From the NCBI GenBank assembly GCA_964565945.1, contig CAZMGY010000021.1, positions 90,001 to 122,000 on the forward strand: a DNA stretch of 32,000 bases. The letters run 5' to 3'. The position numbers and the translations under genes are program-made. Below are positions 1-32,000 of the stretch, one piece after another. The notes beneath the pieces were generated by a model. It was not told the DNA's origin. It saw only the letters and a list, made by a program, of their open reading frames with translations, and searched no databases. The stretch is from an uncultured bacterium. GTDB taxonomy: Bacteria; GCA-001730085. How positions within the stretch are numbered: position 1 is the first letter of the stretch; each line of letters begins with the position of its first letter.

Positions 1-318
1 CGCATAGGCATGCGATTGATAAAAGTGCTTAAGGCGCAGCAACCAATCACAAGGCACGTCAATATCATTGTTCACAATGCACACAAACTCACCACGTGCC
101 GCACGCACACCTTGATTCCATGCTGCCGCACAACCTTGGTTCTTTTCGTTACGAATAAGTATTGCCTCAACACCTTCTAAATAATGTTGCGTTTCCTCCT
201 GAGAGCCATTATCAATTAAAATCAACTCCAAGGACTCAAGAGGCGTCTTGAGGATCGAAACGATGCTTTGCTCTGTCCATTCCAAGTTATCTTTAACCGC
301 CATAACCACCGATATCAT
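1..318 (-). CDS. Family-2 glycosyltransferase (GT2). The N-terminal 106 aa are in the window and the gene continues past the window start.
   Basis: Not in the ORF track because it is open at the edge. The reverse complement of 1-318 reads MISVVMAVKDNLEWTEQSIVSILKTPLESLELILIDNGSQEETQHYLEGVEAILIRNEKNQGCAAAWNQGVRAARGEFVCIVNNDIDVPCDW... This is a typical GT2 N-terminal Rossmann region (LIDNGS ... NxG ... NND). Its ATG (316-318) overlaps the TGA of the upstream gene as ATGA. Confidence 0.75.
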   Translation of the reverse strand, partial: MISVVMAVKDNLEWTEQSIVSILKTPLESLELILIDNGSQEETQHYLEGVEAILIRNEKNQGCAAAWNQGVRAARGEFVCIVNNDIDVPCDWLLRLKHFYQSHAYA

Positions 319-2831
319 AACGCCAACTCCACATCCTGATCCACATAACCTGCATCGAGCAAGAGTGCTTGTTTTTGGGCATATAAATAATTTCGGTGCG
401 TCAAAATATGCTGCGCATAGATGGGACATTTTTTTTGATAGGCTTTGAAAAAGGCTATCTCATGAAGAAGCAATAAACCTTCGGGAAAAGCACCCCACAT
501 TTGTGAAATATTCTTTAACAACTGTCGTTGCGTCAAAGCACCGTTCAAGCGAACATGCCCATGATCTATTAAGTAAAACGTCCATTTGTGCTCGAAACTT
601 TTAAGCACCAAGATATTGTCAGGCGTAAGATCATTGTGAAAAACATCCTTAGCATGCAAATCCCCAATAAAATCCCCAAGGTGACTCATAAACTGCAGTC
701 TTTCTTTTTCGGTTTTGAGTGAACTGTAAAAAAATTTATCCGCATTTTGACTATCTGCCAAATAACGCATCACCAAGATACGCTTACGATAAAGATAAGC
801 AATAGGCTTAGGAACTCGAACGCCAGCAAAAAAAAGGTTCACCGAATGTTGCCACTCGCGATGCATTTGCCCAATTTTCTTTAAAGACATACCCTTAATT
901 TGTTTGCAACACAGGTGTCCCGTCAGGCTTAACTCGTGAAACACACGATAGGAGTGACTTTGTTTCAAAATATGCTCAGCACCAACATAGTCGGCTGAAC
1001 GAACAAGATTGGGAAGTTGAGCAAAAACACGTTTATAGCGAGGCATCCACTCGCCAATCATATTTCTTTGAACTTGAGCAATCTTGAGTGGGTACACGCG
1101 CAAAAAAGGTTTTTGATTGGCACATATTTTTTGAGAGATTCTATCAATATTTTCAAAGTACTTGCGCCAATGATGTGGAAAAAAGTTACGTTCCTTTTGG
1201 TATTGATTTAAAAAATAAAATTTTTCCGCCAAGGACAAAGCATCGCCAATAGAGCTATAAAGATAAACAAAGTTCATGACGACATTGTTAAGCGATATGT
1301 GTTCTACAAAATGAACCCGATGCAAATCGATAACATAAAACCATCTTTGCCCTTTGTCGTCATCCACTAATATGTTCGCGACATCTAAGTCCCGATGATA
1401 AAAACCGTGATTATGCATATGCGCCATAAAATCTGCAAACTGCTTAATGATAGCACGCCGTTCTAAAACAGTTTTTTTCTTAAAGGTCTCACGATACTCC
1501 AAACCATCTTTCATAGGCATCATATCTTCAACAATAAAAATACTTTCTTGAACGACTCCAAACCTTCTTCGTTCTGCATACAAAATAGGGGTAGGTGTCA
1601 ATATCCTTCTATGCTTTAATTGCCAAGAGGTCTTCCACTCGGTAAATCCTTTGGCTTTTTGTTTAAAAGTTTTAAGTTTATCTTTAAACCGTTTGAACAA
1701 ATACACCTTAACAACTAATGGGTACGTCACTCCTTTGTATTCGTAAGAGCGCCTAAGCACCTGGTGATAATCCGATTGACGTATAGATTCGCCCACACAA
1801 ATCGTTTGATCCATCACATCTCGTTCAATCATATGCAGCAGGTTGGGGGGGTAACCTTCGTTACCTATAAAGTTCCATCCATGTTTATTTTCGCACACAT
1901 GAGGCAATATATCATTCAAATGAGACAAGCCTTCGTGAAGAGGACAGCCACGCAAATGCCAGTAGATCAACCGCCAATAGGTTTGAGACTTAGACGAAAC
2001 CACGCCATGAAACACAGCATTCACAGCATAACGAAAGAAAAGCCATTGTTTAATAAAACGTAAAGTCCCCGCTTTAAAACCGCGCCGCCTCAAAAAAAGG
2101 TAAAGACTTTTGTGGTACTCTATCCGCGAAGCTAAGGGATACTTTTTCGCACTCTGTCCAGAATGATGAACAACCGTGACCTGAGGCAAAAACATAACCC
2201 GATAACCTTGCCGATTCAAACGCCAACACAAGTCGGTTTCTTCCATATAAAAAAAGTAACCTTCGTCATAACCTTGCATAGTATGAAAGATCTCTTTACG
2301 AATACAAAAACAAGCCCCGACAAGACTCTCAACTTTTATAGGTTGAGAGTAAGTTTTTCGTTTATGAGGAAATTTTTTGGGGTGCAAAAATCTTAAAATA
2401 TTTTTGTTGAGCAATAAAGATGCTATCGACGGATAATTGTCCACACTATTTCTCTTACGACCTTGAGCATCAACAAAGGCGGGCCCACAAGCGCCCACAT
2501 CGGGGTTGTCTTTTAAAAACCGAATCATCAATTCAATACTTTTCGGCAAAACCCTGGTATCGACATTCAGAAAAATGAGATATTCCCCTTTGGCCTTACG
2601 AGCGGCCTTATTGCAAGCTTTAGCAAACCCATAGTTGGTTGTATTTTGAATCCAGAGGATCTTCTCACTCTCTTTAAGTGCAACATAGGGATCATCGTTA
2701 GAAGCATTGTCGATCACAATTACTTCATAAGACAACTCAGTCTGTGCTGATCGAATCGCTTGCAAGCATTCTTTCAGCAGCAGTGCAGAATTAAAGTTAA
2801 CAATAATAATAGAAATATCACATTTCTTCAT
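315..2831 (-). CDS. Tri-domain LPS-core enzyme: an N-terminal GT2 glycosyltransferase fused to two tandem Kdo/WaaP-family (lipopolysaccharide kinase-like) domains.
   Basis: 838-aa ORF with AAGGAG 10 nt upstream of the ATG at 2831. Residues 1-300 carry GT2 motifs (ISIIIVNFNS, VIDNASND, FLNVDT, YMEETDLCWR). Residues ~345-565 carry a kinase catalytic loop (GFYHRDLDVANILV) plus FYVIDLHRV. Residues ~600-800 carry a second loop (DVFHNDLTPDNILV) plus FYLIDHGHV. Both resemble KdkA/WaaP HxDLxxxNIL...IDxx motifs. Confidence 0.8.
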   Translation of the reverse strand: MKKCDISIIIVNFNSALLLKECLQAIRSAQTELSYEVIVIDNASNDDPYVALKESEKILWIQNTTNYGFAKACNKAARKAKGEYLIFLNVDTRVLPKSIELMIRFLKDNPDVGACGPAFVDAQGRKRNSVDNYPSIASLLLNKNILRFLHPKKFPHKRKTYSQPIKVESLVGACFCIRKEIFHTMQGYDEGYFFYMEETDLCWRLNRQGYRVMFLPQVTVVHHSGQSAKKYPLASRIEYHKSLYLFLRRRGFKAGTLRFIKQWLFFRYAVNAVFHGVVSSKSQTYWRLIYWHLRGCPLHEGLSHLNDILPHVCENKHGWNFIGNEGYPPNLLHMIERDVMDQTICVGESIRQSDYHQVLRRSYEYKGVTYPLVVKVYLFKRFKDKLKTFKQKAKGFTEWKTSWQLKHRRILTPTPILYAERRRFGVVQESIFIVEDMMPMKDGLEYRETFKKKTVLERRAIIKQFADFMAHMHNHGFYHRDLDVANILVDDDKGQRWFYVIDLHRVHFVEHISLNNVVMNFVYLYSSIGDALSLAEKFYFLNQYQKERNFFPHHWRKYFENIDRISQKICANQKPFLRVYPLKIAQVQRNMIGEWMPRYKRVFAQLPNLVRSADYVGAEHILKQSHSYRVFHELSLTGHLCCKQIKGMSLKKIGQMHREWQHSVNLFFAGVRVPKPIAYLYRKRILVMRYLADSQNADKFFYSSLKTEKERLQFMSHLGDFIGDLHAKDVFHNDLTPDNILVLKSFEHKWTFYLIDHGHVRLNGALTQRQLLKNISQMWGAFPEGLLLLHEIAFFKAYQKKCPIYAQHILTHRNYLYAQKQALLLDAGYVDQDVELAL

Positions 2832-3594
2832 AAGAAGACCTCTCCTTTACCTGTGCCTCCCACAACTTTGCATATTTATAAAAGTCATGCGCCGCACTTA
2901 GACCAGAAAAAATCAATCCACTGACTCCATCCAAAAAGCCCCTTTTTAGCAGATAAAGCTTAAAAAAACGTACATGCCAAATAAATAGCAAGCGAATAAA
3001 GTTCATTCGTTTACCACGCCCTAGCTCTTTCTGCACATAAAGGTCACCATAGGTTTTAAACTTACTTAAATAATGACTTAAATTTTGATAAGGGTAATGT
3101 TCGATTACAACTTCAGACATAGGAAGCACCAGACCTTTAATATCCAAAGACTCATGCACAGGTGTTTGTTCAAAGCGGTGCTCAGATTGATTGCGAAATA
3201 GCCTAACAATAAGTTCACGCCCCAAACAATGATCCAACCATCGTCCTAAAAAAAAGGTGCGACGACGAAGCAGTACCCCCGCAGCGGACTTCTTATGTTC
3301 AAGAACCTGCTTCAGATCAAACCCCTCCTTAACTTTAAGAATCTCGTCCGAGTCCATCCACAAAACCCAATCTGAGGATACCTGGTTGAGAGCGATATTT
3401 TTTTGCTCGGCATAGCCCAACCATTCTTGCTCAATCACCTTGGCGCCCAAAGATTTGGCATATGTCACCGTCTCATCGCTGCTTCCCGAATCAACCACAA
3501 TAAGCTCATCCGCCCAGGGCTTAACACTATCCAAGCACTTCTTTAAGGCTTCGGCACAATTCAACGTTATAACAATGACACTTAAATGAATCAA
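2818..3594 (-). CDS. GT2 glycosyltransferase, KdtX/WaaE-like LPS core glycosyltransferase.
   Basis: Contains LSVIVITLNCAEALKKCLDSVKPWADELIVVDSGSSDETVTYAKSLGAKVIEQEWLGYAEQKNIA...WMDSDE, a typical GT2 core. The track ORF extends to an ATG at 3687, but that start has no SD and would overlap waaF by 97 nt. I prefer the TTG at 3594, which forms a TTGA start/stop overlap with waaF. The start is uncertain. Confidence 0.8.
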   Translation of the reverse strand: MIHLSVIVITLNCAEALKKCLDSVKPWADELIVVDSGSSDETVTYAKSLGAKVIEQEWLGYAEQKNIALNQVSSDWVLWMDSDEILKVKEGFDLKQVLEHKKSAAGVLLRRRTFFLGRWLDHCLGRELIVRLFRNQSEHRFEQTPVHESLDIKGLVLPMSEVVIEHYPYQNLSHYLSKFKTYGDLYVQKELGRGKRMNFIRLLFIWHVRFFKLYLLKRGFLDGVSGLIFSGLSAAHDFYKYAKLWEAQVKERSSYEEM

Positions 3595-4631
3595 CTTAAA
3601 ACCACTTTCTTCATTAGAGGAGCTACCGTCTTTAACACTTGCTCGACACGAATATCTTTCATACACGCCATTGTTCCCAAAGGACATGTTCGCTTAAAAC
3701 AAGGCGAACAATCGAGCTTAGAATACACCACATTAACCGTGCTGCCTAGGGGCTGTGTGAATTCTGGCAACGTCGACCCAAAAATCACAACGGTTTCTAC
3801 ATCAAGGGCAGCTGAAACATGCGCCAGTCCAGAATCATTGCCAATAAAAATCCGACATAAAGCCAACAATATTTGCACTTCTTTTAAATCTGTTTGCCCA
3901 CAAAGGTTAATAAAAACGTGTTCCGATCCTCTCATCACAAACCTAGCCTTGTCGGCATCTTTCGCCATTCCTAGCAACAAAATTTTAGCATTATACTTTT
4001 TGTGAAGCTCCAAACCCAAATAGCGATATCGCTCAGGGGACCAATCCTTAGCGGGCCCATAGGCTGAACTAATACCCAAAGCCATCAGGGGTTGATCTAC
4101 CCATTGATAAATTTTTTTCAATTGAGCTTTCTTTTTTTGCTTTTCCAAACTAGGCACAGTCAACGAAAGGGATATTTTTGGAGGCTCTTTCTTGGTCCAT
4201 AAAGGAAAAGCAAGAGCCATAAAGTGACGGCTTTGGTGTTTTTGACGCTGATCTTTGGGAAAGGGCAAAGCTTTGTTCAATAAAAACCCTCGCCCTTCTT
4301 TTTGGTAACCGATACGGTAGCTTATGCTGGCACAAGCAATTAATAAGGCCGAAAAAAAAGAGTTGGGGCACAGGATAGCAAGATCAATTTTATCTTTCCT
4401 AAGCATGCGAGCCGTTAACAACAATGCTTTCAAGCGATATTTTTTATCCCATACAACAACACGATCCGCTTGGTCTTGAAACAAATAGATATCCTTCAAA
4501 TGCTTAGGCGTTAAAACAATAAGCTCCGCTTGAGGGTACATATCTCTCAGCAATCCTAAAAGAGGCCTGGCCATCACAGCATCACCCAGCCAATTAGGCA
4601 TCATTAATAAAATACGTTCTACTTTTTCCAT
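3591..4631 (-). CDS. waaF: ADP-heptose:LPS heptosyltransferase II (GT9).
   Basis: Contains MPNWLGDAVMARPLL near the N-terminus, GNDSGLAHVSAAL, and the C-terminal LDCSPCFKRTCPLGTMACM cysteine motif, all characteristic of WaaF/RfaF. The track start at 4634 is a GTG and the adjacent ATG at 4631 is more likely. Confidence 0.85.
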   Translation of the reverse strand: MEKVERILLMMPNWLGDAVMARPLLGLLRDMYPQAELIVLTPKHLKDIYLFQDQADRVVVWDKKYRLKALLLTARMLRKDKIDLAILCPNSFFSALLIACASISYRIGYQKEGRGFLLNKALPFPKDQRQKHQSRHFMALAFPLWTKKEPPKISLSLTVPSLEKQKKKAQLKKIYQWVDQPLMALGISSAYGPAKDWSPERYRYLGLELHKKYNAKILLLGMAKDADKARFVMRGSEHVFINLCGQTDLKEVQILLALCRIFIGNDSGLAHVSAALDVETVVIFGSTLPEFTQPLGSTVNVVYSKLDCSPCFKRTCPLGTMACMKDIRVEQVLKTVAPLMKKVVLS

Positions 4632-4634
4632 CAC

Positions 4635-4802
4635 TTATGTAACCAAAACCACCTCTCTGCATCCTTTTCTCCAACGAGACGCTAAACACCTTTGTGTTAG
4701 ATGCTCAATAGCCTCATCCCACTCATAGCCTTCCTGATAATCTAGAGACTCAATCTCCAGATCAAATTAAAACACATGCTGACCATACTTTATCTCGTTC
4801 AT
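4635..4802 (-). pseudogene. Small ORF interrupted by an in-frame TAA (MNEIKYGQHVF*FDLEIESLDYQEGYEWDEAIEHLTQRCLASRWRKGCREVVLVT*). Possibly a gene remnant, or only an 11-codon coupled ORF.
   Basis: My own translation. The ATG at 4800-4802 overlaps the TGA of the 120-aa ORF as ATGA. There is an in-frame TAA at 4767-4769. The same frame then stays open to the TAA at 4635-4637, just before the waaF start. Confidence 0.2.
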
Positions 4803-5161
4803 TGTAGAACATCACAAGAGAGACGCCCAACTTTACCGCCAAAGTTGCATGTGTCGTAAACGTTTGTGCTTTTCGCCAAAAAAAAAGTCCTCGCATCTCC
4901 ATGATCTCCAGTATTTTGATCCACCACTTCTCTCACCTGAGCCACCTCTTGCACCTCATACATTACGTAACGCTTCCAAGTTGTTTGAAACTTAGCAGAA
5001 CAGCGAATCTCCCCTACAGTGATCATAAATTCTTGAAACACCGCTTGCACGGTTCGATCAATATCATGCGGATTTGGCCCCACAGGAAGATTAGATTGTC
5101 TTAAATCATTCTCCACTACCTTTTGCTCGTGAAGATAATAAACGTGACAGTATAGTCCCAA
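4799..5161 (-). CDS. Hypothetical protein of 120 aa with no family recognised.
   Basis: An ORF on the same strand as the flanking operon, with a TTG start preceded by AGGGAGAGG. I could recognise no conserved motifs, so it may be spurious or degenerate. Confidence 0.3.
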   Translation of the reverse strand: MGLYCHVYYLHEQKVVENDLRQSNLPVGPNPHDIDRTVQAVFQEFMITVGEIRCSAKFQTTWKRYVMYEVQEVAQVREVVDQNTGDHGDARTFFLAKSTNVYDTCNFGGKVGRLSCDVLQ

Positions 5162-5298
5162 GACCTCTCCCTAGGATCCTCATCCACGTATAGGGCAAAC
5201 AGAAACAAACCGCTTGAACTCCCCTCAAACCAAGGTAACCTAAATAGTCAAGACAACGCATACCCCATTATAATATAAAAAAGACTGCGCTTACAGGC

Positions 5299-6588
5299 CT
5301 AATGAGGCAAGGTGCGCCTAATCACGTCGAGCGCTTGATCAATCACATGTTTATCGCGACTCACGCACGCCCAAGCGTTTTGTCCCAAAGTTTCTCTCGT
5401 TAACTCATTTTGGGCCAAGCGAAGAACAGCACCCTTAAGATCTTCACGAGAAGCAAGCTGCTCCACAGCATGGTGACGCAATAGATCTTCGACAATATCT
5501 GTGAAATTAAACATATACGGCCCACAAATGATCGCTCGACTCCAAACGGCAGCCTCCAAAGGATTTTGTCCACCATGCTTGACCCAACTCCCCCCCATCA
5601 CAACCATATCGGCCAAAGCATACAAATCAAATAAGTCTCCAATCGTATCCACCAAGCAAACATCCTTGCTCCATATCTCGGCACCACTCTGTTGACAATC
5701 TGACAAATACGCCCAAGACAAAGACGTTTGAGCAAGCAAATATTCCACCTCAGGACATCGTTCAGGGTGACGTGGCGCCAAAATAAGCCTCCACTTTGCA
5801 TCCATCTGGTTATTTAGGTTTTCAAAAGCTGCTAGCATCACCTCATCTTCTCCAGCGTGAGTGCTTGCTGCAAGCAAAATTCGCACAGACGCCTCCTCTT
5901 TATTTTTGACCGAATACACGGGCTTTTGCTGCTCTTTGCGAGCTAGGGCCGCTTCATACTTAAAATGCCCTAAAGCAAGAACTTGCTCAGCGCAAACTCC
6001 TAAAGCCTCAAAACGCTCCTTGTCGCGAGACGTTTGCACCAAAATTATCGTCAACTTCTTGAGGAACGGACGTAAAAACCATCGACCTTTACGATAGTTT
6101 TGAAATGACCCGTCCGACAAGCGCGCGTTCATTAGAATCACGGGACAAGGCGATAAATGTAAAAGACTAGGCCAAATCTCTGTTTCCATAATCAACGTGA
6201 GTCTTGGGCTGACAATTTGATAAAATGACCTAAGAGCGAAAGGAAAATCAAGAGGAACATAAAGAACCTGTGCAATGTCTTTCAATCGCTTTTGAGCCAA
6301 GTTCTGGCCAGTTCGTGTGGTTGTAGTCACAACGAGCTGAAAAGGTGGCCAATCGGCCTTAAGACGACGAATAAGTGGCTCGGCTGCAAGGAACTCTCCC
6401 ACTGAAACACAATGCACCCACAGGTTCGCTTGCCGAACAAGCTGTTGCTTAAGCGGTTCACTATACAGCCCCAAGCGCTGCTTTAAACCCGCACGATGCT
6501 TTGGACTCCTCCACAAATGAAGTGCGATCAAGGGCAAGCCCAACAAACTGATTAATTGTAAAGCAAACGAATAAACAAAAAAGACCAT
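5299..6588 (-). CDS. waaA: 3-deoxy-D-manno-octulosonic acid (Kdo) transferase.
   Basis: 429 aa with an N-terminal membrane anchor. The WVHCVSVGEF motif and the overall GT30 layout are typical of WaaA/KdtA. The sequence GAGAGGG lies upstream of the ATG. Confidence 0.9.
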   Translation of the reverse strand: MVFFVYSFALQLISLLGLPLIALHLWRSPKHRAGLKQRLGLYSEPLKQQLVRQANLWVHCVSVGEFLAAEPLIRRLKADWPPFQLVVTTTTRTGQNLAQKRLKDIAQVLYVPLDFPFALRSFYQIVSPRLTLIMETEIWPSLLHLSPCPVILMNARLSDGSFQNYRKGRWFLRPFLKKLTIILVQTSRDKERFEALGVCAEQVLALGHFKYEAALARKEQQKPVYSVKNKEEASVRILLAASTHAGEDEVMLAAFENLNNQMDAKWRLILAPRHPERCPEVEYLLAQTSLSWAYLSDCQQSGAEIWSKDVCLVDTIGDLFDLYALADMVVMGGSWVKHGGQNPLEAAVWSRAIICGPYMFNFTDIVEDLLRHHAVEQLASREDLKGAVLRLAQNELTRETLGQNAWACVSRDKHVIDQALDVIRRTLPH

Positions 6589-6614
6589 ACATTACCCTCT
6601 CACAAGGTGAGCCT

Positions 6615-6641
6615 AATATACCAGGTTCAGAAAAAAAGCAA
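6615..6641 (-). promoter_or_regulatory. Candidate extended -10 promoter for the waaA operon.
   Basis: The minus strand reads TTGCTT-N15-(TGg)TATATT, where the N15 spacer includes the TGg. This is a TGnTATATT extended -10 at 6615-6623, about 25 nt upstream of the waaA ATG and immediately after the porin terminator. Confidence 0.35.
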
Positions 6642-6671
6642 CCCCAGCTTTGCAAGAAAACCAGGGTTGCT
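6631..6671 (-). terminator. Rho-independent terminator of the porin gene.
   Basis: The minus strand reads AGCAACCCTGG-ttttcttgcaaag-CTGGGGTTGCT followed by TTTTTT. The stem is 11 bp including 2 G-U pairs, and the element begins about 33 nt after the porin stop codon. Confidence 0.8.
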
Positions 6672-6703
6672 TTAATATGTAAAGACTTTGTATTAAGTAA
6701 GTC

Positions 6704-8065
6704 TTAGAATTCAACAGTTACGCTGCTAACCAATTCGTAAGCGTCGTCAGAGTGAGCATCTGTGAACCCATTACCTGAATTAAGGAAAGATCCTTGGAAA
6801 GAGAACATTACATCTTCTGTGTAATCATAAGTCACAGAACCAATAAGTTCAACACCCAAGTTTTTTCCAGGACCATCATGGATTTTTTCATCGAAATGAG
6901 CATACACCAAGCTTACACCAGCTTCGATATCTTCGAAAGGTACGAAAGAAACAGAAGCAGTCACACCATGAATGTTTCCAGATCCACCTCTTAGATTATC
7001 ATCGATCACAGCATCTGTACGATTAGCCAATTGATCAATGAGGTTTCCAATTCCACGAACATAGTGAGTCGCAGACCAAGCTTTGTTCTTACCATCGCCA
7101 AGGTCACCATCACCAGAACGATAATCATAGTACAAGCTTACTTTTGGCTCATACTCATTGTGAAATACGTAAGAACCACCAATGATCGCAGCCCAAGCTT
7201 TGCGGTCTTCATGCACCCTGAAGATATCCTCTCCCTGATTAAAAGCCACGATTTCATTCCCAAATTGGTAAGCCAATTCAGCTTCCATATGAAGGCTTTC
7301 GTCTATCGAGACCACTGGCCCCTCAATACGAGCACCAATCGTGTGGATACCATCATCCTGAAGGTTAGATGTGCTACCTTCTTGAGTTATACGATCTTCA
7401 GCATGTTGAAAAACCCAGTATCCAGAAGCCATAACTTCGGAAGGGAATATATAGTCAACGTTGATACCGTAAAGAGTTGTGTCAGCCTCATCGGACATAC
7501 TCCCTGCACCAGTAGCAGCTTCAAAACTTTCATCGATACGAGCGATGAAGAAATCAAGCATTACCAGATCCAAGTCCAATTGAGCACGGATCGCATCGAA
7601 TCCAGACTCAAGACCATACCAAGCGTTATCCAAGCCAGAGTTAATATTAACGTTAGGAATACCATCAGCGATAACCAATCCAGATCCCCATACAATCTCT
7701 TGACGACCAATGGTCAATGTCAAAGGAGAGTATAAGAACTCAGACAATTGTACGTAAGCCAAGTCAATATCAATATCATCTTCACTAACATTGCTACCGA
7801 TGTTATCCGCACCGTCCCATTCGCGTTGATTCAAGAAACGAACGTAAGTTTTTACGTTATCTGTCAAATCAGCTTCAAAGTAAACGCGAGTTTGAGAGAA
7901 AAAAGAGTTGCCAGAAACTTTCTCCTTATCGCTCAAAGTCATCGTACTGTTTTTCAAATAAGTCGCGGTGAAATCCCCACCCACTTTAATCGACTGCGTT
8001 TCCGCAAACGCAGGCGTTGCAACGGCAAAAGCCAAAGCAACGGCACTTAGTAACATTCTTTTCAT
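6704..8065 (-). CDS. Outer-membrane beta-barrel porin (alginate-export/OmpL-like type).
   Basis: Signal peptide MKRMLLSAVALAFAVATPAFA. The body has alternating amphipathic, Gly/Asp/Tyr-rich beta-strand character, and the C-terminus ends VTVEF (terminal Phe OMP signature). A strong AAGGAG SD sits at 8074-8079. Confidence 0.8.
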   Translation of the reverse strand: MKRMLLSAVALAFAVATPAFAETQSIKVGGDFTATYLKNSTMTLSDKEKVSGNSFFSQTRVYFEADLTDNVKTYVRFLNQREWDGADNIGSNVSEDDIDIDLAYVQLSEFLYSPLTLTIGRQEIVWGSGLVIADGIPNVNINSGLDNAWYGLESGFDAIRAQLDLDLVMLDFFIARIDESFEAATGAGSMSDEADTTLYGINVDYIFPSEVMASGYWVFQHAEDRITQEGSTSNLQDDGIHTIGARIEGPVVSIDESLHMEAELAYQFGNEIVAFNQGEDIFRVHEDRKAWAAIIGGSYVFHNEYEPKVSLYYDYRSGDGDLGDGKNKAWSATHYVRGIGNLIDQLANRTDAVIDDNLRGGSGNIHGVTASVSFVPFEDIEAGVSLVYAHFDEKIHDGPGKNLGVELIGSVTYDYTEDVMFSFQGSFLNSGNGFTDAHSDDAYELVSSVTVEF

Positions 8066-8280
8066 TGTCTTTACTCCTTAAAAGTAACCTCCGAACCTCC
8101 CAGTTCAAAGTATCTATCCTTAACAATCAACACCATTGCTGATTGAATATTTCAAGCACCAGGTAAAGCATTCGGCGACAAAGCGAAACTGCCTCCACCT
8201 CCCTTCTTGTCTTTTTTCGACTACTCTACGATGTTATAAGCATTTTACAAAGATCATAAGCACACATTCCTACAAGAGAA

Positions 8281-8309
8281 AATGTAACACGCACAACAAT
8301 TTGTGTCAA
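8281..8309 (-). promoter_or_regulatory. Candidate sigma70-type promoter for the porin gene.
   Basis: The minus strand reads TTGACA (8304-8309), N17, TACATT (8281-8286). This start would give a leader of about 210 nt. Confidence 0.4.
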
Positions 8310-8326
8310 CTCTTTTTTCTTTTAAC

Positions 8327-8356
8327 TTGACAACTATTTTGGCTTCGTATTATTCT
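8327..8356 (+). promoter_or_regulatory. Candidate sigma70-type promoter for the GT2/GT-C pair.
   Basis: TTGACA at 8327-8332 is followed by TATTAT (N15) or TATTCT (N18). It lies 35-60 nt upstream of the ATG at 8391, and AGGA/AAGG SD-like sequences precede that start. Confidence 0.35.
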
Positions 8357-8390
8357 ACATGCGACCTAAGCGAAAAATAGGATAAGGCTT

Positions 8391-9116
8391 ATGATCTATT
8401 TTCTTATACCAATATACAATGATGCCAACAATATACTTAATATCATTAAGGAGTACAAACAGTTCTTTAAAAAAAAAGACAGTAGTTATCTATTGCTATT
8501 TATCAATGACTGTAGCAGCGATAATATCAAAGATATTTTTTCCACCATTAATTCACCAAAGGTGAAATGTATCCACTTTGATCACAATCGTGGCCCAGGA
8601 GCTGTTATCAAAGACGCTATTCACTTAATTGCCCCCAAACTCAAAGACGACGATATTGTGATTGTTCGCGAAGCCGACCAAGCCAATAATGGCTCACAAA
8701 CACTGCACATGATGCTCAACAAAATGCACGAAGGCTATGATGTTGTCACTGCGTCTATCTTTGCACCTGGAGGACGTATGGTCGGAGTTCCTTTCCACCG
8801 TTTCTTAATGACACAAGTTTGCAACGCCCTCTATCGCATCTTTTTTTACGTGCGTGGCGTTAAACTTTTCACGATTTTTTTTCGAGCTTACCGCGGTCAA
8901 GTCCTCAGACAACTAGTCAAGCAAGAACCCGAAACATTTATTAGCTCCAACGGTTTTGGGTTTTCCTCGGAGTTGCTCGTTAAATGCATCCAAAATCATT
9001 ATCTGATTTGTGAAGTCCCTATCGTCCTTCGTTTGGATTTAAACCAGAAAAAAAGTACTCTCAAAATCAAAAGAACCCTTCAAGAGCATATTCGCATCAT
9101 ACGGAACAACTTATGA
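8391..9116 (+). CDS. GT2 glycosyltransferase, polyprenyl-phosphate sugar synthase (DPM1/ArnC-like) type.
   Basis: 241 aa containing IYFLIPIYNDANNI...LLLFINDCSSDN...NRGPGAVIKDA...READQ, a GT2 Rossmann core. No obvious TM segments. Its stop overlaps the next gene's start as ATGA. Confidence 0.7.
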   Translation: MIYFLIPIYNDANNILNIIKEYKQFFKKKDSSYLLLFINDCSSDNIKDIFSTINSPKVKCIHFDHNRGPGAVIKDAIHLIAPKLKDDDIVIVREADQANNGSQTLHMMLNKMHEGYDVVTASIFAPGGRMVGVPFHRFLMTQVCNALYRIFFYVRGVKLFTIFFRAYRGQVLRQLVKQEPETFISSNGFGFSSELLVKCIQNHYLICEVPIVLRLDLNQKKSTLKIKRTLQEHIRIIRNNL

Positions 9117-10375
9117 TTCGCTTCATATCCCTCGCCCTTATTATTCGAATAGTTCTGATCCCCATCACATTTCATGGCGATCTAATCTGGGTGCAAACAT
9201 GGCCAAGCCTCTGGGCTTTCTTTGGACACTTTGATGGGTACGGCTACATGGTTGAAAACTATGCCGAACTTTTGCAAACTTATGGCGTTTTTTATTATGG
9301 ACCTTTCACCTACCTTACCATAGGTCTCTGGCAACATATCGCCCAACTGTTTGCTCCCGACATGGGCATGTGGCTCATCGATGTGCTCAATCAAACCCAG
9401 GACACACTCACATCTCAAACCCTTCTTACCACACCAACAGCCTCAATCAAATCTTTTCTGACATGGTTTAAAATCCCCTATCTTCTGGCCGATCTCACGT
9501 GCGGAGCACTCCTTTGGATCTTAGCCCCTTCGCAACGCAAAACCTCTCTCCTGCTGTGGGGACTAAATCCCGCTCTCATTTATGCCACCTACATGTTTGG
9601 TCAGCTTGATATTTTTATCGCTCTTAGTCTTCTCGGTTTTTTCTATTCTTATAAAAGAAATCGCCTCCACTTGGCCTTTATTTGCTTAGGTATCGGCTTT
9701 GCTTATAAGAATGCCACCTTGTTTGTTATCGCTCCAGCTCTTATTTTGTGTAACACCAATTTGCGAAGTTTTATTCGCTATTCGCTATGTTTTGCCATAC
9801 CGATTGTGCTAAGCACGGGTCTGTTTTGGATTCATTCACCATCTATTTTAGGCTGGCTACTGCCAGGTGTTATTCAGGACAAGCTCGTAGGTCACAACGA
9901 AGTGGAATGGGGCAAAATTATCAAGCTAGGCCTTCTGGCTTTTAACTACGGCCTTTTACTTATCCATTGTTTCCGTATTAAACTTCGCGCACCCCACGTA
10001 GATATCTATCAACAACTGATTTATACGTTCACAGCATCGTTTCTACTCGTCTATTGTTTTTTATCCGTCACGGTTCACTATTTTGTTTGGAGCTTACCTT
10101 GCCTTATCCTTTTAGCTCTCAACGAACCCAAATACACCAAATACATTTGGATTTTGACTGGATGCATGATGCTTTACAAAATCAAAAAAGCATCTATGTG
10201 CTTAGGCTTGTTTGCTCCCCTCAATCCCGAATTTTTTTATGCACTTCCAGGACTTCAAGACATCCCTGGCCCCATTACGTGGAAAAACCTCGTCAAAATC
10301 TTTCGCGTCGGTTTTATTGTGACCAGTTTTTTTATTATGTATGAGTGCTTCAAGCCCGCACAAGCTAAGAAATAG
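9113..10375 (+). CDS. Polytopic integral membrane protein, candidate GT-C-fold glycosyltransferase (DUF2029/ArnT-like).
   Basis: 420 aa with roughly 10 or more hydrophobic segments. An acidic/aromatic first loop (FHGDLIWVQTWPS...FDGYGY) follows TM1. It is translationally coupled to the upstream GT2. Family assignment is by architecture only. Confidence 0.5.
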   Translation: MIRFISLALIIRIVLIPITFHGDLIWVQTWPSLWAFFGHFDGYGYMVENYAELLQTYGVFYYGPFTYLTIGLWQHIAQLFAPDMGMWLIDVLNQTQDTLTSQTLLTTPTASIKSFLTWFKIPYLLADLTCGALLWILAPSQRKTSLLLWGLNPALIYATYMFGQLDIFIALSLLGFFYSYKRNRLHLAFICLGIGFAYKNATLFVIAPALILCNTNLRSFIRYSLCFAIPIVLSTGLFWIHSPSILGWLLPGVIQDKLVGHNEVEWGKIIKLGLLAFNYGLLLIHCFRIKLRAPHVDIYQQLIYTFTASFLLVYCFLSVTVHYFVWSLPCLILLALNEPKYTKYIWILTGCMMLYKIKKASMCLGLFAPLNPEFFYALPGLQDIPGPITWKNLVKIFRVGFIVTSFFIMYECFKPAQAKK

Positions 10376-10982
10376 CCTCTAATTTTTGCATCAGCTCTTG
10401 CGCCGACATTTTTTTGCTGGCATCTAGCGGTTCCCCTAAAGTAATCATCACCGTAGAAAAAGGCTTAGGGATATAATGCCGATCCCATGATGAATTCAAA
10501 CGCCAGTATGACGTCAATTGGCACGACAGGGGGTAAATAGGACGCTGGAGCGCTTTGGCAAGAAAAAGCGCTCCAGGTTTTACCTGATGCGCGGGCCCGC
10601 TAGGACCATCCACCGCAATTACATAACAGGGATTATGGGCCTCTTGCTTAAGCATGTACAGCAGGGCTTTAGCACCGCCGCGAGTACTGGAACCATGAAT
10701 CGCCCTATAGCCCAAATAGTTACTGATCTTGGCAACCAGTCGCCCCTCGGGGCTTCCGCTCACAAGAGCGCCTATATCATAAAAACAGAAGGGTCCCACC
10801 ATAGAAAGGATCCGGTCATGCCATATAATAAAAACGGCCTTCGACAAAGGTCTGTTGTCCAAAAACGTTTGAGCCTCTTCACTACTCCAACGAATACGTA
10901 GCGTTCGACTCCACAACCACACAAGGAACGCTACATAAGGGGCTAATAGATGAAGGAAACATTTAAGATGAGAGTTTTTCAT
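10365..10982 (-). CDS. DUF374-family protein (lysophospholipid acyltransferase-like).
   Basis: Contains IIWHDRILSMVGP...ALVSGSPEGRLVAKISNYLGYRAIHGSSTRGGAKAL...VIAVDGPSGPAHQVKPGALFLA, which matches the DUF374 signature (WH...S.S.DG...RGSS.RGG...DGPRGP). The track ORF extends to 11096, but that would overlap msbA by 134 nt, so the ATG at 10982 is preferred. Confidence 0.75.
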   Translation of the reverse strand: MKNSHLKCFLHLLAPYVAFLVWLWSRTLRIRWSSEEAQTFLDNRPLSKAVFIIWHDRILSMVGPFCFYDIGALVSGSPEGRLVAKISNYLGYRAIHGSSTRGGAKALLYMLKQEAHNPCYVIAVDGPSGPAHQVKPGALFLAKALQRPIYPLSCQLTSYWRLNSSWDRHYIPKPFSTVMITLGEPLDASKKMSAQELMQKLEAIS

Positions 10983-12855
10983 GACTAACCTGCATTTGAT
11001 ACATTTTTTTGTAGACCCCGTTTCGCTCGATAAGTTCTTGATGCGTTCCCCTTTCGACGACATGATGATTATCGAACACCAAAATATAGTCAGCATGTTG
11101 CACCGTCGCTAAACGATGCGCCACGACAAAAACTGTTCGTCCTTCCATCAGTAGATCAATAGCTTCTTGAACCATCCGTTCGGTCTGTATATCCAACGCC
11201 GATGTCGCTTCGTCCAAGATAAGAATCTGCGGGTTCTGATACAAGGCGCGTGCAATCGCTAATCGTTGTCGTTCTCCTCCTGAAAGTCTTATACCTCGAT
11301 CACCAATAATGGTGTAATACCCTTTATCCATCTTTTCAATGAACGAGGACGCCTTGGCTAACGCAGCCACCGATTGAACCTTTTGCTCATCCACATCATC
11401 AGAACCATAGGCAATGTTTGCCATCACTGTATCGTGAAACATCATAACGTCTTGAGAAACTATTCCCATCAAAGAACGCAAATCTTGCAACCAGTAATCT
11501 TTGATATTATAGCCATCAATCAAAATACGTCCTTCGGCAGGGTCATAGAAACGAGGCAACAAGTTCAACAAAGAGGTTTTACCCGAACCACTCGGTCCAA
11601 CCAAGGCGATCACCTGTCCTTTGTTGACCTTAAAGTCAATATCGTGCACCACATAATCGCCTTCTTGGTAGGCCACAGCGATATTTTCAAACACAATATC
11701 GGACTGAAACACAACGATGGGCTGAGGTTTAGCCACCTCTCGAATACGCGGTTGTTCCTTAAAAATTTCAAAAACACGATCGGCCGAAGCCAAAGCCTGT
11801 TGAATCATGCCGTAGGCTTTCCCAATTCTTTTAAAAGGCTGCAACAAGGATCCCACCACGACAATAAATAAAAAGAATTCTCCTGTCGTTAACCCTCCCG
11901 ACAAAACTTCCCGCCCCCCAACAATCAAAAAGAAGACTATACTGACCCCAACCATCACTTCCATCAAAGGAGAAATCACCGCATGCCGCTTGACAATCTT
12001 CAGAGTCATGCGATAAAAACGCTTCGTTTCGTCGGTAAATTTTTGCACTTCACGCTTCTCACTGCAAAAAGCCTTCACCTCCTTCACTCCTGTTAAACCT
12101 TCTTGCAAAATACTTGTCATGCGACCTAGCTTCTCTTGACTTTGATCGCTCATACGACGAATCCTAGAACCAATGCGTATAATGGGCCAAACAAACAAGG
12201 GAAAAAGAATCAAAGCAAAAATCGCCAACCTCCAATTAAGCCACAAAGCCATCGCAGCATACATAAATACATTGAACGTATGAAACAAGATCATCGCCCA
12301 CCCCTCAGCCACCGCATGATGCACTTGAGCTGTATCGTTAGTCACACGGGTCATCAAGTGCCCCACATGCTGTTTATGAAAATAATCTAAAGATAGGCAA
12401 TGTAAATGCGCATAAACATCATCTCGAATATCTTTTACCACTTGATGACTAATGCTCTCCATGAGGTATTCTTTAAAAAACATGAATGCCCCTTTCAAAA
12501 AAAGCATCGTCATTAAAAGTATCGCTATCCAGAGCAACAACTCTTTGCAAGACTTTTGAGCCACAAAATGATCGACTCTTTGCTTAAAACTTTTTTCCAC
12601 ATGTTCCAAATAAGTCCCTTTTAGAACAGCTTCGTCTTTTTCTAAATCAAAAACAACCCCATCAAAACTTTGATTCACAAACACACGATCCATCAAAGGC
12701 ACCACTAAACTAATAGAACTTCCACTCATAATCGTGGTTCCTAAAATGGCAAAAATGGCCACGATTAATTTCGTCCAATGGTGACCAATATAAGTATAAA
12801 TTGGATGAATAGATCCCTTAAAATTCATACAACACTTCCCTTGCCGCTCGCACAT
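10963..12855 (-). CDS. msbA: Lipid A export ABC transporter, fused permease/ATPase.
   Basis: Six-TM N-terminal half followed by Walker A (GPSGSGKTS), ABC signature (LSGGERQRLAIARAL) and Walker B (ILILDEATSALD). It lies directly downstream of lpxB. An alternative start is the ATG at 12828 (MNFKGS...). Confidence 0.85.
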   Translation of the reverse strand: MCERQGKCCMNFKGSIHPIYTYIGHHWTKLIVAIFAILGTTIMSGSSISLVVPLMDRVFVNQSFDGVVFDLEKDEAVLKGTYLEHVEKSFKQRVDHFVAQKSCKELLLWIAILLMTMLFLKGAFMFFKEYLMESISHQVVKDIRDDVYAHLHCLSLDYFHKQHVGHLMTRVTNDTAQVHHAVAEGWAMILFHTFNVFMYAAMALWLNWRLAIFALILFPLFVWPIIRIGSRIRRMSDQSQEKLGRMTSILQEGLTGVKEVKAFCSEKREVQKFTDETKRFYRMTLKIVKRHAVISPLMEVMVGVSIVFFLIVGGREVLSGGLTTGEFFLFIVVVGSLLQPFKRIGKAYGMIQQALASADRVFEIFKEQPRIREVAKPQPIVVFQSDIVFENIAVAYQEGDYVVHDIDFKVNKGQVIALVGPSGSGKTSLLNLLPRFYDPAEGRILIDGYNIKDYWLQDLRSLMGIVSQDVMMFHDTVMANIAYGSDDVDEQKVQSVAALAKASSFIEKMDKGYYTIIGDRGIRLSGGERQRLAIARALYQNPQILILDEATSALDIQTERMVQEAIDLLMEGRTVFVVAHRLATVQHADYILVFDNHHVVERGTHQELIERNGVYKKMYQMQVSHEKLSS

Positions 12856-13930
12856 TTGCGCCTGGGGGGCCCAGTTGTTTTTTCACATCATTCATATCGG
12901 CAATCATCCGTTCGTATGTATCGCGATCTTGCACAATAGCTAAAACGTTATGAGCCATATCTTCGGCTTTTGCACGCCCCTGGATCATTTCGGGAACAAT
13001 TATCTTTTTGGCAAGGATATTCACAATGCCAATATGTTTAATTTTAAGCAAGAATTTACTCATGGCCCACGTTATCCACGTGGTTGTGTAGACAATCACC
13101 ATAGGAACGCCCAAACAAGCACATTCCAACACCGCCGTTCCCGCAGCCACAATAACCGCCGCACTTTGCTTCATCACATCATAGGCGGACGTTACAACTT
13201 TAACATGAATGCCCTCTTGGTTCATCACATTCTCAATTTCTAGTTGGCATGAGTCATTGACCGCAGGAATTACAAAAGAAAATTCTTTAGGGAAAAACCG
13301 TGTTGACTTAAGCATTTCTGGAAGATTTTTTTGAATTTCTTTCACACGACTCCCTGGCAACAAACCAATCTGCTTAGAATACGCTGGGAAGCTTCGCAAA
13401 GGTACATCTTGAAACTCTTTGCGGTCTAACAAAGGATGTCCAACAAAAACCGCTCTGTCATAGCCCCTCGTCCGATAGAACTCTTCTTCGAAGGGCAAAA
13501 TCACCAAAACTTTATCCATAAACTGCTTAATTTGTATCAAACGACTTTCGCGCCACGCCCAAATTTGAGGAGAAATATAATAGACCATCCTAATCTTCAT
13601 CAATTTTGCAATTTTGGCCACTCGCATATTAAATCCCGGGTAATCGATAAAAATAAGCGTATCGGGATTGTATTCCTTAAGCCACTTCACCGTTTGCCCC
13701 AGCAAGTGACGAAACACAACATAATGGCGCAACACTTCAACAAAACCAACAACGGCCAACGGCATCATATTGTACAGAAGTTCGCACCCAGCTTCCTTCA
13801 TTTTAGCACCACCCAAACCGACAATCCGAATATTTGGATCCTTATCTTTGAGCGAACGAATCAACGCGGCACCATGCATATCCCCAGAAGGTTCACCTGC
13901 AATGATAAAAAGGGTTTTAGAGTCACTCAC
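12818..13930 (-). CDS. lpxB: Lipid-A-disaccharide synthase.
   Basis: Contains FIIAGEPSGDMHGAALIRSLK near the N-terminus with a GT19 layout. I prefer the GTG at 13930, which has GGAAGGA 8 nt upstream and forms a GTGA overlap with the lpxI stop. The track start (ATG at 13978) lacks an SD. Confidence 0.9.
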   Translation of the reverse strand: MSDSKTLFIIAGEPSGDMHGAALIRSLKDKDPNIRIVGLGGAKMKEAGCELLYNMMPLAVVGFVEVLRHYVVFRHLLGQTVKWLKEYNPDTLIFIDYPGFNMRVAKIAKLMKIRMVYYISPQIWAWRESRLIQIKQFMDKVLVILPFEEEFYRTRGYDRAVFVGHPLLDRKEFQDVPLRSFPAYSKQIGLLPGSRVKEIQKNLPEMLKSTRFFPKEFSFVIPAVNDSCQLEIENVMNQEGIHVKVVTSAYDVMKQSAAVIVAAGTAVLECACLGVPMVIVYTTTWITWAMSKFLLKIKHIGIVNILAKKIIVPEMIQGRAKAEDMAHNVLAIVQDRDTYERMIADMNDVKKQLGPPGANVRAAREVLYEF

Positions 13931-14745
13931 AATATTTTTCCTTCCGTATACCCATAAAGAAGAATACCTTTGCCACATGCCGTCTGAATAACCAGGTCTT
14001 TGTCCGCCAAAATGGTTTTCTGAGCCTCAACAGCCAAAACAGCACCCCCCGCTTGCTCCATGGTAATCAATGTATCGCAACCAATCGTCGGAACATCAAA
14101 GCGCATATCCTGATCTGGCTTACTAACTTTAATCACGACAAAACCTCGCCCCACAAGATGTCCCGCCCGTACAATGGCTTGATCCGTTCCCTCCAGGGCC
14201 TCCACCGCTATAACATTTTTTTGCTTAACAACCAAAGCCTGCCCAATATCTAAACCCGCCACTTGCTTGGCCAAAGAAAATCCAAACAGAATATCTTCAC
14301 GTTGCTCATCGGTCAAAGATAAATCAGTCATCCTTCCCCGACAAGCCATATGATCTTTAAGAAAGTGCGTTGAGTCCATAATGGAAAATCCATAAGTCTC
14401 AATTGTTCGAACAACACTTAAAAGAAGTGTATCATCCTGAAAAGAAGACGCATTTTGCAATATATTCTCTACATCTTCGTCGTGAGGAACATTATTATAA
14501 ATATGAGTTTTGTGAATTTTTCCCACTAAAGTTATATGCTTCACCTGATTGAGCTTAAAAAAAAGCATGGCTTTTTTAAGCTCACCAACACTTAACCACG
14601 TGACTTTGTCAGCAAAAGCTTCAATTTCTTCGGAAGCTTCTTCCTTAATAGCAACAACATAAACCTTAACACCTCGCATTTTAGCACTTTGCATAACAAG
14701 ACGCGGCACAATACCATAGCCTGCAATCAAACCAATTTTTTTCAT
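13927..14745 (-). CDS. lpxI: UDP-2,3-diacylglucosamine pyrophosphatase LpxI (DUF1009).
   Basis: Contains MKKIGLIAGYGIVPRLV... and ...AVEALEGTDQAIVRAG..., which are LpxI hallmarks. It sits between lpxA and lpxB as in other lpxI operons, with an ATGA overlap with lpxA. Confidence 0.85.
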   Translation of the reverse strand: MKKIGLIAGYGIVPRLVMQSAKMRGVKVYVVAIKEEASEEIEAFADKVTWLSVGELKKAMLFFKLNQVKHITLVGKIHKTHIYNNVPHDEDVENILQNASSFQDDTLLLSVVRTIETYGFSIMDSTHFLKDHMACRGRMTDLSLTDEQREDILFGFSLAKQVAGLDIGQALVVKQKNVIAVEALEGTDQAIVRAGHLVGRGFVVIKVSKPDQDMRFDVPTIGCDTLITMEQAGGAVLAVEAQKTILADKDLVIQTACGKGILLYGYTEGKIL

Positions 14746-15524
14746 CGAGTGTATCCTCTTTGTGAACGCCCCTCCCCTAAAAAGTCTAGAATAACCTGAA
14801 TTACAGGCCCTGAAGCATATTTTTGATGTATTTTAGATATGGCATCTGCTACGGTTAACGTACTACGAAAAATCCATTTATGCGCCTGCTTGATAGCCAT
14901 AATATCATCTTCACTAAACCCACGTCTTTTCAAACCCACAATATTAACACTGCTCATTTTGGAAGGGTTCCCCCCCACAAGCCCATAAGGAACAACATCC
15001 TGCAGAATAGGGCTCATTCCTCCAATCATGGCATGAGCGCCAATCCGAACAAACTGATGAATTCCTGAAAGCCCACCAATCATGGCATAATCATCAACAG
15101 TCACATAGCCCCCCAGAGTTGCGAGATTAGCCAAAGTCACATTATTTTTAATCTTACAATTATGTGCCACATGAGAAAAGGCCATCAGAAAACAATCCCT
15201 CCCCACCGAAGTAACCTCTCCCTCAGAAGCTCCAGGATTAATCGTTACACTCTCACGAACGGTGGTGCGCTCACCAATAGTTAAATAACTTTCACATGGC
15301 TTATATCTTAAATCTTGCGGTGCCGAACCAATGCTGGCATGCGGATAAATAAGACTCTCTTTGCCAATGGTCGTATAGCCCTCCACCACAACGTGACTCA
15401 TAATCTTAGCCCTTGCATGGATTTTGACATGAGGACCAATGACAGCATAGGAACCAACAGTCACATCACTATCAAGCTGAGCTTGCGGATCAATAATAGC
15501 TGTGGGGTGAATTTGCGACGGCAT
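14742..15524 (-). CDS. lpxA: Acyl-ACP--UDP-N-acetylglucosamine O-acyltransferase.
   Basis: Starts IHPTAIIDPQAQL, followed by hexapeptide repeats and a C-terminal helical domain. TAATG junction with lpxC-fabZ. Confidence 0.92.
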   Translation of the reverse strand: MPSQIHPTAIIDPQAQLDSDVTVGSYAVIGPHVKIHARAKIMSHVVVEGYTTIGKESLIYPHASIGSAPQDLRYKPCESYLTIGERTTVRESVTINPGASEGEVTSVGRDCFLMAFSHVAHNCKIKNNVTLANLATLGGYVTVDDYAMIGGLSGIHQFVRIGAHAMIGGMSPILQDVVPYGLVGGNPSKMSSVNIVGLKRRGFSEDDIMAIKQAHKWIFRSTLTVADAISKIHQKYASGPVIQVILDFLGEGRSQRGYTR

Positions 15525-16855
15525 TATTGAATCTCGTCAACAAATGCAAACTTAAACTGTCCTTCTGCAACTACTTCATCATTCACAAAGGCCTGCCCTT
15601 CGATAGCTTTTATCTTGTTGCGCATCCGAACTATCTCTACTTTAAGAAGTAAGGTATCTCCAGGGCGAACCGGGCGACGAAATTTAACCTGATCCAAACT
15701 CATGAAATAAGCTATTTTCCCATCATTCCCACTTTTCTCTGTCATCAAACAAGCTGCCGTCTGGGCCAAAGCTTCTAAAATAAGAACGCCCGGCATAACA
15801 GGGTGTCCTGGGAAGTGTCCTTGAAAAAAGGACTCATTAATCGACACATTTTTTAAACCCGTCGCTTTCGTGTGGCCATCAGTTTCAATAATGCGATCAA
15901 TCAATAAAAAAGGATATCGATGAGGAATAATTTTTTTAATTTGGTTAATATCTAAAGGCTCCCCAGACTTAATTAAGCTCTCTTCTCCACTCGTACCTTC
16001 TCCTGTCTGAGTTATTTTGTGCTTCTTTAAAGCTTTGACTAATTCTACATTCAAGCTGTGCCCCGACTTATGTGCAATCACATGAGCCTTAACTCTTTGC
16101 CCTAGCAAAGTCAGGTCTCCTATTATATCTAAAATTTTGTGCCGCACAAACTCATCCTCGAAACGAATACTTTCGTTAAGCACTCCCGTCTCGGTCACAA
16201 CCACCGCATTATCTAAACTACCACCTTTAATTAAGTCGGCTTTACGCAAAAAATCAATCTCAAAGTCAAAACAAAAGGTCCGTGCCGAAGAAATCTCTTC
16301 CAAAAAGCTTTCTTCCGAATAATTATACGATTTGGCCTGTTGTGCCAAATAGGAATGGTCATACTCGATGGTGAAAGAAATTCGAAGCCCATCATAAGGC
16401 AAAGCCACCATAAACATATCCTTCGTCTCGATCGTCACAGGCTCCTTCAAGTTCAAATAAGACCTTGGCTTGGTTTGTTCAACAAGTCCCACTTCGAGAA
16501 AGGCTCGACAAAAGTCTACGCTGCTACCATCTAAAGCAGGAATCTCATCACTAGTTAATTCTAAAATAGCATTATCCATCCCAATCCCAGTTAAAGCCGA
16601 CATCAAGTGCTCTATCGTATGAACCACTGCACCATCCTTGGCAACCGTTGTTCCTCGGGATGTATTAACAACATAATCAACTTCCACAGGAATTTCGGGG
16701 CAACCATCCAAGTCCGTGCGAACAAAAACAAAGCCCTTATCTTCAGGAGCAGGCTTTACCACTAAAGACACTTCGTGTCCCGTATGCAAACCTATTCCCT
16801 TAAACAAAACACACGAAGCAAGGGTGTGCTGCATTGGTGTATTAGTGAGAGTCAC
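15524..16855 (-). CDS. lpxC-fabZ: Bifunctional UDP-3-O-acyl-GlcNAc deacetylase / 3-hydroxyacyl-ACP dehydratase (LpxC-FabZ fusion).
   Basis: The N-terminal half is LpxC ([29 protein letters not shown]). The C-terminal half is FabZ ([36 protein letters not shown]). GTG start with GAGGAG 7 nt upstream. Confidence 0.92.
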
Positions 16856-17936
16856 GCAACTTCTCCTCTAGTTGCTCAATTTGTAATTGCAAGGCCTTTA
16901 ACGTTTGGTACATTTCTGGAAGTTTACTTCTTAAGACCATTCTCTTTTTTTCCTCATTATGCTTAATCGCGGGAAACCCGAAATAATGGCCTTTGCTTTT
17001 AAGCGTCTTTGTTACACAGCTCCTAGCCGCCAAGGTAATATGTGAAGCAACCTTCAAATGACCGAGCACAAGCGATCTTGCAGCCATAGTCACATAATTT
17101 CCTATCGACACGCTCCCGGCAATCCCCGACTGCGCCACAATAATACAACCCCAACCAATTTTAACATTGTGAGCAATTTGAACCTGATTATCAATTTTGG
17201 TTCCTACTCCAACCACCGTCGCATCAAAACGGGCCCGATCAATGGTCACATTGGCACCTATTTCAACATCATCTTCAATACGCACAATGCCCAACTGAGG
17301 GATCTTAACAACCTGCTTCTGTATCGTCACGTATCCAAAACCATCACTGCCAAGCACAGACCCACTGTGAATAATAACACGATCACCTAGCCAAGATCCT
17401 TCTCGAATAACAACCGAAGGATAAATATAACAGTCAACTCCCAGTCTTGAACGTGCACCCACAAAAGAACCCGCTTCTATAACAGTCCCCGCACCAACCT
17501 CAACCCCAGCTTCAATAACAACGTAAGGTCCAATGCTCACGTCCTTAGCCACAACGGCAGATGCATCAATTTCAGCCTTATCCGAAATTCCAGTCGGCAA
17601 TGACCGCAAAGGTTCTAAATATTTTTCCGCGATTTTGGCAAACGACCAGGAAGCATTTTGGGTCACAATGCAGGTCTTGCCTTCAAGGAGACTTTCGCTC
17701 TCAACAACAAACACCGACGCTTGACTTTGTTGGGCAAAAAAGCGATACCTCTGATCCGAAAAAAAAGTAATATCTCCTGGTTGTGCATCTTCAATTCTGC
17801 CTAAACGCTGGACAACCAAATTGGCATCACCCACAACCCGACCATTGACCCATGCGGCCAAATCCGCAACTGTCGGACATGGGGATACAAAAGACTTAGA
17901 CTCCATAAGATGACGCCAGCTCTTGCAACACTTCAT
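16842..17936 (-). CDS. lpxD: UDP-3-O-acylglucosamine N-acyltransferase.
   Basis: N-terminal [16 protein letters not shown], then long hexapeptide-repeat left-handed beta-helix sequence and a C-terminal helix. An alternative start is the ATG at 17906 (MESKSF...). Confidence 0.9.
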
Positions 17937-18429
17937 CGGTTATATCTAGTCCTTTTTTCGAAAACAAAACAAAGGCTTCACTATTGTTTAAAATTAGGTC
18001 ATAACCTTTATTATCGCCCACAGAGGTGACGACTTTTTTAACATCATTAATCACTTTTTCTCTTAGACGCATATCTAAGGTTTTAAGCTCTTTATTAATA
18101 TTAATGACGTATTCTTGAAGCTTTTTGATTTTGGTATCAATCTCTTCGCTTTTCTTCTCTTTTTCGGAGTCACTCAAAATTACCGATTTGTTTTCGTAAT
18201 CTTCGCGCAACTTAGCCACTTCTTGCTTTTGAGCATCAATTTCGGCTTGATGTTCCGACGTCTCCTTTTTGAGCTGTTCAACCACATCTCTCATTCCTTT
18301 GTACTCTATCCAAATGCGACGAAGATCAATCAAAGCAACTTTATCACCACGACGAGCCCAAGCATCAGCAGCTCCCATCATAACAGTCAAAGACAATGCA
18401 ATACCCAAAACACCTAACATCTTTCTCAT
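17896..18429 (-). CDS. skp: Periplasmic OMP chaperone Skp/OmpH.
   Basis: Signal peptide followed by a Lys/Glu-rich coiled-coil body. It lies between bamA and lpxD. ATG at 18429 with AAAGGAG upstream; the track start at 18432 is a GTG. Confidence 0.85.
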
Positions 18430-18497
18430 CACAAAACTCCTTTATGATCATTTAAATTTACCTTTTACCCATAGTGCTCACTTCAAGATGATGTGGT

Positions 18498-20765
18498 TTA
18501 GAAAAAACCACCCATGCTAAAGTGAAGGCGACTATCATCCTCATGATCTGCAGCATCAAGCGCAAAACCATAGTCTAACTTAATAGGACCTAAGGGTGTT
18601 TTCACCCGCACACCAAAGCCGAGTCCTTTCTTGAGGTCTCCAAGATCCCAGTCATCACCACCTTCCCACACATTACCCGCATCGGCAAAGATCGCCCCAC
18701 GAACCATTTCAAAAAGAGGGAACGAGTACTCTGCATTCAAAATCAACATTGCACTACCCCCGACAGCCTCAGAACGCTCTTGAGGACCTACGGAACGATC
18801 TTCGTAACCACGAACAGACGACGCCCCTCCCGCATAAAAGCGCTCATAGAAAGGAACGGTTTTGGTTTCACTGTAAGAATCAATCGCTCCAATTCGAAAA
18901 CGCATATCCAAAATCCACTTGTCCCAGGTTTCGAAGAACCAATTAGAAGAGTGTAAATAGCGAACAATATCAATATTTCCACCCAAAATACCACCACTTG
19001 ACTCTAGCGAAAAAGAGTGCAACGCACCTTCCCTGGCAAATTGTGCATTATCCCGAGTGTCACGCGAAAACTTAATGCCAAGAGTATTGATGGTTTTTTC
19101 ACCAGCTTCAGAGATAATCGTGCCTGGCAATTCAGCCGCATTTTTAATATTAATATCCACTTTTTCGTGCTTAAAGTGTCCTAAAATGTAATTATGCTCA
19201 CCAATCGGATGACCCAAACGAACACTCGCACCTTTACGGCCTTCTTTATAATCTGTCCGATCCCATTCGCGGTTATAACTATCAAATCCGAAAAGAAGAG
19301 GCTTATCAAATAACCATGGTTCGGTGAAACCTAGACTATAAGTTTTGCGAATACCCCCAAATTCAACACGAACATGCATGCGCTGACCCGCACCAACAAA
19401 AGAAGGGAATCCAAATAAATCAAAGTTATTTTGCGCCACTTCCAAAAATCCAACAAACTTATCGATGGAGCTATACCCCCCACCTAAACTGAACTCCCCT
19501 GTTTTCTTTTCTTTAACGTTGATAATCAAATCTCGCATACTTGGCTCTGAGCCAGGAGCTGTTTCAAAAGACACGTCTTCAAAATAGTTGAGGTTAAATA
19601 ACTTTTGACGGCTACGCTTAATTTTTTGACCATTAAATGGTTCCAAGGGATGAATTTTGAGTTCTCGACGAATCACTTTATCTCGAGTGCGAACATTCCC
19701 CTGAATCACAATCCTCTCTACATAGACCAAATCATTTTCCTGGATTGTGTAGGTAACATCCACAAGACCCACTTCGTCATTAATGTATGTGGAAGGTCTA
19801 ATCCGTGCATAGACATATCCCCGATCGGAGTAATACTCTTGAATGGCACGTTGATCCTGTAGTAAGCCAATTTGGCTAAAAACTTCACCTTCAACCATCT
19901 TAAGACTATCTTCCACCTCTTCAACGGGAAAAAGCTCTGCCCCTTTCACTTCTAAGATTCCAACGCGATACAAAGGTCCTTCATTAACCTCGATCGATAG
20001 TGTCAAACCTCTGCCATCTTCACTATAGGTTAGCTGAGGTTGTCCCACCACCGCATTCATAAACCCTTTGAATTTGTAGAAAGCATCCAAACGTTGAATA
20101 TCTTCTTCCAAAGTTTCCTCTTTGAAGATACCTCCACCAAAAATCCACTTTTGCTTGGTTTGCATCAACTTCTTCAATTTGGTGGAAGGAATACTATCAT
20201 TGCCAATAAATTCGATGTCGCACACAAAAACTCGCTTCGCTTCGTGAACCATAAGTAAAACATTCACCTGACGAGTAAAATTATCAACAGTCACCTGCGG
20301 GTCAATTTCAACCTTATAGAAACCTTTTTGCTGGTACATGTCGCGCACTTTCTTAACCGCTTCATGTAAAACTTTTTTGTTAAAGATCTGCCCTTCAGAA
20401 AGACCTAATTCTTTAAGGAGAATAGCCTTACCAAAAATGCGATTCCCCATAACATCAACACTACCGATCGAAAATTTCTCCTCAACAACAAAAGTGAGGG
20501 CAACACCGCCAGCAATATCATCAACCTCAGCAGTCACATCCGAAAAGTAACCTAAGGAATAAATTCTTCTTAAATCGTCATTAACTGTTTCTTTAAGAAA
20601 TGCCTCTCCAACTTTAGACTGTAGCTGGGACAACACAACCTCAGAACTCACAGAAACGTTACCAACAACATCAACATCGGCAACACGATCCTCTTCAGCA
20701 ACAGCCCTTAGTAGACCCCCACTTACGCATAGACACAGCCACAACCCCAACAATAGTCGTTTCAT
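18498..20765 (-). CDS. bamA: Outer membrane protein assembly factor BamA (Omp85).
   Basis: Signal peptide MKRLLLGLWLCLCVSGGLLRAVA, POTRA-like repeats, and a C-terminal barrel ending FSMGGFF. The track start at 20771 is a TTG; the ATG at 20765 is more likely. Confidence 0.92.
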   Translation of the reverse strand: MKRLLLGLWLCLCVSGGLLRAVAEEDRVADVDVVGNVSVSSEVVLSQLQSKVGEAFLKETVNDDLRRIYSLGYFSDVTAEVDDIAGGVALTFVVEEKFSIGSVDVMGNRIFGKAILLKELGLSEGQIFNKKVLHEAVKKVRDMYQQKGFYKVEIDPQVTVDNFTRQVNVLLMVHEAKRVFVCDIEFIGNDSIPSTKLKKLMQTKQKWIFGGGIFKEETLEEDIQRLDAFYKFKGFMNAVVGQPQLTYSEDGRGLTLSIEVNEGPLYRVGILEVKGAELFPVEEVEDSLKMVEGEVFSQIGLLQDQRAIQEYYSDRGYVYARIRPSTYINDEVGLVDVTYTIQENDLVYVERIVIQGNVRTRDKVIRRELKIHPLEPFNGQKIKRSRQKLFNLNYFEDVSFETAPGSEPSMRDLIINVKEKKTGEFSLGGGYSSIDKFVGFLEVAQNNFDLFGFPSFVGAGQRMHVRVEFGGIRKTYSLGFTEPWLFDKPLLFGFDSYNREWDRTDYKEGRKGASVRLGHPIGEHNYILGHFKHEKVDINIKNAAELPGTIISEAGEKTINTLGIKFSRDTRDNAQFAREGALHSFSLESSGGILGGNIDIVRYLHSSNWFFETWDKWILDMRFRIGAIDSYSETKTVPFYERFYAGGASSVRGYEDRSVGPQERSEAVGGSAMLILNAEYSFPLFEMVRGAIFADAGNVWEGGDDWDLGDLKKGLGFGVRVKTPLGPIKLDYGFALDAADHEDDSRLHFSMGGFF

Positions 20766-20839
20766 AAACAATAGCCCCTAAATTTACAACGCAATTCCCT
20801 CAAATTACAAACCCTTTCTAGGGTATAATAGTTTCCTTA

Positions 20840-20873
20840 TTTTGACAATAAACTTCTCCTCCTCATGTCAAAA
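20840..20873. promoter_or_regulatory. Inverted repeat (TTTTGACA-N18-TGTCAAAA) between the BNR-protein gene and bamA.
   Basis: Perfect 8-bp arms are seen directly. The spacer on the minus strand is tgaggaggagaagtttat. The element starts 11 nt after the upstream stop and lies 75-108 nt before the bamA ATG. It has no following T-tract, so it is not a classical terminator. Confidence 0.3.
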
Positions 20874-20883
20874 AAATCTTCTA

Positions 20884-22449
20884 CTAAGTCTTTAATTGGA
20901 GCTGTTTCGAAAACCACCCTCGCGTGTAAGCATCCAAACGAGCTGTTAACTCATCAATGCGCAGTAATTTGAAGGCTTTATCTTGACCACTGATTTCCGA
21001 CTTGAGAGCTAATTCCATCTGTTCTCGTCGTCGCTCGAAATAAATACGTGTCACTTCGTCTAAAACATTCTCTCTTAATTGCACCATCTGCTTCGAGCGC
21101 GAATCAATTGATGTTTGGGCCGAGCTATAAAGAAACTCCCCCAAATCCCAAGACACAGCCACACCCCATTTGCGATCATGCTCCACGGGACGATCAATGA
21201 TCTTTCCATTTGAATACACATTAAAGCGATCAATGTGATCTCGTGAAAAAGAAAAATTTACATCTGGCCACAGGGCTTGCTTCTTAGCCTGGTCCCTCAA
21301 GAGGTCAATCTTCCCCTTATCCACCTCTGCATACCAAATGGCTTTTTGTTGGACATCTTGGACAGATGGCTCATGAGCGAAGTCCCATTCATTTGACCAT
21401 TGATCCCAGGCTTTCATATCTAAGGATGCCTCCCAGCGATAAAGACCATGCGAGCTTAAACACACAACCGCGGGGCCAAGTGACCATATCCCGTAGATAG
21501 CGCTTTGCTCCAAACCTTCTTGTTTCCTTTTCCAAAAAAGAGCCCCCGATTTTAAGCCAAAAACTCCTTGATCACTAGCAACCCAAACCTGTTCACCAAC
21601 GTAAAGATCGTGAATATATTCATAATCGGGCAAGCCTCCGTTAGGGATTGATTTAGCTTCCCATCCATCGGCCTGCAACTGAAAACACTTAACCCCTTCC
21701 GATGAAACATACCAGAGTCGCTTATACGCCTCATCCCAAACTAATCCTCCTGTCTTCAAGCTATGGATATCGAAAGAATAATCCGTATCGTCATCGGTCT
21801 CAGGAGCCGCCTCGACAAGATCTTCATCTTCGCTCACTTGCACGTAGAAGCGGTCCAGTACAAGCCAACTCTGCCCGTAATCGGCCGAATACAACACCCC
21901 ATGAGAAGCTAAGGCAAACACGCGTCGCCCACTAATTTGCACCGCAGTGACCCAATGCTGACCTCGCGTACGATACACCTCGCTCCACGAGACCCCACCA
22001 TCAATGGAGTGTATAAGCGTTTGACGTGTGCTTAACCAAATATCCGATCCCGTCTCACTGACCCATACATTTAAAATTGGATCATCGGTGGCAATTTTTT
22101 TTAGCGTGCACACCCGCTCTGGAGTTACATGGTAAAGTTTCGTCGCCGTTGCCACCACAACCTTCTCGGAAGACACAACTGCAAAAGAGCGAATCTCTTC
22201 GGAACGGTTTGTTTTAAAAAAACACGTCCACACGCCCTCCTTAAGAACCCAAACATGCTTCGCCGTTGCGATAAAAGGATTCTCTGTTCGGTATTGCACC
22301 GTCGGACTTATCGGTGGCGTCAAACTTTGACGCTGCGACAAATAACGTCCAACAGGTTTCCAAACAGCTTCCAAATAAGTACTGCCAGCTCCCAACATCA
22401 GCAAACTTATCCCCACCGTCCAAAGTTTTTTAAGCACAAGGTTTTTCAT
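20884..22449 (-). CDS. Secreted protein with BNR/Asp-box (SxDxGxxW) beta-propeller-like repeats and a TolC/OEP-like C-terminal region; function unknown.
   Basis: ATG at 22449 with GGAGG 8 nt upstream. Signal peptide MKNLVLKKLWTVGISLLMLGAGSTYLEA. Asp-boxes SIDGGVSW (21985-22008) and SADYGQSW (21865-21888). Acidic linker SEDEDLVEAAPETDDDTD. The C-terminal ~160 aa shows an OEP-repeat-like pattern (ALWPDVNFSFS..., WGVAVSWDLGEFLY...). Confidence 0.6.
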   Translation of the reverse strand: MKNLVLKKLWTVGISLLMLGAGSTYLEAVWKPVGRYLSQRQSLTPPISPTVQYRTENPFIATAKHVWVLKEGVWTCFFKTNRSEEIRSFAVVSSEKVVVATATKLYHVTPERVCTLKKIATDDPILNVWVSETGSDIWLSTRQTLIHSIDGGVSWSEVYRTRGQHWVTAVQISGRRVFALASHGVLYSADYGQSWLVLDRFYVQVSEDEDLVEAAPETDDDTDYSFDIHSLKTGGLVWDEAYKRLWYVSSEGVKCFQLQADGWEAKSIPNGGLPDYEYIHDLYVGEQVWVASDQGVFGLKSGALFWKRKQEGLEQSAIYGIWSLGPAVVCLSSHGLYRWEASLDMKAWDQWSNEWDFAHEPSVQDVQQKAIWYAEVDKGKIDLLRDQAKKQALWPDVNFSFSRDHIDRFNVYSNGKIIDRPVEHDRKWGVAVSWDLGEFLYSSAQTSIDSRSKQMVQLRENVLDEVTRIYFERRREQMELALKSEISGQDKAFKLLRIDELTARLDAYTRGWFSKQLQLKT

Positions 22450-22482
22450 CCTGAAAGCCTCCAAGAAAGTCCTTGGGTTTTG

Positions 22483-22510
22483 AACAAATTGATCTATAAT
22501 TTAATTAAAT
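22483..22510 (+). promoter_or_regulatory. Candidate promoter for the polysaccharide (Wzy_C/OPX/PCP) genes.
   Basis: TTGGGT (22483-22488), N16, and a perfect TATAAT (22505-22510), located 68 nt upstream of the TTG start at 22578. Confidence 0.4.
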
Positions 22511-22577
22511 GCAGCCTCAAAGAAGGCTCCTAGGAGATTAACAAAATTTTAACGAGAAAACAAGTAGAGAAATCATT

Positions 22578-24062
22578 TTGACACTCAACCGTTCAACCCA
22601 AATCCAGCTCTTTTTTGGCCTTCTCACCGCCTTATTCATAGCTCCTTTCTATCTGAGCACATGGAACAAACTATTGCCTTTTCTTGTTATCATTCTTGGA
22701 TTTATTATTTTTTTATACATATCTTATAAATTCTGGATTTACTTATTTGTGCTATCACTTCCCCTCTATCTACGCATTCCGCTAGGTGTCGACATCCCCT
22801 TACCCCTTGTCTTTTTAGGCAGCATTACCTTTGCGCTTGTTTTTGAAAAGCTCTACCTCAAAAAAAGCACAGACACCCATATCAACATTGCCGAAGTTTT
22901 TTTATTGTTTTCTGTCGCTATTATCATCTTTTCCATCCTAAGGTCTTGGCACATCCCCTTAGACTGGAAAAGCCTTTATTACAAGCCCTACGAAAAACCA
23001 TTTATCCGCAGCATCATTCTCGCCCTATATCTTTGCCTATGCTTTTTGTCATCCTTGATTATCTCTCGAACTGTTCACTCTCAAAAACAGTTAAAATCCA
23101 TCCTAGCCGTTTATACCTTCAGCGGATGCTGTGTTCTTATCCTAGGAGCCTATGCTTATGTTCAAGCGCTCAATTTTCCAATCCCCAAGATTCCCGCTTT
23201 GTACGGACTCCTTTCTCTGGCCAACATGCATTCGGAAGGATTATCGCTGTTTCGCTTGCAAGGGTTTTGCCAAGAACCTGCGCTGGCTGGAAGGCTCTTT
23301 TTATGTATTTTTTTCTCTTTGATCATTTTTATCAAGGACAAGCCTAAAACCGTTATTTTGTTCTTAATTCTCACCATTTTTTGTATCATTGCCACTTTTT
23401 CGCGTTCAGCCTGGTTCATTATGGGCATCACTGTCGCGGTCTTCACATTTATCAAGATTTCCTTTAGCCCTCATCGAGCCAAAATATTCCTAAGGTTTAC
23501 CCTTTTAGTGACCATTTGCATTACCATTGCAAGTTTGGTTTACTCCACCAACGAAAATTTTCAAAACTTTCTTGACACAATGGTCCTGAACAACTTTAAA
23601 TCTTCAAATGACTACATCGTGGCCGATCTGTCCGCATCCATCCGTCTTTCCAACCTTATTATGACCAAGCGTATTTTTGCCGAATACCCTTTTCTAGGGA
23701 TAGGTGTTGGCAACCTGCCTTTTCACTCTCATCTTTATTTCGTTTATATTTCTTACATCTCTGAATATTTTGGCATTACCATAAATGCTATTGGCAACAG
23801 TTACGCCCAATATCTCATCGAAACAGGCCTTATCGGCCTAACCTTTCTCCTACTTTTTTTCGCCAGTCACTTATTACTTGTCCTTAAAACAATTGTTCTC
23901 GCTCAATCTCCAGAACAACGCCATATATTCACCTGCCTGTTCTGCACCATTTTTGCCAATATCTTACACTCTCTCTTCTTTTCTTTTCAATTTTTTAACT
24001 TTTGGTTTTTTATCGGACTTTCCCTTTTTATAGTTCAAGATCATAGCAACACAACTCAATAA
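22578..24062 (+). CDS. O-antigen ligase/polymerase family (Wzy_C domain) polytopic membrane protein.
   Basis: 494 aa with roughly 10-12 TM segments. Contains ATFSRSAWFIMG followed by a large loop with RLSNLIMTKRIFAEYPFLGIGVGN, as in WaaL/Wzy-type proteins. TTG start; there is no in-frame ATG in the N-terminal third. Confidence 0.7.
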   Translation: MTLNRSTQIQLFFGLLTALFIAPFYLSTWNKLLPFLVIILGFIIFLYISYKFWIYLFVLSLPLYLRIPLGVDIPLPLVFLGSITFALVFEKLYLKKSTDTHINIAEVFLLFSVAIIIFSILRSWHIPLDWKSLYYKPYEKPFIRSIILALYLCLCFLSSLIISRTVHSQKQLKSILAVYTFSGCCVLILGAYAYVQALNFPIPKIPALYGLLSLANMHSEGLSLFRLQGFCQEPALAGRLFLCIFFSLIIFIKDKPKTVILFLILTIFCIIATFSRSAWFIMGITVAVFTFIKISFSPHRAKIFLRFTLLVTICITIASLVYSTNENFQNFLDTMVLNNFKSSNDYIVADLSASIRLSNLIMTKRIFAEYPFLGIGVGNLPFHSHLYFVYISYISEYFGITINAIGNSYAQYLIETGLIGLTFLLLFFASHLLLVLKTIVLAQSPEQRHIFTCLFCTIFANILHSLFFSFQFFNFWFFIGLSLFIVQDHSNTTQ

Positions 24063-24150
24063 AATTCATAGACAGAGCATGTCCCCTCCCATTAGAATAG
24101 TAGCCGTTACGTATGCATAACTTTTAACCCCGTTCCAAAGGATTGATAGA

Positions 24151-27087
24151 ATGAATTATAGAGATTTACTTAAACCCACATGCATGTGGGTAAGTTTATT
24201 TTGCATTCAAACACTTCATGCACAAGATATAGCCTTACTCATGACCCAAGCACAAGATTATTTATCACAACTTGATTCTAGGTCTCAGCAACAAACCTCC
24301 ACCCAAGCCAGCTTCGAAATCCCCCTGGTTCGCATTCAAAGCCCTTACACCTATCAGAATTTCGAAGCCGACATCGATGTCAAAAGCCCTGCTTACTTGG
24401 CCAGCCAACTCAAGGTCATTTGTCCCTACACTGGTAAAGCCTTTTTCATTGGCCCCAAAGACCTTGAATATTCCTCCAACTTGGTGTTTAAAAAAGTGCG
24501 CTCGCCCTATACAGGGCAGTTTTTTAGTGCTAATATCGACATTGACGCTCTACTTACAGGGGATATCCGTGAACAAATTTTAGCCTGCCCCTACACTGGA
24601 AAAACATTTAAGTTTTCACTGTCCGAATCCAACAAACATGGAACCTTTTCTACATCGGAAACCAGCTTTCAAATGATCCTCGATCCTCGTGTCAATAAAT
24701 TTTTCAAAGTCTTTACTAACAACGGCAAATTTCCTTTAACCGCCATCTCCCCTTATTCAGGAGTCCTAATTCAATTACCCACCGCAGGAGAGAACAAAAA
24801 GAATTTATCTCCCATTGAAAAAACATTTAACAACATCCTTTTGCAAAACAAAGCAACAGAACATATCTACCAGTTTGGGTATAATATCTTCAATCATCAA
24901 CGGGCTAATATCAGCCACAATCGCGACAAAAAAAGCCTCCTATCATCGAAAACACGACCCTCTAATAACCTTTTTAACACAAAGAGCCTTTTGGGAATCA
25001 TCCCCAGAGCGAAGACCAGCTTCGAAGAAGAAACTTTTGAGCCCATCGAAAGTTGCCCTGTATCTCCAGACTACATCATTGGTCCTGATGATGAGTTCAT
25101 CATCGATATTTGGGGTAAAGCCCAACAAGAAATTATGGTTATGGTTTCACGCGATGGAAAAATTCTTTTACCAAAGATTGGCCCTATCTATGTATGGGGC
25201 AAAACATTCAAAGAAGCCATTGAATTGATCAAAGAAAATATGAATCAACAATACACCAATATTCAAATCAACGTCACTATGGGACGCCTCAGAACCATCC
25301 GTGTGTTTGTATTGGGCGATGTTGTCAGACCTGGAGGTTACATTTTAAGTTCTCGCTCTACTGCCTTTCATGCTCTTTTTCGAGCACTCGGCCCCACCAA
25401 AAAAGGTTCCTTGCGCAATGTCACTATTAAAAAAAGAACTGGCGACATCATTACGCTCGACCTTTACAACCTAATCTTAAATGGAGATATCTCTAAAGAT
25501 GTGCGATTGGAAAGCAACGACATCGTCTTTATCAATACCATTGGACATATCATCGGAATTGCTGGTGAAGTGAAAAAACCCGCGATCTACGAAACCAAAG
25601 AAGCTTTAACCATAGATCAAGCCATTTCACTGGCAGGGGGCTTTTCTCACTTGGCTAGAAAAAATCATCTCCAGTTAATCCGCACAAGCAACCAAAAAGC
25701 CCCCATCATCGAGGATATCGACTACCTTAAACACTCACAGATAGTGCTCGCTCCAGGGGACGTTATTATCGTTCCCCAGATCAACATGACACCTTCGAAT
25801 TTTGTCATCTTAGAAGGTCACACCTCGGAGCCAGGAAAATATGCTTTTTCTCCCAACATGTCGCTCAAATCCCTTTTTCAAAAATCCGGAGCCTTTTTGC
25901 CCAATACTTACACCAAGCGCCTTGAAATCATCCGCAAAACCGCTGGACTGCATGATAAAATCATTTCTCTCGACTTCTCTCAGAATACCGAAGCTGTGCT
26001 AGAACAGTTTCGCTTGCACAACCACGACCGCATCCGTCTTTTTTCACGCCAAGAGGTTCGCACCCGTACGACCATTGAAGTTCGCGGAATGGTCAATAAC
26101 CCTGGTAAATATCAATATTACACAGATATAACCATTAATGATCTGCTTTTCTCGGCTGGAGGGCTCAACGTTCCTCCGAGCAATGCCATTGCCGAAATCT
26201 ATACCAAAAGTTCCCAGAAAGGAGGAAAGCTCTTAGAGATTCCTCTGAACAATATTATCAATAATCCCAACGGGCCTTCTAATATTAAGCTTTTACCCGA
26301 CAATATTCTCATCATTAGAGGCCAAAAAGTTGCTTCGGGTACCCAAACCATTACTCTCGAAGGTGCCTTTAAAAATCCTGGAGAATTCATTGTTTGTCCC
26401 AATGATCGTCTATCCGATATTATCTTTCGTGCAGGAGGCTTCCGCGACGATGCCTTTTTACCAGGAGCCAAATTTTTGCGTAAATCCCTCAAGAAAGCGC
26501 AAGAAAAATTTGCCGAGCAAGCGACTCTTAATGAACGAAGAAATCTGCTCAAAGAAGAAGCCCTCCTTATTAAAGGGACTCATAACGGAGATACGAGTGC
26601 CAATAATCGTTCGGACCTTCTTTTTCATCGCAAAGAACTCTTAAACCTTCTCTCGAAATCACGTATCACAGGGCGCATGCTCATCACCCTATCCGACATG
26701 GAAACATTTGTTGGTTCAAATCAAGACATTTCTCTTGAAAATGGTGATCGACTGATCGTCCCCGTCACCCCATCAACCGTTCAAGTTCTCGGAAGCGTAT
26801 ATAATAACGCAGCAGTCTTGTACGAGTTTGGACGAGGTGCCTTGTATTACATTGGAAAGCTTGGAGGGTTTATGCCAGGAGCTAACCGCAAAAATGTATA
26901 CATTATTCGTGCCAACGGAGAAGTCATTAGTAACTTTTTTAAAATCAAAGAAATTGCTCGCGGCGACACCATCGTTGTACCAGAATCTTTCCACTACAAA
27001 ACACCTCAGGGCGTTTTGGTCAAAGACACCGTGGAAATTCTCTACAAACTGGCATTGGGCGCTGCTGTGATTGCCAACTTAAATTAA
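24151..27087 (+). CDS. Large outer-membrane polysaccharide export (OPX, Wza-like) protein with a novel N-terminal repeat module.
   Basis: Signal peptide (...FCIQTLHA). Poly_export motif YIIGPDDEFIIDIWGK...DGKILLPKIGPIYVWGKTFKE. About six SLBB-like units (IRVFVLGDVVRPGGY, IGIAGEVKKPAIYE, VILEGHTSEPGKYAF, IEVRGMVNNPGKYQY, ITLEGAFKNPGEFIV, VQVLGSVYNNAAVLY). C-terminal hydrophobic helix ILYKLALGAAVIANL. Confidence 0.8.
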   Translation: MNYRDLLKPTCMWVSLFCIQTLHAQDIALLMTQAQDYLSQLDSRSQQQTSTQASFEIPLVRIQSPYTYQNFEADIDVKSPAYLASQLKVICPYTGKAFFIGPKDLEYSSNLVFKKVRSPYTGQFFSANIDIDALLTGDIREQILACPYTGKTFKFSLSESNKHGTFSTSETSFQMILDPRVNKFFKVFTNNGKFPLTAISPYSGVLIQLPTAGENKKNLSPIEKTFNNILLQNKATEHIYQFGYNIFNHQRANISHNRDKKSLLSSKTRPSNNLFNTKSLLGIIPRAKTSFEEETFEPIESCPVSPDYIIGPDDEFIIDIWGKAQQEIMVMVSRDGKILLPKIGPIYVWGKTFKEAIELIKENMNQQYTNIQINVTMGRLRTIRVFVLGDVVRPGGYILSSRSTAFHALFRALGPTKKGSLRNVTIKKRTGDIITLDLYNLILNGDISKDVRLESNDIVFINTIGHIIGIAGEVKKPAIYETKEALTIDQAISLAGGFSHLARKNHLQLIRTSNQKAPIIEDIDYLKHSQIVLAPGDVIIVPQINMTPSNFVILEGHTSEPGKYAFSPNMSLKSLFQKSGAFLPNTYTKRLEIIRKTAGLHDKIISLDFSQNTEAVLEQFRLHNHDRIRLFSRQEVRTRTTIEVRGMVNNPGKYQYYTDITINDLLFSAGGLNVPPSNAIAEIYTKSSQKGGKLLEIPLNNIINNPNGPSNIKLLPDNILIIRGQKVASGTQTITLEGAFKNPGEFIVCPNDRLSDIIFRAGGFRDDAFLPGAKFLRKSLKKAQEKFAEQATLNERRNLLKEEALLIKGTHNGDTSANNRSDLLFHRKELLNLLSKSRITGRMLITLSDMETFVGSNQDISLENGDRLIVPVTPSTVQVLGSVYNNAAVLYEFGRGALYYIGKLGGFMPGANRKNVYIIRANGEVISNFFKIKEIARGDTIVVPESFHYKTPQGVLVKDTVEILYKLALGAAVIANLN
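24340..24780 (+). repeat. Protein-level tandem repeat of 5-6 units of 27-28 aa with core [CS]PY[TS]GxxF, inside the OPX gene.
   Basis: The cores are SPYTYQNF (aa 64), CPYTGKAF (aa 91), SPYTGQFF (aa 118), CPYTGKTF (aa 146), a degenerate DPRVNKFF (aa ~178) and SPYSGVLI (aa 200). Spacing was counted directly from the translation. Confidence 0.7.
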
Positions 27088-27102
27088 AAGGATTAATCAC
27101 TC

Positions 27103-27792
27103 ATGGATATCAAAACACGAGCTTTTTTAAGGTGGTGTATCAGCGAACTGTGCCACAACAGTGTTTTCATTTGCTTTAGTAGCCTCCTTGTTGCTCTCAT
27201 TGTGCTAATCAGCACACGCAATCAGCCTCCCATCTATGCCACCACAACCAAAGTCATTTATGGCAATGGAGGAAATGGTTCACTCGGTAGCAATATAGGT
27301 TTCGTGGCACAAACCTTTGGCATCCCGCTAACTAGACAAACTGGCGCTATTTCAGGCCTTCTGCTCCAAGAAATTCTTAAGAGTGAAACCATGAAAAAAG
27401 ATGTGATTGAAAAATTCAACCTCACCTCTTACTTCAATGTGCCAAACAACTACCTCGCCAGTCTTCGGCTGGAAAAAGTGGTACGGATCATTAACTTTGA
27501 TCTCAAGTCGATCATCTCCATCAGAGTCCAATTCAAAGACCCTAAGCTGGCCGCAGAAGTGGCCAACTTCTATATCGAGAATCTACTCGAAATGAACAAA
27601 AAACTTAAACTCACCACCAATAAGGATATCGTTCAGGTGCTAGACCCCGCCGAAGTTCCTCTATACAAAATAGGCCCTTCTCCCCGCAAGAATACTATTT
27701 CGAGCTTGATTGGAACATTTTTACTCACATCGTTCATCGTCTTAATATCAAGTATTTGGTGCAAAAAGAATAAACTACCTGTGTCCCTATAA
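27103..27792 (+). CDS. Short polysaccharide co-polymerase (Wzz/PCP, CapA-like), chain-length determinant family.
   Basis: 229 aa with TM1 (FICFSSLLVALIVLIS), a periplasmic region with coiled-coil character, a proline-rich motif (PAEVPLYKIGPSPRKN) immediately before TM2 (LIGTFLLTSFIVLISSIW), and AAAGGA upstream. Confidence 0.55.
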   Translation: MDIKTRAFLRWCISELCHNSVFICFSSLLVALIVLISTRNQPPIYATTTKVIYGNGGNGSLGSNIGFVAQTFGIPLTRQTGAISGLLLQEILKSETMKKDVIEKFNLTSYFNVPNNYLASLRLEKVVRIINFDLKSIISIRVQFKDPKLAAEVANFYIENLLEMNKKLKLTTNKDIVQVLDPAEVPLYKIGPSPRKNTISSLIGTFLLTSFIVLISSIWCKKNKLPVSL

Positions 27793-27803
27793 TATTCTCA
27801 ATG

Positions 27804-29135
27804 CTACTCGCGGGGAGAAGCATTCTCAAAGCGCGTAAATTCTTTCATAAAGATGAGATTAACTTTACCCGTTGGACCGTTACGGTTTTTACCAACAATA
27901 ATTTGGGCTTGAGTTTTATTCTCTTCAGTAGGGTTGTAATATTCTTCGCGCATTAACATAAGAACCAAATCGGCATCCTGCTCAATTGCTCCCGACTCCC
28001 TTAAATCCGAAAGCATGGGAGTTTTGTCGGTTCGACTTTCCACTGCACGAGACAACTGAGATAAGGCAATTACAGGAACTTTCAATTCACGCGCAAGTTC
28101 TTTAAGCGAACGTGAAATTTCTGAAATTTCCTGCTGACGATTATCAGTTTTTTTATACGTTTGCATCAATTGCAAATAGTCAATCACAATAAGATCTAAA
28201 TCACCCTTGGCTTTAATTCTCCGTGCTTTGGTTTTCATCTCAAGCACGGTCATCCCTGGGGTATCATCGATATAAATTTTAGCTTGTGAGAGTTTACTGG
28301 CTGCGTTCGTCAGATTCACCCAACCTTTTTCACCCAAAAAACCTTTTTTAAGATCATGGCCACTTACTCGGGCATAAGAGCACAACATTCTCTGCACCAA
28401 ACTTTCTTTGGACATTTCTAAACTGAAAAAGAGTGCACTCCGTTTTTGCGCGAGAGCCGCATGCTCCATAATGGCCAATGAAAAAGCAGTCTTTCCCATC
28501 GATGGACGCGCCGCTAAAATAATCAACTCCGAAGGATTAAGACCTGAACTGAGCACATCCAAATCACGAAATCCTGTCGACAACCCCGCCAGTTTGCCTT
28601 GGTTTTGGTACATGGCTTCAATGGCATCAAATGTCTCCATAATCTGATCTTTAAGCTCTACCACAGCCGATGTTTGTCGCTGCTTAGCAATATCAAATAT
28701 TTGAGCCTCTGCACGATCAAGCAAAGCCGTTACATCATCTGACTCATAGGCCGAAACAATCACAGACGTACATACAGTAATCAATCTGCGCAAAATAGCT
28801 TTTTCTTGAACAATTTTAGAGTGATGCAACACATTAGCAGCCGTCGGTACCGAGTTCACAATGGTTGTTAAATAGGCCATATCACCGACCATTTCAAGAT
28901 GATTTTTTTTGTTAAGAGTCTCTCCTACGGTCACTATATCAATCGGTTCATTTTTTTCAAAAAGATCCGTGACTGCTTCAAAAATCAATCGATGAGCGTT
29001 TTTGTAAAAATCATCCGAACCGAGCGTATCGACAGCTGTATAAATGGCCTCGGCTTCGAGAAGCATAGCTCCTAAAACCGCTTGTTCGGCCTCAAGATTA
29101 TGAGGCGCCATGCGTTGAATGTCGGCAGAAGGCAT
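27804..29135 (-). CDS. dnaB: Replicative DNA helicase.
   Basis: Contains PHNLEAEQAVLGAML, Walker A (AARPSMGKTAF), and IDYLQLM...EISRSLKELARELKVPVIALSQLSR. I prefer the ATG at 29135 (GGAGG 7 nt upstream); the track start at 29156 is a GTG. Confidence 0.92.
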   Translation of the reverse strand: MPSADIQRMAPHNLEAEQAVLGAMLLEAEAIYTAVDTLGSDDFYKNAHRLIFEAVTDLFEKNEPIDIVTVGETLNKKNHLEMVGDMAYLTTIVNSVPTAANVLHHSKIVQEKAILRRLITVCTSVIVSAYESDDVTALLDRAEAQIFDIAKQRQTSAVVELKDQIMETFDAIEAMYQNQGKLAGLSTGFRDLDVLSSGLNPSELIILAARPSMGKTAFSLAIMEHAALAQKRSALFFSLEMSKESLVQRMLCSYARVSGHDLKKGFLGEKGWVNLTNAASKLSQAKIYIDDTPGMTVLEMKTKARRIKAKGDLDLIVIDYLQLMQTYKKTDNRQQEISEISRSLKELARELKVPVIALSQLSRAVESRTDKTPMLSDLRESGAIEQDADLVLMLMREEYYNPTEENKTQAQIIVGKNRNGPTGKVNLIFMKEFTRFENASPRE

Positions 29136-29161
29136 GGTTTGTCCTCCAACCATCACTCGCT

Positions 29162-29611
29162 CTACTTTTCTTCTTTGATCAACTGAACAATAATTGTAGC
29201 GGAGACTTGCGCGTGCAACTTGATCTCAACCGAGTACTTGCCTAACTCATTCAAAGGCGAATCAAGTTTAATTTTGCGCTTATCAACCTCCCCCCCCCCT
29301 TCATTTAACAACTGTGCAATATCAGAACTTGTCACAGAGCCAAACATTTTGTCTTCTTCTCCAACCTGACAAGGAATCGTCAGACTGATTTTGTCCAAAG
29401 ACTCTGCTACCGATTGCAAGGACTCAATCACTTTTTGTTCTTTACGCAGATAAGCTTTTTTTTCATTTTCAATAGCTTTTTGATTTCCAGTAGTAGCAAA
29501 AACAGCTTTCCCCTGAGGCAACAAATAGTTGCGACCATATCCGTTTGCTACGTCGACAACATCACCTATTTGACCCAAAGTACCAATATCTGCTCGTAAA
29601 ATAACTTTCAT
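29162..29611 (-). CDS. rplI: 50S ribosomal protein L9.
   Basis: Starts MKVILRADIGTLGQIGDVVDVANGYGRNYLLPQGKA. Lies in the conserved rpsF-ssb-rpsR-rplI context. Confidence 0.92.
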   Translation of the reverse strand: MKVILRADIGTLGQIGDVVDVANGYGRNYLLPQGKAVFATTGNQKAIENEKKAYLRKEQKVIESLQSVAESLDKISLTIPCQVGEEDKMFGSVTSSDIAQLLNEGGGEVDKRKIKLDSPLNELGKYSVEIKLHAQVSATIIVQLIKEEK

Positions 29612-29650
29612 GTTTTTACCTCTTTAAAAACTTAAAAATCTCTAATTCAT

Positions 29651-29890
29651 TTATTTAACAACAAAAGGCAAAAGTGCAACTTGGCGCGCTCGCTTGATAG
29701 CTTTTGCCAATGAACGCTGATGTTTAGCACAATTGCCCGAAACACGCCGAGGAATTATTTTACCTTTTTCTGTCATAAATTTTTTCAAACGTGTTGGATT
29801 TTTATAATCTATAGCAAGTTCTATAGTAACTTCTTTATCAATGCAAAAAGCACAAACTTTTTTTTTGATAAAACTTTTTCTCTTAGCCAT
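29651..29890 (-). CDS. rpsR: 30S ribosomal protein S18.
   Basis: Contains CAFC...IDYKN...[42 protein letters not shown], with a GGAGGT SD. Confidence 0.92.
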
Positions 29891-29923
29891 TCACCGACCT
29901 CCACAGTCCTTTTCGCAACGTCC

Positions 29924-30349
29924 TTAAAAGGGAACTTCTTCCTCCTCCATAGGTATCGCCATATCTTCTGATCCACTAGACATTGAACCCGTCTCAGCAG
30001 CCCCTTGACCACCCGCTTTTTGACCAACAAACTGAATGTTGACCGCGATAACTTCAAGAGTATTTCTTTTTTGCCCATCTTCTGTTTCCCACGAACGACT
30101 TTGCAAACGCCCTTCAACAAGAATAGGACTACCTTTAGTTAAATACTCTCCACATATTTCAGCTAATTTTGACCATGCCACCACTCGGACATAACAAACT
30201 TCCTCTTTTTTTTCACCAGACTGACTGGTATAAGAACGATTCACGGCAATCCCTAAATTAGCCACCGCACTCCCACTTGGCACATAACGTAACTCAGGAT
30301 CTCTCGTTAAATTCCCCATCAAAAAAACTTTATTCAAAGTCGCAGCCAT
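29924..30349 (-). CDS. ssb: Single-stranded DNA-binding protein.
   Basis: OB-fold N-terminus NKVFLMGNLTRDPELRY, a Gly-rich tail and an acidic terminus EEEVPF. TAATG junction with rpsF. Confidence 0.92.
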   Translation of the reverse strand: MAATLNKVFLMGNLTRDPELRYVPSGSAVANLGIAVNRSYTSQSGEKKEEVCYVRVVAWSKLAEICGEYLTKGSPILVEGRLQSRSWETEDGQKRNTLEVIAVNIQFVGQKAGGQGAAETGSMSSGSEDMAIPMEEEEVPF

Positions 30350-30699
30350 TACTCGGATCCTTTCTTTTCTTTACCTTTTTCGGATTTTGGCGAACCTATG
30401 TTCGCATTAGAAAAGCTGGCTTCTTGAACAATCAAAGATGTCAATACAAAGTCATTAAGTGTCAAGGAACGCTTCATTTTACGCACTTGCTCTGGCTCCA
30501 TCTCGAATTGATACAGAAGATAGTAGCCTTCTTTGTTTTTGTTAATTTCATAGGATAAACGTTTTTTACCCATTTCGGAATGAGAGGCATTCGTAGCTTC
30601 ATTTTTGGTAAACATTTCATTCACAGAAGATAAAATAGCTCCTTTTTGTTCTCCTCCAAAAGCAGGGCCAACAACAATCATAGCTTCATACTTTCGCAT
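30349..30699 (-). CDS. rpsF: 30S ribosomal protein S6.
   Basis: MRKYEAMIVV start with AGGAG upstream; the track start at 30708 is a GTG. Typical S6 length with a C-terminal extension. Confidence 0.9.
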   Translation of the reverse strand: MRKYEAMIVVGPAFGGEQKGAILSSVNEMFTKNEATNASHSEMGKKRLSYEINKNKEGYYLLYQFEMEPEQVRKMKRSLTLNDFVLTSLIVQEASFSNANIGSPKSEKGKEKKGSE

Positions 30700-30744
30700 G
30701 CGATACACTCCTAATCATTCATACTTTACTCTTGCATATCTCGA

Positions 30745-31335
30745 TCATACATCTCGAGCCCCTTCGCTAGAACGGGAATTATATGTTGCCATCAACATTT
30801 GCCAATCCAGCCTTGTAAAATCTTTTGCCGCACGAGCCGCTTTATCGAGAAGCACCAGCAAGGCAACGCGCTCATCTTTCGAAAACCGTCCTAAAACATG
30901 GTCAACCACATCAGCAGAACCACAACCACGACCAATACCTAATCGCAAACGTGCAAATTCGGTGGTCCCTAGCTCTTGAACAATAGAACGAAGACCTCGA
31001 TGTCCTCCAGTACCTCCATGTGGACGAATCTTCATAAGACCAAATTCCAGATCAACATCATCGCAAATTACTAATAAATTTTCAAGTTCTATTTTTTCAC
31101 GTTTAATAAATATTTTCAAAGGCTGCCCGCTGAGATTCATAAATGCCAGAGGCTTAACAATGTAGAACACCTCTCCACCACATCGCCCTTGAGCCAGAGC
31201 ATAGGTCGACTGGACCCGAAACCGCACATCCATATCTTTAGCCAAAAGATCAGCAACCAACCAGCCAAAATTATGGCGCGTCCATGTGTACTGATCTCCA
31301 TTATTACCTAATGCAATAATGGCCTTAGCTGGCAT
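30745..31335 (-). CDS. pth: Peptidyl-tRNA hydrolase.
   Basis: Contains IIALGNNGDQYTWTRHNFGW and GGHRGLRSI motifs. The ATG at 31335 forms a TGATG junction with rplY; the GTG at 31338 is an alternative start. Confidence 0.9.
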   Translation of the reverse strand: MPAKAIIALGNNGDQYTWTRHNFGWLVADLLAKDMDVRFRVQSTYALAQGRCGGEVFYIVKPLAFMNLSGQPLKIFIKREKIELENLLVICDDVDLEFGLMKIRPHGGTGGHRGLRSIVQELGTTEFARLRLGIGRGCGSADVVDHVLGRFSKDERVALLVLLDKAARAAKDFTRLDWQMLMATYNSRSSEGARDV

Positions 31336-31991
31336 CACTCAGCGCTTTCATCCTCTGCAGCATTCTTTTGCCCTGTTACCTCAGGTTCCGAAGGAGCTTC
31401 TTCACCTTCTTCGGTGTCGAACTCAGTCGCTTTACGTGGAGTCCCAATAGCCAAAATCAACTCTTTAGGAGCTTCGGATACTTCGATATCACCGTCTTGA
31501 GGCAAATCAGACACGTGAAGGAAGTCACCGATGTTCAAATGCGAAATATCGACTTTGTACTCATCAGGAATTTGAGTCGGTAAACAACGAACGTGAATCT
31601 CCCACATATGCTGCTCTAAAACTCCTCCAGCTTGTATCCCAACAGAATCGCCTTTGGTCACCAATGGAACTTGCGAAACAATTTTTTCCTTCATCGAAAC
31701 TTCTTTAAAGTCAATGTTTAGGATTTGCCCATTAAGAGGATGCCGTTGAATTTCACGAACCACCGTGGCACGATTTTTTCCTGAAGCATCAAACTCAATA
31801 TTAAAAACAATACTTCCCAATGTTCGATGATTTTTAAGTATATTTTCAAAATCAATCGTATCAACAGAGATTACTTCGTTGCCTAACTCACCATAAACAA
31901 CAGCGGGAGTTAAACCTTTTTGACGCAACTGCTTGACCTCTCCTTTGCCTCGCTCACTTCGTTGACTCACTTTTAATACAACACGATCCAT
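31335..31991 (-). CDS. rplY: 50S ribosomal protein L25 / general stress protein Ctc.
   Basis: Contains GKGEVKQLRQKGLTPAVVYG, a two-domain Ctc-type length and an acidic C-terminal tail. It lies upstream of pth, as is common. Confidence 0.88.
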   Translation of the reverse strand: MDRVVLKVSQRSERGKGEVKQLRQKGLTPAVVYGELGNEVISVDTIDFENILKNHRTLGSIVFNIEFDASGKNRATVVREIQRHPLNGQILNIDFKEVSMKEKIVSQVPLVTKGDSVGIQAGGVLEQHMWEIHVRCLPTQIPDEYKVDISHLNIGDFLHVSDLPQDGDIEVSEAPKELILAIGTPRKATEFDTEEGEEAPSEPEVTGQKNAAEDESAE

Positions 31992-32000
31992 TTCCAGGGT

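What the first reader, a model, noticed from the sequence alone, without database searches (positions are those of the whole stretch)
315..2831. One polypeptide combining a GT2 glycosyltransferase with two tandem Kdo/WaaP-type kinase domains, inside the LPS core operon
KdkA (Kdo kinase) and WaaP (heptose kinase) are normally stand-alone proteins of about 240-270 aa. Here a single 838-aa ORF carries three parts. The first is a complete-looking GT2 (aa 1-300). The second is a kinase-like domain with HRDLDVANILV ... VIDL (aa ~345-565). The third is a second kinase-like domain with HNDLTPDNILV ... LIDH (aa ~600-800). Both copies keep the catalytic Asp, the downstream Asn and the metal-binding Asp, so neither is an obvious pseudokinase. 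The gene is overlap-coupled to GT2 genes on both sides and lies downstream of waaA and waaF. This suggests a channelled 'glycosylate then phosphorylate twice' step on the Kdo/heptose inner core. I do not recognise this domain architecture as described.
Basis: partly seen in the sequence, partly recalled or inferred. Interest (0 to 1): 0.72.

Follow-up and report, generated by a model that had tools for sequence, protein, structure and literature searches.

The report
Sugar-transferase fused to two LPS kinases
One real 838-residue gene in a lipopolysaccharide-core operon joins a sugar-adding enzyme to two intact sugar-kinase domains; the double-kinase unit is common but unstudied in uncultured bacteria, and only its fusion to the transferase is uncommon.

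Summary
ORF 315..2831 (-) encodes 838 aa with one GT2 domain (Pfam 92.7 bits) and two Kdo/WaaP-family kinase domains (63 and 40 bits; cut-off 21.3). Both kinase domains keep the Lys, Glu, HxD, Asn and metal-binding Asp. It is not an artefact: a second assembly matches without gaps, and two orthologs at about 40% identity keep the same uninterrupted ORF in the same block (GT9, small GT2, fusion, small GT2).

An exhaustive HMMER search shows that stand-alone tandem Kdo-Kdo proteins are common (133 of the best 150 representatives). They descend from one ancient duplication, and both halves stay catalytic in about 98% of members. Fusions to GT2, GT4 and GT9 recur in other lineages. The close clade is rare: four lineages related to a Bugula-associated PVC bacterium, nearest Omnitrophota.

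"Channelled, phosphorylate twice" is not supported. The linkers are flexible, one ortholog has a degenerate domain 1, and another has a disrupted GT2 with intact kinases.

Most likely it is a peripheral-membrane inner-core enzyme that adds one sugar and two phosphates. I found no paper describing the architecture. It is a new variant of a known kind, of moderate interest.

The parts
315..2831 (-). Complete 838-aa ORF encoding GT2, Kdo-kinase domain 1 and Kdo-kinase domain 2 (stop codon at 315-317)
   Evidence: ORF list. Pfam and NCBIfam scans. An identical protein, P0001, is on an independently assembled contig.
2139..2831 (-). GT2 (GT-A fold) catalytic core, aa 1-231
   Evidence: PF00535 at aa 7-183 (92.7 bits) and PF13641 at aa 6-231. 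D41, N89-V-D91 and E197-E-T-D200-L are invariant in the three orthologs. Foldseek finds GT-A hits such as GalNAc-T2, RmlT and 6p61.
1929..2138 (-). Helical C-terminal tail of the GT2 module, aa 232-301 (three long helices, basic)
   Evidence: AF2 helices 232-249, 254-274 and 280-293. The segment 241-345 has net charge +6, and no transmembrane segment is predicted. The tail is conserved in other GT2-Kdo-Kdo fusions, with alignment running to aa 297.
1896..1928 (-). Linker 1, aa 302-312
   Evidence: pLDDT below 50.
1101..1895 (-). Kinase domain 1 (WaaP-like), aa 313-577. Catalytic set: K375 (1707-1709), E398, H479-R-D481, N486, D502-L-H (loop at 1326-1397)
   Evidence: PF06293 63.2 bits. phmmer to WaaP 6dfl, E 1.9e-7. 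It has the same HRD and DLH motifs as published for WaaP (PMC6147952). These residues are kept in 131-136 of 136 tandem-family members, except H479 at 114 of 136.
1023..1100 (-). Linker 2, aa 578-603
   Evidence: pLDDT below 50 over residues 578-603.
318..1022 (-). Kinase domain 2 (divergent Kdo/Bud32-like), aa 604-838. Catalytic set: K643 (903-905), E659, H732-N-D734, N739, D756 (loop at 564-638)
   Evidence: PF06293 40.2 bits. The whole catalytic set is invariant in the three orthologs. K, H, D, N and D are kept in 126-133 of 136 family members. The AF2 model has pLDDT 93 and pTM 0.89; Foldseek gives PRPK/Bud32 at TM 0.70-0.76 and WaaP at TM 0.65.
2818..3687 (-). Upstream small GT2 gene, overlapping the fusion start by 14 nt (its true start is probably downstream of 3687)
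   Evidence: PF00535 72.2 bits. A GT2 of 252-258 aa occupies the same position in L001 and L003.
1..318 (-). Downstream small GT2 gene, with its start overlapping the fusion's stop (ATGA); it runs off the window
   Evidence: The translation MISVVMAVKDN...LIDNGSQ is shown. The complete 252-aa GT2 is on L017 and at the same position in L001, L003 and L015.
3591..4634 (-). GT9 heptosyltransferase (WaaF-type)
   Evidence: PF01075 157.9 bits. TIGR02195 214.8 bits against a cut-off of 134.6.
4622..5261 (-). Decayed LpxL-type late acyltransferase pseudogene between waaA and the GT9 gene
   Evidence: tblastn finds collinear fragments in different reading frames when queried with the intact acyltransferases of L001 and L003. 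No ORF there matches a family.
5299..6588 (-). waaA (Kdo transferase), first gene of the unit
   Evidence: PF04413 188.7 bits. NF004388 scores 347.7 bits, below its equivalog cut-off of 438. A 17-bp-stem terminator at 6635-6673 (-) separates it from the porin gene upstream.

Best explanation
The gene encodes a trifunctional enzyme of lipopolysaccharide inner-core assembly. The enzyme is soluble but probably associates peripherally with the membrane. It works on the cytoplasmic face of the inner membrane, after WaaA has added Kdo and the GT9 enzyme has added heptose. The N-terminal GT2 (GT-A fold) module transfers one sugar from a nucleotide sugar to the growing lipid A-core. The two C-terminal Kdo/WaaP-family domains each transfer the gamma-phosphate of ATP to a different hydroxyl of an inner-core sugar (heptose or Kdo), which supplies the negative charges that cross-link LPS.

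The two kinase domains are not a recent duplicate. They are the two conserved halves of a widespread, uncharacterised tandem LPS-kinase module that usually occurs as a stand-alone protein of about 550 aa. In this small Omnitrophota-related lineage the module has been fused to its GT2 partner. The fusion most likely ensures co-localisation and fixed stoichiometry, not substrate channelling.

Shown: the domain identities, the intact catalytic residues, the folds, the conserved operon context and the distribution of the family. Inferred: the acceptor, the donor sugar, the order of reactions, and that both kinase domains are active in this organism.
For: Folds: the full-length AF2 model has pLDDT 87.2, with WaaP 6dfl at rank 2 (E 9.5e-12, TMt 0.73) plus GT-A hits. 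The domain 2 model has pLDDT 93 and matches PRPK/Bud32 and WaaP.

Context: the block waaA, degraded lpxL, GT9, GT2, fusion, GT2 is in the window. The same LpxL-GT9-GT2-fusion-GT2 block is in L001 and L003. The lipid A genes lpxD, lpxC-fabZ, lpxA, lpxI, lpxB and msbA lie upstream.

Family evidence: 133 of the best 150 representatives are stand-alone tandems. N-terminal halves best-match N-terminal halves in 132 of 136 cases, and C-terminal halves match C-terminal halves in 134 of 136. The catalytic K, D, N and D are kept in about 98% of members in both halves.

Rosetta-stone evidence: the tandem module abuts a GT2 gene (L019), sits among GT4, single-domain Kdo-kinase and PMT_2 genes (L020), and is fused to GT2, GT4 or GT9 in LPS-core clusters (L018, L021).

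The protein has no transmembrane segment, a pI of 9.56, and all four segments are basic. As a precedent for several core kinases acting in series, P. aeruginosa encodes waaP, wapP, wapQ and PA5006 in one operon (PMC3147165).
Against: Neither kinase domain reaches the NCBIfam equivalog cut-offs: KdkA 69 bits against 142, RfaP 51 bits against 170. The substrate is therefore not assigned by homology. Domain 2 is structurally at least as close to the protein and tRNA-modification kinase PRPK/Bud32 as to WaaP.

Ortholog P0002 has lost the catalytic Asp (HRD to LNN), the Glu398 equivalent and probably the Lys375 equivalent of domain 1. Two phosphorylations are therefore not universal in this clade. 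One stand-alone tandem kinase (P0267, L016) is not in an LPS cluster. No heptose-synthesis genes or second heptosyltransferase are visible in the window. There are no biochemical data for any member.
Confidence: 0.55

Rival explanations
1. Kinase plus pseudokinase. Only domain 2 is the working phosphotransferase in this clade. Domain 1 mainly serves as a scaffold, or binds the acceptor or ATP, and may position the lipid A-core for the GT2 and domain 2 active sites.
For: All catalytic residues of domain 2 are invariant in the three orthologs. In contrast, domain 1 of P0002 has Q, S, LNN at the positions of K375, E398 and H479-R-D481. The same substitutions appear in the independent 136-sequence alignment.
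Against: In the window protein, and in P0003 and P0120, domain 1 keeps every catalytic residue, including the WaaP-type HRD and DLH motifs. Across the family these residues are kept in 131-136 of 136 members, except H479 at 114 of 136. Domain 1 is also the half most similar to WaaP.
Confidence: 0.2
2. The enzyme acts on a polyprenol-linked glycan (O-antigen or another surface polysaccharide), not on lipid A-core. For example, it could add and phosphorylate a terminal residue, as WbdD does when it caps the E. coli O9a chain.
For: The best NCBIfam GT2 matches are polysaccharide or rhamnosyl-type GT2 enzymes, all below cut-off. Several stand-alone tandem kinases sit next to methyltransferases and GT4 genes (L019, L020, L018), which recalls WbdD's pairing of a kinase with a methyltransferase (PMC3482155 listed). 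The window also carries Wzy_C, Wza-like and Wzz-like genes at 22.5-27.8 kb.
Against: In all three orthologous loci the gene sits directly after the GT9 heptosyltransferase, in the waaA/lpxL block. No methyltransferase or ABC-transporter O-antigen export genes are adjacent in the window. The Pfam family that both domains match is the LPS-core kinase family.
Confidence: 0.15
3. One or both kinase domains phosphorylate proteins or act as ATPases. Possible modes are Bud32/PRPK-like activity or WaaP-like tyrosine autophosphorylation. In that case they would regulate the glycosyltransferase instead of modifying sugars.
For: The best fold matches of domain 2 are PRPK/Bud32 and its best NCBIfam match is Bud32. 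WaaP is reported to autophosphorylate on tyrosine in vitro (PMC9138534).
Against: The same review says WaaP shows no true protein kinase activity in vivo. Kdo, Bud32 and Rio are known to form one structural cluster, so the fold match is expected (PMC1821047). Both domains pass the Kdo gathering score, and their Bud32 scores are far below cut-off. The operon context is entirely glycan assembly.
Confidence: 0.05
4. The single ORF is an assembly or frameshift artefact that joins separate GT2 and kinase genes.
For: In L015 (58% identity) gene callers do report a separate 217-aa GT2 and a 564-aa kinase.
Against: A second assembler gives the same sequence with no gaps. Orthologs at 40-41% identity from NCBI, JGI, ENA and Logan are all single ORFs of 833-841 aa. 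The split in L015 is caused by an internal deletion of about 66 aa plus a frame change inside GT2, not by a natural gene boundary.
Confidence: 0.02

Closest known systems
WaaP (RfaP), LPS core heptose(I) kinase of P. aeruginosa and E. coli (PDB 6dfl)
   Same: Domain 1 belongs to the same Pfam family (PF06293). It has the same K/E/HRD/DLH catalytic set and the same fold (TMt 0.73), and it sits in an LPS-core operon next to heptosyltransferase genes.
   Different: WaaP is a stand-alone protein of about 260 aa. The window domain scores 51 bits against the 170-bit equivalog cut-off and is only about 21% identical. Whether it needs acyl-ACP as WaaP does is unknown, and its target hydroxyl is unknown.
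KdkA, Kdo kinase (NCBIfam NF002475)
   Same: This is the best-scoring NCBIfam kinase model for domain 1 (69 bits), and it belongs to the same Pfam family.
   Different: The score is below the 142-bit cut-off. KdkA is a single-domain enzyme found in organisms with a one-Kdo core. Here a heptosyltransferase is adjacent, and the functionality of WaaA (one or two Kdo) is untested.
The P. aeruginosa waaP-wapP-wapQ-PA5006 kinase operon (PMC3147165)
   Same: Several Kdo-family kinases act on one inner core and are encoded together with waaF, waaC and glycosyltransferase genes.
   Different: In P. aeruginosa each kinase is a separate polypeptide. Here two are covalently linked to each other and to a glycosyltransferase.
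Uncharacterised stand-alone tandem Kdo-Kdo proteins of about 550 aa (annotated 'lipopolysaccharide kinase InaA family protein' or 'Bud32')
   Same: The window's aa 313-838 are a collinear member: the same two paralogous halves, the same catalytic residues, and similar glycan-cluster contexts.
   Different: They lack the N-terminal GT2 module. The nearest ones (P0121, P0122) are only 29-30% identical.
Other GT fusions to tandem Kdo kinases: P0129, P0159 and P0162 (GT2-Kdo-Kdo), P0128 (GT2-Kdo-Kdo-GT9), P0151 and P0183 (Kdo-Kdo-GT4), P0273 (GT4-Kdo-Kdo-GT9)
   Same: They have the same architecture class. The GT2 modules of P0129, P0162 and P0159 are the best non-ortholog matches to the window's GT2: about 35% identity over 300 aa, including the helical tail.
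   Different: Their kinase regions fall into different groups on the neighbour-joining tree. Overall identity is 25-28%. Some carry additional GT9 or GT4 modules. None is characterised.
WbdD, kinase-methyltransferase of E. coli O9a O-antigen (PMC3482155)
   Same: It is a precedent for a kinase-like domain fused to a second glycan-modifying domain in LPS biosynthesis.
   Different: WbdD acts on the Und-PP-linked O-chain terminus, carries a methyltransferase instead of a glycosyltransferase, and has one kinase domain. No sequence relationship was tested here.

Membership tests
Kdo/WaaP lipopolysaccharide kinase family (Pfam PF06293) | HMM match above the gathering score for each putative domain | tested here: met
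   Domain 1 scores 63.2 bits and domain 2 scores 40.2 bits against a cut-off of 21.3.
Kdo/WaaP lipopolysaccharide kinase family (Pfam PF06293) | Complete kinase catalytic set: beta3 Lys, alphaC Glu, HxD, Asn and metal-binding Asp | tested here: met
   K375/E398/H479-D481/N486/D502 and K643/E659/H732-D734/N739/D756 are all present. The published WaaP set is K51/E78/HRD/DLH.
Kdo/WaaP lipopolysaccharide kinase family (Pfam PF06293) | Protein-kinase-like fold resembling WaaP | tested here: met
   In the full-length model 6dfl_A ranks second (TMt 0.73). In the domain 2 model 6dfl_A ranks tenth (TM 0.65), behind PRPK/Bud32.
Kdo/WaaP lipopolysaccharide kinase family (Pfam PF06293) | ATP-dependent phosphorylation of an LPS core sugar | not testable with these tools
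   This needs an enzyme assay or core mass spectrometry.
WaaP/RfaP equivalog (NCBIfam NF011703, heptose(I) O-4 kinase) | Score at or above the curated equivalog cut-off (170 bits) | tested here: not met
   51.3 bits, best stretch aa 396-547.
KdkA equivalog (NCBIfam NF002475, Kdo kinase) | Score at or above the curated equivalog cut-off (142 bits) | tested here: not met
   69.2 bits, two stretches.
Glycosyltransferase family 2 (GT-A fold, PF00535) | HMM match above the gathering score, a GT-A fold, and conserved nucleotide-sugar, metal and catalytic-base motifs | tested here: met
   92.7 bits against a cut-off of 23.3. GT-A structures are top Foldseek hits. D41-N, N89-V-D91-T and E197-E-T-D200-L are invariant in the orthologs. 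Assigning specific roles to these motifs rests on general knowledge of GT2 enzymes and was not tested.
Tandem Kdo-Kdo module (uncharacterised, about 550 aa) | Two collinear paralogous halves, each orthologous to the same half in other members | tested here: met
   Collinear phmmer matches over aa 1-529 of the query. N halves match N halves in 132 of 136 cases and C halves match C halves in 134 of 136. Outside its own clade, the window's N half best matches P0122_N and its C half best matches P0121_C.
Kinase-pseudokinase tandem (as in JAKs or plant tandem kinase proteins) | One domain lacks essential catalytic residues | tested here: not met
   Both domains of the window protein are complete. 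Only ortholog P0002 has a degenerate domain 1.
Bud32/PRPK (KEOPS kinase) | Score above the TIGR03724 cut-off (125 bits) and association with Kae1/KEOPS genes | tested here: not met
   60.6 bits. There are no KEOPS-type neighbours; all neighbours are glycan-assembly genes.

The most novel reading that the evidence does not exclude
The tandem Kdo-Kdo module may be a widespread, unrecognised 'di-kinase' of LPS inner-core assembly, in which the two ancient paralogous halves have fixed and different site specificities. Its recurrent fusion to GT2, GT4 and GT9 enzymes would then mark obligatory physical coupling between glycosylation and phosphorylation. In that case the window protein would be a self-contained three-step core-assembly machine that hands the acceptor from the GT2 site to the two kinase sites in order.
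Probability: 0.2. Interest if true: 0.6.

Novelty: new variant of a known kind. Interest (0 to 1): 0.35.

Why it matters
Core phosphates are central to outer-membrane stability and to resistance against cationic antimicrobials, and WaaP is a drug target in P. aeruginosa. All biochemistry so far comes from single-domain proteobacterial kinases.

This locus points to a large family of two-domain LPS kinases that has not been studied. It is typically a stand-alone protein of about 550 aa, and both halves stay catalytic. Its natural fusions to GT2, GT4 and GT9 enzymes link it to specific glycosyltransferase partners. The fused proteins give a direct, testable hypothesis for which transferase works with which kinases in uncultured PVC, Omnitrophota and deltaproteobacterial lineages. 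They would also be convenient single-polypeptide reagents for reconstituting several core-assembly steps.

The finding does not reveal a new kind of chemistry or system.

Tried and rejected
(1) Assembly or frameshift artefact: rejected.

(2) L015/P0120 as evidence of a natural GT2/kinase gene split: rejected. tblastn shows a deletion of about 66 aa and a frame change inside GT2. I could not tell whether this is real pseudogenisation or an error in a single-run assembly.

(3) Nitrospirae and Deltaproteobacteria loci with long matches (L009-L013): these turned out to be two adjacent stand-alone GT2 genes of about 314 aa, not fusions.

(5) Profile search of the word-indexed protein collection with that alignment: returned only 4 hits and gave almost no taxonomy.

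(6) Single versus multiple origin of the GT2 fusion: the neighbour-joining tree of kinase regions splits the GT2 fusions into three groups, yet their GT2 modules are each other's best matches. At these distances (0.75-0.85) the tree is unreliable, so the question stays unresolved.

(7) Rfam scan of the window: no RNA families. The promoter scan was not above shuffled expectation.

(8) Literature searches for tandem or GT-fused Kdo kinases: nothing relevant. The library lacks most subscription journals, so absence is not proof.

(9) From memory, the upstream small GT2 resembles WaaE/LgtF-type heptose beta-1,4-glucosyltransferases. No tool result supports or refutes this, so I did not use it.


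Full report
**1. Observation**

The window contains a single ATG-to-TGA reading frame of 838 codons at 315..2831 on the minus strand. Pfam finds one Glycos_transf_2 domain (aa 7-183, 92.7 bits) and the Kdo/WaaP LPS-kinase family PF06293 with two stretches. When the two C-terminal segments are scanned alone, aa 348-575 scores 63.2 bits and aa 576-838 scores 40.2 bits, against a gathering cut-off of 21.3. Each domain also has the upstream Lys and Glu: K375/E398/H479-R-D481/N486/D502, and K643/E659/H732-N-D734/N739/D756.

The gene overlaps the upstream GT2 ORF by 14 nt and the downstream GT2 start by ATGA. It follows a GT9 heptosyltransferase (TIGR02195, 214.8 bits against a cut-off of 134.6) and waaA.

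**2. Not an artefact**

A Logan contig from run SRR23257875, built with a different assembler, matches window 1-3334 at 99.94% with no gaps. Two orthologs at 41% and 40% identity are uninterrupted ORFs of 841 and 833 aa. One (P0002) comes from the PVC group bacterium ex Bugula neritina AB1 (GCA_001730085.1). The other (P0003) is on JGI and ENA metagenome contigs. Both sit in the same block: LpxL-type acyltransferase, GT9, small GT2, fusion, small GT2, with 1-4 nt overlaps. Conservation of the frame across about 60% sequence divergence excludes a frameshift or chimeric join.

**3. Structure**

An AlphaFold2 model built on a 105-sequence alignment has mean pLDDT 87.2. It resolves three well-folded modules:
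- GT-A core plus three long basic helices (aa 1-301)
- kinase domain 1 (aa 313-577)
- kinase domain 2 (aa 604-833)

The modules are separated by low-confidence linkers at 302-312 and 578-603. The pTM of 0.56 means the mutual arrangement of the modules is not determined.

Foldseek against the PDB returns P. aeruginosa WaaP (6dfl) at rank 2 (E 9.5e-12, TMt 0.73), among GT-A glycosyltransferases. Domain 2 modelled alone (pLDDT 93, pTM 0.89) is closest to PRPK/Bud32 (TM 0.70-0.76) and then WaaP (TM 0.65). This agrees with the published grouping of the Kdo, Bud32 and Rio kinases (PMC1821047).

Domain 1 carries the same HRD and D-L-H motifs that the WaaP structure paper identifies as catalytic (PMC6147952). 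The protein has no predicted transmembrane segment and is uniformly basic (pI 9.56). That fits a peripheral enzyme working on an anionic membrane and lipid A surface; the localisation itself is inference.

**4. How unusual is it?**

An exhaustive phmmer search with aa 310-838 against 1.84 billion representatives at 50% identity gave 2,152 hits at E<=1e-3 and 425 at E<=1e-10. Of the best 150, 133 are proteins of 480-660 aa, nearly all with two matched stretches. These are stand-alone tandem Kdo-Kdo proteins. Public annotation calls them 'lipopolysaccharide kinase InaA family protein' or 'Bud32'.

The two domains of the window protein are 25% identical to each other (E 8e-14), but the duplication is ancient and shared. 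In an all-against-all comparison of halves, N-terminal halves best-match N-terminal halves of other proteins in 132 of 136 cases, and C-terminal halves match C-terminal halves in 134 of 136. In a 136-sequence alignment the catalytic Lys, Asp, Asn and metal-binding Asp are kept in 132-136 members in both halves. The tandem module is therefore a common and apparently doubly active unit, not a peculiarity of this gene.

**5. Fusions recur**

Ten of the top 150 representatives are longer than 660 aa. Three of them are the window protein and its two full-length orthologs. Pfam shows the architectures of the other seven:
- GT2-Kdo-Kdo: P0129, P0159, P0162
- GT2-Kdo-Kdo-GT9: P0128, 1,112 aa
- Kdo-Kdo-GT4: P0151, P0183
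- GT4-Kdo-Kdo: P0255. A 1,228-aa member of its cluster, from Syntrophobacteraceae, is GT4-Kdo-Kdo-GT9.

Their contexts are LPS-core or glycan clusters containing GT9, LpxL, single-domain Kdo kinases, Wzy_C and PMT_2 genes. The stand-alone tandem kinase P0126 directly abuts a 319-aa GT2 gene.

The GT2 modules of P0129, P0162 and P0159 are the best non-ortholog matches to the window's GT2, at about 35% identity over 300 aa including the helical tail. The kinase regions, however, fall into three groups on a neighbour-joining tree. One origin versus several fusion events is unresolved.

**6. The close clade is rare**

Only four lineages carry close orthologs: the window, L015 (58% identity), P0002 and P0003. 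Among the 185,579 GTDB species genomes scanned, the only full-length ortholog is in the Bugula PVC bacterium. The JGI metagenome scan added none.

The window's DnaB is 72% identical to that of the same PVC bacterium, after which identity drops to about 56% against many Candidatus Omnitrophota. The fusion therefore tracks a small Omnitrophota-related lineage.

**7. Evidence bearing on mechanism**

Three observations argue against an obligatory 'glycosylate, then phosphorylate twice' channel:
- **Flexible linkers.** Low-confidence linkers join the modules, and their relative placement is undetermined.
- **Degenerate domain 1 in P0002.** Its domain 1 has Asn in place of the catalytic Asp (HRD to LNN), Ser in place of the Glu, and Gln at the Lys position. 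Its domain 2 and GT2 stay fully conserved. In that relative, at most one kinase is active.
- **Disrupted GT2 in L015.** About 66 aa of GT2, including the YFFYMEETDLCWR motif, are deleted with a frame change, while the 564-codon kinase frame is intact. This could be real decay or a single-run assembly error.

In the window protein itself, all three modules look catalytically complete.

**8. Best explanation**

It is a trifunctional inner-core enzyme that adds one sugar (GT2) and two phosphates (domains 1 and 2) to lipid A-Kdo-heptose on the cytoplasmic face of the inner membrane. This is analogous to the serially acting, separately encoded WaaP, WapP, WapQ and PA5006 kinases of P. aeruginosa (PMC3147165). 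The fusion would serve co-localisation and stoichiometry.

Neither kinase domain passes the KdkA or WaaP equivalog cut-offs (69 bits against 142, and 51 against 170). The acceptor hydroxyls and the donor sugar therefore remain unassigned. My confidence is 0.55. The rivals are:
- kinase plus pseudokinase (0.20)
- action on a polyprenol-linked glycan, as WbdD does (0.15)
- a protein-kinase or ATPase role (0.05)
- artefact (0.02)

**9. Novelty and score**

I found no paper describing tandem Kdo kinases or their GT fusions. The searchable library is incomplete, so this is not proof of absence. The architecture is already present in public databases under generic automatic names. It is built from well-known families and sits in the expected pathway.

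It is best classed as a new variant of a known kind. The more interesting lead is the whole tandem-kinase family, not this one gene. Interest is 0.35.

Noticed in passing
window 4622-5261 (- strand): The 660-nt gap without an ORF between waaA and the GT9 gene holds collinear, frame-broken fragments of the LpxL-type late acyltransferase that is intact at this position in L001 and L003. The best fragment is 56% identical (E 7e-9). It is a decayed pseudogene, which suggests this organism makes under-acylated lipid A or uses another acyltransferase.
   Followed up: partly
L015 378-2665 (Logan SRR28385527 contig): The 58%-identical ortholog has an internal deletion of about 66 aa plus a frame change. 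This removes the catalytic-base motif of the GT2 module, while the 564-codon tandem-kinase frame stays intact. It is either GT2 pseudogenisation or a single-run assembly error.
   Followed up: partly
L001 7901-10426 (P0002, PVC group bacterium ex Bugula neritina): Kinase domain 1 of this ortholog has lost the catalytic Asp (HRD to LNN), the alphaC Glu (to Ser) and the aligned beta3 Lys (to Gln). Domain 2 is fully conserved. This is a natural kinase-pseudokinase variant of the fusion.
   Followed up: yes
window 15524-16855 (- strand): LpxC and FabZ are fused in one 443-aa ORF (PF03331 331 bits plus PF07977 118 bits). It sits inside a compact cluster: bamA, ompH, lpxD, lpxC-fabZ, lpxA, lpxI, lpxB, msbA.
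   Followed up: no
window 6635-6673 (- strand): A strong intrinsic-terminator-like hairpin (17-bp stem followed by a T-run) lies between the Alginate_exp-type porin gene (6704-8065) and waaA. It marks the start of the core-assembly transcription unit.
   Followed up: no
window 9113-10375 (+) and 20884-22464 (-): Two long ORFs (420 and 526 aa) have no Pfam match at E<=1e-3. The first follows a GT2 gene, and the second lies between bamA and a Wzy_C (O-antigen ligase-like) gene.
   Followed up: no
L021 8001-11687 and L018 6871-10209: Very large LPS-core fusion proteins occur in other lineages: GT4-Kdo-Kdo-GT9 (1,228 aa, Syntrophobacteraceae) and GT2-Kdo-Kdo-GT9 (1,112 aa). Each joins a heptosyltransferase, another transferase and two kinases in one chain.
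   Followed up: partly
L019, L020, L018 (flanks of stand-alone or fused tandem kinases): SAM-dependent methyltransferase genes (Methyltransf_23/11) repeatedly sit next to tandem Kdo kinases. This recalls the kinase-methyltransferase pairing of WbdD and hints at methyl-phosphate modifications in those lineages. No such gene is in the window.
   Followed up: no
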